From: a virus
Virus record (IMG/VR): IMGVR_UViG_3300020732_000008
Location: 1 to 64,000 of that record
Reading direction: 5' to 3' (one strand)
Length of the DNA: 64,000 nt
Every line of letters starts with the position of its first letter. Within the stretch, counting starts at the first letter, position 1. A program made the position numbers and the translations under genes. Positions 1 to 64,000 of this stretch are shown piece after piece. The notes under the pieces were generated by a model. The model saw nothing but the letters and a program-made list of their open reading frames with translations. It was not told the DNA's origin and made no database searches.

Positions 1-197
1 CGGTCTAAGTAGAAGGCCGCTCTTTTATACGCTTCGGTTTCTGTGTATTCAGGTAATTCTCCAATCTCCCGCGCTATCTGCTCGCCAATCTCGTCACGGA
101 AAGAGCAGTAGCAGTATTTTTCTGTTGGCTTTTTAGGGAAGTAATAAGTGGTTTCAGTCCCACAAGTTTCACATGGTAAATCTTTCAAGTAACTCAC
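1..197 (-). CDS. hypothetical protein, runs off window start (MSYLKDLPCETCG...)
   Basis: Manually translated. GTG at 195-197 overlaps the stop of the upstream ORF. Has CxxC and an EQIAREIGELP motif similar to the neighbouring gene. Confidence 0.6.
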   Translation of the reverse strand, partial: MSYLKDLPCETCGTETTYYFPKKPTEKYCYCSFRDEIGEQIAREIGELPEYTETEAYKRAAFYLD

Positions 198-424
198 TTC
201 TCACCCCTAGCGATAGCGGCGGCTCTACTTCTCACAATTTGCCATGCTTGAACATCACCCAACGGCATTTCCTCAATCTCCTGTGCTATCTGCTCGCGCA
301 ATTCCTTTTCCCATTCTTGCTTTCGGTACACAACTATTTGCTCTACCGCAACTTGATAAACGGGTGATACCATAACCGTCTCGCCATTGTCAGCAGTAAA
401 TTGAGCATAAGTTTTTTCAGTCAT
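194..424 (-). CDS. hypothetical protein
   Basis: 76-aa ORF tightly packed with its neighbours; LREQIAQEIE...AAIARG motif. Confidence 0.7.
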   Translation of the reverse strand: MTEKTYAQFTADNGETVMVSPVYQVAVEQIVVYRKQEWEKELREQIAQEIEEMPLGDVQAWQIVRSRAAAIARGEK

Positions 425-712
425 TTACATCACCTCGTCTAATCGTTGGGCTATGTCTAGGTAGGTAGGGCAAGGAAACTTTTGAAGGTATTGACCGTAT
501 TCAGAGTCGTAACCGCAAGCCACACACCCGATGGTTTCATAATTATCTGGCTCACTTGAAGCGCAGTGCAACCCCAACACATCTCGGTTGGCTAGGAGAG
601 AGGCGCGGTATTCGATTTCAGTTTCAATGCCCCAAGCGCAAGGGTTGTTAATCAATTCATTTAATTTGGCGACTCGCTCATCAATCCACGCTATAACTTC
701 ATCGTGTGTCAT
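425..712 (-). CDS. hypothetical protein, probable Zn-binding (H...CxxC...PCPT)
   Basis: 95-aa ORF in an operon-like arrangement. Confidence 0.7.
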   Translation of the reverse strand: MTHDEVIAWIDERVAKLNELINNPCAWGIETEIEYRASLLANRDVLGLHCASSEPDNYETIGCVACGYDSEYGQYLQKFPCPTYLDIAQRLDEVM

Positions 713-713
713 C

Positions 714-1232
714 TTATCTTCCTAGAAGTCTATTCAAAGGCTTGCCACAATCAGGGCAGCTACCTCGTGCAACCTTACGTCCAGATTCAGAGATTTTGAC
801 GTATCCGTCTACCATCTCTTTCTTTCCGTTACAGCTAACACAGAAAGCATTGCCGTCATAGGGTTCCTTCTGACGTCGTTCACGTTCTTCAATAACCATT
901 TGAATGGTGCCAAAGTAACCAGCACCATCGACAAGATTGTCACGCTTTGGCATAAATGACTCACGTGCGATTTTGAGACCAACCATTGCTAGTCCCACTT
1001 GTTCTTCTGTGATTTCGATATTGAAAATAACACTCCATATATCAGCAATACGCCTAAAGTTATCGAGAGGATGGTCATACGCCCGGTTCCGATCTCCCGT
1101 GATGAGGCGTTGAGCTTCTTCCAAGACCGTTTCATCATGCTGAGAAGGCTCTGCTACGTGACCGGATACCACTGGTCCCGCTTGTCCGTCTCGTAAGCTC
1201 TCTTGATACCACTTGGGAATTTCGTTCGACAT
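714..1232 (-). CDS. DUF6378-like domain fused to a C-terminal DUF5679-like zinc ribbon
   Basis: LEEA..LITGDR..AY.HP.DNF.RIA..W, KIAR and DNLVD.AGY motifs; C-terminal CVSC...GR..ARG.CPDCG. Confidence 0.65.
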   Translation of the reverse strand: MSNEIPKWYQESLRDGQAGPVVSGHVAEPSQHDETVLEEAQRLITGDRNRAYDHPLDNFRRIADIWSVIFNIEITEEQVGLAMVGLKIARESFMPKRDNLVDGAGYFGTIQMVIEERERRQKEPYDGNAFCVSCNGKKEMVDGYVKISESGRKVARGSCPDCGKPLNRLLGR

Positions 1233-1617
1233 CTTCCGCCCTTGTCTCTAGTAGTTTACGAAAAGCATACTTAGTGTCCACATCATTACGCAACTCGATG
1301 GACTGTGGGTCTGAGGCTGCTATTGCTTTTGTGATCGCTACACGATCAGTCTTAGCACCTGTCCAGTTTGACATCTTTACAGATGCTTCCTGCATTTCTA
1401 GTGCACGCTCTGCTTCACGCTCATTAATAACAGAGATAGCCCTGGCACCAGACAGGTAGTCATTCCATTGGGTGAATTGGACGAAGAGGTCCATAAGACC
1501 TTCATCGTCCATCTCACTTATGTCTCTTGGTAAACCTGGGATTGGAAATTCTGGCTTGGAAGCCATAACAATGCCTAGTTGCTTTAATGATTCCACAACT
1601 GATTTAGACAGTGACAC
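1135..1617 (-). CDS. alpha-helical protein, possibly UvsY-like recombination mediator
   Basis: Probable GTG start at 1617 after AAGGGGG; helical pattern with SDP and C-terminal VSRELTRR; lies near recA and the nuclease. Function is inferred. Confidence 0.45.
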   Translation of the reverse strand: MSLSKSVVESLKQLGIVMASKPEFPIPGLPRDISEMDDEGLMDLFVQFTQWNDYLSGARAISVINEREAERALEMQEASVKMSNWTGAKTDRVAITKAIAASDPQSIELRNDVDTKYAFRKLLETRAEDVERNSQVVSRELTRRTSGTSGIRSRSRAFSA

Positions 1618-2128
1618 TTGTACCCCCTTGTGTAGGAAAACTAAAGACTCCGTTAGTAGAGCCGGCAATAACTGTGGTGGTGGTACTTGGATTAGCTGAT
1701 AGCCCAAGGAACTTATTGCGTTCCTTAGCATACTCTTCTATTGTCATATTTCTAATTCTGTCAGCTACAGTCTCCTCAGCTTTACTAAAGAGGCTGGGGT
1801 CTACAGCAATTGGAGGAAGTACAGCCTTATGGCCGCCGCTCCAAAGCTGGTCTACAACAGCCTTAGCAATAGTTACTGAAAGATTCTTATCTTCACAGTC
1901 AGGCAAAAGATCTTGAATCAAGTTTTCAATACTTGATGCAACAGTCTCTTTGTAATCTGAGATGTCTTCTTGAGTGCGAAGAGTCTCAGGTGTCTTTACA
2001 GAAGATGGATAATCAGGAGGTGTAAAGGCCGTATACGCATTCATAATTGCAGAATGCATATTAGCGGTTACAGGTATGCTAACACTGTGATGAGCAACTT
2101 CTTTTGATTTACTCTTCTTCTTTAGCAT
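1604..2128 (-). CDS. hypothetical protein carrying a scaffold-like C-terminal motif
   Basis: ORF track 1604-2257, probable start ATG 2128. IRNMTIEEYAKER resembles the scaffold tail (see findings). Confidence 0.7.
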   Translation of the reverse strand: MLKKKSKSKEVAHHSVSIPVTANMHSAIMNAYTAFTPPDYPSSVKTPETLRTQEDISDYKETVASSIENLIQDLLPDCEDKNLSVTIAKAVVDQLWSGGHKAVLPPIAVDPSLFSKAEETVADRIRNMTIEEYAKERNKFLGLSANPSTTTTVIAGSTNGVFSFPTQGGTSVTV

Positions 2129-2432
2129 GCCACTTCTCCCAATATGGAGTGCCGTTCTCATCATAATCTGAGCCAATGGCTCTAAGAACATCCTGGGTAT
2201 ATGGGTCTTCCAGAGCCTGTTCCATTGCAATCTTAACCTTGATGTCTTCAAAGGCAAGGAAGATAATGTTTTGTGCTTCTTTAAGACCCTCTATATAAGA
2301 AGCTAGCTTATCGATCTTAGCTGGATCATCTACATCCTGCCCGTGATCGACGTTGTCGTCAATAACTGATGACAGGACCGTTTGAATGTCCTTCTCAATA
2401 TCTGTTAGGTGTGCTAGTAATGTCTTTTCCAT
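2109..2432 (-). CDS. hypothetical acidic protein
   Basis: 107-aa ORF with a GGAGGG RBS. Confidence 0.75.
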   Translation of the reverse strand: MEKTLLAHLTDIEKDIQTVLSSVIDDNVDHGQDVDDPAKIDKLASYIEGLKEAQNIIFLAFEDIKVKIAMEQALEDPYTQDVLRAIGSDYDENGTPYWEKWHAKEEE

Positions 2433-2436
2433 GTTT

Positions 2437-2473
2437 CCCTCCGTACTGACTTAGCCACTACACCCTACCACAT
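2437..2473 (-). promoter_or_regulatory. putative actinobacterial extended -10 promoter and RBS
   Basis: Intergenic TGTGG-TAGGGT (TANNNT -10 with upstream TG), then GGAGGG before ATG 2432. Confidence 0.45.
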
Positions 2474-2490
2474 TGGGGTCGGGGATTTTT

Positions 2491-3342
2491 TTATTTAAAC
2501 GGTTCGCACCGTTTACACGACTTTACTGATCCGTAGATAGTACATGCCGGAGGTTTATTATTGCCTACTGCTTTGACTACGTCAAGTGCAGCATCAAAGA
2601 CCGGTTTGATGTGCTCATAGTTGTACTGTACTACGAATTCTTTATAGTCTTGGTCTGCCTTGAGTTCATAGATAAACACAATCTCTTTTGGAGCAGACTC
2701 TATCAGACCTTCTTCAGCCATGAGATGGCACAAGTGTAGGTAGACCTGACCCTGCTTGTAGTGTGACGCTAGGGGTCTACGTACGTTCTTCCAGGCTGTA
2801 AAGATATCCTGAGTCTCAGCAAATAAAGCCGGGTCTTCCATGCGTAGGGTGCCGGCACCGATTGTTTTAATCTCGATTAAGAAGTCATCGCCAAGTCCCT
2901 TGACCCAGCCATCAGCATGCCCTGAAATGCGATGCTTATCACTTATTAGGGGAACTTCATTGTATTCAAGTCCATCTGCCTGGAGGCTATTAGACATGCC
3001 CCAGTTATCTTTAACGCCCCAAGTTCCGTAAAGGACACCCATCTCAGCTAAGTAACCTTGCCACTTAGCGTGGGCTGAATGTCCTTCATCGAAGATTGAC
3101 TGCAACCGTAGAGTGGTCTTATCACGTGTCTCTACGTAGTTGCCCTTTAATGCATGGTAGGCAGCTAGTGCACACCATTCTTTTTTAATAATGTCTGATG
3201 GATGTAGTACATCCTGTCTACGCTCCTCAAATGGACGCATCAGAATGTGACGCTCAACAGCACCGGTCAAACGGGTTTCCCGCTTGTTAGCTTCTAAGAA
3301 CGCTTTAAGATCTTTGTTCTTTACTATTTGGGGCTTTGACAT
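2491..3342 (-). CDS. Cas4-like / PD-(D/E)XK exonuclease
   Basis: HPS...C near the N-terminus, GHADG, IEIKT, QxxxY, and C-terminal C...CxxC; probable start at MSKPQ. Confidence 0.85.
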   Translation of the reverse strand: MSKPQIVKNKDLKAFLEANKRETRLTGAVERHILMRPFEERRQDVLHPSDIIKKEWCALAAYHALKGNYVETRDKTTLRLQSIFDEGHSAHAKWQGYLAEMGVLYGTWGVKDNWGMSNSLQADGLEYNEVPLISDKHRISGHADGWVKGLGDDFLIEIKTIGAGTLRMEDPALFAETQDIFTAWKNVRRPLASHYKQGQVYLHLCHLMAEEGLIESAPKEIVFIYELKADQDYKEFVVQYNYEHIKPVFDAALDVVKAVGNNKPPACTIYGSVKSCKRCEPFK

Positions 3343-3652
3343 CGTTTCTATCCAACCATTCATCCAGAGTTAGGCCTTGTTTTTCATACTTGCGCTTTAA
3401 CGCATTACGTTCTCTGTGGGACATGCCCCCAAAGATTCCGTGGAGTTCTTCGTTTACTATAGCTTCTTTTAAGCATTCTCGCTTAACGGGACAGGTTGGG
3501 CGACCGTCTTTACCGTTACATATTGCCTTAGCTTTGTCAGCAATAATCTTGTAGAGCTCTTTGTCTCTTGGTGGAAAGAAGATTTCAGTGTCTTCTCCTT
3601 GACACTTAGCCTCATATCTCCAAGTCCAGGGTTGGGTATCCCTGGCGTTCAA
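3305..3652 (-). CDS. whiB: WhiB-family transcription factor with an insertion in the CxxC
   Basis: AKC...IFFP...AKAIC-x8-CPV..EC...GIFGG. Confidence 0.9.
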   Translation of the reverse strand: MNARDTQPWTWRYEAKCQGEDTEIFFPPRDKELYKIIADKAKAICNGKDGRPTCPVKRECLKEAIVNEELHGIFGGMSHRERNALKRKYEKQGLTLDEWLDRNDVKAPNSKEQRS

Positions 3653-3970
3653 CTATTCTCCTATGATTGAGTTTCTTAGTTCAAAGAAATCTTCCTCTAG
3701 AAGAACTACATAGTTCTCCCCATCTAGGTGTAACCCTAGCACGGGAGTACGACTGTCTAAGATTGCTTCCTTAGTGATCTTTTGAAGAACTTCAGATTTA
3801 ATAGTGACCTGCTTTTTACCAGTCCACTTATGCTCGATTAAGAGCTCATCGTTTCTTACATCGCCTTTTCTGTTCCAGAATGCTCCGGAAGCAGCAGTAC
3901 GACTACCGCCTACAATCTTAGCCAGTCTCTTTTCATGCTTAAGAGACTCCTTCTGACCCTCAGTCTTCAT
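3653..3970 (-). CDS. Holliday junction resolvase-like PD-(D/E)XK nuclease
   Basis: E..LA...GG.R..ASGA....GDV...IEHK; immediately downstream of recA. Confidence 0.75.
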   Translation of the reverse strand: MKTEGQKESLKHEKRLAKIVGGSRTAASGAFWNRKGDVRNDELLIEHKWTGKKQVTIKSEVLQKITKEAILDSRTPVLGLHLDGENYVVLLEEDFFELRNSIIGE

Positions 3971-5024
3971 CTTCGACCGCTGGTACTAAGATCTTTGGTT
4001 GATCTTTAAGGGTATCTAGAACAGCCTTACTTAGCTCTTCACTGAGATCAATCTCTTCACGAATAGAATCGATTAGAGCTTGAGCGCCTTGCCATTTACG
4101 ATCGCCATAGTATAACCAACCACCACGACGCTCGACGATCCCATTGAGGATAGACAAAGCAACGATTTCCTTACCCCTATCATACTCTCCTTCTGAGAGT
4201 ACTCCGCCATTGGCAAAGTAGAAGTCCAGGTAAGCGGTCTGTTGAGGTGGGAAAGTCTTATTTTTAATAGTACGGACACGGATGGTCTGGCCTACACGGC
4301 GCTTATCTTGACCTGTTCCGGTCTCTAACCACACATCTCGCTTTACCTCACAACGAATGCTGTAGGCATAGTCCTTGCCCAAGCCACCAGGGGTCGTACG
4401 AGGATCGCCATGCATGACGCCGATCTTCATACGGTACTGGTTAATCATGATCCCTAGTACGGGGCGTTCTTCTTCAACCAAGTCTCTCTTTGTTGCTGAC
4501 GCAACTTTTCTGAAGAACTTGTTGGTGATGAGGGCGCCACGTCCGACTGTGAACTCTTCCATACTCTTTTCGTCCTCGGCACTAGGCACCAAGCCAGGTA
4601 AGCTATCAATGACCACAATGTCGACAGCTTTCGATTCCATGAATTGAATAACCGCATCAAAGGCATCCTCCATACTTGTTGTCTCTACGACAATGACACG
4701 CTTTGTGTCTACTCCGCATATTTCTGCATAGTCTCTATCAAAGTTTTCAGCAGCAATCCATACAGCTGTAAAGTCTGGATTGATTGCCTGGTTTGTTGCA
4801 ATAGTCTTTAGCGCTATGGCTGTCTTACCATGGGAGGCTTCCCCGATAATTTCTACCCAATGATTCATTGGCCAGCCACCACCTAGGACAACATCCAGGG
4901 TGAGTGATCCGGTAGGAATTCTCTTAGGCGTATGGATCTGATCAGCAGTTACTACTGTATTAGCTCCAAGCTTTTTATTGATCTGTGCGACTACCTTAAG
5001 GGCGTCTGAGTTAATTACAGCCAT
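3960..5024 (-). CDS. recA: RecA recombinase
   Basis: IPTGS..LD..LGGG, Walker A GEASHGKT, VVIDS, INQ.R.KIG, TTPGG, KNK. Confidence 0.97.
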   Translation of the reverse strand: MAVINSDALKVVAQINKKLGANTVVTADQIHTPKRIPTGSLTLDVVLGGGWPMNHWVEIIGEASHGKTAIALKTIATNQAINPDFTAVWIAAENFDRDYAEICGVDTKRVIVVETTSMEDAFDAVIQFMESKAVDIVVIDSLPGLVPSAEDEKSMEEFTVGRGALITNKFFRKVASATKRDLVEEERPVLGIMINQYRMKIGVMHGDPRTTPGGLGKDYAYSIRCEVKRDVWLETGTGQDKRRVGQTIRVRTIKNKTFPPQQTAYLDFYFANGGVLSEGEYDRGKEIVALSILNGIVERRGGWLYYGDRKWQGAQALIDSIREEIDLSEELSKAVLDTLKDQPKILVPAVEDED

Positions 5025-5446
5025 TATCCGATCCGATCTACGATTACGTTAGGTTGAAATCCACCAGATTGTCCTACTTGTTTAGCAGGTGTTGCAGTGC
5101 CAGCACTAGATCCTCCGGTGCTTATAGCGCCGCTGCCTGTTTGCATCTTGGGGTAGCCACAATCGTAGCAACGGTAGACTTCAAACATTCCACCTTGGTT
5201 AGATTGAGTTCCCACCTTCATGTAGTTACCGCTGTTGCATTCAGGGCAACGACTGGCACCACGTGTGCTTTGAGCCTTTGCTTGAGCGTTCACCACAGTT
5301 TGATCTTGATTAGGATCATAGTTAACCGGAGTAATTGCTTGACCACCGTACACATATGTATTGGGTACTGGTGGAGCTACGGGAGCCGTAGAAGGAGCAG
5401 CCTGTGGTTGCCCTAATTTACGTGAATACCAATCTGCGTTACTCAT
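5024..5446 (-). CDS. hypothetical zinc-ribbon protein
   Basis: CPEC...CYDCG within Gln/Pro/Gly-rich flanks. Confidence 0.75.
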   Translation of the reverse strand: MSNADWYSRKLGQPQAAPSTAPVAPPVPNTYVYGGQAITPVNYDPNQDQTVVNAQAKAQSTRGASRCPECNSGNYMKVGTQSNQGGMFEVYRCYDCGYPKMQTGSGAISTGGSSAGTATPAKQVGQSGGFQPNVIVDRIG

Positions 5447-5876
5447 GATTGTGTTCCTCTTCTTTAACGTTGCAGTCTAGTAAGTCTAGATTAATAAGTG
5501 TTGCGATGCAAGACACCGAAGCTGATAAGGAAATGGTTTTAAATAGATCAGCAAGATCTTCAAAGTTATCTGCATCAATAAGACTGTTCATTCCCTCTTC
5601 TTTAGCTTGAATAATATAAGCAGAGGCTGAAATGCGTGCAGACATATCTGCATGAGAGTTAATGAGAGGTATCAAGGCAGAGAACTTACGAATACGTTCA
5701 GAACTATCTCGTTCTTCCATCTCTGATACTTCTTTTGAGATTGGAGATAGACCCATCATCTCTGCGATCTCTTCAGCTTGATCGTCAAAGACAGAATCGT
5801 AGATAGCTTGGCGCATCAATACAGGTAAAGATACGTTAACTATGTTCATCTTCCTTGGTTTTTTACGCTTAAACAT
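5439..5876 (-). CDS. hypothetical protein
   Basis: ORF track 5439-5918; probable start MFKRKK at 5876 overlapping the polA stop. Confidence 0.7.
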   Translation of the reverse strand: MFKRKKPRKMNIVNVSLPVLMRQAIYDSVFDDQAEEIAEMMGLSPISKEVSEMEERDSSERIRKFSALIPLINSHADMSARISASAYIIQAKEEGMNSLIDADNFEDLADLFKTISLSASVSCIATLINLDLLDCNVKEEEHNHE

Positions 5877-7854
5877 CCTTGGCCTCTCCCCATCGGGACA
5901 CAATCTTAACATCGGCAATCATAGGAATGGACAGAGCATTAATGCCTTCCATTGCCTCACGAATAGCCTCAGCTGTCTCCTCCGCTAAATTATCTGGGGT
6001 AACTGTAACCAGTTCATCGTGCACAGTCAAAATCAGACTAGCCCCATCTGGGATTAAGTTTCTAGCACGAACCATGGCTACCTTTATAAGGTCAGCTGAA
6101 GATCCTTGGATGACTGTGTTGAATGCCTGACGCTCGGCCTTAGCCTTTAAGCCCATCTCCCTAGAACGTAGGTTAGGAAGGTAACGCTTGCGTCCCAGCA
6201 TGGTCACCACGTACGGCACCGGGGTGCGTACCTTGGCTTCCTGGATGATCTTACGCTTGTAGCGTGTGACTGATGGGAATTTGGCAGCAAACTCATCAAG
6301 GAGCTCTCTAGCACGCTCTAGAGTACATCCAATGGATGCGGAGATCTTTTCAGGTCCAACACCATAGGCTACGGATAGAAGCAGTTCCTTACCACCGGCA
6401 CGATCAATGCCCATTGTGTCACCAATGGCTGTGTACAAGTCTTCCTTGTCTACGTATGCCTGGCACATGATTCGATCCTTACTAAAGGATGCGATAACAC
6501 GGGGTTCAATCTGTGAGTAGTCGGCTACTACTAGCTTGTGACCTGGGGGTGCCACGAATAAATTACGAACAGCCTTACCGTTTTTGGTACGTGGATTAGG
6601 CACGTTCTGTAGGTTGGGGTTACGACTAGAGAAACGTCCGGTCTCTGTGCCGTACTGAATGAAGTCGGTATGCACCTTACCCTTATAAAGGATGCTCTCC
6701 CTTGCTACGGTCTTGCTCTTACCAAGTAAGGTTCTGGTTACAGACCCACCCTGATAAGGCATAACGTAAGTGGTCATCAGCTTATTTAAATCCTGGTAGT
6801 TAAGCAGCTCATCAACAAGCTCATCACGACCACGTAGATATTCCATAGCATCTTGTGCCACAGAGTAATCCTTCACCGTGGTTGGTTTACCCTCTTGATG
6901 GCGCTTCTGTCCTGCAGGAGTCATCTTCTTAGGCTTGATACCTCTACCGCCCTCTTTCTTAGGGGTAAATAGGATGGCCTGCTTTTCAGGTACTGAGTTA
7001 AGGTTGAATGGGCGACCGGCAAGCTTAAAGATATTTGCCTTTGTCTCTTCAAGTTGATGTTCAATATCGATCTTAAGTTGAGCTAGCTGTGCTAGATCAA
7101 TGTCTGCACCACGTAGCTCCATCTCAGAGATAACCTGGAGTACATCCATCTCTAAGTTAAATACTCCTTGGACCTTTTCATCTTTGATCTTTTGTTCATA
7201 AACCTTGTATAGCTTCCAGGTCCACTCAGCATCGAGGCCAGCGTATGTTGCCACCTCATCAAAGGAATACTTCTCAATCTCTTTACCAACACCCTTAACC
7301 ATCTCGTAGCCAAGTTCACGCTTAAGGCAGTCATCAAGACCAAGAGAGTGACGTTGTTGGTTATCTAAAATGAAAGCAGCATTTAAAGTACAGAAGTAGG
7401 TAGGCTCAGGTAGTCCACCAATGTACTTAGCAACACTTTGTAAATCGAACTTAAGGTTATGCCCAACTTTCTTTACCTTAGGGTCCTTAAGTAAAGGCTT
7501 AAGCGCCTTGAATACTTCTCCAGGGGTTAGCTGTTCTGGTGCTTCACCAAAGACTTTAACACCTTTCTTTTCATCCTTACTGTAATCATCAGGACGTAGC
7601 TCTTGACCCTTAGCCAAACGACGCTGGCCTGCAATAAGAAGTGGGTAGTCAGTCCTAATGTACTCACCATTAGGGTGTCCCATAGGAATTACATCGGTGC
7701 GATCTTCTGTTGCTAGAGCAATCCATACGACTTGATTACGTCGTGGATCTCCTCGGTAGTCGCCCATGGTTTCAACGTCATATACAAATGCGTCTACTTT
7801 TGAATAAGCTTTTACTACTTCATCAAGCTGTGCTTGAGTTTTTATTACCCTCAT
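5869..7854 (-). CDS. polA: family A DNA polymerase (3'-5' exonuclease plus polymerase, no 5'-3' exonuclease)
   Basis: DVET, HNLKFD, YAGLD, TGRFSS..PNLQN, ADYSQIE, K..L...YG, QGSSAD, VHDE. Confidence 0.97.
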   Translation of the reverse strand: MRVIKTQAQLDEVVKAYSKVDAFVYDVETMGDYRGDPRRNQVVWIALATEDRTDVIPMGHPNGEYIRTDYPLLIAGQRRLAKGQELRPDDYSKDEKKGVKVFGEAPEQLTPGEVFKALKPLLKDPKVKKVGHNLKFDLQSVAKYIGGLPEPTYFCTLNAAFILDNQQRHSLGLDDCLKRELGYEMVKGVGKEIEKYSFDEVATYAGLDAEWTWKLYKVYEQKIKDEKVQGVFNLEMDVLQVISEMELRGADIDLAQLAQLKIDIEHQLEETKANIFKLAGRPFNLNSVPEKQAILFTPKKEGGRGIKPKKMTPAGQKRHQEGKPTTVKDYSVAQDAMEYLRGRDELVDELLNYQDLNKLMTTYVMPYQGGSVTRTLLGKSKTVARESILYKGKVHTDFIQYGTETGRFSSRNPNLQNVPNPRTKNGKAVRNLFVAPPGHKLVVADYSQIEPRVIASFSKDRIMCQAYVDKEDLYTAIGDTMGIDRAGGKELLLSVAYGVGPEKISASIGCTLERARELLDEFAAKFPSVTRYKRKIIQEAKVRTPVPYVVTMLGRKRYLPNLRSREMGLKAKAERQAFNTVIQGSSADLIKVAMVRARNLIPDGASLILTVHDELVTVTPDNLAEETAEAIREAMEGINALSIPMIADVKIVSRWGEAKDV

Positions 7855-7945
7855 TTTTTGCTTCCCTATCTGTTAGTGCTCCCCCTTAGCAAAGTGTTAA
7901 GGGGACCTAGGAAAAAGGAGGAGGGAAAACCTAGGTCCCGTTAAC
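7855..7945 (-). promoter_or_regulatory. structured leader: hairpin with pyrimidine anti-SD loop, possible pseudoknot
   Basis: Perfect stem GGGACCTAGG/CCTAGGTCCC extended by GTTAA/TTAAC. The 18-nt loop TTTTCCCTCCTCCTTTTT is complementary to downstream AAGGGGGAG and AGGGAAG. Confidence 0.6.
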
Positions 7946-7954
7946 TATTGGGGA

Positions 7955-8653
7955 TTACTGTGCGGCGAGTAGTTCTGCAGCTAAGTCCTCTAGCTCTGCG
8001 GTTGTCGACACACGCAATGCTTCGGGTCCAAGAGGCTTGACTGTCTTTATAAACTCAGCGGCGCTAACAGGATCAATCTCCCAATCCTCTGCAAGATCAC
8101 GTTCCTTCACAGCTGCGACGGAGTGTGTGGTCTTTGTGCCTACGCCAGACTTACTAACTGCCCAGTAAATATCTGGACGATCGATAGGTCCGGTCTTCTT
8201 ATCTGAGTTCAACTTTTCCAACTGATTGAGTAGACGAATACCTACTGTCATCAACTGAACTGTTGGGCCTTCTTCTGCGGTCATGTTGACAACGCTGAAT
8301 GCGAACTTACGCTCAGGCTTGTTGCCAGCTAAATCTAGAGGATCGCCATTCCATCCAACGAAAGACTTCTTTCCTGGACGGTTAACCCAGTGTTGCAAGA
8401 ACACGATAGGTTCATTAGAGAGAAACTTAACGAGCTGTACATCGTCAGAGAAGCGGAAGTCCTGAGTGTAACCAGTACCTTCTTTAGCAGAGCTTTTAGC
8501 TGCTGCCCATCCCTGTTGAATTACTGAAGACCGTGCAGGTGCTTCAGTCTCGTCCTCTTCTTCAAACAGACTCTCGTCCAAAAGATCATTATCTTCTGGC
8601 GCATATGAATCTACGTTTGGTGCGTCCTTACGGACTCGGATATCTGCTGTCAT
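7955..8653 (-). CDS. single-stranded DNA-binding protein (gp32-like, putative)
   Basis: Acidic N-terminus, aromatic beta-rich core (VKFL, QHWV, YWAVSKSG.G.KT), adjacent to polA. Confidence 0.65.
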   Translation of the reverse strand: MTADIRVRKDAPNVDSYAPEDNDLLDESLFEEEDETEAPARSSVIQQGWAAAKSSAKEGTGYTQDFRFSDDVQLVKFLSNEPIVFLQHWVNRPGKKSFVGWNGDPLDLAGNKPERKFAFSVVNMTAEEGPTVQLMTVGIRLLNQLEKLNSDKKTGPIDRPDIYWAVSKSGVGTKTTHSVAAVKERDLAEDWEIDPVSAAEFIKTVKPLGPEALRVSTTAELEDLAAELLAAQ

Positions 8654-8656
8654 GAT

Positions 8657-9151
8657 TTATTCTTCCATTTCCATTGGTCTATTGGCCTGTGTTTCTTTTT
8701 GATGAATCTTAGTCCAGGAATCTATCAATTCAATTGATAGATCTGTATGCCGATTCCAATCGATCCGTGGAGCTTGTAAAAGATCCCTAGACCGAAAGCT
8801 TTGTATTGCTGACTCTATCATATCACGACTGTACATACGCCACCCGGGCACTTTCTTGCCGTTAATTGTCATGGCCTTTAAGCGGTATGGAGCACGTGGG
8901 ATATACCCCTTACGCTCCCATAATCTCAAGGTGACAAGTGGACGACCTAGTGCTATAGACAGACTGCCTGCTGGGAATAACTCTACGGTATTACCATTAG
9001 GAAGTTTCTTTACCTGAACCTTTGACTCCCAGGTCTCTGTCTCTTTGACTGCTTTCTTGGGCTTGTCTAGATTCTTGACCTTGCGTTTAGATCCAGGATA
9101 GTACTGATCCAGCTTACCAAACATCTCATCAATCGGGTCGTTGTTGGCCAT
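8657..9151 (-). CDS. MerR-like HTH DNA-binding protein
   Basis: LS.ALGR...TLRLWERKGYIP...R.YS. Confidence 0.75.
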   Translation of the reverse strand: MANNDPIDEMFGKLDQYYPGSKRKVKNLDKPKKAVKETETWESKVQVKKLPNGNTVELFPAGSLSIALGRPLVTLRLWERKGYIPRAPYRLKAMTINGKKVPGWRMYSRDMIESAIQSFRSRDLLQAPRIDWNRHTDLSIELIDSWTKIHQKETQANRPMEMEE

Positions 9152-9569
9152 GCTGAATCTTCCATCTACGATTATGTTCTTTTCTAAGTTTCAAAAGTGC
9201 TTCTCTATGACCACTGTGCTGTCCAGATATCAACTCAGCAACGCTCTCCATTGTGTCGTCAAAAGACATTGTCGGCATCGATGCCCCAGAAGTTCCGGTA
9301 ACACCTGAAGGCCCTGTAACTCCAAGAGCTGGGTTAGGTCTTAGCTCTCCCAGTTTATCTAGGAAGATCTTAGAAATATCTCTAGATACAACACGAGAGT
9401 CATGCTCTTCTTGGATTACATCTTGTAGGTAGTTCTCTACAAGAGGTGCAAGTAAGTCAATGTACTCTTTAGCTGTCATATATCTAACACGAGCCCTTGG
9501 CATATTGTCATCTAAATCTTTTAGGGTTGTTTGCAAGCTTGCCTCTAGCGCAGAACTTAAAGAGTCCAT
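9129..9569 (-). CDS. hypothetical protein with a short Gly-X-Y segment
   Basis: 146-aa ORF containing GVTGPSGVTGTSGAS. Confidence 0.65.
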   Translation of the reverse strand: MDSLSSALEASLQTTLKDLDDNMPRARVRYMTAKEYIDLLAPLVENYLQDVIQEEHDSRVVSRDISKIFLDKLGELRPNPALGVTGPSGVTGTSGASMPTMSFDDTMESVAELISGQHSGHREALLKLRKEHNRRWKIQHGQQRPD

Positions 9570-9742
9570 TACTTACACCCCATACAGTATTGAGGAACAC
9601 GAAGGTTATCTTTATGGATGATAAAGATTACAGAGCATCTAGCACACCTAGCTAACCTTTCATCAGGTCCTAGAGTGTGGGGTAGGTGCCAATCAAGTGG
9701 CTCACCACGCAGTATTTTACGTAGTGACTTTAATGGATTCAC
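9569..9742 (-). CDS. small zinc-ribbon protein
   Basis: CARC...CMGC; probable GTG start overlapping the upstream TGA. Confidence 0.55.
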   Translation of the reverse strand: MNPLKSLRKILRGEPLDWHLPHTLGPDERLARCARCSVIFIIHKDNLRVPQYCMGCK

Positions 9743-10185
9743 TCTTTTGTGGGCAGTAATGCCCAGATAACATTCTGAGGCCACATTGCATCGATCTCCT
9801 CTTCAGAGATCTTGCCCTCATACAAAGCAGACATGACAGCATCTTCGTCTACCATGGGTACCATGGTTACGCAAGAGTCATACAGACCATGCTGCTTGAG
9901 GATAGATAGTGCTTCATCCATGTCGAGCTTACGTGTTACACGGCGTTGACGTACCATCTTAGAATAGCCATCGATTGTTACTGGCAATTCAAATACATAA
10001 TTACCCTTGTCATCTTCTTCACCATGAGCTTCAATGGCTTCCATGACTTCAGCCTTTATTGGGGCTTGGGATTTTGTGAGCTTATCGATCTGGACCTTAT
10101 AGCTAAGGAATTCACGGATCTTAGTAATGACTTCTGACTCATTTGATTCTCCAGGCTTACGGCCTGGGTCCATAACTTTTACCAT
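9739..10185 (-). CDS. hypothetical phage protein (coiled coil plus beta region; Gam-like appearance)
   Basis: 148-aa ORF with a strong AAGGAGGG RBS; first gene after a promoter. Confidence 0.7.
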   Translation of the reverse strand: MVKVMDPGRKPGESNESEVITKIREFLSYKVQIDKLTKSQAPIKAEVMEAIEAHGEEDDKGNYVFELPVTIDGYSKMVRQRRVTRKLDMDEALSILKQHGLYDSCVTMVPMVDEDAVMSALYEGKISEEEIDAMWPQNVIWALLPTKE

Positions 10186-10210
10186 AGTTACCCTCCTTAC
10201 AGGTACTCCT

Positions 10211-10238
10211 ACAGTAACACAAAACCCCCCGGTGTCAA
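10211..10238 (-). promoter_or_regulatory. SigA-type promoter
   Basis: TTGACA (10238-10233), 16-nt spacer ending in TG-T, then TACTGT (10216-10211). Confidence 0.7.
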
Positions 10239-10248
10239 AACCGAGGGG
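10221..10248 (-). terminator. intrinsic terminator overlapping the -35 box
   Basis: CCCCTCGGT-TTTGAC-ACCGGGGGG followed by TTTT, downstream of the RHH gene. Confidence 0.65.
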
Positions 10249-10277
10249 CTGAGTGGCAGGTGACTCTTGGTACTAGT

Positions 10278-10421
10278 CTACTGCTCCAAATAGTATTTAA
10301 GCGCCTTGATGATAACGTCTGTTACTGTGCGCTTCTCTGATGCGGCTTTAGCCTTTACTGCTTCCCAAAGCTCTGTGGATACCCGAATTGTACGCGTAGG
10401 TGTCTTGGGTGCATTTGGCAC
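10278..10421 (-). CDS. ribbon-helix-helix DNA-binding protein (47 aa, below ORF-track cutoff)
   Basis: Manual translation MPNAPKTPTRTIRVSTELWEAVKAKAASEKRTVTDVIIKALKYYLEQ; AGGAG RBS and GTG start. Confidence 0.85.
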   Translation of the reverse strand: MPNAPKTPTRTIRVSTELWEAVKAKAASEKRTVTDVIIKALKYYLEQ

Positions 10422-10431
10422 GGTATATCTC

Positions 10432-12009
10432 CTAAACGATTGAGGACTGCAAAAATGCTCTCAAGCTACCGGCCGTAAGGTTTACGCCCCCACGGTCGTT
10501 TATGCCCTCACCGTCTACGACGGCATTTGCTACAGCTGTCTTCTGTTCTAAGAGAGCGTGTTGACGCTCTTCAATAGAGTCTTTCATTAGAAGATCTTGT
10601 ATTACGATGTTCTTCCATGTGCTTGAGGCACGCTTTATTCTACCATTGCGTTGAACAGCTAACCCTGCATTCCAAGGTAAATCGTAATTAATTAAAAGAT
10701 TTGCTTGAGGTAGATCCACACCATAACCACCTGCATCGCTTGAGATAAATACACGGCAGTCCGGATAATTCTGAAAGAACAGCTTTGATTTCTCTTTTGC
10801 TCCTGCGTTCATTTGTCCAGTGTACTTAGTAGAGGTGTACTTAATGCTCTCTGCTAATAGATCAACCATACCCACGTATGATGTAAAGACAACAGCCTTA
10901 TTATCTGGATTGTCTGACAAGAAGTTCTCTAGGTACTCAATCAATACATCCAACTTCTCAGACTTAATATCTTTATCAAGTAACCCCAGGTCTTTTAAAT
11001 CCGCAGCATAGCCGGAACCAACACCAGTCATAGGATTATAGATATCCGCTGAATGCTTTAATAGCTTTGGGTCGTCACACAACATGCGCAGTGCGGTTAG
11101 CTTAGACATGATGCGACCACGCAACTCATCCATTATTCCACCCTGATCGCTGTGATAGTGAGAGAACAGGTCAAAGCTTCCACCAAAGGAATCCATAGCA
11201 TCATCTAAATCAGCGCTCAGTTGATCTGCAATGTGTCGGTACAGTTTACGTGAGGCAGCATTAAATGGAACAAGAATAGGTTCGGCCTTAATAGCATCGG
11301 GCAAGAATGGAGCAACGTCTGGATCTTCTTGACGCTTACGAACACAGGCAGTAGCTAAGGTCTTGTTTAATAAGGGTAGGTTTCTATACCTATCTACCCC
11401 ACCAAACTGGTTACGTACGATAAAGGTTTTATCAAAGATATCAAACCGACCCAGGACGCTGGCATCTACGAACTGCATAATGCTGAAGAGCTCTTCAGGT
11501 TTACCATTCTCTACTGGGGTGCCGGTCAGAGCGTACTTGTACTTACTAGTTAGCTTCTTGACATGCTTTGATCGCTTTGACTTAAAGGATTTGATTGCGG
11601 TTGCTTCGTCAATAACAACAAAGGATCTGTTAACAAGTTCAAGGTAAGCCCAGTCATTAACGACCTGTTCGTAATTGAGGATAACGTAGTCAACCCCAGA
11701 TGTTTGCCAGTCAATTGCTTCGACGTATTGGCCTGATCGTTTGTTTTTGGATCCATCAATGACCAGAGTGTTTGCAGTGCCACTTGTAAATTTCTCAATC
11801 TGTGCTGCCCATTGGTACTTCAATGAGGATAGACAAATTATAAGTCCTGGACCCTCAATTTTACCCTCATCTCTGAGGCGTTCTATGGCAGCGATAGTTA
11901 GGACTGTCTTACCTAGACCAAGGTCATAGGCTACGAGCATCTTCTTTCTTTCAACCATGCGGTCTACCGCCTCTGGTTGATAAGGCAGAAGAGTGCCTGT
12001 AAAAGTCAT
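10432..12009 (-). CDS. SNF2-like superfamily 2 helicase
   Basis: L.PYQ, DLGLGKT, DEAT, LTGTP.EN, GVDL, PWN, QRNGRI.R. Confidence 0.93.
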   Translation of the reverse strand: MTFTGTLLPYQPEAVDRMVERKKMLVAYDLGLGKTVLTIAAIERLRDEGKIEGPGLIICLSSLKYQWAAQIEKFTSGTANTLVIDGSKNKRSGQYVEAIDWQTSGVDYVILNYEQVVNDWAYLELVNRSFVVIDEATAIKSFKSKRSKHVKKLTSKYKYALTGTPVENGKPEELFSIMQFVDASVLGRFDIFDKTFIVRNQFGGVDRYRNLPLLNKTLATACVRKRQEDPDVAPFLPDAIKAEPILVPFNAASRKLYRHIADQLSADLDDAMDSFGGSFDLFSHYHSDQGGIMDELRGRIMSKLTALRMLCDDPKLLKHSADIYNPMTGVGSGYAADLKDLGLLDKDIKSEKLDVLIEYLENFLSDNPDNKAVVFTSYVGMVDLLAESIKYTSTKYTGQMNAGAKEKSKLFFQNYPDCRVFISSDAGGYGVDLPQANLLINYDLPWNAGLAVQRNGRIKRASSTWKNIVIQDLLMKDSIEERQHALLEQKTAVANAVVDGEGINDRGGVNLTAGSLRAFLQSSIV

Positions 12010-12028
12010 TAGCTATCCTTTCTACAGA

Positions 12029-12310
12029 TTAATCATAAGAATATTCTTCTTCTTTGTCTACTATTTTTGATGATCTAGGTGGGCAACCATTTCGGTTGTG
12101 ATAATCCTGAAAGCCTGAGAACGAACCACTAGGTATGCCGGCATGAAGTTCTTCATCCCAAGGCATATAGGCGCTCGCTACAAAGTGACAATGACCGCAG
12201 ATCTTGACCAGGTAGTACCCAGTCATATCTACATTGTCTCTGTATCCTTGAATGAGTTTACTCTTGCCCCAACACCAGCAATGATTGCACTTTGTGTAGT
12301 TACCAGCCAC
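12029..12310 (-). CDS. hypothetical Cys/His-rich protein
   Basis: CNHCWC and CGHCH; ORF track 12029-12349, probable GTG start at 12310. Confidence 0.55.
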   Translation of the reverse strand: MAGNYTKCNHCWCWGKSKLIQGYRDNVDMTGYYLVKICGHCHFVASAYMPWDEELHAGIPSGSFSGFQDYHNRNGCPPRSSKIVDKEEEYSYD

Positions 12311-12647
12311 GACCTGTTCCCTCACAGAATGGGCATATGGCAGGTTCAAATGCCAGTATACCTTCTTCTAAAGAACAGAGAACAGCGGCAACTTCATCCC
12401 CCAAGATACCGCTAGATACTTGGTCCCTCTCTAAGAACTCATCTAGGTACATCCAACCACGGCCGTCGCACTCATAGCACTTAAAGAACTTACGAATACG
12501 ATATCTTTTCTCTATTCCTACAATGAGAACAAGATGGCGTACCTGAAGCACGGCCTCTTTAAATTTAGGTCTAATGCGTAGTACATAGCCTTTTACAAAG
12601 TCATGGTCTTTTATAAAGGTAATACCAAGAACGTTTACATCTATCAT
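12300..12647 (-). CDS. hypothetical protein with two CxxCxGxG motifs
   Basis: CYECDGRG and CPFCEGTG (DnaJ-type zinc half-sites). Confidence 0.65.
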   Translation of the reverse strand: MIDVNVLGITFIKDHDFVKGYVLRIRPKFKEAVLQVRHLVLIVGIEKRYRIRKFFKCYECDGRGWMYLDEFLERDQVSSGILGDEVAAVLCSLEEGILAFEPAICPFCEGTGRGW

Positions 12648-12793
12648 AGCTCACCCCTAATAAGCATTCTACGCTCGTCTGCTGTTAACATCTTAGATCT
12701 TGTTGGAAAAGAACTCGGGCTTTTACTAGCGGCTGTTTTAACACGAGCAGTAATGCTCTTGCCAGCACGTGGCTTCTTCTTTTTCTTACTCAT
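12644..12793 (-). CDS. small basic protein (49 aa)
   Basis: Manual translation MSKKKKKPRAGKS...GEL; ATGA overlaps at both ends. Confidence 0.6.
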   Translation of the reverse strand: MSKKKKKPRAGKSITARVKTAASKSPSSFPTRSKMLTADERRMLIRGEL

Positions 12794-12957
12794 TGTCCTC
12801 CCCAACCTCCACCCTTAAATTGAACACCGGGTAAACCGATTACTTTAGTCATCTTGTAGCCACAGTTAGGGCATGGGACTGAAGCCTCTTCGGTCATACC
12901 ATGAGAGACCTCTTTGGTGATATCACATTCAATACAGCTATAATCATAACGAGGCAT
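12790..12957 (-). CDS. FmdB-family zinc-ribbon protein (55 aa)
   Basis: MPRYDYSCIEC...CPNCG.KM.KVI....V.FKGGGW; AAGGAG RBS. Confidence 0.85.
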   Translation of the reverse strand: MPRYDYSCIECDITKEVSHGMTEEASVPCPNCGYKMTKVIGLPGVQFKGGGWGGQ

Positions 12958-13057
12958 GGAACATCTCCTTATGAACGTCTAGATATTCATTACTGACGGG
13001 TACGTTACAGATCGTACAGATCTTCCACAAATGGTTTTTAGGATTATCCTCATACAT
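12944..13057 (-). CDS. 37-aa C2H2-like micro-protein
   Basis: MYEDNPKNHLWKICTICNVPVSNEYLDVHKEMFHASL; AAGGA RBS. Confidence 0.5.
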   Translation of the reverse strand: MYEDNPKNHLWKICTICNVPVSNEYLDVHKEMFHASL

Positions 13058-13211
13058 TTTCAGTCCTTCGATTTCCACAGTTGTTACAGTAGGTATAAAT
13101 ATTTCCACTCCAGGGGCAAGTTACGCTCGTGGAGTCATCATAGGTATGACCATTAACCTTGCAATGGCGTCTAGCCTTGTACAAACGATAAGCAGTAATT
13201 AGCTTAGTCAA
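13050..13211 (-). CDS. 53-aa Cys/His zinc-binding protein
   Basis: TTG start overlapping the primase end; C...GH...CPW...CNNCG. Confidence 0.55.
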   Translation of the reverse strand: MTKLITAYRLYKARRHCKVNGHTYDDSTSVTCPWSGNIYTYCNNCGNRRTENV

Positions 13212-14145
13212 GAGCTTCCTCCCCCATCACACAGTGTTTGGCGTTATCAATGCCCCACTGTATATCAATTAGATCCATATCGCCAATATCTTTTACTTCT
13301 AGGTTTCCGTAGTTGAATATAGAGAACTCCATACCCTGTTCACGTAAAGCCTTGAATAGCAGCCGGGTAGATTCTTTGCCTGTGGCATCGTTATCTAAAG
13401 CCAGTATCAAGACATCTGCTTTACGCATAAGGGTCAGCTGTTCCTTACTTACTATGGCCCCCATGACAGCTACCCCACCGTCAATGCCAAGGCTTGATAG
13501 TCGAACAACGTCTAGTGGTGACTCTACCACCACCATGGTTCCACCTTCAAATTTATCGATGCTAAAGAGGGTGCTCGACTTTGTGATCCCTGGAGGACGG
13601 TTAAAGAACCGGCGGGTTAGCTCGCCCTTTTCTTGCCAGCCAAGAAGCTTTCCTGCCTCTGTACGGACTGGAAGGATCCAGGTAGAGTCTGAGTGTCTCC
13701 AAAGGATCTCGTGCTTCTTACAGGCTTCTAGGGTTAGCTTACGGTTACTGGCTGCCCACTCTGGAACGTCCTGGAATACCGAAAGGCGAGCATCGCTCAT
13801 GTCAACCAGTCTGGGGATAGGTTGGTAGCTGTTACGAGCTTCTTCCAAGGAAGCTGACAACCTATCCCAGTCAACCTCTACGTTCTCGTCTAGCCATTCC
13901 CTGGCCTTAGAGATGCTGTCTAGTTCTAGGACATCAGAGATTAGGCTTAATAAGTTGCCCTTGTAGCCACAGGAGAAACAGTTATGGGCTCCAGTAATTA
14001 TATGAATACCCCAAGAAGGGTTGCTGTCTTCTACACCCTTGATTGCTTTATGCATTGGGCATAGAGCCGTAATGTTGCTATTACGTTCTGTTCCCTCAAT
14101 ACCAAGGCGCAGTAGTACCCGCTCTACGTCACCAGCAGTAAACAT
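13204..14145 (-). CDS. DNA primase (zinc finger plus TOPRIM)
   Basis: CPMH...CFSCG zinc finger; VVESPLD and LALDNDATG TOPRIM motifs. Confidence 0.92.
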   Translation of the reverse strand: MFTAGDVERVLLRLGIEGTERNSNITALCPMHKAIKGVEDSNPSWGIHIITGAHNCFSCGYKGNLLSLISDVLELDSISKAREWLDENVEVDWDRLSASLEEARNSYQPIPRLVDMSDARLSVFQDVPEWAASNRKLTLEACKKHEILWRHSDSTWILPVRTEAGKLLGWQEKGELTRRFFNRPPGITKSSTLFSIDKFEGGTMVVVESPLDVVRLSSLGIDGGVAVMGAIVSKEQLTLMRKADVLILALDNDATGKESTRLLFKALREQGMEFSIFNYGNLEVKDIGDMDLIDIQWGIDNAKHCVMGEEALD

Positions 14146-14294
14146 TACTCTAGTTCCAATCCGATCTTTTTAGCAAGAGTATCGACTAGCTCTCTGCTTG
14201 CTGCATACATGACTCCTTGAGCTTGCATGATCTCAACAAGTCCTGCAAAGGATTTCTCTAGATCTTCAACTCGTTCTTCTAATGTCTTATCCAT
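14145..14294 (-). CDS. small coiled-coil protein (49 aa)
   Basis: Manual translation MDKTLEERVEDLEK...; TGATG and TAATG overlaps with neighbours. Confidence 0.65.
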   Translation of the reverse strand: MDKTLEERVEDLEKSFAGLVEIMQAQGVMYAASRELVDTLAKKIGLELE

Positions 14295-14521
14295 CATTCC
14301 CCCTTAATATATCCCGGCTTATCAACCGGGGTTGGAGCTGTAGCAAATGTTCCACAGATGGCACACTCCATCGGTAAAAGATACTGTGATATCTCATAGT
14401 CTTCAAATGAAACCTTTAGGTTCCAAAGATTTGATTCACACTTGGGACACTCATGACATATAGTGTTCTCATAGTCCATGGTCCCGGTGTAATCAGGCCG
14501 TAGCTCTCGTATTGATTTCAC
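14294..14521 (-). CDS. zinc-ribbon protein
   Basis: CPKC...CAICG...APTP. Confidence 0.75.
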   Translation of the reverse strand: MKSIRELRPDYTGTMDYENTICHECPKCESNLWNLKVSFEDYEISQYLLPMECAICGTFATAPTPVDKPGYIKGE

Positions 14522-14756
14522 TGGACCTCATCTTTCTACGTAGCTTTCGACGTTCTTCCGTGGTTGTTCCGCCCCAGATACCCTCTAAACGTTCGTCTAG
14601 AGCCAGGGTTAAACACTGTGACTGTACAGCACATGTTGAGCAGATACTTTTAGCAAGGAGACTCTGTATACGATCCTCTTCGTCTTCAGGAAAGAAGATG
14701 TCCGGATCTTTATCCGAACAAGCAGTGTTTCCATCAAACAGCGAAGGGGTTTCCAT
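14493..14756 (-). CDS. whiB: WhiB-family transcription factor
   Basis: C...DPDIFFP...AKSICSTC.V...C...GIWGG.T..ER; probable start METPS at 14756. Confidence 0.92.
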   Translation of the reverse strand: METPSLFDGNTACSDKDPDIFFPEDEEDRIQSLLAKSICSTCAVQSQCLTLALDERLEGIWGGTTTEERRKLRRKMRSSEINTRATA

Positions 14757-15981
14757 ATTCTTCAAAGCGTCCATTCTCCCAATCCCATAGTAGCTCTGCT
14801 TCTGCTGGTCCACTGTTACGACTTCTATCAATCCGAAGGATTCTAGAACTGTCGTCTTCTTCATCCTGGCGCTGTAGTGCTAGGACTACGTCTGAGTCTT
14901 GCTCAAACGAAGAAGAGTAACCGATGGCACTTGACGTAACTCGACCCTTGGTCATCTTGCTTGTGAGGACCTGGGTAGTCTGGATTACCGGTATGTTGTA
15001 CTTCTGAGCAATGCGCTTCATGCCCTGAGTAATGTGCTGGAGGTTGCTTGGACTACCACGACGTGTTTCACCACGGCTGGCTTCCTCATCCTCCATAAGA
15101 TAAACACCATCAACGAACAGTGCATCAGGACGATGCTTCTCTACCTTAGCAATAAGAGATGTTAGGTTCATTGCCTGGACGGAGTCAGTTAATAGAAACG
15201 GATGCATCTCTGAGTTTCTCTTAAGCCAAGCTTCATAGCGCTCTTCTTCATCAGGATTAAGAGCACCACGAATAAGTCTGCTTTGAGCGATGTGAGCACG
15301 CATAGAGTCATAACGATGCTGTTGCTCTATGTTAGTCATTTCAAAAGATTGGAACATAGGTACAAAGCCATCTTCATGGAGGTTAGCTGCTACCTGCAAA
15401 GCAAGAACAGATTTACCTGTCTTTGGTGGAGCAATGATAGTGACTAGCTGTCCACCCTGCAGCCCACCAGTTGCTAGGTCAATGGTGTTGAACCCACTGG
15501 CCATACCGATCAAGCCGTTAGGACGTAGCTTAATGTTTCTATAATCCTCAAGGCGTTGCTCTGTGTTGCTTGACAGGTTAACGTCATGGCTTTCAGAACC
15601 ACCGGTAAGGGCAACCTTATGTATACCCGAGGTAAGGATCTCTGTGATTACGTCATTGTCTGCTACCTCTTTAATGGAGGAACCAGCTGCTTGGACAGTA
15701 TCAATCAGGGTCTGTCGATTGCGATAAGCAATCAACTGATCCAGTAAGTAACTAACTGAGTCGTCTACTTTTAGAAGGCGGTAGGTAGGATAGTTATCTA
15801 GCAGAGTTACTGCTGTAGGCACTTCTCCATATTTTGAAAAGTGATTACGAATAAACTTCCATATTTGCTGGTTCTCTTCGACAAAGAACCAATCATCTTT
15901 TACACCACGTTCTAATAGGTAGCCGAGATCACGATCACGGATGACCTTAGAGATTAACCGTACTTCGTTGTCCGCTGCCAT
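14734..15981 (-). CDS. dnaB: DnaB-like replicative helicase
   Basis: SGF..ID..TGG, Walker A APPKTGKS, SFEM, VDG, EQDSD, RNS. Confidence 0.93.
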   Translation of the reverse strand: MAADNEVRLISKVIRDRDLGYLLERGVKDDWFFVEENQQIWKFIRNHFSKYGEVPTAVTLLDNYPTYRLLKVDDSVSYLLDQLIAYRNRQTLIDTVQAAGSSIKEVADNDVITEILTSGIHKVALTGGSESHDVNLSSNTEQRLEDYRNIKLRPNGLIGMASGFNTIDLATGGLQGGQLVTIIAPPKTGKSVLALQVAANLHEDGFVPMFQSFEMTNIEQQHRYDSMRAHIAQSRLIRGALNPDEEERYEAWLKRNSEMHPFLLTDSVQAMNLTSLIAKVEKHRPDALFVDGVYLMEDEEASRGETRRGSPSNLQHITQGMKRIAQKYNIPVIQTTQVLTSKMTKGRVTSSAIGYSSSFEQDSDVVLALQRQDEEDDSSRILRIDRSRNSGPAEAELLWDWENGRFEEYGNPFAV

Positions 15982-16386
15982 TTACACCCTCTCGATCTCC
16001 ATGTACCAATGCCCGTATGCTAATGATCTATCTGGTATATCAATTACATTTTTTACTTCTGGTCTATACGGGAGCTCTCCCACAAGATCGGAATAAGTTC
16101 TATATGCAGTTACGTAGTTAAACGGATTGGTACCTAGATTGTCAAGATCTTCTTCAATCTCTTTCATCTCTTTTTTGGTATACCCGAACCCTGCTAACTC
16201 TAAGCGATACTCATGCTTCTCTGCAAATCGCCAGAACCTGGCGAGCTTGACCCTGTCGTACTCTACTTCTTCAGTGTTCCTGACGATTCCAAGAACCCGA
16301 GTAATAGCAGGACGCCTACTAAGGATGCAGTCCAAAGTAACCACAATCCTCTGCGGTACTTCATTTGATATGTCCCCCCCTTGCAC
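15982..16386 (-). CDS. hypothetical protein in the replication operon
   Basis: 134-aa ORF packed between the SWIM gene and dnaB. Confidence 0.75.
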   Translation of the reverse strand: MQGGDISNEVPQRIVVTLDCILSRRPAITRVLGIVRNTEEVEYDRVKLARFWRFAEKHEYRLELAGFGYTKKEMKEIEEDLDNLGTNPFNYVTAYRTYSDLVGELPYRPEVKNVIDIPDRSLAYGHWYMEIERV

Positions 16387-16387
16387 T

Positions 16388-16672
16388 TTAAATAACCGTT
16401 ACTGTTCCCCAGTAAAGGAGTAGGTCACGAAAGGCTTCATGTGAGGCCTTAGCCTCTTCAATAAGATGCTTAGGTGTGTACTTAGAGATCTCTACAGGAA
16501 AGATGTCATCTTCCAGGCTGTCTAATACATAGCGAGTATGCTTGCAATTCTTACGGGTATTAAACCCATTGCAAGAGCAGCGCAGATCCTTTTCAGTTGA
16601 GGCCTGTACCTCATCTACGCCATCAAGAGATAAGAAAAACTTAATTGTTTTCCACTCGATCACTTTACTCAT
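16388..16672 (-). CDS. SWIM zinc-finger protein
   Basis: CSC-x8-CKH (CSCNGFNTRKNCKH). Confidence 0.8.
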   Translation of the reverse strand: MSKVIEWKTIKFFLSLDGVDEVQASTEKDLRCSCNGFNTRKNCKHTRYVLDSLEDDIFPVEISKYTPKHLIEEAKASHEAFRDLLLYWGTVTVI

Positions 16673-17334
16673 TTCCTTCTATCTCCCTCCAGAGAATTTA
16701 CATTCAAGTGCATGAATGCTTCATGAGCAAAACTATACATAGGTTCACCGTATATGTCACTCCAGCTTTCAATAGGAACGTTTGTCGTTACTATTGTTGG
16801 CAGGCCCTTATTAAAACGTGAACGCAGCATGGCATCAAGTGTTGACTCAGCCCAACCACTGCTAGTCCTGTATTCTTTTCCAAGATCATCTACAATGAGA
16901 AGCTTTATACTTTGGTCGTCTAATTCACCATACAAAGCCGCTGTTACATCGGTGTCATCTTCCCAACCATTCTTCTCAATTCTAAGAAGCTTTGGAAAGT
17001 CACCAAAGTAAACTGGACGTGATGCAATCTTATTTCCCCACAGACCCTGTGGAGCATGACGAATAATCTCTTGTGCAATTGTTGCAGCCAGTGTGGTCTT
17101 ACCATGTCCTGGCTTACCGATCATAAGCAGTCCAACACCACAGGTGTCTTTGCCTTCGGATTTAATTACTTCTCCATTTAGCAGAGCGTTCATCCAACCA
17201 ATAACGTCTTCGATGACCTCGCCTTCATACGGGTCTAGATCTGAAAGCTCTTTACCAATATGCTTCATGGGGAAGTCAGCATTCTTAATCTGACTACGCA
17301 AGCTATATGGGTGAAGTTCTGAGACGCTATACAT
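16669..17334 (-). CDS. DnaC/IstB-like AAA+ helicase loader
   Basis: GKPGHGKT, LLIVDDLGKE, R....LPTIVTTN. Confidence 0.9.
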   Translation of the reverse strand: MYSVSELHPYSLRSQIKNADFPMKHIGKELSDLDPYEGEVIEDVIGWMNALLNGEVIKSEGKDTCGVGLLMIGKPGHGKTTLAATIAQEIIRHAPQGLWGNKIASRPVYFGDFPKLLRIEKNGWEDDTDVTAALYGELDDQSIKLLIVDDLGKEYRTSSGWAESTLDAMLRSRFNKGLPTIVTTNVPIESWSDIYGEPMYSFAHEAFMHLNVNSLEGDRRK

Positions 17335-18325
17335 TCTTGCTATCCAATCTTCCGAAGACTTCCTTCATTCGCTTCTGAGCTTTTGAATCAGCTGTAGCAG
17401 CTTCAACAACTTCTCGTTCCACAAACTTGTACCGGAACTTGTACCAGTACTTGAAGAACCGATGCATGATGCTATCCCCTTTGCCTGGCTCACGCAAACT
17501 ACGTGGGTCATTAAAGAAAGCTCGAATAGCAGCGAGTAGCTGAACTCTAGTAGCACCTTCACGAATGTGCTTGTTGATCATGACTGACAAGGTCTTGGCG
17601 TTTGCCTGATCAGGAACGCCGGGAAGCTTCTGCTGCAATAGAGCATAGAACTCTCCGACTAGGTCGTGAGTGTTCCAGAACTCTTCTGGCTTATCAAAGC
17701 GGCTGGCCGCTTTTCTTTCTGGGACAGTCTTCTTGTACTTAGCGTTAAGCCGTGCACGCTTCTGCTCTGGAGTTTCTTCGAAACGTCCAACAGCACCAAC
17801 GACATCTTCGTCAGCCATAGCAGCCAAGCGACGTATCTGGCTCTTAGAGAGCTCTGGCTTCTCCTCGCCGTCAAGATTCCAACCCATCTCATTTCCCTCC
17901 TTGGGTTTCACGCCCGCAGGGCGGGCAACCTGAATTGAAGGACGTAGTCCTTCAATGAGGTTTTGCTTACTACTATTATCTATATATATGACCGGCATAC
18001 GGTTGCCGGTCGGTAAACTGCCGGTCGGTGTACTGCCGGTCGGTGAAGTCAATCCAAAGGCCTCAGGCGTATTGTTCAAGGATCCCCATGCGAACATCAG
18101 TTCCGTGCCGCATTGTCCATTTTCATCTCGGTACTTATGTGATTCTATGTAGCCATGCTTCTTAAGCTCCCTCATCCAACCCTCGATCTTTTTAAGACCA
18201 TCTGGTAGGAACTGGTGAAACTCGTCAGCTGTTATTACTCGTCCTGTTTGCATCATCTTTAAGAAAAGATAACGTGCACCAACAGAAAGCATCGGATCGT
18301 CATAGACGTCTTCCGGCTTTTTCAT
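17327..18325 (-). CDS. replication initiator protein (N-terminal winged HTH)
   Basis: D..LS.GAR.L...ELK.HGYI N-terminus, internal iteron-like repeats, directly upstream of the DnaC-like gene. Confidence 0.75.
   Translation of the reverse strand: MKKPEDVYDDPMLSVGARYLFLKMMQTGRVITADEFHQFLPDGLKKIEGWMRELKKHGYIESHKYRDENGQCGTELMFAWGSLNNTPEAFGLTSPTGSTPTGSLPTGNRMPVIYIDNSSKQNLIEGLRPSIQVARPAGVKPKEGNEMGWNLDGEEKPELSKSQIRRLAAMADEDVVGAVGRFEETPEQKRARLNAKYKKTVPERKAASRFDKPEEFWNTHDLVGEFYALLQQKLPGVPDQANAKTLSVMINKHIREGATRVQLLAAIRAFFNDPRSLREPGKGDSIMHRFFKYWYKFRYKFVEREVVEAATADSKAQKRMKEVFGRLDSKNV
17971..18044. repeat. iteron-like repeats plus AT-rich tract (putative origin of replication)
   Basis: TGCCGGTCGGT at 18004, 18019 and 18034 (15-bp period); inverted ACCGGCA at 17991; TACTATTATCTATATATAT at 17971-17989. 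Confidence 0.7.
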
Positions 18326-18334
18326 TACCCCTCC

Positions 18335-18610
18335 TTAAGGACGGGGAACTCTCCTCGGCAATCCACTTAGATCCCGGGCGTTGACCCCGACGAAAGTTTG
18401 CTCCACAAGTAATGAACTTGTCAAACCGAGAAATGTAGATGCCAGGATTTCAAAAATTGTCGCCCGACTTAAGGGCATCATTATTGTTGTTCCCAGGACC
18501 GAGAATAGTAGCGCAAGTAAACCCCTCCATTTACCAAGGGGTGCGATGAGGCTTTCTACTGCCGTTAAAACGCATGCTGTTGCAAAAGCTACGATCAATA
18601 CGTTGGACAT
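18335..18610 (-). CDS. small membrane protein, holin-like
   Basis: Three hydrophobic segments and a basic C-terminus, at the end of the structural module. Confidence 0.55.
   Translation of the reverse strand: MSNVLIVAFATACVLTAVESLIAPLGKWRGLLALLFSVLGTTIMMPLSRATIFEILASTFLGLTSSLLVEQTFVGVNARDLSGLPRRVPRP
18395..18424 (-). promoter_or_regulatory. possible promoter for the replication operon, inside the holin-like gene
   Basis: TTGACA-N18-CAAACT about 70 nt upstream of the initiator ATG. Confidence 0.35.
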
Positions 18611-18617
18611 TTACCAC

Positions 18618-21600
18618 CTACTGTGTAAAGATTGTCCTGTCAATGTAGAAGTGGGAAGTTCCAGCTATATCATTGTCCGGCACAAAGCTGACAGAGATAG
18701 TTGCAAAACTTGTACCCGCTCCATATACTTCAGGTTGGCGTACTACTACAGGTAGATAGTACCAGATCCCTGCAGTAGTGATGTGAGTTGAGTTACTCTT
18801 GCTGAATACCGGGGTTCCTGAGGTATCTCCGGTGGTGTAGAACTTTGCCGTAAGAGTATAAACACCAAAGCCATTTGAATCCGGAGCCTTAAGAACTACA
18901 GAGCCAGTAGCTCCACGGTTGCTGTAGATCTGAGCTGTACTAGCGGTTAAACCAAACGCCCCAGTGCTAACTGAGGTGACATGGCAGTAACCCTGTCCGT
19001 GACTACAAAGATCATTGTATAAAGATCCTTTAGAAACTAGTCTCGCAAGAACAGCGTTAGTGGGGGTCCAACCAAGAAGGCTTGCTTCAAAAGAAGGAGA
19101 CTCAATTAAGTTACCCGCACCGTACTCTGTATATACATCTTCAGATGCTGTGTCTCCGGTTTGATGAATATAGCTAGAACCCAAAGGCAAGAAGTTTGAA
19201 AGGTTAGCATCAAGACGATAGTTCTTTAGCTGATAATTAGGCCAGTAGTTACTGATGCCACCATGAGCACTAGGAACTCTTGTACCCCAATAATTTGATC
19301 CGGAGTTTCCTAAGCTAGGAAGCTTAAAGGTATAGGCGTCTGCTGGATCAATAAACTTACTAGCATATTTTCCATTCTCTACCTGTACACCATCTAGATA
19401 AAAGGTTACGTTAGCCTGTATAGAAAGAGTAAAGCTTGTTTCTCCCTGTACTGGAATTCTTTCAACAAAAATACGTCGCCAGTTATTTGCATTGTATGAG
19501 TCAAGAACTACCACATTAGAAGTGGTAGAGCCATTAGCAGTCGTGCTGATCGTATAGGTTCCTGCAGGACCGTAGATGTACGCTGAAGAAATAATGTCCT
19601 CACCATTAGAGCCACCGCTTAAAGTGTAAGGTGGATAGATCGTGGTAGAAGCAGTCACTGTGCCGCCACTCTTAGTTACCTTAGCTAAAGTGGTGCCAAA
19701 CTTTGCTGTTGGGCTTTGATCAGAAGACATGGCAATGCTTCCGCCAGTTGCTGTCCATCCAGAAGTATTGGTTACAAAACTTGGGTTATTAACAAAGTTA
19801 AAGCGATCTCTTACTTCCCACAAGCAATCATTGGGGTCGTAATGATTCTCAGCTAGTGGATCGTTTGTTTGCCAAGATCCATCTCCTGTAAAGAATAGGG
19901 AGTTACTGTCAGTCATCTCCATAGCCATACCAAGTTGATTCATAGTATGGGTAAAAGAAGCGTTACTTATATAGAAGACGTCTCCGATATTTGCATTCTC
20001 AACATACACGGTGACCTTTGCTAAAGGTTGAGGAGAGTCTTGCGTTGAATCAGGTGCTACGCCGCCTGAAACGAGCTCTTGATATGCTTGAGTAAGCATC
20101 ATCGGCATTGAGTCTGTTACATCATTTACATTTGAATAGTATGGGTAACCCTGGCTGTCTTTAAGGATTTGAGTCTGCTCATTCGCACTTTGAGGAGCTG
20201 AGTACTCTACTCTAGCAACAGCGTTAGTCATACCGGCAGCTTCGAGAGCAGCTGTAGTAGCCACATCAACATTAAACTGATAGTACCTACTTGGGTAAAC
20301 TGCCATCCACTCTGAAACAACTGCAATTGTTCCTGCAGCAGTAGCCGTGACCTTAAGCATGGTGCTGTTATATGGCATAGAGAATGTGACGTTTGCTGTT
20401 TTACCTGTAATCGCTGCAGTTGTTGGAGAGGAAAGGGTAATAGAAGCCTGTTGATTAAAGTCAGACAATACAATGCTGGAGATTGTTGTACCTGAAGCAA
20501 TACCTGTTCCAGAAACAGACATGCCTTGAACAATGTCCACGTAGTTAACCGCAGGTACTCCACTAACGGCGTTATTTAATAGAAGGGTTGTCGAGTTATT
20601 AGCTGCAGAACCGTTTGTTGTAATAACGGCTCCTGGTCTTAAAGCTGCAGCTGGTGGATTAGAGTCCACTGTTAAGGAAGCGTTATACCCAAACCAACCA
20701 GTAGTACTGTCAACCATTCGTGGGTTAACAATGTTGTTTACTTGATCTCCGTCAGCTGTAAGCTGAGTAGCTCTAGGATCCTGGTACTCAAGGGTTTTAA
20801 TTTGAGCTTCTGCAAATTGCAACATATCAATAGCAAAGCGTTTTCCAACAGTTGTACCTGTGATCTGAATTCTCATTACAGCAAAAGAAGCATTAAGTGG
20901 TGCAGTCAATCCTTGGCGGTCAATGCTTCCTCCGGTAATAAACTCTGACCAAGCACTAGTTGTAGTAAAAGAGCTAGTTACTACGTCTGATCCAATGTGC
21001 AGATTATTGTTGTCATACCAACCTACGACAACTGTGTAGGATGCAGGAGTATCAATATGGCAAATCCAACCACTGAAAATGTAGTTCATACCGTTTTGAA
21101 CAGGGATGCCATACTGGCTCGCATATAAGGCAGTCGGTCCACCTACAGCTGGGGTTTGAGGAAGAGAGATTGTTACTGCGGTACCGGTAGAGGTAATAAG
21201 GCCGTAACCTGCTTGACGTGGTGGATACTGATAGTTATACATGTTAGGTACCGGTGCTACGATTGCTTTACCAATGTCAGTAGAAGAGGTAGAGTACTTC
21301 TTATTTACAAAACTACCACCTGTAACGTACCAATGTCCTGTGCTTTCCTCAAATGAGGAATCGTTGTAATCAAGCATCATATTTATGTATGGATCTATAT
21401 CAACAGACCAGTGCGTTAAAGCACCAATGTATTCTTGAATAGCAGAGCTAGTTCCTTTACTTGAAAAGTTTCCAAGACCAGTTCTATAAAGAGCACGGTG
21501 GTAGAAGTCGCCAAGTGAAGGTTCATAATTAAATCCAAGATCTGCCATCTTTGCAGGCAAAATCTGAGAAGGAATAGAGCTACTTGAGTTTGATAATTCA

Positions 21601-22136
21601 AGCAGGTTTAGGTCTGCTCTAAATCGATCATACTCAAAAGCAAACGCATCTAGTACTAGGTCTAAGTCAAGGCGGTCGGCTTGTCCGGTAACATCACCGT
21701 ACCCCTGGTAACTGTTTAACCAAGCTCCAGGAAACCATCGTTCAATTTTTTGCTTAGATCCGGTATCTCCAACAATGGTGGTATAGGTGCTGCCACAAGG
21801 AATCCAAGTAGTTCCATTGAATACCCAAATAGAGTAGAAGACTTGCTTTCCAAAGTTTGCATCTACATCATTAAAGCTTGTACGAAAGTTGTTGATGGTA
21901 CCCCCATCAACCAGTGTTCCGTCATAGGGAGTGTCTGGTGTGCCGACGTAGGTCTTAATTACCTTCCAATGAGTTATAACTCTATCCGCAGGATCACCAG
22001 AGATGGCATTCCAAGTTAACTGGATTTGGCCATAGTCATAGCACCATGCTTTTAGATCGGATGCGTAAAACGCTCCGACGTTAATAACTTCTCCATACGT
22101 TTCAGTACCGTATAGAATTAGACCATATTTTGCCAT
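18618..22136 (-). CDS. large baseplate/tail protein (gpI-like region plus carbohydrate-binding-like modules)
   Basis: KGT...I region; repeated N...NPSF(E) starts and YLDGVQVE-type ends of CBM-like folds; follows the baseplate J gene. Confidence 0.75.
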   Translation of the reverse strand: MAKYGLILYGTETYGEVINVGAFYASDLKAWCYDYGQIQLTWNAISGDPADRVITHWKVIKTYVGTPDTPYDGTLVDGGTINNFRTSFNDVDANFGKQVFYSIWVFNGTTWIPCGSTYTTIVGDTGSKQKIERWFPGAWLNSYQGYGDVTGQADRLDLDLVLDAFAFEYDRFRADLNLLELSNSSSSIPSQILPAKMADLGFNYEPSLGDFYHRALYRTGLGNFSSKGTSSAIQEYIGALTHWSVDIDPYINMMLDYNDSSFEESTGHWYVTGGSFVNKKYSTSSTDIGKAIVAPVPNMYNYQYPPRQAGYGLITSTGTAVTISLPQTPAVGGPTALYASQYGIPVQNGMNYIFSGWICHIDTPASYTVVVGWYDNNNLHIGSDVVTSSFTTTSAWSEFITGGSIDRQGLTAPLNASFAVMRIQITGTTVGKRFAIDMLQFAEAQIKTLEYQDPRATQLTADGDQVNNIVNPRMVDSTTGWFGYNASLTVDSNPPAAALRPGAVITTNGSAANNSTTLLLNNAVSGVPAVNYVDIVQGMSVSGTGIASGTTISSIVLSDFNQQASITLSSPTTAAITGKTANVTFSMPYNSTMLKVTATAAGTIAVVSEWMAVYPSRYYQFNVDVATTAALEAAGMTNAVARVEYSAPQSANEQTQILKDSQGYPYYSNVNDVTDSMPMMLTQAYQELVSGGVAPDSTQDSPQPLAKVTVYVENANIGDVFYISNASFTHTMNQLGMAMEMTDSNSLFFTGDGSWQTNDPLAENHYDPNDCLWEVRDRFNFVNNPSFVTNTSGWTATGGSIAMSSDQSPTAKFGTTLAKVTKSGGTVTASTTIYPPYTLSGGSNGEDIISSAYIYGPAGTYTISTTANGSTTSNVVVLDSYNANNWRRIFVERIPVQGETSFTLSIQANVTFYLDGVQVENGKYASKFIDPADAYTFKLPSLGNSGSNYWGTRVPSAHGGISNYWPNYQLKNYRLDANLSNFLPLGSSYIHQTGDTASEDVYTEYGAGNLIESPSFEASLLGWTPTNAVLARLVSKGSLYNDLCSHGQGYCHVTSVSTGAFGLTASTAQIYSNRGATGSVVLKAPDSNGFGVYTLTAKFYTTGDTSGTPVFSKSNSTHITTAGIWYYLPVVVRQPEVYGAGTSFATISVSFVPDNDIAGTSHFYIDRTIFTQ

Positions 22137-22144
22137 TAGTTAGA

Positions 22145-22699
22145 TTACATCCCAGCTAGTAAGAATGGGTTAAATGGGTTTGACGAGGCAACTGCAGCTG
22201 TTGCAGTAATCTCTGATTGAATAGTGTTCCAGTCTGAACTGTTTACATAAACTACATTTGCTGCACCAACATGGGGTATACCGCTATTGTCGACATTAAA
22301 TCCAAGAACATTTCCGTAGGTATAAGTTTCTACAAGGTTCCTGGTATTTGAAGAGATTCCATTTTTTACCGTAATACCAACACTTGATATCGCAGTGACG
22401 GCATCTCCACTCTTGGAGAAGTACGGACTGTTAGAGGTTGTCACACCATTAACAAGTCCAGCTTCAATGTTAGCCAAGCGATCAGACAGAGAATTCCATG
22501 GAGTAGAAGGTTGTGAAAAGGTTCCAGTCCATGTGGATGTGAGCATGCCTTCTTGAGCGATGCTTGTTCCATTGAGGTAGTACTCAATGTTGTAAACCTC
22601 AGTCTGCAAGGAGTTTACGTCATCAGCATTTACCGTATCCTGAAGGTTTACTTTAGGAGTAAAGGTGCGTACGTTTAACGGGAAGTATTGGGATGTCAT
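22145..22699 (-). CDS. tail/baseplate-associated fibre or adaptor protein
   Basis: A.DVN.LQ.EV and RL..IE motifs; C-terminal FNPFLLAGM. Confidence 0.6.
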   Translation of the reverse strand: MTSQYFPLNVRTFTPKVNLQDTVNADDVNSLQTEVYNIEYYLNGTSIAQEGMLTSTWTGTFSQPSTPWNSLSDRLANIEAGLVNGVTTSNSPYFSKSGDAVTAISSVGITVKNGISSNTRNLVETYTYGNVLGFNVDNSGIPHVGAANVVYVNSSDWNTIQSEITATAAVASSNPFNPFLLAGM

Positions 22700-22713
22700 T
22701 CTTTTCCTCTTCT

Positions 22714-24261
22714 TTAGCTATGTCCACCGGTAGGATTAATAACAAGATTACTTGCTGTAATGTATGGCAACTGGTTGGGGTTCAATGAGATTGTACCCAC
22801 ACTGTTGTCGTTAGCGGTGTTTAAAGCGGAAAGGGTTACGAACAGTACACCCGGTACGTTATTGATTGCCGATACAAGCTGAGACTGTGCAACTACTCTT
22901 CCAAATACATTCTGATCGTATGCAAAGAATCCGCCTGCATTTAAAAGTGCTTTCTTAATTGCAATTACAACGCTAGATTGTTTGTAAGCACCATCAATTG
23001 TTACGTTAGCAGTTACATAGATCGGTACATACGTTGGAGGTAGCACGGTTACAGAGCTTCCAATAATTAAGTTAGGCTCAAGAGATGCCTGTACTGCGAG
23101 CGCTAGATCGTTCCAATTACCTGTAGGAGTTGGAGTTCCATTAGTGGTTACAATTCCAGGGGTATAGGTTCCATCATCCTGGGTTTGAACGTAAAGACTG
23201 ACTGAGCTCCATGTTCCAGCTACGGCATTAGCTTTACCAACAAGAGGTACTGTTAACGCAAGGTTGCTGAAATCATTGAGGGTTACTCCTCTAAACTGAG
23301 TATTGATTGCCGCCTTAAGCTTGGACTTAAGCTGAGTTAGATCATCAGCGTCCGCACCACCTGATGCAGCATAGGTGTTGGATACTTGCAATGAAGAAAG
23401 AGCAGAAAGATCTGGGTTACCTGGAATAAAGGTAACTTCAGTCAATGCTCCTGCAACAATGTTTCCGGATAACCCTGCACTGGTCTTATAGATGGCTCCA
23501 ACTAACTGGTTAGTGGAAGGAATCATTCCATTAACGCCATCACCAAATACAACATTTGTTGTCCCATCTTCATTTAAGAAGGTAGTAAATACGTGGTCTG
23601 TAGGGCCTGCTTCAATAAGGTTTGCAACGTATGTCCACGGTGAAAAAGCTGCACCCTGACCAACGTATATGTTTAAAGATCCTTGAACAACGTTTGTATC
23701 ATAGATTGTAAACGTTTGGCTAAGTGACCCATCTGTTGTTCCCAAGCTAATGGGGATAGGCTTATGGTAGGTGGGATCAATTAAATCCGGGCGATCTGTA
23801 TTTACTGTCTTACCTTCAGTGGCGGCAATAGTTACTGTCTCACCTGGTTGAAGCTGGGTTGTTAGCTCAGCGGCCTCAAAGAAGACTTCACGATATAAGC
23901 CATAAATTAGGGGTGCCATAAACTGGGTACCTATTGGTACATCTAAAGCAGTAATTCCATTATTTGTAATACTTACTTCTACGTTAGCTGGAGTTGGGCC
24001 AGAGGGGGTATAGCCAAAAAGCTCTGCAAGCTGTAAAACGGTAGATGTTTTAGCTGAGGTTGTTATGGCGATTTCATTTGCAACACGGTCGGTGTAATAG
24101 GACATGATGTCGCCCATATAAGCAAAGGCTTCTACCATGATGTTTCCTAGATCATTTGGATCCGTAGGATTCCAGTTATAGCCTGTTCTAACGTTAATTA
24201 GATTGATGAGGTCGGCTTTGATAGATTCAAAGTCTCTAGAGGTATAGTCTATTTGAGTCAT
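22714..24261 (-). CDS. baseplate wedge protein (gpJ / T4 gp6-like)
   Basis: DYTSRDFESI, AYMGD..SYY.D, FGDG..G.IP, GGAD, R.VT..DF. Confidence 0.9.
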   Translation of the reverse strand: MTQIDYTSRDFESIKADLINLINVRTGYNWNPTDPNDLGNIMVEAFAYMGDIMSYYTDRVANEIAITTSAKTSTVLQLAELFGYTPSGPTPANVEVSITNNGITALDVPIGTQFMAPLIYGLYREVFFEAAELTTQLQPGETVTIAATEGKTVNTDRPDLIDPTYHKPIPISLGTTDGSLSQTFTIYDTNVVQGSLNIYVGQGAAFSPWTYVANLIEAGPTDHVFTTFLNEDGTTNVVFGDGVNGMIPSTNQLVGAIYKTSAGLSGNIVAGALTEVTFIPGNPDLSALSSLQVSNTYAASGGADADDLTQLKSKLKAAINTQFRGVTLNDFSNLALTVPLVGKANAVAGTWSSVSLYVQTQDDGTYTPGIVTTNGTPTPTGNWNDLALAVQASLEPNLIIGSSVTVLPPTYVPIYVTANVTIDGAYKQSSVVIAIKKALLNAGGFFAYDQNVFGRVVAQSQLVSAINNVPGVLFVTLSALNTANDNSVGTISLNPNQLPYITASNLVINPTGGHS

Positions 24262-24668
24262 TATGCCTGTCCTGTAATCGTTCCATCAGAATTAAAGATC
24301 GAGGTTTTGACAGTGCTTTGTAGCAGACTGCCGTCTGGTATCTGTATGACAACAAGAAGAGTTGCTGTTCCAAACTCATCAAAGTTCTCTACATCTACAG
24401 AGATTAATTTTACATCCGTCATCCATTTAGAAATGGCTGTACTTACAGCTGTTTGGACTGCTGGACCAAACTTGTTCTCATTCTGAAACAGGGCGTTAGT
24501 AAAATCAGTGCCGTAGGCTTGAAGCATTGGGCGTTGACCTACGTGGGTTGATAAAAGAGTCAACAAACGATCCAAGTAAATTTGTCCTGGATCTACAGTT
24601 GTATATACAACTCCAAATTTATCTAAAGTAAAGGGGTACTTAAGGGCTCTCACTGGACTCCAATCCAA
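24261..24668 (-). CDS. baseplate wedge / sheath initiator (gp25-like)
   Basis: LLST..GQRPM...YGT. Confidence 0.85.
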   Translation of the reverse strand: MDWSPVRALKYPFTLDKFGVVYTTVDPGQIYLDRLLTLLSTHVGQRPMLQAYGTDFTNALFQNENKFGPAVQTAVSTAISKWMTDVKLISVDVENFDEFGTATLLVVIQIPDGSLLQSTVKTSIFNSDGTITGQA

Positions 24669-25165
24669 ACTGGGTACTCAGGGTCTCCGGCTATAAACAT
24701 AATCCACACAAGCTGCCCTACATCAGGCACCGTTCTATGGGGGGTGTGTTCTGTGGTAGCGGCGTTGTCTGCTGCTACTGCAAGGGAATTTTTACCTGTA
24801 ACGGTTTTATGTGCATGGGTCAAAGTTCCCGCACCAGACTTGGCGACCACAGTCAAAGCGGGAATGCTTACAGAACCACCTTGAGGGTCTCCTGCGCTTA
24901 CCGGTGTAGTTGTAAGTAGGGCAGCAACTGACGCCGCAGTATGGGCTACATGGTCAGCATGAGTTTCATTTACAGTCACTGGAAGAACTGCTCTAGCCCA
25001 CCCATGAACCTCTTGCCCTGTAGGTTGGCTAACCGTAACTTGAATCCTATTTTTCTTTAATGGGTCGTTGATAGAGGTTACTTTGCCCTCATAAATTCCA
25101 TAGAATCTAAGTCGACCGGTAGGATCCATACCATATTCTTGATCGGGATAATGTTGAGTCGTCAT
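24650..25165 (-). CDS. baseplate spike, gp5/VgrG OB-fold
   Basis: FYGIY.GKV....DP....RIQV, VP.VG..VWIMF..GDP.YPVW.G; His-rich insertion. Confidence 0.88.
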   Translation of the reverse strand: MTTQHYPDQEYGMDPTGRLRFYGIYEGKVTSINDPLKKNRIQVTVSQPTGQEVHGWARAVLPVTVNETHADHVAHTAASVAALLTTTPVSAGDPQGGSVSIPALTVVAKSGAGTLTHAHKTVTGKNSLAVAADNAATTEHTPHRTVPDVGQLVWIMFIAGDPEYPVWIGVQ

Positions 25166-25767
25166 AGAACTGCGCTCCCCTTAGTTGCTGTCCAAGTAGT
25201 GGTTAACGAAGAAACTCCGTAATTAGGAACTGTGGCCGTATAGTTATATCCAGAAGCAGGATCTTCCGCAGCTGCAGTTACCGGAAAGGTGACTTGTGGA
25301 GAGGCTACGTATCTTGGTACTGGTACTGAGTTAGCGTTTACATTTGCGTCATAAGAACTCAGAGTTGAGTTAGCAACAGTTAAGCTTTGTCCAGCTATCT
25401 CTGAGTTAACGTTTCTATTTTCAGATGTGTTCTTAGCATTCGGATTGGTGTCACCAAGTTTATCTGTACCCAATTCTAGCTCGATCATGTACGGAGCTAC
25501 TGTTCCACCAAAAACATGGTGGACTGACAATACTGTCCAGTAACCCGACATGTCATTAGGCAATCCATCTAAATAGATTGGATCATAAGGACGCAGGGTA
25601 CACGTACCTACAACAGTCGCCTTAGCTCTGTAGGCATAACGATGTGTATCAGCTAGGTCGCTAGCGATGTACTTAGACTCGCTAAGAGAGGTTGCTACTT
25701 CATATACGTGGTGCTTCTTAAACTTAGCTGGAGAGCTAGATGAAGCACTTGAAAATCTACTCGCCAT
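25162..25767 (-). CDS. baseplate hub, C-terminal part (gp27/gpD-like)
   Basis: A..VG...LRPYD.IYL.G....SGYW.V.SV.H; probable start MASRF. Confidence 0.7.
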   Translation of the reverse strand: MASRFSSASSSSPAKFKKHHVYEVATSLSESKYIASDLADTHRYAYRAKATVVGTCTLRPYDPIYLDGLPNDMSGYWTVLSVHHVFGGTVAPYMIELELGTDKLGDTNPNAKNTSENRNVNSEIAGQSLTVANSTLSSYDANVNANSVPVPRYVASPQVTFPVTAAAEDPASGYNYTATVPNYGVSSLTTTWTATKGSAVL

Positions 25768-26599
25768 AAGTAAAGAAGTCCTCACTAGGGCTTAGGGATC
25801 CAAGATTAGGAACGCTGTAGTCCTTTGCAGCGTGGGTCGTAGCTATTGGTGTCGAGGTAATTGTTGAGGTACCAGTGATTACTCGGTTTACCTTTGCACC
25901 TAGATCTGGATTATCATCAGAGATCTCTGGTTCAAAGTAAAAGCAAGTACCATACATGCGGTTGTGGATACTTAATCCATCCTCATACTTAAAGTATGGG
26001 GCAGATGGCTTTTTTTCATTGTAGATTTTATCCTTAGATACAAATGTAAGGGTTGTGTTTTCAGCACGTAAAGCAAAGCCGGCTTGTTTAGCTAACCTAC
26101 GAAGAAGCTGCCAATCGCTTTGTCCTGCTTGAACTATCGACTCACGAATACGGGGATGGCGCTGGGTTACAGACTGCATGCCGTGCTTAGCTGCAATCTT
26201 AGAAACAACCCCATCAGCCGTGGTGTTCTTGTAAACCTTTTGATCAGTATTTTTTAGGAGGTACGAAGCGGAGACACAAGTAACAGTTGTAGAGTGAACC
26301 TCTGTACCTGAGCTGGGTTCTAGGGTATACACGTAACCATTAAACTTAGAAGAATTGGGTCCGCTTGTATAAACAAACTCAACAGGGTCCCCAGAGACTA
26401 CGATCGTGCTATCTAGAAAGGGTTTTCCTTTAAACTCAAGAACTAAGATGTCATGAGAATCTATCTCTTGAAAAAGTTCAGCACCGATCAAGAGCAGCTC
26501 TGTAGAAGGTGTTTTGGGAAAGCTTACAGAGAAGCTAGAGTGTCTAGCCGTAGACTCCCATAGGAAGTTACTTTGAGGGGAGATAGTTGTATCAGCCAT
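25757..26599 (-). CDS. baseplate hub, N-terminal part (gp27/gpD-like)
   Basis: F.GYV, Q.GQSDWQLLRRLA...GF. Confidence 0.8.
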   Translation of the reverse strand: MADTTISPQSNFLWESTARHSSFSVSFPKTPSTELLLIGAELFQEIDSHDILVLEFKGKPFLDSTIVVSGDPVEFVYTSGPNSSKFNGYVYTLEPSSGTEVHSTTVTCVSASYLLKNTDQKVYKNTTADGVVSKIAAKHGMQSVTQRHPRIRESIVQAGQSDWQLLRRLAKQAGFALRAENTTLTFVSKDKIYNEKKPSAPYFKYEDGLSIHNRMYGTCFYFEPEISDDNPDLGAKVNRVITGTSTITSTPIATTHAAKDYSVPNLGSLSPSEDFFTYGE

Positions 26600-26879
26600 T
26601 AGGAATCCTAATAACTGTTCCAGGAATAATGTCCCATGGGTCTGTAATCTCTGGATTTAAATCCATGATCTCCCACCAGTATGATGAGCTGCGTATTGCT
26701 CCAGAGTTTTGAGCAAGGTTACCTAATGTATCTCCGTCTTCCCAAGGATACTCAACATATGATGCGCTGAACTTGGTAGGCCAGTTTCTGTATACAGATA
26801 TGTCTGGAGAAATAGTTACTGCATTTACTACTTGAAGGATCGGTCCGTCGTAATATCTAGAGAGTCTGCTTATGCTCAT
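26592..26879 (-). CDS. LysM-like tail X / gp53-like baseplate protein
   Basis: SRY...GDTL..LA...WW.I.D.NP...PG..IRIP. Confidence 0.85.
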   Translation of the reverse strand: MSISRLSRYYDGPILQVVNAVTISPDISVYRNWPTKFSASYVEYPWEDGDTLGNLAQNSGAIRSSSYWWEIMDLNPEITDPWDIIPGTVIRIPNG

Positions 26880-28666
26880 TACTTCTTACCCTTCACTGAA
26901 GCCTTAGTTGTAGCAACCTTTGGAACAACTGCATTGGCTGTAGCAGCTGCAGTAGTTGCATCGGTTGATCCAAATACAGGAATACGCATAGCTTGAATAT
27001 CTACCGTAGTTAACATAGGGACCATGTTTGCTGTAAACATAACGTGGTTAACATTTATAGAGCTAAGAGAGATCTTGTAACGAAGGTTGTCATGGAATCT
27101 AATCCAACATGGGATACCCGTGATATATCCAAAGTCTGAGCTTTTATCATTCATGGTCAATAACTCGCCTGAAGCAGCTTGCGGATCACCGTTAAGCAGT
27201 CTGTATAAGAACTCTAGGTCGTATTCTGTTCCACGATTGATTAAACCGGCAACCTCTGTAGGTGTAAGAGTTCTAGGATAGTTCTTTGAATAAGAACCGG
27301 TTATTCCTGAAAGCTCTGTCATATCTGCAATTCGGTTTAAGTAAAGAGTAAAGCTGACTGTGGTATTACCACCAATAGTATTGGCTGGATCTGCAGATGC
27401 TTGGGTCCAGTCAATTGGACTAGTAACAGTAGTGTTGTAAGAAATAGTTGTAGGGTTATAAGCAAACCTAAACTTATAGGCATTGGGGCTTTGAGACTTC
27501 CAGTTGATATTGTTTGGATCAGAGAAGAAGTATCCTAAATTATTGTTTAGATCAGCATAGCCAGCAAATCCAGTTAAACGCTTTGTAAGCGGCACATCTC
27601 TAGTTAAAAAATGATTAGGAGGATTAGTAATGAACTTATCATCCATTGTATTATTGGCATAGTTATTTATATTGGGGTTTGTTGTAGTGGTTCCAGCAGA
27701 ACTAGGTCCGGTGGGATTTGTAGCGGGGCTAGGGCTACAGTTAAGCTGAGATGTAATATAGGCTTTAGCTGCTTTAAATGAGGAACCAGCATGATTAAGG
27801 CTTACTAACTCAGAGTTAGGGTTAAGGGTAGTTGGGCTTGAGAGCTTGTTTCCATATCCATCCCAAGCATCTACGTAAAAGTTATAGAAACTATTTATAG
27901 GTGGGGTAGTAGAGTACTCATACCGCATAGTAAGCCAACGCTTATTGCAAGGATCGTACCCACCAATACCTCCATACATAGCTAAAGCATCGAGGACTTC
28001 TTGAGGAGCTTGTCCGGTATTCTTTCCACCTGCAGAAAAGGTTACTGGCTTTGGGGTGTAGAAAAGCTGAGACGTTGGAACATCAATATTGCTATTAGTG
28101 CTATTTTCATCAACATAAGTATTAGCTTTTAATACAACACCCACATCAGGAATTCCAATGTAACCGGTTGCATTAGGAAGGGGAACTACCTCTATATAAA
28201 ACGCATCACCATGAAATGTGCTGCGGTATGCACCACGTTGAAGAGTTGCTGTAGGGTCTACCGGGATAGCGGTAGAGGAAAGATCATCGTTTCCATGCAC
28301 TGTATTAACAGCGTAGATCTTTGCTACTTTTTTTAATCCGGCAATCCAGGTGTCAAGGCTTTCCCCAGACGTATTTGGTATGGAAATAACATCATTAGTA
28401 AGAGAGGTTCCGTTAGTTGCCAGATCGTTCATCTGTGAGGTTGTTAAAGCAGTCGTTTGATTTGGGTATGTAATGCCGCTCCAAACACGGATGACATACA
28501 TTACATACTGCCCGTTGTTTACAGTTCCATTAGTTAATGGCAACCATCCGCCATTAGATCCAAAGTACTTAAACGCAGGGTTGGAGGAAGTAATGGGGGT
28601 AACCGTAATAGCCGGGTCACTAACAAACGCTTCAATAGTATAAAAGGCTTTTGTATCGTATGACAT
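26879..28666 (-). CDS. tail tube initiator / hub-associated protein with N-terminal extension
   Basis: C-terminal F.F.YNPT.I, V.F.LYL, H.MF...MVP motifs of CIS tube-initiator type. Confidence 0.65.
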   Translation of the reverse strand: MSYDTKAFYTIEAFVSDPAITVTPITSSNPAFKYFGSNGGWLPLTNGTVNNGQYVMYVIRVWSGITYPNQTTALTTSQMNDLATNGTSLTNDVISIPNTSGESLDTWIAGLKKVAKIYAVNTVHGNDDLSSTAIPVDPTATLQRGAYRSTFHGDAFYIEVVPLPNATGYIGIPDVGVVLKANTYVDENSTNSNIDVPTSQLFYTPKPVTFSAGGKNTGQAPQEVLDALAMYGGIGGYDPCNKRWLTMRYEYSTTPPINSFYNFYVDAWDGYGNKLSSPTTLNPNSELVSLNHAGSSFKAAKAYITSQLNCSPSPATNPTGPSSAGTTTTNPNINNYANNTMDDKFITNPPNHFLTRDVPLTKRLTGFAGYADLNNNLGYFFSDPNNINWKSQSPNAYKFRFAYNPTTISYNTTVTSPIDWTQASADPANTIGGNTTVSFTLYLNRIADMTELSGITGSYSKNYPRTLTPTEVAGLINRGTEYDLEFLYRLLNGDPQAASGELLTMNDKSSDFGYITGIPCWIRFHDNLRYKISLSSINVNHVMFTANMVPMLTTVDIQAMRIPVFGSTDATTAAATANAVVPKVATTKASVKGKK

Positions 28667-31569
28667 TAGACGCTCGCAATTCCCTTACGTCGTAGCTGCT
28701 GATGCAGCTGCCTGTTAAATTCATTCACCATATCGTTAGCACCCTGAACGCTCGCCGTTGCAATATTTACATTCATCTGAACTTTAATGTTTACCTGCTG
28801 ATTAGCATTAAAGGATGTGCTTGTAGGCATTCCATACGCACCCTTAGATGCACCCACTTCAGCAAGAGACATGCTTGGAGCAGAACTGCCGCCCACACCG
28901 TATCCATCTGACTTAGCTGTTAGCTGAGCGTCATAAAGGTATTTAGAGAACTCTCCGCCGGTATAGGTAGACCAGGCATTCCAATTAGTTCCGTGGTTAC
29001 TCTTATCCCAAGCAGCTTTAATATTATACGCTGGGTTTTGAAGTCTACTTGCGTCTCTATCTGGATCGTTCCATTTCTTCCAATCCTTTAAAGAACGAAT
29101 CTGGAATAAGCCAACGCTTGGACCCCACTTGCTATCTTCAAGCTTTACATCACCAATAGCATTTGGTCGACCTTGAGACTCTGCAAGTGAAACAGCAAAT
29201 GCAGTAGAAAGGGCTTTTCCACGAAATCCCTGTGCATACAGCATCCTCATGTATGCCCCTCGGCTGCCTCCAGGCATGCCCTTTACATCTCCAGGTACAA
29301 GATTGATGGTGCTATCAATCAATGGGGTTCCATCTGTTGCAGAAAGCTTTGAGCTGTTACCCAAGGTATTTAACATGTCGCTGTAGTTGAGTGGGTTACC
29401 TGCCATCATCGCACTAGCTAGCTGCGATGGTAGTCCTACAGAGTTTAAGATTCCTGGATCAGAGATAGTGTCAATACTGACTGATTTATTATTAGCACCC
29501 TTAGCTGGGGCACCCATGGCTGTAGGAAGCGGTGGTGAAAACTTAGAGCTTCCTGCTCCAATATATTTAGATGGATCAACACGGCCCTGTGCACCGACGC
29601 CACCGTTATCACGAAGTTCAAAGTGAAGATGCGGACCAGTTGAATTACCAGCTCCAGGGGTTCCTGGCTTACCACCAGAGAGTCCGATCTCTTCACCCTT
29701 ACGAATCTTCTGTCCAGAGTGAACCTTGACCTGAGAAAGGTGGGCATAGAGAGTTGATTTCTTACCGTGGGTAATGATTACGTAATTTCCGTAATCCTTA
29801 TCTAGGCCTGTATAGGAAACAACGCCATCAGCCGCAGCATGTACTGGTGTGCGGGGTTGAACGGCGTAATCAATACCTGTATGTGAAGTCCACTTAGATG
29901 GGTTGTGGGGATCACGGCGCTTACCGAAGCCTGAGCTTACGGCGTGCTTATCTGTGGGGTAGTTCATCTCTGGGCTGCCACTAGATGCGGCTGTACCCAT
30001 TCCTGGGGCTGCATTACCGCCCTGGAATAATCCCTGGATTAGACCCGCACCTGCTCCTAAAACGGCTCCTATGGCCGTTCCAGGGCCCGGAAGGATGCTT
30101 CCTATGGAAGCGCCTATAAGAGCGTCTATGCCCATGTCAGCGGCCGTGTTACCGACCTTTTTGACTGTCTTATTCTTGGCTAATCCAGTGTTATCCAGAC
30201 CGCCCTTAAGAAGACTTGCCAAGGCAGCCAAGCCGGCTAGTCCTCCGGCTTTACCTAAACGTCCCGCAATTCCAGCCCCGCCCTTGGCTGTACCGACTGT
30301 GTATCCCTGACCTGGAAAGTTTTCTGCAGCAGCAATCGGATTGTTCTGAGAACTAAGCATCTGTGATAGAGCACGGTTTTGAAGAGCTCCATAACCAAAG
30401 CTCATACCTGCCCCAGCTAATGTGGAGATGGTTGCTCCAGGACCACCAAGTCCTGGGAAGGTTTCAAGAACGCCTTTAAGCTTTCCAAATAGATCGACAA
30501 CTCCAGGAAGGGTATTGGCTAATCCAGCCATGCCGTTATTAATCGAGGCAGCTGTGTTAAGGGAGGTGTTGTATCCAGATACAAGTCCGCCGCTCATTGC
30601 GGTGGTTACATTAGATGTACTTGTATTGTAATTAAACTGAGCGGCTAAAGGACTTCCTGCCCCAACCTTCATTAGTCCAAGAGCAGATGTAGATCCGCTT
30701 AGATCTGATTTACTTAAACCAGAACCCTTTGATGCACGAGCAACAATACCTGCTTGAATGCTCGCCATGAGGTCTGGGTTGCCGCCAGCAATCTGTGCAA
30801 TAGTGTTATAGCCCTTGCTGTTAGGGTTGTAAACCATCTGAGCTTGATCAAGGGTTACAGTCTTACCACTATATAAAAAGTTATATACACCATTGATGAT
30901 GTCGTTGATTGGCTTAAGAGAGCCATCAGGATTACGAGCGGTCACACCAACTCGTAAGAAGTTCATGCCGTTAATTCCGGAGAGTCCAGCAGCTACTTGC
31001 TGATTGCTTCCTCCAGTAAGTGCGCTAAGTCCACCTACAGCCCCCATAATATTTTTGGAGCTCATGGTGTTGGCTAAATAACCACCACTATATGCAGCAG
31101 TGGCCATCGCTTGAATAGGGCCGGTAGCACTAGTGGCTCCGTTACCTACGGCTTTATTAGCCGCTTGCATTGCCTGCATAGCAGACATGCCACTAAGGCC
31201 TGCAAATGTATCTGCAGTCATACGCTGGGTTACAGCGTTCATCGTTGAAGGCATCATGCCCATACCGATGCTACCTACTGTTGCTACAGCGGCAATTCCA
31301 CCTGCAACCTTTTCAGCAGTTGTATATGGGACATTCGGCATAGTTCCCATGCCGATGTTTCCACTACCAGTGTTGTTACCATTTTTACCAACACTGCCTA
31401 GGGACTTAGCAATATTGTTTGCAGACTTTTCCATCTGCAACATCAGCTTTAAGCTGACATTAAAGCCCTTGTTTACTTTATTAAAGAAAGAGTCAAGACC
31501 AGCGTTTGAGCCCAGGGCAAGTGCACCCCCCGAGTCGGAAGGCATCTGCATATTGCCGTATGCGGCCAT
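28666..31569 (-). CDS. tape measure protein with M23 peptidase and lytic transglycosylase-like domains
   Basis: Ala/Gly-rich helical N-terminus; HTGID, YAHL, GNSTGPHLHFE (M23); AES.G, GLFQI, W.AWSTY (SLT-like). Confidence 0.88.
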   Translation of the reverse strand: MAAYGNMQMPSDSGGALALGSNAGLDSFFNKVNKGFNVSLKLMLQMEKSANNIAKSLGSVGKNGNNTGSGNIGMGTMPNVPYTTAEKVAGGIAAVATVGSIGMGMMPSTMNAVTQRMTADTFAGLSGMSAMQAMQAANKAVGNGATSATGPIQAMATAAYSGGYLANTMSSKNIMGAVGGLSALTGGSNQQVAAGLSGINGMNFLRVGVTARNPDGSLKPINDIINGVYNFLYSGKTVTLDQAQMVYNPNSKGYNTIAQIAGGNPDLMASIQAGIVARASKGSGLSKSDLSGSTSALGLMKVGAGSPLAAQFNYNTSTSNVTTAMSGGLVSGYNTSLNTAASINNGMAGLANTLPGVVDLFGKLKGVLETFPGLGGPGATISTLAGAGMSFGYGALQNRALSQMLSSQNNPIAAAENFPGQGYTVGTAKGGAGIAGRLGKAGGLAGLAALASLLKGGLDNTGLAKNKTVKKVGNTAADMGIDALIGASIGSILPGPGTAIGAVLGAGAGLIQGLFQGGNAAPGMGTAASSGSPEMNYPTDKHAVSSGFGKRRDPHNPSKWTSHTGIDYAVQPRTPVHAAADGVVSYTGLDKDYGNYVIITHGKKSTLYAHLSQVKVHSGQKIRKGEEIGLSGGKPGTPGAGNSTGPHLHFELRDNGGVGAQGRVDPSKYIGAGSSKFSPPLPTAMGAPAKGANNKSVSIDTISDPGILNSVGLPSQLASAMMAGNPLNYSDMLNTLGNSSKLSATDGTPLIDSTINLVPGDVKGMPGGSRGAYMRMLYAQGFRGKALSTAFAVSLAESQGRPNAIGDVKLEDSKWGPSVGLFQIRSLKDWKKWNDPDRDASRLQNPAYNIKAAWDKSNHGTNWNAWSTYTGGEFSKYLYDAQLTAKSDGYGVGGSSAPSMSLAEVGASKGAYGMPTSTSFNANQQVNIKVQMNVNIATASVQGANDMVNEFNRQLHQQLRRKGIASV

Positions 31570-31724
31570 TACTTCACCCTAGGTCTCTCTATGGCTTTGT
31601 TAATCCAAAGCATTCTTTCTCTGACAGAGAGATTGCGGATCTCAGTTAAAGTCCAACCAGGATAATTCTGAGCCAGAATATCGTAGGTCTGGATTACTAG
31701 ATCGTAATCAATCTCACTCTTGAA
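31569..31724 (-). CDS. tail chaperone C-terminal extension in the +1 frame, no canonical start
   Basis: FKSEIDYDLVIQTYDILAQNYPGWTLTEIRNLSVRERMLWINKAIERPRVK*; W...I..L..RER..W pattern; TAATG coupling to the tape measure gene. Confidence 0.75.
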   Translation of the reverse strand, partial: FKSEIDYDLVIQTYDILAQNYPGWTLTEIRNLSVRERMLWINKAIERPRVK

Positions 31725-32526
31725 ACAACTCTGCCAACGTAAGTGGCATCGGGACCTCCGACCCGCAGAACTTACATGGCACTGTTACTTCGCTGAGTTG
31801 TGGACCTGGGTTGCGATCTGATATAGCCTTAAGGATATCCCGGCGGTCTTTGATACTGAGCTGACGAACCTGCTCCGTATCCATGACAGGGAGACCATTA
31901 ATGGTCTTAACGCAGCTCTTGAGTACGAGGGTGTCTAATTCAGCTGCGGTCTTATTGGATGAGTTTACTATAGCTTTCTGTGTAATACCGTTTGGAAGAG
32001 ATACTTCTACCTCACCAATCTTGCACTTAAGAGTGAAAAGGCGATCACCGTCTAGCTTTTTAACCTTAACGTCTTTGTTAAGATCAATAGATACTTCTTG
32101 AACGTCTGAAGAACATGGGCAGATATTTCCTTCAAAATTAATCTCATCACCAAAGGTGACACGACGAATCGTAAGGAGGATAAGCTCACGGTCTCCAGCT
32201 AGTAACATATCGAGTGTATCCCGATCTACTGCTTTTTCACCAAGCTTTACTACTGCTCGTTCTAGGATGGCAAGGAGGGCTTTGCCTGTATCTCCAGCTT
32301 TTGCAATAGCTTCTTCATCTGCTCCGTTTAGTTCACGAACTTCTGCAGTTCCAATAAATCCATCAAATGGATCCATTAATCCTGCAGCCAACTCTACGTG
32401 AGTATCAGGAGGCGTCTCAACACGCTTCTTAGCGGGTTTAGCTACCGCCTCCTGAGCCTCTAATGCTTCTGCGACCATCTTATTCGCAAGTTGTGGATTA
32501 TTAATTGCACTTACTTCGTTAGTCAT
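31714..32526 (-). CDS. tail assembly chaperone / baseplate hub assembly protein
   Basis: VREL.G.DEE, GDR..ILL.IR..TFG, GP and CxxC; lies between the tube and tape measure genes. Confidence 0.8.
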   Translation of the reverse strand: MTNEVSAINNPQLANKMVAEALEAQEAVAKPAKKRVETPPDTHVELAAGLMDPFDGFIGTAEVRELNGADEEAIAKAGDTGKALLAILERAVVKLGEKAVDRDTLDMLLAGDRELILLTIRRVTFGDEINFEGNICPCSSDVQEVSIDLNKDVKVKKLDGDRLFTLKCKIGEVEVSLPNGITQKAIVNSSNKTAAELDTLVLKSCVKTINGLPVMDTEQVRQLSIKDRRDILKAISDRNPGPQLSEVTVPCKFCGSEVPMPLTLAELFQE

Positions 32527-32551
32527 ATTGTTTACCTTATCGTTTTAATGT

Positions 32552-33187
32552 TTAAGCTGAAGGAAGGGTCTGTGCTCCACCTGCAGTTGTATAGTCCTGA
32601 GCGTATGAAACGTCAAAGCCTTCATGAACAACCTGAATTTCTTCAACCATGAGGGTGTTAGCACCGGCATCAAGGTTGCTGTAGCTGAGGTTTGTGATCC
32701 ATGCGTTATAGACTTTGAAGCGCAGTGATACATGCTGATCTGTTGGATTTCCAGCAACTCCTCCATTAAGGTTAGTTGTGCCCTGTGGGTTAGGGTGGCT
32801 GAGTACTGCGATGTCAATTGTGCAACGGAAATCTGCGCCAATTCCTGTTGTAGCATCTCCACTGAGTACTGTAAACAAACGCTTCATCCACATTGGGTTT
32901 GCATCCTGTGCAAGCATTACACCCTTAGAAAAGCTAATAGGTGTAAAAGAAGTCTGACCAGGAATCTGGTGGAAGTTCGTGTTATATCCACCTTCACGGT
33001 AAGCGATTGCTTCAGTAGCAATACTCAAACCAGAAGCTGATACGAATCCCATAGTTGCCCAGGCCTTATTTGCAGATGCCCATGTAGAGTCTTGTGCATG
33101 GGGGCTAAACGTAACCAAGAACTTAAAGTTACGAACTGGATCCGTAGCAAGTGTGCTAAACGGATTAGTGATTGGACCGTTAGTCAT
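32552..33187 (-). CDS. tail tube protein (T4 gp19-like)
   Basis: DP.RNFKF, GF...SGL, YREGG, PG...F.PI, NAW, E.....HEG. Confidence 0.92.
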   Translation of the reverse strand: MTNGPITNPFSTLATDPVRNFKFLVTFSPHAQDSTWASANKAWATMGFVSASGLSIATEAIAYREGGYNTNFHQIPGQTSFTPISFSKGVMLAQDANPMWMKRLFTVLSGDATTGIGADFRCTIDIAVLSHPNPQGTTNLNGGVAGNPTDQHVSLRFKVYNAWITNLSYSNLDAGANTLMVEEIQVVHEGFDVSYAQDYTTAGGAQTLPSA

Positions 33188-33201
33188 TTTTAGTTATCTC
33201 C

Positions 33202-34758
33202 TTACGCCGTAGCGTTTCCGGTAAGTTGTCCCAACTTGATGACAACAAACTCTGCTGGGTATTCAATAGCTACGCCTATTTCGACATTTACAATGCCGTT
33301 CTGGATATCTGCATCGCTGTTATTAGTAGCGTTACAAGTTACATAAAAGGCCTGGCTTGGATCTGTTCCACGAAGTCCACCCTGCTGCCAATATCCACGA
33401 AGGAAGGTAGAGAGTGAGGTTGTGATGCGTCCCCATAGAATTGAGTCATTATTCTCAAACAGAGCAAATGCGCTGCGCTGTTCAAGCTCTGTCTTCAAGT
33501 ACATGATAGAACGACGAACGTTGATGTAGCGGTTAGATGTGGTGTTGTTCATGGTACGAGCGCCCATGATTACGATTCCACTACCTGGGATCTGACGGAT
33601 AGCATTGATTGGTTCTGTACCAGTATTCAATGTATCAAGGTCAGAGTTAGAAAGCTGGGTCTGTGTTGCAACAGCCAGTGCAATTCGGTTGCTGAATCCT
33701 GCTGGTGCTTTAAAGACACCACGTGCTGAATCGGTAGCAATGTACTGGCCGATTGCTGCAGCTCCAGGAGCTTGATTACGAAGTGCGCCACGAGCAGCCT
33801 TTGTTGTATCTGGAATACTGATCCAAGGATAGTAGAGGGCTGCAACTTCACCAGCAGAAGAACCTGCAAATGGTGATGTAGCTTTAAGGTCAGAAGCATA
33901 CTGCTTAGCATCTGATACTGCAAGTCCTGATGGAACGTCACAGACTACAAAACAGTTTTCACGACCGGCTGCATATGCAACAGCATCTGCCTGAAGCTGT
34001 AGAGACAATGTGCGATCTCCTGAGCTTCCACCTGAGGTGTACTGGTAAGCAGCCTGAGGAATGTTAAATACTAATGGATTCTGAATAGGATCAAAGTTAG
34101 TATAAACAGCCTGATAGTTAGCACGTGAAGGTGCTGATCCATCAAGACCACCTGTAAGTGCATGCTGTACTCCGTCAGCTGTAGGGTTGTTTCCTGGAGC
34201 AACTGTTGCAGAGTGCTCGTCAGTTACAACTACATACGCTGAAGATGCATTGATGTATGAGATTGCGTAGCGTGGATCAGTGCTTGACATTGAAAGATCA
34301 GTAAACTGCTCAATAAGAGTTGAAGTTCCACCGATCAATTCATATACGTAGAGAGCAAAACGACCAGCAGCACCGGTATTGATTACCTGAACTGAGAGTG
34401 AGTTGCCCCATGAACCAGCATTAGATGCAGTTACTAGAAGGGTTGACAAAGATGAGCTGTCTGTCAAGACAACTGATGAGGCTGCGGATCCTGAACCTAG
34501 GACACGCTGAACGTAAGCTTGGTTACCGCCATTAGCAAAAAAGTTATAGACAGCCCAAGTGGTTGGATAAGCATCTTGTACATCTCCGAAGCTATCAACA
34601 AACTTCTTCCATGAACGTACGAGTACTGGTGCTGAGGACTTTCCTGAAGGCAATGCTCCAAGGAAAGCGCCAACAGCAGAGCCATTGTCAGTTAGTTCAA
34701 CTGTCTGGCTTACTGGCACTTCTTGTACAAAGACGCCGGGTCTACTAAATGTAGCCAT
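33202..34758 (-). CDS. tail sheath protein
   Basis: PGVFVQE, FF.NGG, YYPW, RGVFKAPAG, GART, YINVRR, FE.ND, PAEFV. Confidence 0.96.
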   Translation of the reverse strand: MATFSRPGVFVQEVPVSQTVELTDNGSAVGAFLGALPSGKSSAPVLVRSWKKFVDSFGDVQDAYPTTWAVYNFFANGGNQAYVQRVLGSGSAASSVVLTDSSSLSTLLVTASNAGSWGNSLSVQVINTGAAGRFALYVYELIGGTSTLIEQFTDLSMSSTDPRYAISYINASSAYVVVTDEHSATVAPGNNPTADGVQHALTGGLDGSAPSRANYQAVYTNFDPIQNPLVFNIPQAAYQYTSGGSSGDRTLSLQLQADAVAYAAGRENCFVVCDVPSGLAVSDAKQYASDLKATSPFAGSSAGEVAALYYPWISIPDTTKAARGALRNQAPGAAAIGQYIATDSARGVFKAPAGFSNRIALAVATQTQLSNSDLDTLNTGTEPINAIRQIPGSGIVIMGARTMNNTTSNRYINVRRSIMYLKTELEQRSAFALFENNDSILWGRITTSLSTFLRGYWQQGGLRGTDPSQAFYVTCNATNNSDADIQNGIVNVEIGVAIEYPAEFVVIKLGQLTGNATA

Positions 34759-34813
34759 TCCGGTTTACTCCTTAGTTATAGTTGGTTTCTGTAGGTACCT
34801 AGTGGTGAGCGTT

Positions 34814-35398
34814 TTATGAACCGTATGTATGGTCTTGATAGTTAAACGTGATCTTGGGCGTTTGTGTAACTTCGTAGATTTCTGAGAAGACTTCTGGGAA
34901 GAGCTCAGAACTAATACGAATAGTATAGACGTTACTGAACAGTCTTTTATCCTGTTCTGTTCTATCTCTTTTGGTGAAGCTCAAAACATCCAGACGACGG
35001 GCGGTCCCATCCTCAGGGATATATAGCTGACCAAATCTAAATGGCAGTCTTCCAGGACTGAAGAGCGCATTAATCATCGCCCGATCATGTCGTGGTTGAC
35101 GGCAGTAGGTGGTGACCTGATAGTCAAGGTTTACTGGAATTGGTTCCCAAGTAGCTATAGGACCAGCTTGACCTTCTGGGGTATATGGCGTGGTTATATA
35201 CCCACGCATGGCACGGTCAAAAGCTTCAGCAATTCCAATCAATTCAATGGTTATATATGGATATGACTGCTGATGGATTTCTTTATCTGGCTGACCATAG
35301 AACACCGAAACAGGACGAGCCGAGTTTCCGGTATCAGAGACCGTAATCCCTGTTAGTAGGGCTTTAAGGGCAGCCTCTTCGTTTAATACAAATGGCAT
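34814..35398 (-). CDS. tail terminator / completion protein
   Basis: YPYITI, P.PVNLDYQ; immediately upstream of the sheath gene. Confidence 0.7.
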   Translation of the reverse strand: MPFVLNEEAALKALLTGITVSDTGNSARPVSVFYGQPDKEIHQQSYPYITIELIGIAEAFDRAMRGYITTPYTPEGQAGPIATWEPIPVNLDYQVTTYCRQPRHDRAMINALFSPGRLPFRFGQLYIPEDGTARRLDVLSFTKRDRTEQDKRLFSNVYTIRISSELFPEVFSEIYEVTQTPKITFNYQDHTYGS

Positions 35399-35694
35399 TA
35401 TGCAAGCCCCTTACCTTTAGCAGCTTTAGTAAAGTGATTAGCAATGTCGTCATAAGAAATGCTGCTCAGGGTATTCCTGATCATGGGATTAGCAGAAGTA
35501 TCCTCACCACCAAGTTCCACGTGGTAGGCGTCGTCTGTAATACCTGTTACGGTAGGGACCATGTCCTCAAGGCTAAATCCCAGGTTCTTTGCATGCGGAA
35601 TATTCAGGCTCTGTAGCTTGGCCTGTTGCTCTGCTTCAAAGTTTGAGATTGACTGCTGTAACGCTGCTATAAAATCGGATCTTGGTGATGTCAC
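35398..35694 (-). CDS. hypothetical neck/tail-completion protein
   Basis: 98-aa ORF with E.G....P.IR; position in the tail operon. Confidence 0.55.
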   Translation of the reverse strand: MTSPRSDFIAALQQSISNFEAEQQAKLQSLNIPHAKNLGFSLEDMVPTVTGITDDAYHVELGGEDTSANPMIRNTLSSISYDDIANHFTKAAKGKGLA

Positions 35695-35849
35695 TTGCCA
35701 CGCCTTGAAGCTAGGTATCCTGCAATTAACCCGCCAGCGATTTTAACGTCTGTCTTTTTAGGGTCAGCAGATCCCGTAACTCCACGGACAAATTCACGTG
35801 TGTCAGCATCGGACTCATTACGTAAGAGTCGTTGCACTAATAAGATCAT
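35691..35849 (-). CDS. small protein (52 aa)
   Basis: Manual translation MILLVQRLLRNESDAD...AGYLASRRGK; GGAGG RBS; GTGA overlap. Confidence 0.65.
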   Translation of the reverse strand: MILLVQRLLRNESDADTREFVRGVTGSADPKKTDVKIAGGLIAGYLASRRGK

Positions 35850-35923
35850 AAATCCTCCAGATGAAGGCGCAGGTACAGCAGCAGGGTTCCGGATTACTCC
35901 GGCGTCAAGTACAAGGATAAATG

Positions 35924-35946
35924 AAAAAGCCCCACATAGTGGGGCT
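35924..35946 (-). terminator. intrinsic terminator
   Basis: AGCCCCAC-TAT-GTGGGGCT followed by TTTT. Confidence 0.8.
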
Positions 35947-35951
35947 AATCC

Positions 35952-36089
35952 TTACTTCTTTTTCTTCTTCTTTACGGTCTTCTTGACCTTCTTGGCTAGT
36001 TTGGCATCGTTCTTTTCATCCTGCTCTTCAAAGGCTTTTCTTTGAGCTGGAGTCATGCCCTTTTCAAACTTACTATCCTTGTGAGCCAT
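35952..36089 (-). CDS. small Lys-rich protein (45 aa)
   Basis: MAHKDSKFEKGMTPAQRKAFEEQD...KKKKKK; likely true start within ORF 35952-36218. Confidence 0.65.
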   Translation of the reverse strand: MAHKDSKFEKGMTPAQRKAFEEQDEKNDAKLAKKVKKTVKKKKKK

Positions 36090-36138
36090 TAGATCCGCCC
36101 TTACCGCAGGTGCAGTTCTGACACTTGCACTCTGGCAT
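36073..36138 (-). CDS. 21-aa Cys-rich micro-peptide
   Basis: MPECKCQNCTCGKGGSNGSQG; ATG immediately follows the upstream TAA. Confidence 0.5.
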   Translation of the reverse strand: MPECKCQNCTCGKGGSNGSQG

Positions 36139-36231
36139 TTACTTGCCTTTCTTAGTGGTTGGCTTAGAAGTCTTCTTGCAAGCACCCTTGCAATTAGGCT
36201 TTGAGCATCCACATCCACATGCTTTGCACAT
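36139..36231 (-). CDS. 30-aa metallothionein-like micro-peptide
   Basis: MCKACGCGCSKPNCKGACKKTSKPTTKKGK; GGGAG RBS. Confidence 0.65.
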   Translation of the reverse strand: MCKACGCGCSKPNCKGACKKTSKPTTKKGK

Positions 36232-36233
36232 AG

Positions 36234-36356
36234 TTATTCTCCCTGTTCGGTTGTTGGGGCTTCCTCTGCTGGAGCCTCTTCTGATGGTGTATCTAAGTCT
36301 AATACAAACTCTGGGTGAAGCCCGTCGTCTGTTGTAGCTGCGTCAATATCTGGCAT
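36234..36356 (-). CDS. 40-aa acidic micro-protein
   Basis: MPDIDAATTDDGLHPEF...EQGE; TGATG overlap. Confidence 0.55.
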   Translation of the reverse strand: MPDIDAATTDDGLHPEFVLDLDTPSEEAPAEEAPTTEQGE

Positions 36357-36583
36357 CATCCTGTCTTTCTGTGAGTGGAGTGCCATTTCTTAGCACCCGC
36401 TATACCCTGCTGGGGGTTCTTTACCCGACCGTTACTTACCTCGGTTAGATTCATCTTCTTGTGTGAAGTTCCAGACTTTTCATCCGGATGGTTAAGCATA
36501 ACGTCCCCGCCAGGCTTTTGTGTAACGACGTGCTTTTGACCCTGAATGGTAGCGGTCTTTTTACGAACTTTACTCTTTGGCAT
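36356..36583 (-). CDS. small basic protein
   Basis: 75-aa ORF beginning MPKSKVRKK. Confidence 0.7.
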   Translation of the reverse strand: MPKSKVRKKTATIQGQKHVVTQKPGGDVMLNHPDEKSGTSHKKMNLTEVSNGRVKNPQQGIAGAKKWHSTHRKTG

Positions 36584-36585
36584 AA

Positions 36586-37077
36586 TTATCCTACGTTATA
36601 AATAGTTAAGTTGGCTGATGGAGATGCTGGGCGAGTCGGGTTAGTACCAGCCGCTGTAGCAAGAAGTGACATTCCAGAAGCACCTGACCACCAATGAAAT
36701 TGAATGTAATCATTTGGTACAACAGTAATTGGGGACTCAATGTTTGCTAAAACTTGTGAGCCTTGCGCTGAGGCCGTGGTAAACGTAAATCCAGATGATG
36801 GCACAATTACACCGTTTTTAGAAAACCATGTTGTAATGTGGTAGTCGCTTGTACCGCCAGTGAAGTTAAACTGACCTAAAAAGTTAAGGTTATAAGTACC
36901 CGGATTTGCAAACACGATCTTAGTAGTGTCTGAGTTTATAGACATACCCTTACTTAGGTTTGTTGTATCCCAGCTAATGACGTTATCTGAGGTTGTGCCG
37001 GCGCTAGACATGCTGGTACTTCTAGAAAAGTTGCCGTAATAAAGAGGTGTTGGTGGAGTGATTATTTTAATGCTCAT
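36586..37077 (-). CDS. C1q/BclA-C-terminal-like beta-sandwich virion protein (putative)
   Basis: I.W...N...G......KI....GTY...F and NDYIQ patterns. Confidence 0.55.
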   Translation of the reverse strand: MSIKIITPPTPLYYGNFSRSTSMSSAGTTSDNVISWDTTNLSKGMSINSDTTKIVFANPGTYNLNFLGQFNFTGGTSDYHITTWFSKNGVIVPSSGFTFTTASAQGSQVLANIESPITVVPNDYIQFHWWSGASGMSLLATAAGTNPTRPASPSANLTIYNVG

Positions 37078-37382
37078 CGGGTGTACTGCAATACTGCTAC
37101 GCTGGATGAACCAGTAGAGATAGCATAGATAGTGTCTGACTGACCTAGATCATCAAGACTTGCGGTTGCTCCCGGAGCAAGTTGAACTCCATAGCTTGAA
37201 GAAGTTACTCCTGAACCACCAAGATATACGGTAGCTGAAAGATCAACATTCTGAACAGAGAGTGTGCATCTAGCCCAAGCGGCGTAGTTCTCTCCTGTTA
37301 CGGAGTTCTGGGTTACAGTATCGGTATTTAAAGCTACAGCTGTTGAGCTATTTAAAGCCACGATTCCATGAGAGATTGCCAT
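37074..37382 (-). CDS. small beta-rich virion protein
   Basis: VQN......VYLGG..V....G..L.PG...IYAIS. Confidence 0.6.
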   Translation of the reverse strand: MAISHGIVALNSSTAVALNTDTVTQNSVTGENYAAWARCTLSVQNVDLSATVYLGGSGVTSSSYGVQLAPGATASLDDLGQSDTIYAISTGSSSVAVLQYTR

Positions 37383-37550
37383 TTATCCTTTTACCTTCTT
37401 TAGATTTGGGTTCTTCTTCTTTGCAGAAGCAGAAGCTTTGCGGGTCTTAGAAGCAACAATGGCTCCAGCTTGTTCCTTGGTATAGCCTTCGGCTTCTACT
37501 TTCTTTTGAACAGCTTTAAATCCTGGATGCTCTTTACTTTTTTTTGCCAC
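37383..37550 (-). CDS. small Lys-rich protein (55 aa)
   Basis: Manual translation MAKKSKEHPGFKAVQKKVEAEGY...KKKNPNLKKVKG. Confidence 0.7.
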   Translation of the reverse strand: MAKKSKEHPGFKAVQKKVEAEGYTKEQAGAIVASKTRKASASAKKKNPNLKKVKG

Positions 37551-37668
37551 TCTTCTTCACTCTCTCTGGTAGTTTCTTTCCTTTAGGAGTCTTAGCTTCA
37601 AACTCCGCAGCAAGTTTAGGGTTTTTGGCGTAGAGTGCTATACGTTGTGCCTTTGATTTAAAAGGCAT
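37534..37668 (-). CDS. small Lys-rich protein (44 aa)
   Basis: MPFKSKAQR...TPKGKKLPERVKK; likely start within ORF 37534-37758. Confidence 0.7.
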   Translation of the reverse strand: MPFKSKAQRIALYAKNPKLAAEFEAKTPKGKKLPERVKKSGKKK

Positions 37669-38239
37669 CGCCATCATCCGTAAATGCTGAGTATCCTGCA
37701 AATGTTGTAAACTGAGGATCGTTGACGAGCTCTTCGGCGTTAACCTGGACACAGTCAATAGTCACCAGTGTGTACTTACCCTTAATAATACCCTTTGGCT
37801 GGATCTGATCTGGGGTAAATACTTCATTTCTAAAAACAATACGATCACGTAGAAACTCATCTGGGTTATCAGTGAGGTTCTGGATCTTGCTGGCTTTGGG
37901 GAAACTTGAGCCAGAAATAGGGGTGTGTTGTTCAATGACGTCCATATTGACGGTCACACGCAAGATATCGGTATTGTAGAAACCACGATCTCCCTGCATG
38001 GTCACGCCTTGGAATAGAGCAGCCTGCACAACAGGAATGGTGTGGGGACCATCAAAGATACGACCACCAGTATTAGCGCCCACATCGTAGATGGGGTCAA
38101 TAGAAGAAAGGGCAGGATCGTAGTAGTACCAGTCAATAGACTGACCTACTGTGTAGACGAGCTCTTTGGTAGTGCCGGAGATTATGCTAGCTCTTTCAGA
38201 GTCTATGGTAAAACGACCCTGGACTCTTTCACCACGCAT
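37658..38239 (-). CDS. head closure / head-tail joining protein (putative)
   Basis: DPIYD.G, GFY..D, DRIVF; position between the head accessory block and the tail. Confidence 0.6.
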   Translation of the reverse strand: MRGERVQGRFTIDSERASIISGTTKELVYTVGQSIDWYYYDPALSSIDPIYDVGANTGGRIFDGPHTIPVVQAALFQGVTMQGDRGFYNTDILRVTVNMDVIEQHTPISGSSFPKASKIQNLTDNPDEFLRDRIVFRNEVFTPDQIQPKGIIKGKYTLVTIDCVQVNAEELVNDPQFTTFAGYSAFTDDGDAF

Positions 38240-38241
38240 GT

Positions 38242-38508
38242 TTACTCTCCTGCTTCAAGATCCTCGTCTGTCAATTGTACAGCGCTCAGGTTCATCTGAC
38301 CCCATTTACCTACAGGACACTCAGCATTAGGGAGCTTAGTCTTGAGGTTCATAAAGCAACCACACTCTTTACACTGATGTGTAAGGGCAATGAAGTGCTC
38401 ACATCCCTGGCATATCTCATAGCGGGCAGCAGCTACAGTCTCTGTAACTCTGCCTATCTTTTTATTAAAGAGGTCCCAAGGTCTAGCTGGACGATCTGCT
38501 TCACTCAT
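38242..38508 (-). CDS. small six-Cys protein (DUF6171-like)
   Basis: R..IC..C...QC..CGCF...K......CP.GKW; probable start MSEAD (ATGA overlap). Confidence 0.75.
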   Translation of the reverse strand: MSEADRPARPWDLFNKKIGRVTETVAAARYEICQGCEHFIALTHQCKECGCFMNLKTKLPNAECPVGKWGQMNLSAVQLTDEDLEAGE

Positions 38509-39170
38509 TTGTAACTCTTTCTCTGCCACCAGTTCTTCTTATAAACACCAAATGGGGGATTAAGGATTCTATATGCTTCGTTATGTTGCATCTCACCCTT
38601 CTTGCTATCTCGTACTTCCATTTCCCAATCTTCTCTTTTAAAGGGAATGCATTGGATCATTGGTGTGCCTGCTTCAATAATTCCAGTCCAACCCTTCTTT
38701 AAAAGAAAGGGATAGTTGACTACTACAGGGTGTACGTCCGTATCGACCACAGCAGTTAATGACTTAAAAGGAAGATCGGTTCTATTAATTGGGTGGGTAA
38801 ATAGGGTGCTATAGCCCTTGGGTGTCTTAATTCTAAAACTGCTATTGAACTTCCAAGGATGTTCTCCATCTAAGTCTTCATCGATCTCAGCGTTAGTCAC
38901 CTGATACTTTGTGTGACTAGATACCGGTTTTGATAGGATGGAGTTATGCCTCCACTCTTCACCTGTGAATTCAATATCACAGGGAACTGGAACCATGTAC
39001 CCGGCAGTCATTCCATCTAAAAATGGGATGCAAGTTTTAACAGTGATGATCTTATCTTCGCCCACCATAGGTATGGCTTTATACCATTCAGGGATAAACT
39101 TAGATGCAGGACCGGGAGCAAGAATATCCAGGTCAGGATTTTCCCTTAGAAACTCAATCTTTTTTGACAA
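38505..39170 (-). CDS. DUF6065-like protein, paralog 2
   Basis: P.PA....P.W, KTCIPFLD...GY, TPKGYS.LF.HP.N, D.D, GTP..Q.IP.KR..W; TTG start after AAGGAG. Confidence 0.7.
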   Translation of the reverse strand: MSKKIEFLRENPDLDILAPGPASKFIPEWYKAIPMVGEDKIITVKTCIPFLDGMTAGYMVPVPCDIEFTGEEWRHNSILSKPVSSHTKYQVTNAEIDEDLDGEHPWKFNSSFRIKTPKGYSTLFTHPINRTDLPFKSLTAVVDTDVHPVVVNYPFLLKKGWTGIIEAGTPMIQCIPFKREDWEMEVRDSKKGEMQHNEAYRILNPPFGVYKKNWWQRKSYK

Positions 39171-39510
39171 GTGTCTCTCCTTCAGCTGGAGTAAATGTTT
39201 TAGACACATTATCGTACGTCCAACCTATTGTTGGGCGTACTGGGTAAATAGTAGGGTCTAAGCTAATAAACACTGGCTCGCTTAGTAGTATTGCTGCTAA
39301 CCTATCGTTTACTCCTATAACTTCAACAACCTCATTGTCTATGAGTACAGCGATATTGTGTACTACTACTGGAGGTAGGTCAGTGATCTTCCCCGCTTCA
39401 ACAGGGCGTCTATCAGAAGTCTTTTTAACTAAGTACTCACCTAGCTTATGAGCTGTCCATTTAGGTAGGCTCATACAGGTTGCAACAAATGGCTTATTCT
39501 TTTTAAACAT
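39154..39510 (-). CDS. small GWTYD-motif protein, putative fibre chaperone
   Basis: IAVLIDNEV.EV......AA..LSEP.F...IGWTYD; paralog of 40228-40512. Confidence 0.65.
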   Translation of the reverse strand: MFKKNKPFVATCMSLPKWTAHKLGEYLVKKTSDRRPVEAGKITDLPPVVVHNIAVLIDNEVVEVIGVNDRLAAILLSEPVFISLDPTIYPVRPTIGWTYDNVSKTFTPAEGETLVKKD

Positions 39511-40187
39511 TATCTGTATACCTTCTTTACCCACAAAAACTTCTTATAAAAGTGCTCGTTATCTCTGGTTATTGAACCCTGTCTAATTGCTGTATTAGAA
39601 AGACCAAAGTCGATCATACTCTTCCATGAAGCTCTCTTTACAGGAATAACCTGAGCAAATGGAGTGCCAGCGACTATTCTTCCTTCAAAATCTTCTTTAA
39701 TAAAGAAGGGGATATTACCGTAGTTATAGTACTTGTCACTATCCATATATGCGCTAAGTGTAGTAAACGGTAGATCATGATGGTTGTAGGGATGGGTAAC
39801 AATAGTGCTCCAACCTCGTGGAGTTTTCCAACCCCACTTAGAGCTCCAGACCATTCCATTAGGAGAGTGTCCAGCAGGACGTGGGATTGTTGAACCTAGT
39901 TCAACTGGGCGTTCTCCAATAAATCCCTCCCAACCATCGGGAGCGTTCCAACGAATATTTTGAGTGCCGTCTTCATTTTTAGTAACAAAGATATCAAATG
40001 GGGTTACTAACATGTATCCACTGATCAAAACATCTAAAAAGGGTATGCAGGCCTTCATACCGGGATCACCGGTAGAAAGCTCTAGCTCGCCCTTCTTCCA
40101 CCAACCAGGAACAAAGTTCTTTGCTGGTTGGGGTACACCTACGGACGAGTTAATGCCGGTGGATGGCACAAATCTAATAAGCTTCAT
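39510..40187 (-). CDS. DUF6065-like protein, paralog 1
   Basis: PQPA...VP.W, KACIPFLD...GY, TPRGWS...HPYN, GTPFAQVIP.KR..W. Confidence 0.7.
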   Translation of the reverse strand: MKLIRFVPSTGINSSVGVPQPAKNFVPGWWKKGELELSTGDPGMKACIPFLDVLISGYMLVTPFDIFVTKNEDGTQNIRWNAPDGWEGFIGERPVELGSTIPRPAGHSPNGMVWSSKWGWKTPRGWSTIVTHPYNHHDLPFTTLSAYMDSDKYYNYGNIPFFIKEDFEGRIVAGTPFAQVIPVKRASWKSMIDFGLSNTAIRQGSITRDNEHFYKKFLWVKKVYR

Positions 40188-40194
40188 ATGTTCC

Positions 40195-40228
40195 TTCTTA
40201 TACTCCGAATTATTAAAAGATTATATAT
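40195..40228 (-). promoter_or_regulatory. possible internal promoter
   Basis: AT-rich intergenic gap with TATAAT, upstream of the AAGGA RBS of gene 40187. Confidence 0.35.
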
Positions 40229-40512
40229 TACGCCTTAGGAAGACCTGTAACTGGATCTAAAGTTTGAGGAGAAGCTAAGTTTGCATTAGGGTTTGTAAAG
40301 ACCCCCGTAGCAGCATCGTAGGTCCAGCCCATTTGAGCTTGCCCATTCTCGATCTGTACGAAGGTAGGCTGCGCCATGAAACGTGCAGCATCTACACCCT
40401 GAAGATTCATAACCTGATTTACAACGCCATCAATAATGAGGGCTATAAAGTAAGGTTGTGTAGGAATCGCCACAGGTTGAGGTACTGGTGGTAGTGGGGG
40501 GAGCGTTGTCAT
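40228..40512 (-). CDS. small GWTYD-motif protein, putative fibre chaperone
   Basis: IALIIDGVV.QV......AA.F..QPTF...GWTYD. Confidence 0.65.
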   Translation of the reverse strand: MTTLPPLPPVPQPVAIPTQPYFIALIIDGVVNQVMNLQGVDAARFMAQPTFVQIENGQAQMGWTYDAATGVFTNPNANLASPQTLDPVTGLPKA

Positions 40513-40524
40513 TGCTGACCTTTC

Positions 40525-41679
40525 TTAGTAATTTGGAGTAGCGCTGTAGTCATCCAGGGAATTACCCTGGTTGTATGAAGAAGGTGAAAGAACTATACCA
40601 TAGGTGGTTGATACGGTGGCTCCTGTAGCCGTGTAGACAAGGTCAGATCCTACCTGTGTTACCAGATTATCAGAGTAAACCTTTATGTCTATATTCTTAT
40701 TATTTTGGTTGGCTGTAACTGAAAAGGCCTTGATAACTGAGGCTACGGTCCACTGATACAGCTGGCTTACCGCATTAGCTATAGACTGCAGTACCTGGAC
40801 AGTAACTGGGTAACAGGTCTGGCAATTACAGGAATAGTTAGTTCCAGCAACATAGGAACAGCTATTGCAACCAGAATAATAGGTGTTTCCGCTAACGCAG
40901 CTATTGCAACCTGAATAGTAGGGAGTTCCTGCGTTTGTATTACAGGTCTGATCTGAGTTACAACTGTTGCATCCCGCATAGTAGGTGTTTTGATAGCAAG
41001 GTCCGGCAGCGTTAACGTAGTTATAACAACCGTATCCACCACCAGAACCACATCCATAACAGCATATTTGAGCCGCATTTCCAGGTACACAGTACTGGTT
41101 AGTACCACAGGGGCTGTGGGTACAGTACTGGTTACCAGCGTATGTGCAGTATTGGTTTCCAGCGTTAGTTCCACATACGGAGCTATTGCAATATGAATTA
41201 GATCCACAAGGGTTACTATTACAAGCAGTGTATCCGTTATTACAGGTCTGACAGTTACAGCTAGTAGAGCTTTGACTTGATGTTACAGCAAACCAGTTTC
41301 CGCTATCTGTAGCCCACAAAACTAGTCCTGTTCCATCTCCGGCACTATCAATAGTTTGGGTTACTGAGGCTGCTCCCTGACCAATGCTTTGAGTGGCGAT
41401 AGGGTATGTTGAAGGGTTGTCAGTAGTAGTAGCAGCGCCGGTTTTAACAAACCAGTTGCCTCTAAGAGCGGTCCAGGGTTGTCCGCTATCAGCGGTGCCT
41501 AAACCGGTAGTGGTATCTGCACGAGTAAACGTATCAGAGATTAAGGCAGCAAACCAAAGTCTCCAAGTGGTTCCTACCTTTACAAAGCCCTGGCTTACAG
41601 TTCTCCAAGAATTACCGACTTTTACATTGACGCCTGAAATTGTGCGCCAGGTACCATTTATGTTTACCTTACCAGTCAT
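40525..41679 (-). CDS. fibre-tip protein with a mirror-symmetric 26-Cys insertion
   Basis: Three N-terminal (K)V-x-G-x-W-R-like repeats; D.F.RAD...LG.A..G..W beta-sandwich start; 150-aa Cys/Asn/Tyr-rich insert. Confidence 0.7.
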   Translation of the reverse strand: MTGKVNINGTWRTISGVNVKVGNSWRTVSQGFVKVGTTWRLWFAALISDTFTRADTTTGLGTADSGQPWTALRGNWFVKTGAATTTDNPSTYPIATQSIGQGAASVTQTIDSAGDGTGLVLWATDSGNWFAVTSSQSSTSCNCQTCNNGYTACNSNPCGSNSYCNSSVCGTNAGNQYCTYAGNQYCTHSPCGTNQYCVPGNAAQICCYGCGSGGGYGCYNYVNAAGPCYQNTYYAGCNSCNSDQTCNTNAGTPYYSGCNSCVSGNTYYSGCNSCSYVAGTNYSCNCQTCYPVTVQVLQSIANAVSQLYQWTVASVIKAFSVTANQNNKNIDIKVYSDNLVTQVGSDLVYTATGATVSTTYGIVLSPSSYNQGNSLDDYSATPNY

Positions 41680-41915
41680 TACACGTATACCAACCAGACG
41701 TCGCCATCTTGACCCTGGCTATTTGTAGGGGTTGCAATAGAGGATGTAGTGTTTCTTACAACATTGAGGGAGCTGTTTGAGGTTGTTACTTGTCCGTTAG
41801 AAACGGCCACAGCACCGAGTGATGTGGCGGTAATTCCTAGAGAAGCTGCACTAATCTGTGCAGATCCAAACGATACCCATTGATTTGTAGATGCATTCCA
41901 TTTAGCGATAGTCAT
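41679..41915 (-). CDS. small fibre adaptor protein
   Basis: N-terminal KWN....W; C-terminal P....G.DGDVW. Confidence 0.6.
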   Translation of the reverse strand: MTIAKWNASTNQWVSFGSAQISAASLGITATSLGAVAVSNGQVTTSNSSLNVVRNTTSSIATPTNSQGQDGDVWLVYV

Positions 41916-42496
41916 TAGTTAACTCCGTAGACTAATGCGGTTCCTGACATGGAGCCGGTAGACAATACAAGGTTTACAGAAGAAATTGCTACAGAAGATT
42001 TATAGAGACCGGCTGCCATAATAGCTGTTCCGTTATTTCCCTCTAAACGTCCCATCTGCCAAGATGTAGTATCCTGAGTATCTTGAAGAGTTATGATCAA
42101 TCCGTTAGTAGTCACTCCAGAAGATAGTGGTACTTGAAACAGAGCAGATGTGATAGTTGATCCACCAATAATGGCTCCAGCATAATCAGAGGAGCCGGTG
42201 CCGCCATCACTATTTAAAGTGATAGTAAGGTTAGCGGCAGCACTAGCGGTTAGTCCTTGAATTACGATACATACATCTTTATATGATGGGTTTACTGCAA
42301 GGTTAACAGTTCCTCCGCTTAGGGTGACCTGAGACATTAGGTTCTTTCCAGCATTGTTTAACGGGCTGGCATTCATCCACACATCGCCATCAGATGGGTT
42401 TGAAGGGGTATTGGTTCCTACAAACAGTCTGCTGCTTGCATTAGTGTCTGTAAATCTAAGGGGACTTGAGGGTACCCCGTTTTTTGCTACTGCCAT
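41915..42496 (-). CDS. fibre-associated structural protein
   Basis: FVG..TP..P.DGDVW, then a beta-rich domain ending G....YGV. Confidence 0.6.
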   Translation of the reverse strand: MAVAKNGVPSSPLRFTDTNASSRLFVGTNTPSNPSDGDVWMNASPLNNAGKNLMSQVTLSGGTVNLAVNPSYKDVCIVIQGLTASAAANLTITLNSDGGTGSSDYAGAIIGGSTITSALFQVPLSSGVTTNGLIITLQDTQDTTSWQMGRLEGNNGTAIMAAGLYKSSVAISSVNLVLSTGSMSGTALVYGVN

Positions 42497-42507
42497 TTAC
42501 TTACTCC

Positions 42508-42849
42508 TTAGGAGAGCTCTGAGCCAAAAGCCTGGAATGCCAAGCCGGTGCTGGTGCTATACGCACCGATTAGATCGTTAGGAGCTAAGGTAATTCCAAG
42601 GGTATAGGTGATAGTTTCACCGGCTGCTACGGAAGCACCGTAAGCGATGTATTGCTTTGTTGAGAGGGTAGCCCCACCCTGACGTACGGCAATGTTATAC
42701 GTGGCAGTGTTACTGCTGGTATTGCATACAGTTATTGTTGAGATTACTGAGCCGAGGACGTTGCTGTTAACTGAGTAGATTACCGACTCATTTGTACCTA
42801 CGCCTGATGTGGGATTAACCTGCCCCAGGATTTTATAAGCTGTTGCCAA
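42508..42849 (-). CDS. small beta-rich virion protein
   Basis: MATAYKILGQ...STI.VCN...GITL...D...FGSE; distant paralog of 49610-49912. Confidence 0.65.
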   Translation of the reverse strand: MATAYKILGQVNPTSGVGTNESVIYSVNSNVLGSVISTITVCNTSSNTATYNIAVRQGGATLSTKQYIAYGASVAAGETITYTLGITLAPNDLIGAYSTSTGLAFQAFGSELS

Positions 42850-43936
42850 CTGAAGGCTCCTTTAAATAGAAAGCAAGATTTTGTTGAAGACGTACTTCAT
42901 TTGGTTGCAATTCTACAGCCTTAGTGCCATATTTAATGGCTCTTTCTAAGAGAACTTTAGCCTCTTCAAGATCAGATTCAGTGGTAGATAGGTAATAGCA
43001 GGATATGGCAGCATAATCCCAAGGCTGTGGTCCCCACGCCCATGACTCACATAGGAAATCCAAAGGCTTTTCTTCAATAGATAAAGCTAAAGTAGATGCT
43101 TCTAGGCATTCTTCCCAACGCTTTTCTTCATAGTAAAGCTTAGCCAATTCCACATAAGCTTCACGACGTGCAGGGTCTTCTTCTACAGCTGCCTTAAACC
43201 ACTTGATCATTTCCTCTAAATCTGGGGAAACCATATTAGCTATGTAACGCATAGCTGCAGCACGCTCTGGCTTCCATTGAGCATGGGGCATAGATAGGTA
43301 TCGTTTAAACTCCTCAATTGCTTGAGGATATTGGGTGTGAAAGAAAAGCTCACGGGCATAGTAGAAAGAACTCCGCTCATCATTGGGAGCTTCTTGAACT
43401 GTAAGAGCTAAAAGAGGCAGGTACTGTCCACGTGATTTAGATGCATCAGCACGGTGGTGTATCTCAAGATCAATATACTCTGCCGTCTCTTCAATGCGGT
43501 CTGGGACTAGGATCTCGTGTACGGCATTCTTCCAACGATACCCATGACGTGTGTGGATGTGATCCCCACCAAAGGTTAATCCCGGGGTACCATCTGGATT
43601 AAAGTTCCAAGTGTACTGGTAACGAGGTCGTGTGACCTTGGTCTTTTCAAGAGCCTTACGCCATCCAGGCATAAGCATCTCATCCATATCGACGGATACA
43701 CAATAGTCAATGTTGTCTGGAAGTAGGGCTAGGGCCGCATTACGGGCGTCATCAAACCGCCAAGGCTTAACGCTGATTGTGTGGCACACAATACCAAGGG
43801 ACTTAGCTAGCTCTACGGTTTTATCTGTAGATCCAGTATCAACTATCATAAGATAGTCAGCGTCCTTATTGTGCTGAGCCCAACGAGCTACATGCTGCTC
43901 TTCATTAAGGGCAATAGTGTATACAGCTATTTTCAT
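42833..43936 (-). CDS. GT2-family glycosyltransferase with C-terminal TPR repeats
   Basis: I..NEE, VDTGSTD.T, F..ARN.AL, DMDE (DxD), W...VHE, helical TPR-like C-terminus. Confidence 0.9.
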   Translation of the reverse strand: MKIAVYTIALNEEQHVARWAQHNKDADYLMIVDTGSTDKTVELAKSLGIVCHTISVKPWRFDDARNAALALLPDNIDYCVSVDMDEMLMPGWRKALEKTKVTRPRYQYTWNFNPDGTPGLTFGGDHIHTRHGYRWKNAVHEILVPDRIEETAEYIDLEIHHRADASKSRGQYLPLLALTVQEAPNDERSSFYYARELFFHTQYPQAIEEFKRYLSMPHAQWKPERAAAMRYIANMVSPDLEEMIKWFKAAVEEDPARREAYVELAKLYYEEKRWEECLEASTLALSIEEKPLDFLCESWAWGPQPWDYAAISCYYLSTTESDLEEAKVLLERAIKYGTKAVELQPNEVRLQQNLAFYLKEPSVGNSL

Positions 43937-43948
43937 AGCTTAAGTATA
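43937..43948 (-). promoter_or_regulatory. putative leaderless-transcript -10 element
   Basis: TATACT-TAAGCT-ATG with no SD sequence. Confidence 0.55.
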
Positions 43949-43951
43949 GCG

Positions 43952-44374
43952 TTAGTTAGTACCAGCTAAGTTAGACATAACTTGACGGCCATAGATTGTG
44001 GTTCCACCGTCAGGGCTAAGGAACTCATAGATGCTACGAGCAGTAGTAGCCTGTCCCGGAGCAGTTCCAGCGTGCCAAGTAATTCCCGTCCAAGTAACTG
44101 TATAGGTAGATGGGTTAGAAATCTCTAAGTACCACTTATGGGCGTATGTTGATGGCATAGTTGCAACATTCCAAGATAGGGTTGCATTACCAGAAAGAAC
44201 AACCTTTGAGTACCCGCTACCAGCATTTGTGCTTCCAGCGATATTCTGATTAGGTGCTCCTAAAGAGACAGTGCCAGAGACTCCAGTTGTATATGAACCT
44301 GTGTAAGTTGTTCCAGCGTTAATGTATGCAAGAGTATTCTTTTGCATAGGCTGTGGATATTCTGTAATAGGCAT
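43952..44374 (-). CDS. virion accessory protein, paralog 3 of a tandem trio
   Basis: C-terminal W..GTAP...F.SPDGG.TIYG. Confidence 0.65.
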   Translation of the reverse strand: MPITEYPQPMQKNTLAYINAGTTYTGSYTTGVSGTVSLGAPNQNIAGSTNAGSGYSKVVLSGNATLSWNVATMPSTYAHKWYLEISNPSTYTVTWTGITWHAGTAPGQATTARSIYEFLSPDGGTTIYGRQVMSNLAGTN

Positions 44375-44925
44375 TAGTTCTGTGCCACTACCCTTCCTAG
44401 AAATAAAACGCCGTCAGTAGTAAATATCTCAACAAGGAGATAGCTTTGAACTGCAGAGGGTGGATTTCCACCATTTTCCCATCTAATTTGGGGAGTAAAG
44501 GGTACATATCCATTATACTGAGCTTGAAAGACGATAGAGTTTCCAGCAGCGTTTGGTATAAACTCAACGTAAAAACTAGAGCCTACTTGAGCAGCAATTA
44601 CCCCTCCAAGTCCAACTCCCGCACTGGCAGCATCTGTCTGTCCTAGATTATTTGCCTGCACTTGTCCATAGATGTTGGCTGGAGTGGTACCTGCGTAAGG
44701 AAAAAGATCGTTACCGACAGGATGGAGTGGGTATGCCGTTACATCTATGCTCGCATAAAAAGTAGACGTTGACGGTTTAAAAATTCTAATATAAGGAGTT
44801 GTCCAAGCGCTAAAGTAAACACCAGAGGCGGGATTAGTAAAAGTTGTCTTAACAATAGATGCGGTTGCAGTGTTGTACGCTGTATTAGCGCCAACAAGTA
44901 CCGCTGGGGTTGAGGTAAGTGTCAT
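44374..44925 (-). CDS. virion accessory protein, paralog 2 of a tandem trio
   Basis: C-terminal W..GG.PP...FTTDG...G. Confidence 0.65.
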   Translation of the reverse strand: MTLTSTPAVLVGANTAYNTATASIVKTTFTNPASGVYFSAWTTPYIRIFKPSTSTFYASIDVTAYPLHPVGNDLFPYAGTTPANIYGQVQANNLGQTDAASAGVGLGGVIAAQVGSSFYVEFIPNAAGNSIVFQAQYNGYVPFTPQIRWENGGNPPSAVQSYLLVEIFTTDGVLFLGRVVAQN

Positions 44926-44935
44926 AGTCTATTCC

Positions 44936-45412
44936 TTAGAATGAGTAAAGTAGCTTGCCATTGATAGTAACCCCATCAAAACTGGTAAATAGAAGAGTAG
45001 GAGCACCGCTTCCAATGCTCGCCGGTGCTGATCCACCATCCCACACAACGTTATTAAATGTAAGGGTGTACGATGTTGGAGCTACAGTGACTCTCCATAC
45101 TGTTGGCTGGTACATGGTCACACCGTAGGCGTCTACATACGTACCAGGCATTCCCACAAAGTTAACCGTTAAGTTTGATGTTAAATTAAGCAAACTAATA
45201 AAAGCACCATCAGTAGGATTTATTGTAAGGGTAGAAGTTGTAGCAATTGCAGCCTTTTGCTTACCACCAAGAGTTGTAGCTACATTGTAATTTCCCCAAC
45301 TTCCAGCGGCTGGACTGGTCAGGTTAAATACTTGAACACGAGAAAGGTGAGCACTATTCTGGACAATATCCTGGGACTGTCCAAGTACCTGTGGCACTGA
45401 GGTGACTGACAT
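44936..45412 (-). CDS. virion accessory protein, paralog 1 of a tandem trio
   Basis: C-terminal WDGGSAP...FTSFDG.T..G. Confidence 0.65.
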   Translation of the reverse strand: MSVTSVPQVLGQSQDIVQNSAHLSRVQVFNLTSPAAGSWGNYNVATTLGGKQKAAIATTSTLTINPTDGAFISLLNLTSNLTVNFVGMPGTYVDAYGVTMYQPTVWRVTVAPTSYTLTFNNVVWDGGSAPASIGSGAPTLLFTSFDGVTINGKLLYSF

Positions 45413-45699
45413 TACTTCCTCTTTCTAAACAAAGACTTACGCTGAGGTACTTCTTCTACTTCAATAACTTCTTCGGCTTCATCAAAGCCGGTACCGTTCC
45501 ATAGTGTACGAGAGACACCCGTAAGGGTATCTGGATACCAAACACCGTTTTCAAATGTCCACCCTACCGTTGGGCGTGGTTCTGCATCTGTTACATCCAC
45601 CTGAGTTAGGTGGGCTACATCTGGACCGAGATCTTGACCGAGTGTGGCGACAACCAGGTGTTTAACCTGGTTGCCGTCCATTAGAGCTATATATGCCAT
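45412..45699 (-). CDS. small GWT(Y/F)-motif protein, putative fibre chaperone
   Basis: IAL.DG..V..LVV...P.VGWTF; follows the Gly-rich giant protein. Confidence 0.6.
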   Translation of the reverse strand: MAYIALMDGNQVKHLVVATLGQDLGPDVAHLTQVDVTDAEPRPTVGWTFENGVWYPDTLTGVSRTLWNGTGFDEAEEVIEVEEVPQRKSLFRKRK

Positions 45700-45713
45700 C
45701 CTAAGAGTTTACC

Positions 45714-48700
45714 TTAGAATGTTTGCTTATCGAACCAACGAATGATCGCTAGACCGTCTGATCCATTACCACCGTTAGAGTTGTAACCGAGGTATGCAAG
45801 GCCTGACATATCGAGATCGACGATATCGCCGGCATCGAAGTAGTCACCTTCCCATGTTACGTCAAACAAGTAAGCGTTAGATGGTGCAGCTAGAGTTGTC
45901 CAGCCACCAACCTGTGTGTAGGTACCGTTAACGCCGAGGTAGTTAGTTGTGTTAACTGCGGTGAAGACGATATCAACGAGAGGACGATCTTCACGAATAA
46001 TCGTGTTGGTCTGATCCTTCCAACGGATTGTTGGACGTACACGCTTTGTTGTTCCTGAGAACACTGGGCTGTTGATCGTTGAAGTTGGAGACGAGGTCAA
46101 ACGAGCTGCAAGCGTTGGGATGGTGATAACTGTACGAGGCAAGATCTGGAATGTCTGAGACATTGTTGTGACCTTGAAGTTACCGTCATCCTGTACTGTG
46201 ATACGAAGACCGTTAGAACCTGAAACAATCGCTGCAGATGAGCTTGGCTCAATATCTGTGGCGTTATAAAGTGGGATCCACTTGTAGTACTCAGGTGAAG
46301 CGGCTTCGTATGAAACAGCGAGGTTTGCAGGGAAGTGCAAGATTGGCTGATCTGGAGCCTGACCAAAGTTGGTCGAACCTCCACCGCCACCGGCACCGGT
46401 GTTAGCAATAGCGTCGATACCACGGGCAAAGTAGTTACCCATAGCTGAACCCCAAGAGGTAATAGTTGACTGGGTTAGGTCGACGATGAAGTTACCGCCA
46501 CCCTTACCGCCGCCAGCTACTCCACGACCTGGAACCATCTGTCCATTGAACTGCGCACCAGTAGGTGTTGTAAGGTTGGTAGCACCACCTTGGATGTTGG
46601 CGTTAGTACCTGATACAGACCAAGTAGACCAACCAGCTCCACCGCCTCCGCCACCAAGGGCGACGCCGACAAGTGAACCAGAGTTAAGACCTGAGATAAC
46701 GGTACCTTGTCCACCATCACCAGCGTAGCCAGGGATTACGGTGTTGTTGTTACCGGTATTCATAATGGCGAATCCGCCGTTGTTACCACGCTGAGGGAAT
46801 GAAGGTTGAGTGTAAGCAGCGGTTGTCTGCCATCCACCTGTCCAGTTCATTGTGGTTGAAGCTGATGTTGACTGCAAGAAGCTCTGACCATTCTGACCAG
46901 GTGTGAGAGATCCTCCACCACCGCCAGCAAGAGCAAGAGCTGCTGAAGTTGAGTTGTAAGCTGCGTGACCGCCGTTGTTAGCACCCTGAATACCAAACAT
47001 CCAGTAGATGTTGTTAGAGTTGTAGGTACCTCCACCTCCGCCGCCTTCTGCTGCAAGAGTCCATCCGGAGATCAAACGGGAAGCACCAGTCTGACCTTCG
47101 TAGTAGATCGTTGCACCGTCAGGGCGCTTTGGAAGCGTTGCGGTTGCTGAAGCTTCAAGTACAGGGTAGAGCATGTTGTACTGAATGTTGTTCACAGTAG
47201 CTGACTGAGCACCGTTAAGTACGGAGAAACCTACACGAGCGTAAGCAGCTGCGGCCACTGGCTGGTAACCGGATGTAGTTGCTACTGGAGCCACTGCACC
47301 GTTTACACCAACACGAGCACCGTAGTTAGCGGCTGGCATTTCAGTTGCGTTAGCAGCATATCCTGTGTAACCAAGGAACATGTTTGGACCAACAGAACGT
47401 GAAAGAACGTTGTAATCAGCATCAAGCCATTCAATAAATGCGTTGATTGGACGATACTGGTTAGCAAGACCAGAGCCATAAACCCACATAGAAGCTGAGT
47501 AAGTGGTACCTGCGGTAACACGTACTGGACGGTGAGCGGTTTCAATGTTGCCAGTCGTGGCTGTGTATGAGTTAAGAACCATAGAGGTTTCAAAGCCATA
47601 AACAGGAGGCTGCCATGTTGTTGGGGTTCCACCAAGTTCAAGCTGAACGTTGTCGACCCAGAAGGTTGTGCTTGGCTGCTGGAACAAGATAACTGGATAT
47701 ACGAACTGAGGTGTTGAACCGTAGGCGTATGTTCCGTTTGAGAGTGTTGCAGCAATTGCTGGGGTTGTAAAGGTTGTTGATACACGACGCCATCCTGCAG
47801 GAATAAACTGCGATCCGGTTGGTGTACCAAAGGTGATCGATGTAGAGGCTGGAAGGGCTGCTGTAAGAGCAGTTCCGATTACGATCTGAGTTGAGTTAAC
47901 GATAGAAGAAATCGCTACACCAGATGCAAGACCAGTTACTGAAGAGGATACAGTCATACCAGCAATAAGGTTAGCTGTGCTTGTCAAGGTGATTGTTGTT
48001 GCACCCTGAGCGTTTGTTCCTGAAGAAGATGTGGTTACTGAAGCACCATATCCTGTAAGAGGAGCAGGCTGACCTTGACGTACGAAGAAGCCGTTTGCCT
48101 GACCAGCATCGATAGAAGAGGTAGTTCCTGAGGTTGTACCACCAAGGTAGTTAGCGTTAACTGCTGCGTTGTAAGAGTTACCAACAGAACGAAGCTGGAA
48201 CAAAACCGGTGTAGTTGTTGTAACAGTGGCGTTTGAGTAGATGTACGCAGACAAGGTGTAGGTCTGACCTGGGATATAAGGGATACCTGTAGAACCGGTA
48301 GTTGTGACACCACCAGTTGAAACAGTTGTACCTGTAAAGGAGGTGAAGTTAACCCATGAAGGTGAGGCTGTAGAAACACCAGAACCGGTAACGACGTTAA
48401 GTGAGTTCTGCCCTACAGTTCCCGCATAAGAAGCAACAACTGGGGTAGAAGACATCGTTGTAGCAATTGTCTGGTTAAGGGTTACAACGTTACCTGAAAT
48501 GTTGACGATGAAGGTACCAGTTGAGAGGTAACCTGCAGCAACAAGGAACATGTCAGGCAAGAGGTTAGCTGTGCTAGCCAAGGTTAGCTGGTAAGAACCA
48601 GAGTTACCTGTACCTGTTGTTGTAAGAACCGAACCAACCTGTTCCGCTAACTTAGCAGGAAGACCTGAGTTAGTTAAAGCGAAGGTAGCAAATGCTGTAC

Positions 48701-49577
48701 CGTTTTGCTGAATCAAGCTGTTTGAGATAAGTGTTGTATCTTCAAGCTGAGCAAGACGAGGTGGGAGAAGGTTGTTAGAAAGGTTTGCACTCTGATTAGA
48801 AGAGTAGCTGTTGTTAGTAAATGTATTCGTACCAGAAAGTGCGTCAATACCAACCTGGTTTGTCTGATAGAACAAGATCTGGCCCTGCTGGATGGTTGAA
48901 TCACCGTTGTCGAAACGAACGATGCCTGAAACAGCACCTGAGTTAGCCACTGTCAAGTTAACAATGTTACCGACTACAGAAGAAACCTGGGTGTTAGATC
49001 CAAGACCTGAGGTTGTTGTTGCAACTTCAGGAGAAGCAGTTGTAACTGCTGATCCACCGTAGACGTACTGTCCAACAACGATACCGTTAGCGTTAGGGAA
49101 TACTTCGATAGAAGATTGTCCCGAGATACCTGTAGCACCACGGTAGAGAACTTCTGGATCCCAACCAAGAACGTTAAGGTCAAAGTCTGGGTTAGTGAGG
49201 TAGTTCCATACTGTTACAGAACCAAATGTGGTTGTACCACCGTTAGTTCCTGGAAGAGTAGAGGTTGTATCAGATGCGGCGGTAAGTGCGCCGAGGCCAC
49301 CTTGTCCACCTGCACCGATTAGAATTGGGTAAGCAGTACCTGGTGTTACAGAAAGATTCTGAACTACGACGGCACCACCGGCGCCACCACCACCTGCTGA
49401 GTACTGTGATCCACCACCGCCACCGCCACCGGCACCAACAAGGATGACCTGTGCGGAGCTTACACCTGCTGGAGCTGTCCAGGTGCCACTAGTGGTAAAA
49501 ACCTGCTCCTTGATATTGACGCGACCAGAGTTGTCGTTAGGAAAGACAACGAGATCTTTATATGAAGAAATTGCCAT
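45714..49577 (-). CDS. large glycine-rich adhesin-like virion protein with inserted beta domains
   Basis: FT.SGTW..P.GV....V..VGAGGGG start, many GGGGG runs, G.G..G..IIRW end; CBM-like inserts. Confidence 0.7.
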   Translation of the reverse strand: MAISSYKDLVVFPNDNSGRVNIKEQVFTTSGTWTAPAGVSSAQVILVGAGGGGGGGSQYSAGGGGAGGAVVVQNLSVTPGTAYPILIGAGGQGGLGALTAASDTTSTLPGTNGGTTTFGSVTVWNYLTNPDFDLNVLGWDPEVLYRGATGISGQSSIEVFPNANGIVVGQYVYGGSAVTTASPEVATTTSGLGSNTQVSSVVGNIVNLTVANSGAVSGIVRFDNGDSTIQQGQILFYQTNQVGIDALSGTNTFTNNSYSSNQSANLSNNLLPPRLAQLEDTTLISNSLIQQNGTAFATFALTNSGLPAKLAEQVGSVLTTTGTGNSGSYQLTLASTANLLPDMFLVAAGYLSTGTFIVNISGNVVTLNQTIATTMSSTPVVASYAGTVGQNSLNVVTGSGVSTASPSWVNFTSFTGTTVSTGGVTTTGSTGIPYIPGQTYTLSAYIYSNATVTTTTPVLFQLRSVGNSYNAAVNANYLGGTTSGTTSSIDAGQANGFFVRQGQPAPLTGYGASVTTSSSGTNAQGATTITLTSTANLIAGMTVSSSVTGLASGVAISSIVNSTQIVIGTALTAALPASTSITFGTPTGSQFIPAGWRRVSTTFTTPAIAATLSNGTYAYGSTPQFVYPVILFQQPSTTFWVDNVQLELGGTPTTWQPPVYGFETSMVLNSYTATTGNIETAHRPVRVTAGTTYSASMWVYGSGLANQYRPINAFIEWLDADYNVLSRSVGPNMFLGYTGYAANATEMPAANYGARVGVNGAVAPVATTSGYQPVAAAAYARVGFSVLNGAQSATVNNIQYNMLYPVLEASATATLPKRPDGATIYYEGQTGASRLISGWTLAAEGGGGGGTYNSNNIYWMFGIQGANNGGHAAYNSTSAALALAGGGGGSLTPGQNGQSFLQSTSASTTMNWTGGWQTTAAYTQPSFPQRGNNGGFAIMNTGNNNTVIPGYAGDGGQGTVISGLNSGSLVGVALGGGGGGAGWSTWSVSGTNANIQGGATNLTTPTGAQFNGQMVPGRGVAGGGKGGGNFIVDLTQSTITSWGSAMGNYFARGIDAIANTGAGGGGGSTNFGQAPDQPILHFPANLAVSYEAASPEYYKWIPLYNATDIEPSSSAAIVSGSNGLRITVQDDGNFKVTTMSQTFQILPRTVITIPTLAARLTSSPTSTINSPVFSGTTKRVRPTIRWKDQTNTIIREDRPLVDIVFTAVNTTNYLGVNGTYTQVGGWTTLAAPSNAYLFDVTWEGDYFDAGDIVDLDMSGLAYLGYNSNGGNGSDGLAIIRWFDKQTF

Positions 49578-49609
49578 TAGTTAGCTACCTGTCCTTAGGT
49601 CCTGAGTTA

Positions 49610-49912
49610 TTACTGGTATACGCCAGAGATGAAGAAATCTACTGCTGATGCAGCATCTGCTGTTACTACTACCAAGTCGCTTGGGTTAGCAACAAGACGT
49701 GCATCAAAGTTAACTGTTCCGTTTGCTGGAACTTGAAGATTTGTGCAGAAAGAATATCCGCCAACTGTAAGTGTTACGTAGCGGGTATTGGCTGTCTTGT
49801 TTGACAAGACAACGTTAGTGATGATTGCGGCTGTAGATGCTGTGATGCTTACGCCAGAGTCGGTAGTACCTGCGGTACCACGACGAATAAGTGTTACTGT
49901 AGGTGTAGCCAT
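49610..49912 (-). CDS. small beta-rich virion protein
   Basis: IITNVVLSN...VPAN...F.ISG. Confidence 0.6.
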   Translation of the reverse strand: MATPTVTLIRRGTAGTTDSGVSITASTAAIITNVVLSNKTANTRYVTLTVGGYSFCTNLQVPANGTVNFDARLVANPSDLVVVTADAASAVDFFISGVYQ

Positions 49913-50250
49913 TATGCTAGAACTCCCATGTATGCGTAGGTTTGGATATTACTTGCTGTTGAAGATACCGCAGCAACCTGAGTGGCTCCTGCAGAGTTTA
50001 CTGCTGATACTTGAGTAGTTCCAGCGGTGTTAACGAGACCAACCTGAGTTGTTCCTGTTGTTGTAATAGTAGATACCTGGTTTGATGTGGCTGCCACAAT
50101 GTCATTGACACCCAAAACAGAACCGAGGGTTACTAAAGCGTTTGCGTAGTATGCGTAGTCCGATGCTGAGCTGACTCCACCAGCAAGGGTGGTTGTCATG
50201 TCCGCAGTTAGCGCATTGATCTGCGTTTGCAGTGTTGCGTAGCTTGTCAT
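49912..50250 (-). CDS. small structural protein with xGTTQVxxVN repeats
   Basis: Three to four 11-residue repeats (TTGTTQVGLVN, TAGTTQVSAVN, SAGATQVAAVS). Confidence 0.6.
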   Translation of the reverse strand: MTSYATLQTQINALTADMTTTLAGGVSSASDYAYYANALVTLGSVLGVNDIVAATSNQVSTITTTGTTQVGLVNTAGTTQVSAVNSAGATQVAAVSSTASNIQTYAYMGVLA

Positions 50251-50326
50251 TGTGGGGATTACCTGCTTTCCAAGGTTTCTAGAAGTATATCAGATTTGAC
50301 AAACCTGGATACTTTAAGTAAGGAGA

Positions 50327-53300
50327 TTATGCCTGGGCTTCCGTCCAGGACAAACGAGCTGAGATTTGTGATGACGATGCACCGATGTTGGTAGCCAAAA
50401 TCACCAATACGTCAGGACCGTTAGGGAATCCTGGGGTAGAGACGTTTCCGTTACCAGACATGTATGAGTTTCCGATGTCTTTTGCACCAATAAGAGAGTA
50501 CACAGAAGAGTTGTAGTTTGAAGCTCCACCACCGTTTTCAGAGAAGAACGAGAAGATAGAGTCACCGCCCTGGGCTACTGCTGATGCGGTCTGGATAGCT
50601 CCTTGACCATAGCCATTATCGAAGAAGATAGCTTGAGCCAAAGAGGACTGACCAACAGAGTCACGGGTCCAGTCGTTAGGTAGACCTGTATAACCAACCT
50701 GAGGTGTGAAGGTAATAGTTCCAGACACTGTGGTTGTATTAGCTACGCTTAGGTATACCACTGAACCACTGATAGCTGTGATATACGCACCAGATCCAAT
50801 ACCTGTACCAGACACAGTCATACCAACCTGAAGGCCTGTAGTACCACCGGTATTCAGAGCTGCGTCAGAGATAGTGATCGTGCTCTGACCTGAGGTTCCT
50901 GCAACTGTAGAACGGGTAGCAGCAAGCTGAGCAGTGGTAAGGGTGTTATAGCTAATAGACGATGGGTTCAAGATAACGTCGATACGGTATGAGCCGTTAG
51001 TCTGGACACCCACAGATTGAAGCTGGAGGGCCATGCGGTTGATCAACTCACGAATACCGAAGTTACGTGCTTGAGCGTTATCCACTGTAGGGGCTACACG
51101 GATTGCGATCAATGGACGGGTAACACCGGCCGCAATCTGCTGATACTTAGTCATACCAGCTGTAAAGATTGGGAGCAAGTCAGCCTGGTATCCGCCATCC
51201 ATAACTACTGAAGAACCCCAGTGCTGGATGATAGGTGCGCAGTTCTGAGTAATAGGTAGGACTGAAACCTGTGCGTTTCCACCAGTTCCTGTAAATGAAG
51301 AGTCAGCAGCAAATGTTACTGGGTTCAATGTACCTGAGTATGTAAATGGCTGGTCGGGGTATGTCATGGTTACTGAGGCACGACGTTGTGAGATCGTAAT
51401 TGGATAAGCATTAAGAGTTGTATTCAACGCACCAATAGATGAGATCTGCATGATTTCAAGGTTAGTATCATCCTTAACTACGATATAACCTGGATTTGCC
51501 CATTCCCAAATAGCATCAGCTTGAACGTACATAGTCGTATCGTTAGGTGCTAATTGAGACCCGATTACACCAGAACCTCCAGCAACCATCTTGCCGTATG
51601 TAATCGGTGAGTTATCTACTTCGTAACGAGCTGGCAGGTTACCTGACTTCTGGTAAGCAAGCTGGTTAACGTTAGAGTTAACAATACGGTGTACGTAAAT
51701 GATATTTCCACGTGGACCACGAACACCGAAACGAATAGTTCCAGCACCATACCAAGAGTAATCGATGTAGATCATCTGCATGCGCTTTGGATCGAGGTTA
51801 TAGCCAGAAGGACCAGTACCATCGCACTTGTCCATGTTCCAGTTAGCTTGAGGAATACGGATATTCTGTGTGATTGTTGCACGAGCACCGGTCTGTGAAA
51901 CACCCTTATAAGCTGGGGCAATGTAAAGCTGGGTATCTGAAGAGATAGCAGTAACAAGGTAAGAAGAACCCTTGATTACAATCTTTTGACCGGCCACGAT
52001 CTGCTTACGGAACTGAGTTCCTACACCAGTGATTAGTGGGCTGTACTGTGTCAAGTTAAGACGGCCGCTTAGTACCTTCTCTGAGTGGCGACGGTTAACA
52101 TAAATCTCTTGTCCATCATAGGCAAAGTAGAAACCGTTTTGCTCATCAAACATTCCAGAACGAGTCTCTGCACCCCACCAGTTAATCGCATGTGCGTATG
52201 AGGACTGTCCATTAGGTGTCAAATCACTAAATGATACGGCCTGTGTAAGGGTAACTTTATATTGGAACACGTTCGAGTTTGTTACAGCAGTAACTGTAAA
52301 CGTTCCGTTATAAGGATTGTAACCATTTGAGTTTAAAGTCTGAATATTTTCAATGTATACAACAGCACCTGCTTGCAACCCATGATCTTCCATAGTTGTT
52401 ACGGTGACTGTCTGGAGTCCTACAGAGCCCGCACCCATTGAGATTGCATCAATATTAAAGGTGGGGGTTAACTTTGCACCAGTAGAGAACTGGACTGCTT
52501 TACCCGCTTGGTAACGGAAATAACGACGTGTCTGACGAATAGCCTGAAGACCTGGTACGTTATTGTAAGTTGTAATAGCAACACCGGCATCGTATGGGCG
52601 GTGAATAACGTAACCGTCTGACTTAGTAATGATACGTCCAGTAGATGGAACAGATACTGAGCCATACTGCTGGTATGCAGTGAATACCAAGGTGTTTACC
52701 GTTGGTACCTGCTTGATTACATAGTCACCATCAAAGGAGTTAGTTCCAGAAATAGAGATGGTTGCACCAGGATAGATTCCATGAGGGTACTGGAATGTTA
52801 CTGTAATAGTAGAAGGTGTTCCGTTGTCTGTTGAAGCAGACCATGGATTCATTGTATTTGGTGCTACTAATGCCTGACCAAGGGGAAGGGTTCCTAGTCC
52901 AGCAAAGTTACCGCCTGGGATGTGTGCACCATCAAATACGTCTCCACCGTAGACTACAGAGTCATTCTGGAAGATAGTTTCACCAGATACAACTCCACGA
53001 CCACGATATGTAAAGGTGTAGATAGTAGGTGCTGAAAGAACTTGGAAGGTTCCTTCTACACGATAGTTTTGAGTTTCTTGAACGTTTATTACCTGACCTA
53101 CTGAAAGGCCGTGAGGAACCGAGGTTGTTACTGTGATAATTGAGCGGGGAGAAGTTCCATCACCATAAATGGATGTTGCTGCAATAGAGTTACCGCCGTT
53201 AGGCTTAGCAAAATAGCTAGGGTAGTTAGATGTAAGAAAGATTGATTCCCATTTAGAAGGCTGAACTGAATATTCAAAGTCGGTATCGATCAAGGACTGC

Positions 53301-53653
53301 GGTGTAGAAACACGCTGCTTCTGAGCACCATCAGTTAGAGTCTCATCCGGAATGGTAGTCTGAGCGTATTCATCGACATATACCTGGATATTGTCAGTAG
53401 ACAACATTGTTACGCCACTAAACTTAGCTGGGTTTAGAACAATTACGGTAGAAAGAATACCCGTTCCATTATCAACCGAGGTTACTGAGGTATAAGAGGT
53501 GCTAGGATCTGAGAAGTTGTAAAGAGTAACGTTACGTGTTACGTTAGTAATGAGCATGATGCGCTCAGGACGAATCCAACGCTCGTTAATTGTAAGGGTA
53601 TAAGTAGACGGATTAAAAGTATAATCTGTCTCCTGCAATACATTTCTTGACAT
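50327..53653 (-). CDS. large virion structural protein (1108 aa)
   Basis: YTF.P...ITNVT, K.RVS.PQSLIDTDFEY, RQTRRYFRYQ.GK, YSWYGAG, HWG.SV.MDG; repeated HG...G..I beta-barrel modules. Confidence 0.7.
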   Translation of the reverse strand: MSRNVLQETDYTFNPSTYTLTINERWIRPERIMLITNVTRNVTLYNFSDPSTSYTSVTSVDNGTGILSTVIVLNPAKFSGVTMLSTDNIQVYVDEYAQTTIPDETLTDGAQKQRVSTPQSLIDTDFEYSVQPSKWESIFLTSNYPSYFAKPNGGNSIAATSIYGDGTSPRSIITVTTSVPHGLSVGQVINVQETQNYRVEGTFQVLSAPTIYTFTYRGRGVVSGETIFQNDSVVYGGDVFDGAHIPGGNFAGLGTLPLGQALVAPNTMNPWSASTDNGTPSTITVTFQYPHGIYPGATISISGTNSFDGDYVIKQVPTVNTLVFTAYQQYGSVSVPSTGRIITKSDGYVIHRPYDAGVAITTYNNVPGLQAIRQTRRYFRYQAGKAVQFSTGAKLTPTFNIDAISMGAGSVGLQTVTVTTMEDHGLQAGAVVYIENIQTLNSNGYNPYNGTFTVTAVTNSNVFQYKVTLTQAVSFSDLTPNGQSSYAHAINWWGAETRSGMFDEQNGFYFAYDGQEIYVNRRHSEKVLSGRLNLTQYSPLITGVGTQFRKQIVAGQKIVIKGSSYLVTAISSDTQLYIAPAYKGVSQTGARATITQNIRIPQANWNMDKCDGTGPSGYNLDPKRMQMIYIDYSWYGAGTIRFGVRGPRGNIIYVHRIVNSNVNQLAYQKSGNLPARYEVDNSPITYGKMVAGGSGVIGSQLAPNDTTMYVQADAIWEWANPGYIVVKDDTNLEIMQISSIGALNTTLNAYPITISQRRASVTMTYPDQPFTYSGTLNPVTFAADSSFTGTGGNAQVSVLPITQNCAPIIQHWGSSVVMDGGYQADLLPIFTAGMTKYQQIAAGVTRPLIAIRVAPTVDNAQARNFGIRELINRMALQLQSVGVQTNGSYRIDVILNPSSISYNTLTTAQLAATRSTVAGTSGQSTITISDAALNTGGTTGLQVGMTVSGTGIGSGAYITAISGSVVYLSVANTTTVSGTITFTPQVGYTGLPNDWTRDSVGQSSLAQAIFFDNGYGQGAIQTASAVAQGGDSIFSFFSENGGGASNYNSSVYSLIGAKDIGNSYMSGNGNVSTPGFPNGPDVLVILATNIGASSSQISARLSWTEAQA

Positions 53654-53666
53654 TTAGTAGACCTTC

Positions 53667-54077
53667 CTAGATCAGGTAAATCGGCGGTATAACAGAGGTT
53701 GCGGTTGTTACATAAGTTGTGTTAATGTTCTTAGGGAAGTAAAATCCAATACCCATTCTAGCATCTGCAATGACCTGTGCGTTCAAAGCAGTATCACCAG
53801 GCGTTCCAGCAGGACCAGTTACTCCGGGGGCTCCTGTAGGTCCAGTCGCTCCTGCAGCTCCTGCAGCTCCTGCAGCGCCAGTAGGTCCTGTTGGACCCGT
53901 TACTGAGGCACCCGCAGGTCCTGAAGCATAAGGTAGAGAATTCCAAGTAGTGACTCCGTCACCAATTTTAAATTTAGATGTATCTGTTTCTAGGGCTAAC
54001 TCACCCTGGGCTAATAGAGTATTAGCAGCAGTCCATTGTGCGGCTGTTCCACGACGTAACTGTAGCTGAATAGACAT
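53667..54077 (-). CDS. Mtd-N-like domain plus short collagen-like repeat
   Basis: IQLRRGTAAQW...L..GE...ETDT..FKIGDG...W..LPY, then Gly-X-Y triplets. Confidence 0.85.
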   Translation of the reverse strand: MSIQLQLRRGTAAQWTAANTLLAQGELALETDTSKFKIGDGVTTWNSLPYASGPAGASVTGPTGPTGAAGAAGAAGATGPTGAPGVTGPAGTPGDTALNAQVIADARMGIGFYFPKNINTTYVTTATSVIPPIYLI

Positions 54078-54409
54078 CAGACTCCTCCGAAGTTAATAGC
54101 GGCAACTCCGCCGTAATTTGTTGTGGGCCCACCACCATCTACATTGATAATGCTAGCACCTTGGGCACCCGTTGGTCCTGTTGGACCTGGAATAGTTGAA
54201 GCAGCACCTGTCGGACCTGCGATACCTGTAGCACCTGTAGGTCCTTGAGGACCGGTAGGGCCAGGAACTGTAGACGCAGCACCAGTTGGACCTGTAGGTC
54301 CGGAGGTTGTTGATACAGAGATCCAGGCTACACCTGTCCATTGCCAAGTACGAGTTCCGTATGTATAGCTTTGTCCAGGGGTAGGAGAAGCTGGGAAATT
54401 AATAGCCAT
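54077..54409 (-). CDS. short collagen-like fibre/adaptor protein
   Basis: MAINFP.SP..G, W.W.G..W, GPT repeats, C-terminal DGG motif. Confidence 0.8.
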   Translation of the reverse strand: MAINFPASPTPGQSYTYGTRTWQWTGVAWISVSTTSGPTGPTGAASTVPGPTGPQGPTGATGIAGPTGAASTIPGPTGPTGAQGASIINVDGGGPTTNYGGVAAINFGGV

Positions 54410-54411
54410 TG

Positions 54412-56007
54412 TTACCTCACGTAGATTTCTACTCGTGCTGAACGGTTAATACCTGTGTATGTCTGGCAGCAGTTGATCTGATCACCGGCTGAGTAGTTAC
54501 CGAATGAGCTATCCATACCAATACCGCCACCAACGTCATCGGATCCTGGAGCACCACCACTTGCTAGAGTAGCTGGGCTAGTATACGGCCCCTCACTGTT
54601 CTCATTCCAGATAAAGCCCCAACGAATACGGTCGTATGTTGGATAAGAAGAGTTGTAATAGTTTTGACCGTTAAATCCATAAAAGTGAATGTCAGCTTGA
54701 GTAGAGAATATGCCCTGTGTTTGACCAGTTCCTGGAAATGTCAATGCATCTTGAACAAAGTATCCACCGTAGTTATACGGACTGCGACTAACGTAGCTTC
54801 CTATGCTTCCACCATTAGTTGGATCAAAAGAGCTAAACATATTTAATGGAGATATTCTTGTACCGGCATAGAAGTTCTTTTGTTCCCAAGTCCAGTTTCC
54901 GTTATATCCACCTGGTAGAGAACCACCAGGTGTAGTGATATCTGGCCAAACTGCAAGCATGTCTTGAGCCTGGAAGTAGTTAAAGACATCGTACTTGGCG
55001 TCCGCATTAGCACGAGTTAAATCCGTAGGGTTAAGGGTATTAGCTGTAGTCCAATAAGAGGCTGAGTAATTAAAGGTGGTTCCACGAGTGGCCTTCATAG
55101 CCATCATCCATCCACCACCGTCAGCTTGTGGATCCATCAAACAGTAGACCTGTTGAGCTTGACCGTTTAGCCAGATCCAGTAAACACCGTTTGTAGTGTA
55201 ACCGTAATCTCGTTGGAGCTGTTGAGCTGAGAACCCTGGGGTTGCAGAAGTCAATCCATCGCCAGCAATGTTGTATCCCTGATACCTAGTGGCTAATGCG
55301 TTGTAGTTCTGTAACACATCTGATGCACTTAGTGCGTAGTTTCCATAGTAGTGAAAGTTTCCAAAATATCCACGGAAGTAACCCTGGTCATCCGCAGCAC
55401 CACTAGAACCAGCACCCATAGATATTGTATTGTTACTACCACTTGATGAGTATGATACGTTGCTCTGAGTAGCGACCAATACTCCATTTATGTAGAGATT
55501 TTGTGTTTGCAGTGCGTAGTTAAAAGTGAGCACTACGTAATACCAGACACCTGCTGTAAAAACTCCGGAGTAAAGTCGGTTTACATACGTTGTGCCTTGC
55601 CACACTTTACCAAAGAACGTTTGTGCAATAGAGGCTACCGGTGGCATTCTCCAGCCACTGGTATTAGACATCATTAAAATATTTCCGCTTTGTGTTTGAG
55701 GCATTACCCAAACTCCCATAGACCAGGAATTTGTTGCACTACCTGAATAAGGTAGGGGCGTGTTTATAGTGATTGCGCCACTTACGCCGTTGGTAAACCA
55801 AGACCCACCTCCCTTAGTGGTCCACGTTGCGCTGCTCTGTGTAGCCGTTGCATTGTATGCAGAGCCACCAGAAGCTAGGTTAATCCAAGAATTAAAAACC
55901 CCGTTATTTCCTGAAGCAGGGGTGGGCCCATCTAGGTGGCAAAGTAAACCAGTTTTAACTAAATGATTTACACCACCTGGAGTAAGAGCTGCGGCACTAA
56001 AGGACAT
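54412..56007 (-). CDS. LamG/ConA-like lectin plus fibrinogen-like domain protein
   Basis: WYYVV.T...LYING, ALS...V.QNYNA; NGVYWI...VYCLMD...GGGW. Confidence 0.8.
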   Translation of the reverse strand: MSFSAAALTPGGVNHLVKTGLLCHLDGPTPASGNNGVFNSWINLASGGSAYNATATQSSATWTTKGGGSWFTNGVSGAITINTPLPYSGSATNSWSMGVWVMPQTQSGNILMMSNTSGWRMPPVASIAQTFFGKVWQGTTYVNRLYSGVFTAGVWYYVVLTFNYALQTQNLYINGVLVATQSNVSYSSSGSNNTISMGAGSSGAADDQGYFRGYFGNFHYYGNYALSASDVLQNYNALATRYQGYNIAGDGLTSATPGFSAQQLQRDYGYTTNGVYWIWLNGQAQQVYCLMDPQADGGGWMMAMKATRGTTFNYSASYWTTANTLNPTDLTRANADAKYDVFNYFQAQDMLAVWPDITTPGGSLPGGYNGNWTWEQKNFYAGTRISPLNMFSSFDPTNGGSIGSYVSRSPYNYGGYFVQDALTFPGTGQTQGIFSTQADIHFYGFNGQNYYNSSYPTYDRIRWGFIWNENSEGPYTSPATLASGGAPGSDDVGGGIGMDSSFGNYSAGDQINCCQTYTGINRSARVEIYVR

Positions 56008-59000
56008 TAGAGAATGTCACCCATTACTACCCAAGTATCAACTGCAACTTTGTGAAGAACTGCTGCGCTGTACTGGGTTCTAGTCTTAGGCTGTGTTGGG
56101 CTAGATCCTGCAGACTGAAGAGTCGTTGTAAGAGGGAACTGAGCAGAGAGGGTTACGGTTCCTGTTCCAGCTTGAACAATAGTCAGGGTTGTACCAACTG
56201 GGTAGGGTGTAGACGAGTTAGTTGGTATGTTTACCTGAGTAGCTGTAGAAGTATTCATGTAAACAAACGCCGAGGAATCGGATAAGACTGGCACGTATTG
56301 ATTAGCCGTCTGAGTATTGACGTTAGTCAAGATAGACTTATTAGATAAGGTCTGAGCAGCAGAAGCTGTCACAGCAACTGTAGTGTCTAGTGTGATCTGA
56401 CCAGTTACAGGGTTAGCAATGATTCCGTTGCCAAAGTCTGTATAGCCAGCAATCTTTTCAAACAAGATAGGTGTTGTACCAAAGACGCCTGTAGACGACA
56501 TCTTACACTGCCAGCTTGTTCCACCATAAGTGTTTCCAAGGTTAACCTGAACAATAGATGCTGCCATCTTTGATGGAGTATCAGCGTCATTGTCTCGAAT
56601 GAGTACAGTCTGTACTCCAGTAGCTCCAGGAGTAATACAAAGCCAGATACCATTTTGAACTGGATTTGTTTGATCCTTAAGAAGTACACGATCATTATAT
56701 TGAACCGTGTATCCATCAACAACGAGTGGGCCCGTAGCGGTTAGTACAAACTGATCAGCGGCTGTAAGTGGGTCGTTTCCATAACCAAAACCACCAACTG
56801 TGTAAACTCCAGGATAGTTAACTGCATTAGATGCAGACTGAACGCTCTGGTGTACTTGGTATTGAACCCATTCTGGGGCAAACTGTCCATAGCCACCGTA
56901 GGACATTAGCAGTTGTCCTGCTTGTCCAGCACCAGGAGACTGTACTACCGCATTAAATGGGATTATATCTGTTCCAATAGTTCCTACAGCATCTGTATAG
57001 GTTGTAAAGGATTGTCCACCGTTATAGTTTCCCTGAAGAACTTGAATAATTGCAGCAGCAAGTTTAGGAAGAGTATCAGAATCGTTATCACGAGCCATGA
57101 TTGTTGAGGTACTAGATGTGCCCAACTGAGTTACTACATAGACTCCGTTTTGACTTTGATCGGCCTGATCTTTTACAAGTACACGGCAGTCATAGATAAG
57201 TGGGAATCCATCAATAGTGGGTACGCCATAAGCGGTGAATGTTAGTGTCTGAACACTTAGAGGATAATCATTTGTGGTGTTTCCTGAAAGATTAGAGGTA
57301 ACACTCAAAGGACCCGTAGTTGCAACAAATACAGGCTCTTTAATATTAAGCTGAACGAATTCAGGTCCACCATTAACGATGTTTCCATAAGACATCAAGA
57401 AGTTACCAGCAGTTGTAGAACCTACGGTTGTTTGCTGTACAGAGCCTGAGGAAGATCCAAATAGAATTTCACCCGGTGTTAAGCCGCCAAGAGCAGGTCC
57501 CGCAGCTCCAGTTGGTCCAGTAGCTCCTGGAGCTCCAGAAGCGCCTGTCGCACCGGTTGCACCGGTCGGTCCCCAGTAACCTGAAGGGGCAAGTTCTGCC
57601 CAAGCGTTAGTTCCACCCATTGAGGTGGTCCAGGTGTACTCAACACCTGTGTTGTCATCAATCCAGTGATCACCAACAGCAGGTGCTGTTGGAGCTGTTA
57701 GAGAGAATGTGTATTTACCAGGGCCGCTTGCACCGGTAGCACCGGTTGCACCGGTAGCTCCAACACCTGTTGGACCTGTAGGACCAACTAAACCGGTTGC
57801 ACCAGTTGGACCAGTAGCACCTACACCAGTAGCACCAGTAGCACCAGTGGAACCCGTTGGGCCTACACCACCTGTAGCACCTACAGGTCCTATAGAGCCT
57901 GTAGGGCCTTGTACTCCAGTAGGGCCAGTAGCACCTGTAGGTCCAACTTGTCCCGTTGCACCGGTAGGTCCAAGGCTTCCAGTAACTGTAAAGTTAATAT
58001 TATCGACACCGATAACAATGCTGTTTAATGTTCCAGAACCTTCTTGGTACTGAATAGCATTAAGACCAGCACGTGTGCTACCGATTTGAACGTAAAGGTA
58101 GTCGCCTGCTTCAACCTGCATTGCAACATGGTTGTCGTAGTCCGAAGCACGAGTAAGGATTGTTGGATTACCCTGTGAATCAGAAAGACGTGTTACTACA
58201 TAGATGCCGTTCTGACGAGCATCAGATTGGGTATTAATAAGAACACGATCAAGAACATTTGGGGTAAATCCGTCAACAATAAATGGGTACATGGTTGCTG
58301 CAGCGATTGTTAATGTAGCACCAACACCAAATCCACCATCAGCACCTTGAGTACCGCCTGTATAGGTAGCAACATATGGCTGAGTAGATTCAAGACGTAC
58401 AGAGTTGTGTGCGTTAGCTTGACCAGCAGGTCCCATTGGACCTGTATCACCCTTAGGGCCTGTAGATCCAGTTGTACCAGCTAAACCTTGCGCACCAGTA
58501 TCACCCTTAGGTCCTGTTGGACCGGTAGCACCCGTTGCACCGGCAACGCCTGCTCCTGTAGCACCTGTCGCACCAGTAGGTCCTGGAACTGTTGAAGCAG
58601 CACCGGTGGCACCTGTAGGTCCAATTAATCCAATTGGTCCTTGAGATCCTGTGGGTCCTGTGGCACCAGTAGATCCAGTTGCGCCCACATTTCCTTGAGC
58701 TCCAGTTGCCCCAGTTGGGCCTTGTAATCCTGTTGCTCCTGTAGAACCCGTAGGTCCAACAGCTCCTGTTTCACCCGTCGCTCCTGTGGCACCTGTTGCT
58801 CCTGTCGCCCCTGATAATCCTGTTGCACCAGTTGGTCCTGCAGAACCAGTTGGTCCAACAATGTTTTGAATGTCATGCCAAGCGCCGCTGTTCCAAATCC
58901 AAAGAGCACCAGCAACTACATATGCGTCGCCATTATTTGCTGTTGGATGTGCAGCGATAAGCTGTGAATAAAAATCATACGCACCAAGTACGTTAATACC

Positions 59001-59594
59001 CTGTCCTTGTGCACCAGTAGCACCGGTAGGACCTACGGGACCTGTCTGTCCTTGAATACCTTGCGCACCAGTAGGACCAGTGTTTCCTGTCGCACCTGTA
59101 GAACCAGTAGCTCCAGTTAAACCGGTTGCTCCTGTCGCTCCAGTTGCGCCCGTGGCACCAGTTGCTCCAGAATTACCGACTGATCCTGTTGGACCAACCG
59201 GACCTGTAACACCCTGAATGCCTTGTGCACCGGTAGCACCGGTTGCACCTGTAGCTCCAACAGAACCTGTTGGACCTTGAGCTCCCGTTGCACCATTAGG
59301 TCCTTGTGGACCTTGTGCTCCGGTTGGACCCTGAACACCTTGTTGACCTGTTGGGCCAGTAGATCCTGTCGGACCTGCATAACCTGGCGCACCAGTAGGA
59401 CCGGTAGCACCGGACGCTCCAGTTGCACCGGTAGGACCTGTTACTGACGCTCCGGTAGCACCAGTAGCACCCGCTGCTCCTGTAGGACCTGTTGGGCCTT
59501 GTGGACCCGTGTATCCACGTGGTCCGGTAGAACCGGCGTTGCTGTTATTGCCGTAGCCGCTTAAATCGGGAAAGTCAAAGTTGTCATTGCTCAC
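56007..59594 (-). CDS. long collagen-like fibre protein
   Basis: Extensive GPT/GAT triplets; three copies of RVL.KDQ....QNG.(Y/W)....R..D.D; C-terminal W...GD domain. Confidence 0.88.
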
Positions 59595-60685
59595 TGAGGG
59601 TCTCCATAAGGGATAGATACCTGGTACTTAGTAAATACTTTTCCTTCAAAGTAAGTCTTAGTCTTACCTGATGAATCTTTAAACTGTAAATCCCAATACG
59701 AGGTGTGTGGAAGATCTGCAGTGTCTGCACCCGTTAAGTACATTGTGAGGGTGTCTGTAATTCCGCCATTAGCACCTGATGCAGACTTGCTGAATGTTGG
59801 AGTAGCAAGAATAAGAGGTCCAATGGTGTTGTCTGGAAAATCAGTAAACATGCGGATTTGTGCAAATGGCGTAAAGGTTGAGATATCTGCAGCAAATGTC
59901 CAGCTATGCTCATAGTCATCACCAGAGTAAAGAGATAGATCCAGTTCTTGTACGGGACCAGATGGTGTGGCATCTCCGTAATTTGGCATCTCCAAGTATA
60001 CACGCTGTGGCAATGAGCCATCGTCCACTTCTTGAGGAATATAGATCGGGACATAACGGTTTGTGCGTGGTGCAACACGTCGTAGATCAAATACGGTTAC
60101 AGCATGCATACCAATATCCAAAAGCTGGCATAGCTCTTTGTACTGCTCACGACGCTGGTAGATAATCTCCATAAGTTGGCGATAACGCTGTGAGCGAGGG
60201 ATTGTCACACCGTCTGGTGAGGAGATATCGATATCAAAAGATGCATCTGTAGCAAGGGTATAGAGAGCTTGAATAGAAGCCAACAGAGCAATTGGATACT
60301 CATTTACATGGCTAATGTTCTGGATTGTTGGCTTGACCCCATTAACGGTAGTCATAAACTTACTGTGCTGTTCAAAGGCATCCCAGATGTAATGGTTAAC
60401 TTCAACATCTGTAAAGTATTTGTAAGATAGACCGGAGATAACCACAGTCTGAGTGGATGTAGGTATGTAAGGAAGAACTACAAGTCCTGTTACTTCTTCT
60501 ACTGTGCAATCGTTAGATACCTCAGTACCATTGATGGTTACTGAAAGGCTTTGAGCATTAACTGGGGCTACCGTCAGTTGAAAACGGCTATCGTGCCCAT
60601 TACCAGCAAAGGATTCTGTAAATGAACGGGCAATATCACCAAGCTCTGCTCTAACTCGGTTAGAGAGACTAACTATATTTGCCAC
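59591..60685 (-). CDS. head-tail adaptor / neck protein (putative)
   Basis: RVR.ELGD, F.D.E, DGV.IPRSQRY; C-terminal GD...WDLQ...TY..G domain; follows the capsid genes. Confidence 0.65.
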
Positions 60686-60743
60686 TAATCCTCCAAAGTT
60701 TGATGTTCATATAATCCCAGTATTACATAGGATACGTCTGCAT

Positions 60744-60790
60744 AAAAAAGACCCCACTCCTACAGGAGGGCGTAGTAGGAGTGAGGAACC
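60744..60790 (-). terminator. intrinsic terminator with a CCCTCCT loop
   Basis: CTCACTCCTAC-TACGCCCTCCT-GTAGGAGTGGG, then GTC-TTTTTT. Confidence 0.75.
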
Positions 60791-60801
60791 TGTGTTGCAG
60801 C

Positions 60802-61167
60802 TTAGAGTCGGCTGTCTAGGTAGCCTTTTTCTCGTAGATGCGTTGCTACATTGCTAGGGACTTTATACTTTCCACCAGCTTTGAATGAGTAGTGATTGCC
60901 TACTCCCACTGTTACGAAATCAAGATCTTCGATGACACGAATAACTTCGCTCTCATCGGCAGATGTAACTCCGAGATCTTCAACTTCGTCAATTACTGTT
61001 GCAATTGGTCCCTTAGTGAGATCAAGGGTTTCTGTCGCTAGTTTATGCTGCGCTTCCGCAGTTGCCATAGACATCTGTTCTGCACGCTTCTGAAGTTCTT
61101 CAGCGTTTGACTTTAATAGTTCTTCACGTTGACGTCCTGTGACGTCTGTAACTTTAGCTTTTGCCAC
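60802..61167 (-). CDS. hypothetical head-region protein
   Basis: D.TGR, Y.FKAG..YKVP..VA.HL..KGY; directly after the major capsid gene. Confidence 0.75.
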   Translation of the reverse strand: MAKAKVTDVTGRQREELLKSNAEELQKRAEQMSMATAEAQHKLATETLDLTKGPIATVIDEVEDLGVTSADESEVIRVIEDLDFVTVGVGNHYSFKAGGKYKVPSNVATHLREKGYLDSRL

Positions 61168-61196
61168 GATTATTATTCTCCTTGGGTTGTTAGGGT

Positions 61197-61222
61197 GGGG
61201 GAGGGCTTCAAGGTCCTCCCCC
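61197..61222 (-). other. stem-loop without U-tract after the major capsid gene
   Basis: GGGGGAGGAC-CTTGAA-GCCCTCCCCC; probably an mRNA stabiliser or weak terminator. Confidence 0.55.
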
Positions 61223-61231
61223 GATTACTAT

Positions 61232-62308
61232 TTAGTTGGTTTCTGCAATGATTACAGACTGGTCAGTGATAAGACCAAGACCGTAGATTGCGTACCAAGC
61301 AAGTGCGTGCTCACGACCGAAGTCCAAGATACCACCATCACGAAGCTCAACAGGAAGTGAGATAGCGTGACCAAATGCGTTATCACCAATGAAGATTGCT
61401 GAATAACGATCTGCAGCACCGTTACCGGTTGTGGTTGTAGGAGATGTGTATCCTCCACCAGTTGGGTAAACGATTGATCCTGAAGCTACCGCTGTGTCGG
61501 TTGTGTAACCTGCACCTGCGCCGCCTGGGACCTTCTTGATCTGGGTTGTCTCAATGAAGACTGTGTCGTACAAACGACCGATCTCACCGAGCATGAAGTT
61601 TCCTGGAGCAGCGTACTTTGTGACTTCAATAAATTCTGGATTGTCACGGAGCTTACGGCTCTGGTGTGGGTGAACGAAAGCAACATAGGTCTCACCGAGG
61701 CGAGGAATGTTCTTTGTTGAGAGGGTCTCTACTGCGTCCTTAACGGTTGCAGTTGTAAGAGAGAAGTTACCGGTCATAGATGCACGGGATGATCCCTGTG
61801 TACCGTAGTCGTACCAGTTGTTAACTGTACCGGCAGATGAACGGTCGTAACCGTAGATGACAGAAGATGCTGCCATGAGTGTGTCGCGTGCCTGGCCATC
61901 AAGATAGAGAGCCATGTTACGACCAAGAAGACGTGAAGCAGAAGCCATAACGTCATCGAATGAGGCGTTGAGAAGAAGCTCTGATACTGCGATTGCGTAT
62001 CCGTGCTCTGCAACGGTGATTGAGAACTGCTGTGCAGTCAAAGCGTTAGTTGACATACGGACACCTTCAACAAGAGCTGAAGCGAAACCGAGGTTGTTGT
62101 AACGCATGAAGTTAATCTGGAGACCAGGTGCAACGTTCAATTCTGTCTTCTTAACAGCGAACTGTTCGAAGCGAAGGATTGGCATTGACTGGAAAAGGAT
62201 TTCCTTTGACCAGATTGTCTGAATTGCTTGTGTAAGCTGGCTATTAGCGCCAGAATACGCTGTTGGGGCAGCGGCTAGATTGCCGGTACCTGTTACGGCT
62301 GATGCCAT
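61232..62308 (-). CDS. major capsid protein (N4-gp56 family)
   Basis: L.EG, EHG, HP....LR, GEIG.L....F.ET, DFGR; follows the scaffold gene; AAGGAG RBS. Confidence 0.92.
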   Translation of the reverse strand: MASAVTGTGNLAAAPTAYSGANSQLTQAIQTIWSKEILFQSMPILRFEQFAVKKTELNVAPGLQINFMRYNNLGFASALVEGVRMSTNALTAQQFSITVAEHGYAIAVSELLLNASFDDVMASASRLLGRNMALYLDGQARDTLMAASSVIYGYDRSSAGTVNNWYDYGTQGSSRASMTGNFSLTTATVKDAVETLSTKNIPRLGETYVAFVHPHQSRKLRDNPEFIEVTKYAAPGNFMLGEIGRLYDTVFIETTQIKKVPGGAGAGYTTDTAVASGSIVYPTGGGYTSPTTTTGNGAADRYSAIFIGDNAFGHAISLPVELRDGGILDFGREHALAWYAIYGLGLITDQSVIIAETN

Positions 62309-62358
62309 GTCGGTATTACTCCTTAGTTAGTTAATTAATTAACGGTGGATCAAACTAC

Positions 62359-63135
62359 TTATCCGAATATTCCCTTGTTACCGTTATTGACGTTAGGTAG
62401 TAGTCGTGAACGATACTTTGCGTACTCGGTAACCGACATTGCAGCGATATTTTCTGCAGTGAACTGTTGTTGATCCGAATTGGTGTCGAGGGGTCCGGAG
62501 GCAGGAGCTGTAAGGCTCGTGCCCTTCATTTCTCTACGGGCAGACTGTAAGGACTGCTGCGTATTTGCAAGGATACTGGATGTACGTTCCTTAAGTCCTG
62601 CAATGCTTGATTCAATCTCATCAGGAGTATTTCCTGCGATCAAGTCAACCAATTCAGGAAGAATGTTTTCTCTCTCTTGGGAGACGCGAGCTGAACGATA
62701 CTCTTGGAGTTCAGCATATTGACGTTCCTTATTTAAAAGGGTCAAGGACTGCTCACGAGCGGTTCGTTCTTGCTCTAGCTTGTCTGCCCATTCTTTTTCT
62801 TTTGATTCAAGAAGTTGACGAAGATCCATCTCCGACTCAGCCTTCTTACGGGCTTCATCTTCTGCAGCTTGGCGAGCACGCTCGACTTCTGCTAGACGCT
62901 CTTCACGTTCCTTCTTTAGGGTCGCTACTTCATCCTTTAGCGATCCAATAGTTTCGTAAACTTTATTCTTCTCAGTCTCACGTGCTTTACGGACGTCTTC
63001 CTCAGTAAATGTACGAGTTGATTGAGTTGGAGTTGTTGAAACTGGCGTTGTCAATGTTTCTGTATGTGTAGGGACATCTGCTAGAAATGCCTCCTGCGCT
63101 ACAGGGGTATCGACTACGTTAGTTGATTCAGTCAT
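62359..63135 (-). CDS. capsid scaffolding protein
   Basis: FTEEDV..AR..EK.K.Y, long coiled coil, C-terminal I..MS..EYA..R. Confidence 0.85.
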   Translation of the reverse strand: MTESTNVVDTPVAQEAFLADVPTHTETLTTPVSTTPTQSTRTFTEEDVRKARETEKNKVYETIGSLKDEVATLKKEREERLAEVERARQAAEDEARKKAESEMDLRQLLESKEKEWADKLEQERTAREQSLTLLNKERQYAELQEYRSARVSQERENILPELVDLIAGNTPDEIESSIAGLKERTSSILANTQQSLQSARREMKGTSLTAPASGPLDTNSDQQQFTAENIAAMSVTEYAKYRSRLLPNVNNGNKGIFG

Positions 63136-63245
63136 GCTTATTCCTTAGGTTTGAGAGGTCGTTGTCCGAATTAATGCCACGATGACCTGCGGATTAGTTG
63201 AGTAAGTACAGGATTCCAAAAGTAACTACATTTGTCAGCCTATAC

Positions 63246-64000
63246 TTATAATCCCCCACCTGGTGAGTCCTGATCGTCAGGATTCCTGCGTTGGGGAAGC
63301 TTTGTGCCATAGGCTTTTGTGACGAGTTCTTCAGCAAGAGCTTGAACTGTTTGTGCCTCGAATGGCGTAACAACTCCGGCCTGTCCATCTGGACCTGGAC
63401 CAACTCCTGCACCAGCTTCGCCTGTGCCTGGACCTGGTTCAACGTCAGCTGTTGAAGGCTGGAAACCAGTAAGTGATGTAATAGCTGAAACTATCTGAGC
63501 TTCCATAAGCTGCAGTACACCCTTAGCCTTAGAATCCTCAATAAGTTCAATACGAATTTCTTCAAGCTTCTCATCTGGGAAGGCCTCACCAAGAGCACGA
63601 AGAGCACCCTTACGGCTTTCAAGATTAAGCTTCATCATTGCTGAGATCTCGTTCAATAGAACAAGCTTGTCAAGAGGTAGTGGATCTAACCAGTGAACTG
63701 ATGACTGGTAGCTAATTGGATCATTAGGATCAAGTTGCGATAGCTGATCAGGCTTAATTGGACCATTAAATGATGGGTCCCATGTAAAACGCTCTGGCTC
63801 TTTAAATGCGACTGTACGTAGGATCAAGTCGTTAATACGCTTGATTCCTTCTCCATATTGAACTGTCTTTTGGTTATAGCGGTTCATCAATGGCTGGTAC
63901 TGAATAGAAAGTGCAACACCTGAAGTATTAGAAATAGGTTGTACCTGACCAAGAGCGGTCTCAGGAACACCAATCATTTCGTGCATTGAGCGCTTTAGGA
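63246..64000 (-). CDS. portal protein, C-terminal part (5' end outside window)
   Basis: GVPE.ALG....SNTSGVAL, W..PLP.D; the frame stays open upstream of ATG 63986 to the window edge. Confidence 0.85.
   Translation of the reverse strand, partial: LKRSMHEMIGVPETALGQVQPISNTSGVALSIQYQPLMNRYNQKTVQYGEGIKRINDLILRTVAFKEPERFTWDPSFNGPIKPDQLSQLDPNDPISYQSSVHWLDPLPLDKLVLLNEISAMMKLNLESRKGALRALGEAFPDEKLEEIRIELIEDSKAKGVLQLMEAQIVSAITSLTGFQPSTADVEPGPGTGEAGAGVGPGPDGQAGVVTPFEAQTVQALAEELVTKAYGTKLPQRRNPDDQDSPGGGL

Follow-up and report, generated by a model that had tools for sequence, protein, structure and literature searches.

Genomic context

The window analysed is a stretch of 64,000 nucleotides (positions 1 to 64,000 of the IMG/VR record IMGVR_UViG_3300020732_000008), and the whole virus record, of 103,932 bases, is rated complete by CheckV. 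A gene coding for a lectin-fold protein of 384 amino acids with a cysteine-ladder insert (hereafter the ladder protein) is encoded at 40525-41679 on the minus strand (stop codon at 40525-40527). Open reading frame prediction and translation gave a protein with 26 Cys and bore out the position proposed in the initial annotation, which had given no strand. The gene is single-copy in the virus record and its start overlaps the stop of an upstream gene for a 78-aa product. It lies in a structural block carried entirely by the minus strand, which encodes, in order, a major head protein, a collagen-like tail fibre, virion proteins, the ladder protein, a sheath protein, a tape measure protein with a peptidase domain and a baseplate wedge protein. 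Streptomyces phages LuckySocke and BRock encode major head proteins with 73% identity to that of the present phage. Furthermore, three WhiB genes are present in the genome, WhiB being an indicator of actinophages (PMC10202952); together with a G+C content of about 45%, these genes point to a host that is probably a low-GC actinobacterium. In the preferred reading, the ladder gene belongs to the tail region of a 104-kb myovirus-like phage with an actinobacterial host.

Downstream of the ladder gene, also on the minus strand, four genes (38505-40512) precede a gene coding for a 95-residue protein with six cysteines (38242-38529), namely a GWTYD small protein (40228-40512), a DUF6065-like protein (39510-40187) and a second copy of each (39154-39534; 38505-39209). 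A match to PHROG 7084 was found for this group, and the DUF6065 lead came from a protein atlas. The six-Cys protein carries the motif C-x2-C...C-x2-C-G-C...C-P-x-G-K-W, in which all six Cys are invariant. It matches PHROG 13558 (6.8e-17), and its score against DUF6171 (24.9 bits) falls below the Pfam gathering cut-off of 27.

Organisation of the protein and of its cysteines

All the Cys of the ladder protein lie between residues 141 and 289. Residues 1-48 (41536-41679) consist of three GxWxxV-type strand repeats and are probably an attachment module; a match to PHROG 25859 (unknown function) covers residues 3-48. Residues 49-139 (41263-41535) and residues 290-384 (40528-40812) are predicted to form the two halves of a ConA/CBM66-like beta sandwich, between which an insert of 150 residues is bracketed by two exact copies of the heptapeptide SCNCQTC, occupying residues 140-146 (41242-41262; Cys 1-3) and 283-289 (40813-40833; Cys 24-26) and delimiting the interval 40813-41262 exactly. 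Between the brackets, the insert comprises an outbound arm (residues 147-205, 41065-41241; Cys 4-11) with three C-x4-C pairs, a tip (residues 206-218, 41026-41064; Cys 12-15) of sequence CCYGCGSGGGYGC, and a return arm (residues 219-282, 40834-41025; Cys 16-23) with three CNSC pairs. The Cys are residues 141, 143, 146, 153, 158, 164, 169, 178, 186, 191, 197, 206 and 207 (Cys 1-13), then 210, 218, 228, 237, 240, 246, 258, 261, 271, 274, 284, 286 and 289 (Cys 14-26). The steps from one Cys to the next are thus 2, 3, 7, 5, 6, 5, 9, 8, 5, 6, 9 and 1 for the first twelve and 3, 8, 10, 9, 3, 6, 12, 3, 10, 3, 10, 2 and 3 for the last thirteen.

Along the outbound arm the Cys are grouped as triple, pair, pair, single, pair and single; after the four Cys of the tip, the same groups return in the reverse order. 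The initial annotation had described this ladder as exactly mirror-symmetric, and the description holds for the counts and the grouping. It does not hold for the spacings (x4 in the outbound pairs against x2 in the return pairs) or for the brackets, which are direct copies and not mirror images of each other. The division of the outbound arm into pairs and singles moreover depends on the difference between gaps of 5 and 6 residues. The other motifs that had been pointed out were all found in the translation, i.e. the TNAG motif, which is present in loop 7 and loop 19 and thus in mirror partners, and the internal repeats AGNQYCT (two copies) and YYxGCNSC (three copies). Taken alone, the mirror symmetry of this protein is not significant when loop lengths are shuffled (p about 0.2-0.3), and the agreement between the arms in the position of their three shortest loops, counted from the spacings, would be expected by chance in 1 case in 84. 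On these sequence data the pattern of the single protein goes only weakly beyond chance; it becomes convincing, and strongly so, across the family.

Predicted fold of the protein body

A structure model was computed with AlphaFold2 from an alignment of 54 rows. Residues 50-150 and 270-384 were modelled with pLDDT above 90 and form one beta sandwich built from the segments on either side of the insert, the second half reaching pLDDT 89-97. The N-terminal repeats were modelled as short strands with low pLDDT (51-66). The stalk core (residues 164-257) was below pLDDT 50 and was not modelled by AlphaFold2. The two flanking segments WFAVTS and VTVQVL, for which adjacent beta strands had been proposed, are indeed strands of the same domain in the model (residues 129-136 and 292-300). 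The base of the insert, where pLDDT is 93 (residues 141-150) and 96 (residues 281-290), contains the strands 139-141, 144-147 and 150-153, which mirror the strands 287-289, 281-284 and 274-277, respectively. This modelled arrangement is consistent with the pairs C141-C289, C146-C284 and C153-C274, without showing them.

In a fold search, the best match of the sandwich was the C-terminal part of the central fibre gp20 of mycobacteriophage Douge (8ZDQ; Z 17.4, rmsd 2.8 over 173 residues), followed by CBM66 (4B1M; Z 16.3, rmsd 2.6 over 151 residues) and by the receptor-binding domain of TM4 gp23 (9N6A; Z 15.1), then by GH43 accessory domains and legume lectins. Douge gp20, TM4 gp23 and CBM66 thus share the same sandwich, with Z of 15-17 over 150-175 residues at 7-12% sequence identity; the two phage proteins, moreover, have a phage tail setting and actinobacterial hosts in common with the present case. 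According to the model, the flanks of the insert can confidently be assigned to a ConA/CBM66-like sandwich whose nearest structural counterparts are receptor-binding domains of mycobacteriophage tail tips. A Pfam search with the ladder protein gave no match, and sequence searches of the PDB with the ladder, DUF6065-like and six-Cys proteins gave nothing or chance-level rows only.

A mirror rule across the family

A word-seeded search yielded 151 relatives of the ladder protein, and a full profile search 1088 cluster representatives at E <=0.001, among them 258 at <=1e-30 (clusters at 50% identity). No member of the family was found in the collection of cultured phages searched. In a tblastn search against cultured phages only the N-terminal 43 residues were matched, in Burkholderia and Ralstonia FLC phages, whose gene context at these matches was uninformative. 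Most relatives have C-N-C-x-x-C at both ends of the insert, and CNCQTCYP is conserved across the family. The insert between these ends is very variable in length and sequence, ranging from 100 to over 300 residues, with 4-23 putative rungs at steps of 5-10 residues or more. Cys-free members were also found (19 of the 150 best representatives), whose insert is rich in Tyr, Asn, Ser and Gly and has repeats in both halves.

In the family, the number of Cys varies from 4 to 46, and an odd number is rare: 117 of the 119 relatives counted, and likewise 127 of 131 representatives (50% identity), have an even one. When divided by four, the counts are split between remainder 0 (60) and remainder 2 (67), so that there is no multiple-of-four rule. 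The even counts and this split indicate that the conserved unit is the pair and not the quartet.

In order to compare the arms, each insert was written in a ladder notation in which loop i is set opposite loop N-i. Long loops then stand opposite long loops (48 vs 51, 35 vs 38 and 26 vs 31 residues). Seven registers were tried on 115 representatives having at least 12 Cys; the exact mirror register, centred on the middle Cys pair, was the best in 73, the other 42 fitting a shifted register better. The lengths of facing loops are correlated (pooled Spearman 0.65 over 847 loop pairs), and their mean difference is 0.363, against 0.664 (sd 0.015) after shuffling of the return arm (z = -20.5); direct (parallel) pairing and shifted registers score below the mirror register. 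Sequence motifs follow the same rule. Indeed, of the 15 proteins having both a C[DN]V[VT]GNR[FY]C loop and a CN..N.GNC loop, 14 have them opposite each other on one rung (N = 16-28, rung index 6 to 11), the sole miss having two similar loops side by side, and in other subfamilies the VxGNR[FY] and N..N.GN loops swap arms and still stand opposite each other. In P0063, five xWNYQ repeats on the outbound arm face five xSQP repeats on the return arm, the repeat types being arm-specific and equal in number. Deviations from a strict register also occur: P0194 has a CC doublet one rung out of register, and because the two brackets repeat each other directly, a simple register is impossible for the base rungs.

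Gains, losses and location of the variation

Changes in Cys number were followed by comparing inserts that can be aligned (55% identity or more) and differ in their number of Cys; the 29 comparisons represent about 14 distinct events. The extra Cys are equally divided between the two arms in 28 of the 29 comparisons (1+1, 2+2 or 3+3), and a change confined to one arm was not seen. For example, P0033 has an additional C-x-C on each arm relative to P0034, and both additions fall on the same rung; what separates P0023 from P0022 is a single Cys from a C-x4-C pair together with a single Cys from the CNSC pair opposite. The expectations of the initial annotation that Cys counts of the two arms would co-vary among homologues and that stalk length is tuned in both arms together agree with these balanced changes and with the matched repeat numbers of P0063.

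These observations bear on the possibility that each Cys pairs locally with its neighbour, in a beta-solenoid or in stacked hairpins such as those of insect antifreeze proteins or granulins, the mirror pattern being incidental. The antifreeze protein of Tenebrio is a disulfide-braced beta-helix, the ladder inserts likewise have Cys every 5-8 residues in repeats rich in Ser, Thr, Asn and Gly, and even counts fit local pairing equally well. Nevertheless, the repeats in the two halves of an insert differ in type while matching in number, and the direct and shifted registers perform less well than the mirror one; these two features do not fit a beta-helix of the insect antifreeze type. Furthermore, odd numbers of Cys are lost per arm while the conserved tip loops stay homologous and unmoved, which would shift a sequential register, so that sequential pairing cannot be conserved across relatives. 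Local pairing is consequently regarded as highly improbable, whereas the mirror loop lengths, the motifs shared by a rung and the balanced gains and losses all agree with the out-and-back course and the rung-by-rung matching of Cys that had been proposed.

A hypervariable tip had also been expected, and the opposite was found. Between the ladder protein and P0002, a relative with 74% identity, residues 1-139 (including the N-terminal repeats) are 98% identical, the outbound and return arms 59% and 63%, respectively (with indels), and the C-terminal half of the sandwich 71%, while 12 of the 13 tip residues (92%) are the same. In a second subfamily of five proteins, the base loops and the tip loops 9-13 have identities of 0.90-1.00, and the most variable loops are loops 6 and 7 (both 0.28) together with their mirror loops 16 (0.33) and 15 (0.30). 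In the sequences compared, it is thus the paired mid-stalk loops that vary, and the tip and the base are conserved. In the five genes of this subfamily, dN and dS are 0.33 and 0.87 in the variable mid-stalk loops, against 0.05 and 0.43 in the scaffold; the raised dS points to an exchange of segments and not to point mutation alone. A diversity-generating retroelement, suggested by the Asn-rich variable region, was ruled out, as no second copy of the insert DNA (template repeat) was found in the window or in the genome, and no match to the reverse transcriptase family RVT_1 was obtained in searches to which the controls responded.

Probable chemistry of the proposed cross-links

With moderate confidence, we consider that the insert is an out-and-back stalk held by nested cross-arm Cys pairs, most likely disulfides, on a tail-associated protein of receptor-binding type. 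The physical pairing, its disulfide nature, the presence of the protein in virions and its receptor role are inferred. The pair rule, the rungs with one Cys per arm and the near absence of His (0.1% of the inserts across the family) fit disulfides, and the even counts without quartets favour disulfides over Cys4 metal sites. The initial suggestion of disulfides or Cys4 sites is thus narrowed to pairs as the conserved unit.

The protein folds in a reducing cytoplasm, a condition that speaks for another possibility, namely that the facing Cys bind Zn or Fe in thiolate sites. The three C-x4-C pairs of the ladder protein opposite three C-x2-C pairs look like Cys4 sites, and the conserved downstream partner has a zinc-finger-like six-Cys motif. 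There is also a precedent in the needle of T4 gp37 (PDB 2XGF), a host-recognition protein whose chain leaves a domain composed of flanking segments (D10, residues 811-881 and 1010-1026), reaches a tip and returns, and which is stapled at intervals by seven iron ions (PMC6957217). The course of the chain, the regular stapling and the host-recognition setting resemble what is proposed here. However, the iron of gp37 is held by His from three chains, whereas the ladder inserts have Cys and almost no His; the insert of the ladder protein contains one His in 150 residues, and His motifs for axial iron of the gp37 type are absent from it. The two proteins also have no sequence similarity and differ in their base domain, which is a ConA/CBM66-like sandwich in the present case. 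Along with the scarcity of His, the split of the Cys counts modulo 4, the many homologues with one Cys per rung every 7 residues and the gain or loss of Cys as single pairs argue against metal sites, and a metal-stapled needle is considered rather unlikely.

The needle of gp37 is composed of three out-and-back chains (PMC6957217) and trimers are common among phage fibres, which raises the question of whether each rung might connect arms belonging to separate subunits, the whole forming a six-stranded needle. The parity and the mirror rule are equally expected of symmetric inter-chain pairs, and the N-terminal repeats were poorly modelled as a monomer. The closest structural matches, in contrast, are globular lectin-type domains, and inter-chain rungs are judged distinctly unlikely.

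Enzymatic thioether cross-links, of the Cys-Asn type made by radical-SAM enzymes, would agree with Asn being the commonest neighbour of Cys on both arms. They would require neither even counts nor matched arms, and no radical SAM gene (PF04055) was detected in the complete 104-kb genome in a search whose controls responded in 14 of 14 genomes. Ranthipeptide-like fibre tips matured by such an enzyme are thereby rejected for this genome, and thioether cross-links are considered extremely improbable here.

The formation of disulfides in a virion protein assembled in the cytoplasm has precedents among phage tails, as disulfide-linked virion parts have been described in the fibres of cyanophage Pam3 (PMC9942802) and in the sheath of phage Milano (PMC10811340). 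These consist of a few inter-subunit bonds fixing parts together and not, as proposed here, of an intramolecular ladder in a variable insert. A thioredoxin gene was searched for in the genome and none was found, the controls having worked. A search for Erv1 was uninformative, since the control genomes gave no response.

The downstream six-Cys protein

Sufficient flanking DNA was available for 68 distinct homologues; a six-Cys gene lies downstream of all 55 that bear Cys and of none of the 13 that are Cys-free. In comparison, DUF6065-like genes were found downstream in 52 of the 68 loci, including all 13 Cys-free ones, and thus accompany both kinds. Two loci with a pair of ladder genes were examined (L018 and L043), and in both a six-Cys gene follows each ladder gene, directly adjacent when the other genes are absent. 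When a tree is drawn from the scaffold, all Cys-free genes fall into a single clade, so that the link with the six-Cys gene amounts to one co-loss or co-gain and does not constitute statistical proof. Co-evolution of the six-Cys gene with the Cys content is accordingly not claimed, one evolutionary change being observed. The six-Cys protein may nevertheless be regarded as a candidate dedicated partner of the ladder protein. Its homologues were also found in phages of cyanobacteria and of Stenotrophomonas, where a neighbouring fibre gene is sometimes missing (e.g. in Stenotrophomonas phage Moby). The core of its model has pLDDT 82-91, and a fold search with this model returned nothing above Z 2.1. 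A prediction of the complex between the ladder and six-Cys proteins scored 0.00, which gives no answer and is evidence neither way.

Comparison with known ladders and stalks

The nested pairing of first with last Cys proposed here is known on a far smaller scale in cystine-ladder hairpin peptides. Theta-defensins, protegrins and tachyplesins are free peptides in which 2-3 rungs fit into about 18 residues, whereas the ladder insert has 150 residues and lies inside a phage lectin domain. The initial annotation had compared the insert with the bovine ultralong CDR-H3, a long two-stranded projection that serves recognition and likewise emerges from a beta-sandwich domain, but whose stalk has no cross-links and carries a disulfide-rich, hypervariable knob. 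This stalk-and-knob analogy fits poorly, as the Cys of the ladder protein line the stalk, its tip is conserved and its mid-stalk varies.

No paper containing the motif CNCQTC and none describing a phage cystine ladder was found in the literature. The claim that no adhesin of this design has been described stands to that extent, with the reservation that the needle of T4 gp37 is also an out-and-back structure stapled by metal ions. What appears to be new is a putative covalently laddered hairpin stalk on a phage lectin protein of receptor-binding type, the lectin-type body itself being known.

Proposed organisation of the stalk and its significance

In the proposed organisation, the chain would leave the sandwich between two neighbouring strands, run out over about 65 residues, turn in the conserved Gly/Tyr/Cys tip and return antiparallel. 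Nested pairing of Cys i with Cys 27-i would pin the arms together in 13 rungs, of which the two CNCQTC brackets would provide the three at the base. Oxidation to disulfides could take place once lysis has released the protein into oxic water, or could be assisted by the six-Cys protein encoded further down. The stalk would evolve by paired events only, one Cys or one repeat being added to or removed from each arm, and the facing mid-stalk loops would diversify, partly by recombination. Paired events combined with mid-stalk diversification would result in a length-adjustable, covalently stiffened projection of which the flanks, and not the tip, would carry the variable surface. A more far-reaching proposal, advanced only tentatively and seen as possible but doubtful, is that freshwater actinophages use a modular, length-tunable cystine-ladder stalk emerging from a lectin domain, in which recombining mid-stalk loops set the specificity and which a six-Cys metalloprotein folds or oxidises. 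If this were true, the six-Cys protein would be a maturation factor, encoded by the virus, that acts on a disulfide-rich virion protein in the reducing cytoplasm of the bacterium.

If the ladder is real, it would represent a simple and evolvable way of building a rigid projection of adjustable length from low-complexity sequence, as one Cys in each arm would suffice for each rung. The family would then constitute a natural data set for disulfide covariation and a candidate scaffold for engineered binders. It would also offer a testable case of many disulfides in a virion protein coming from a reducing cytoplasm, for which the six-Cys gene is a lead. Finally, the occurrence of 1088 clusters, none of them in the cultured phages searched, suggests that this design may be a principal means by which abundant uncultured actinophages recognise their hosts.

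Cys-bearing homologues and their Cys-free relatives

Among the homologues of the ladder protein, the lectin-fold product of window 40525-41679 (-), P0016 carries a stalk of about nine CNCxTC modules, in which each outbound module lies opposite a return module. Given this arrangement, the CNCxTC motif that brackets the ladder insert looks like a stackable six-Cys unit. Odd Cys totals are rare; P0009 (21 Cys) and P0098 (17 Cys) have them. P0009 has four repeats in the outbound arm versus five in the return arm, and may represent a step in evolution between even-numbered forms, or else a mistake in sequence assembly. The Cys-free homologues, including P0193, P0164 and P0205, form a single clade in which every Cys has been lost. 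This clade retains an insert that is as long or longer, with Tyr/Asn/Gly repeats (e.g. GSNYGxx) in both halves, so the two-armed insert is independent of Cys.

Genes associated with the ladder gene

A small protein with six Cys (window 38242-38529; motif PWDLFN...C-x2-C...C-x2-C-G-C...C-P-x-G-K-W) is encoded behind all Cys-bearing ladder homologues and behind none of the Cys-free ones, in the window and loci L001-L125. Its gene is present in two copies in each of the two-ladder-gene loci examined, L018 and L043. Downstream of a fibre gene in Synechococcus phage S-IOM18 (L082:2597-4234), the six-Cys homologue comes after a small protein bearing the motif CPQC and after a 316-aa product that contains 9 Cys.

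The structural block also encodes a fusion of a GT2 glycosyltransferase with TPR repeats (window 42833-43936), which reappears close to the ladder gene in 16 of the 79 related loci. A 78-aa gene (window 41679-41915) overlaps the ladder-gene start codon by one base and lies immediately upstream of the ladder gene in 13 related loci too; this overlap and recurrence suggest that the two proteins are produced together.

Host

Three WhiB-family genes are encoded in this single 104-kb phage genome (window 3398-3622; window 14541-14729; genome 81011-81214), which points to an actinobacterial host despite a G+C content of just 45%.
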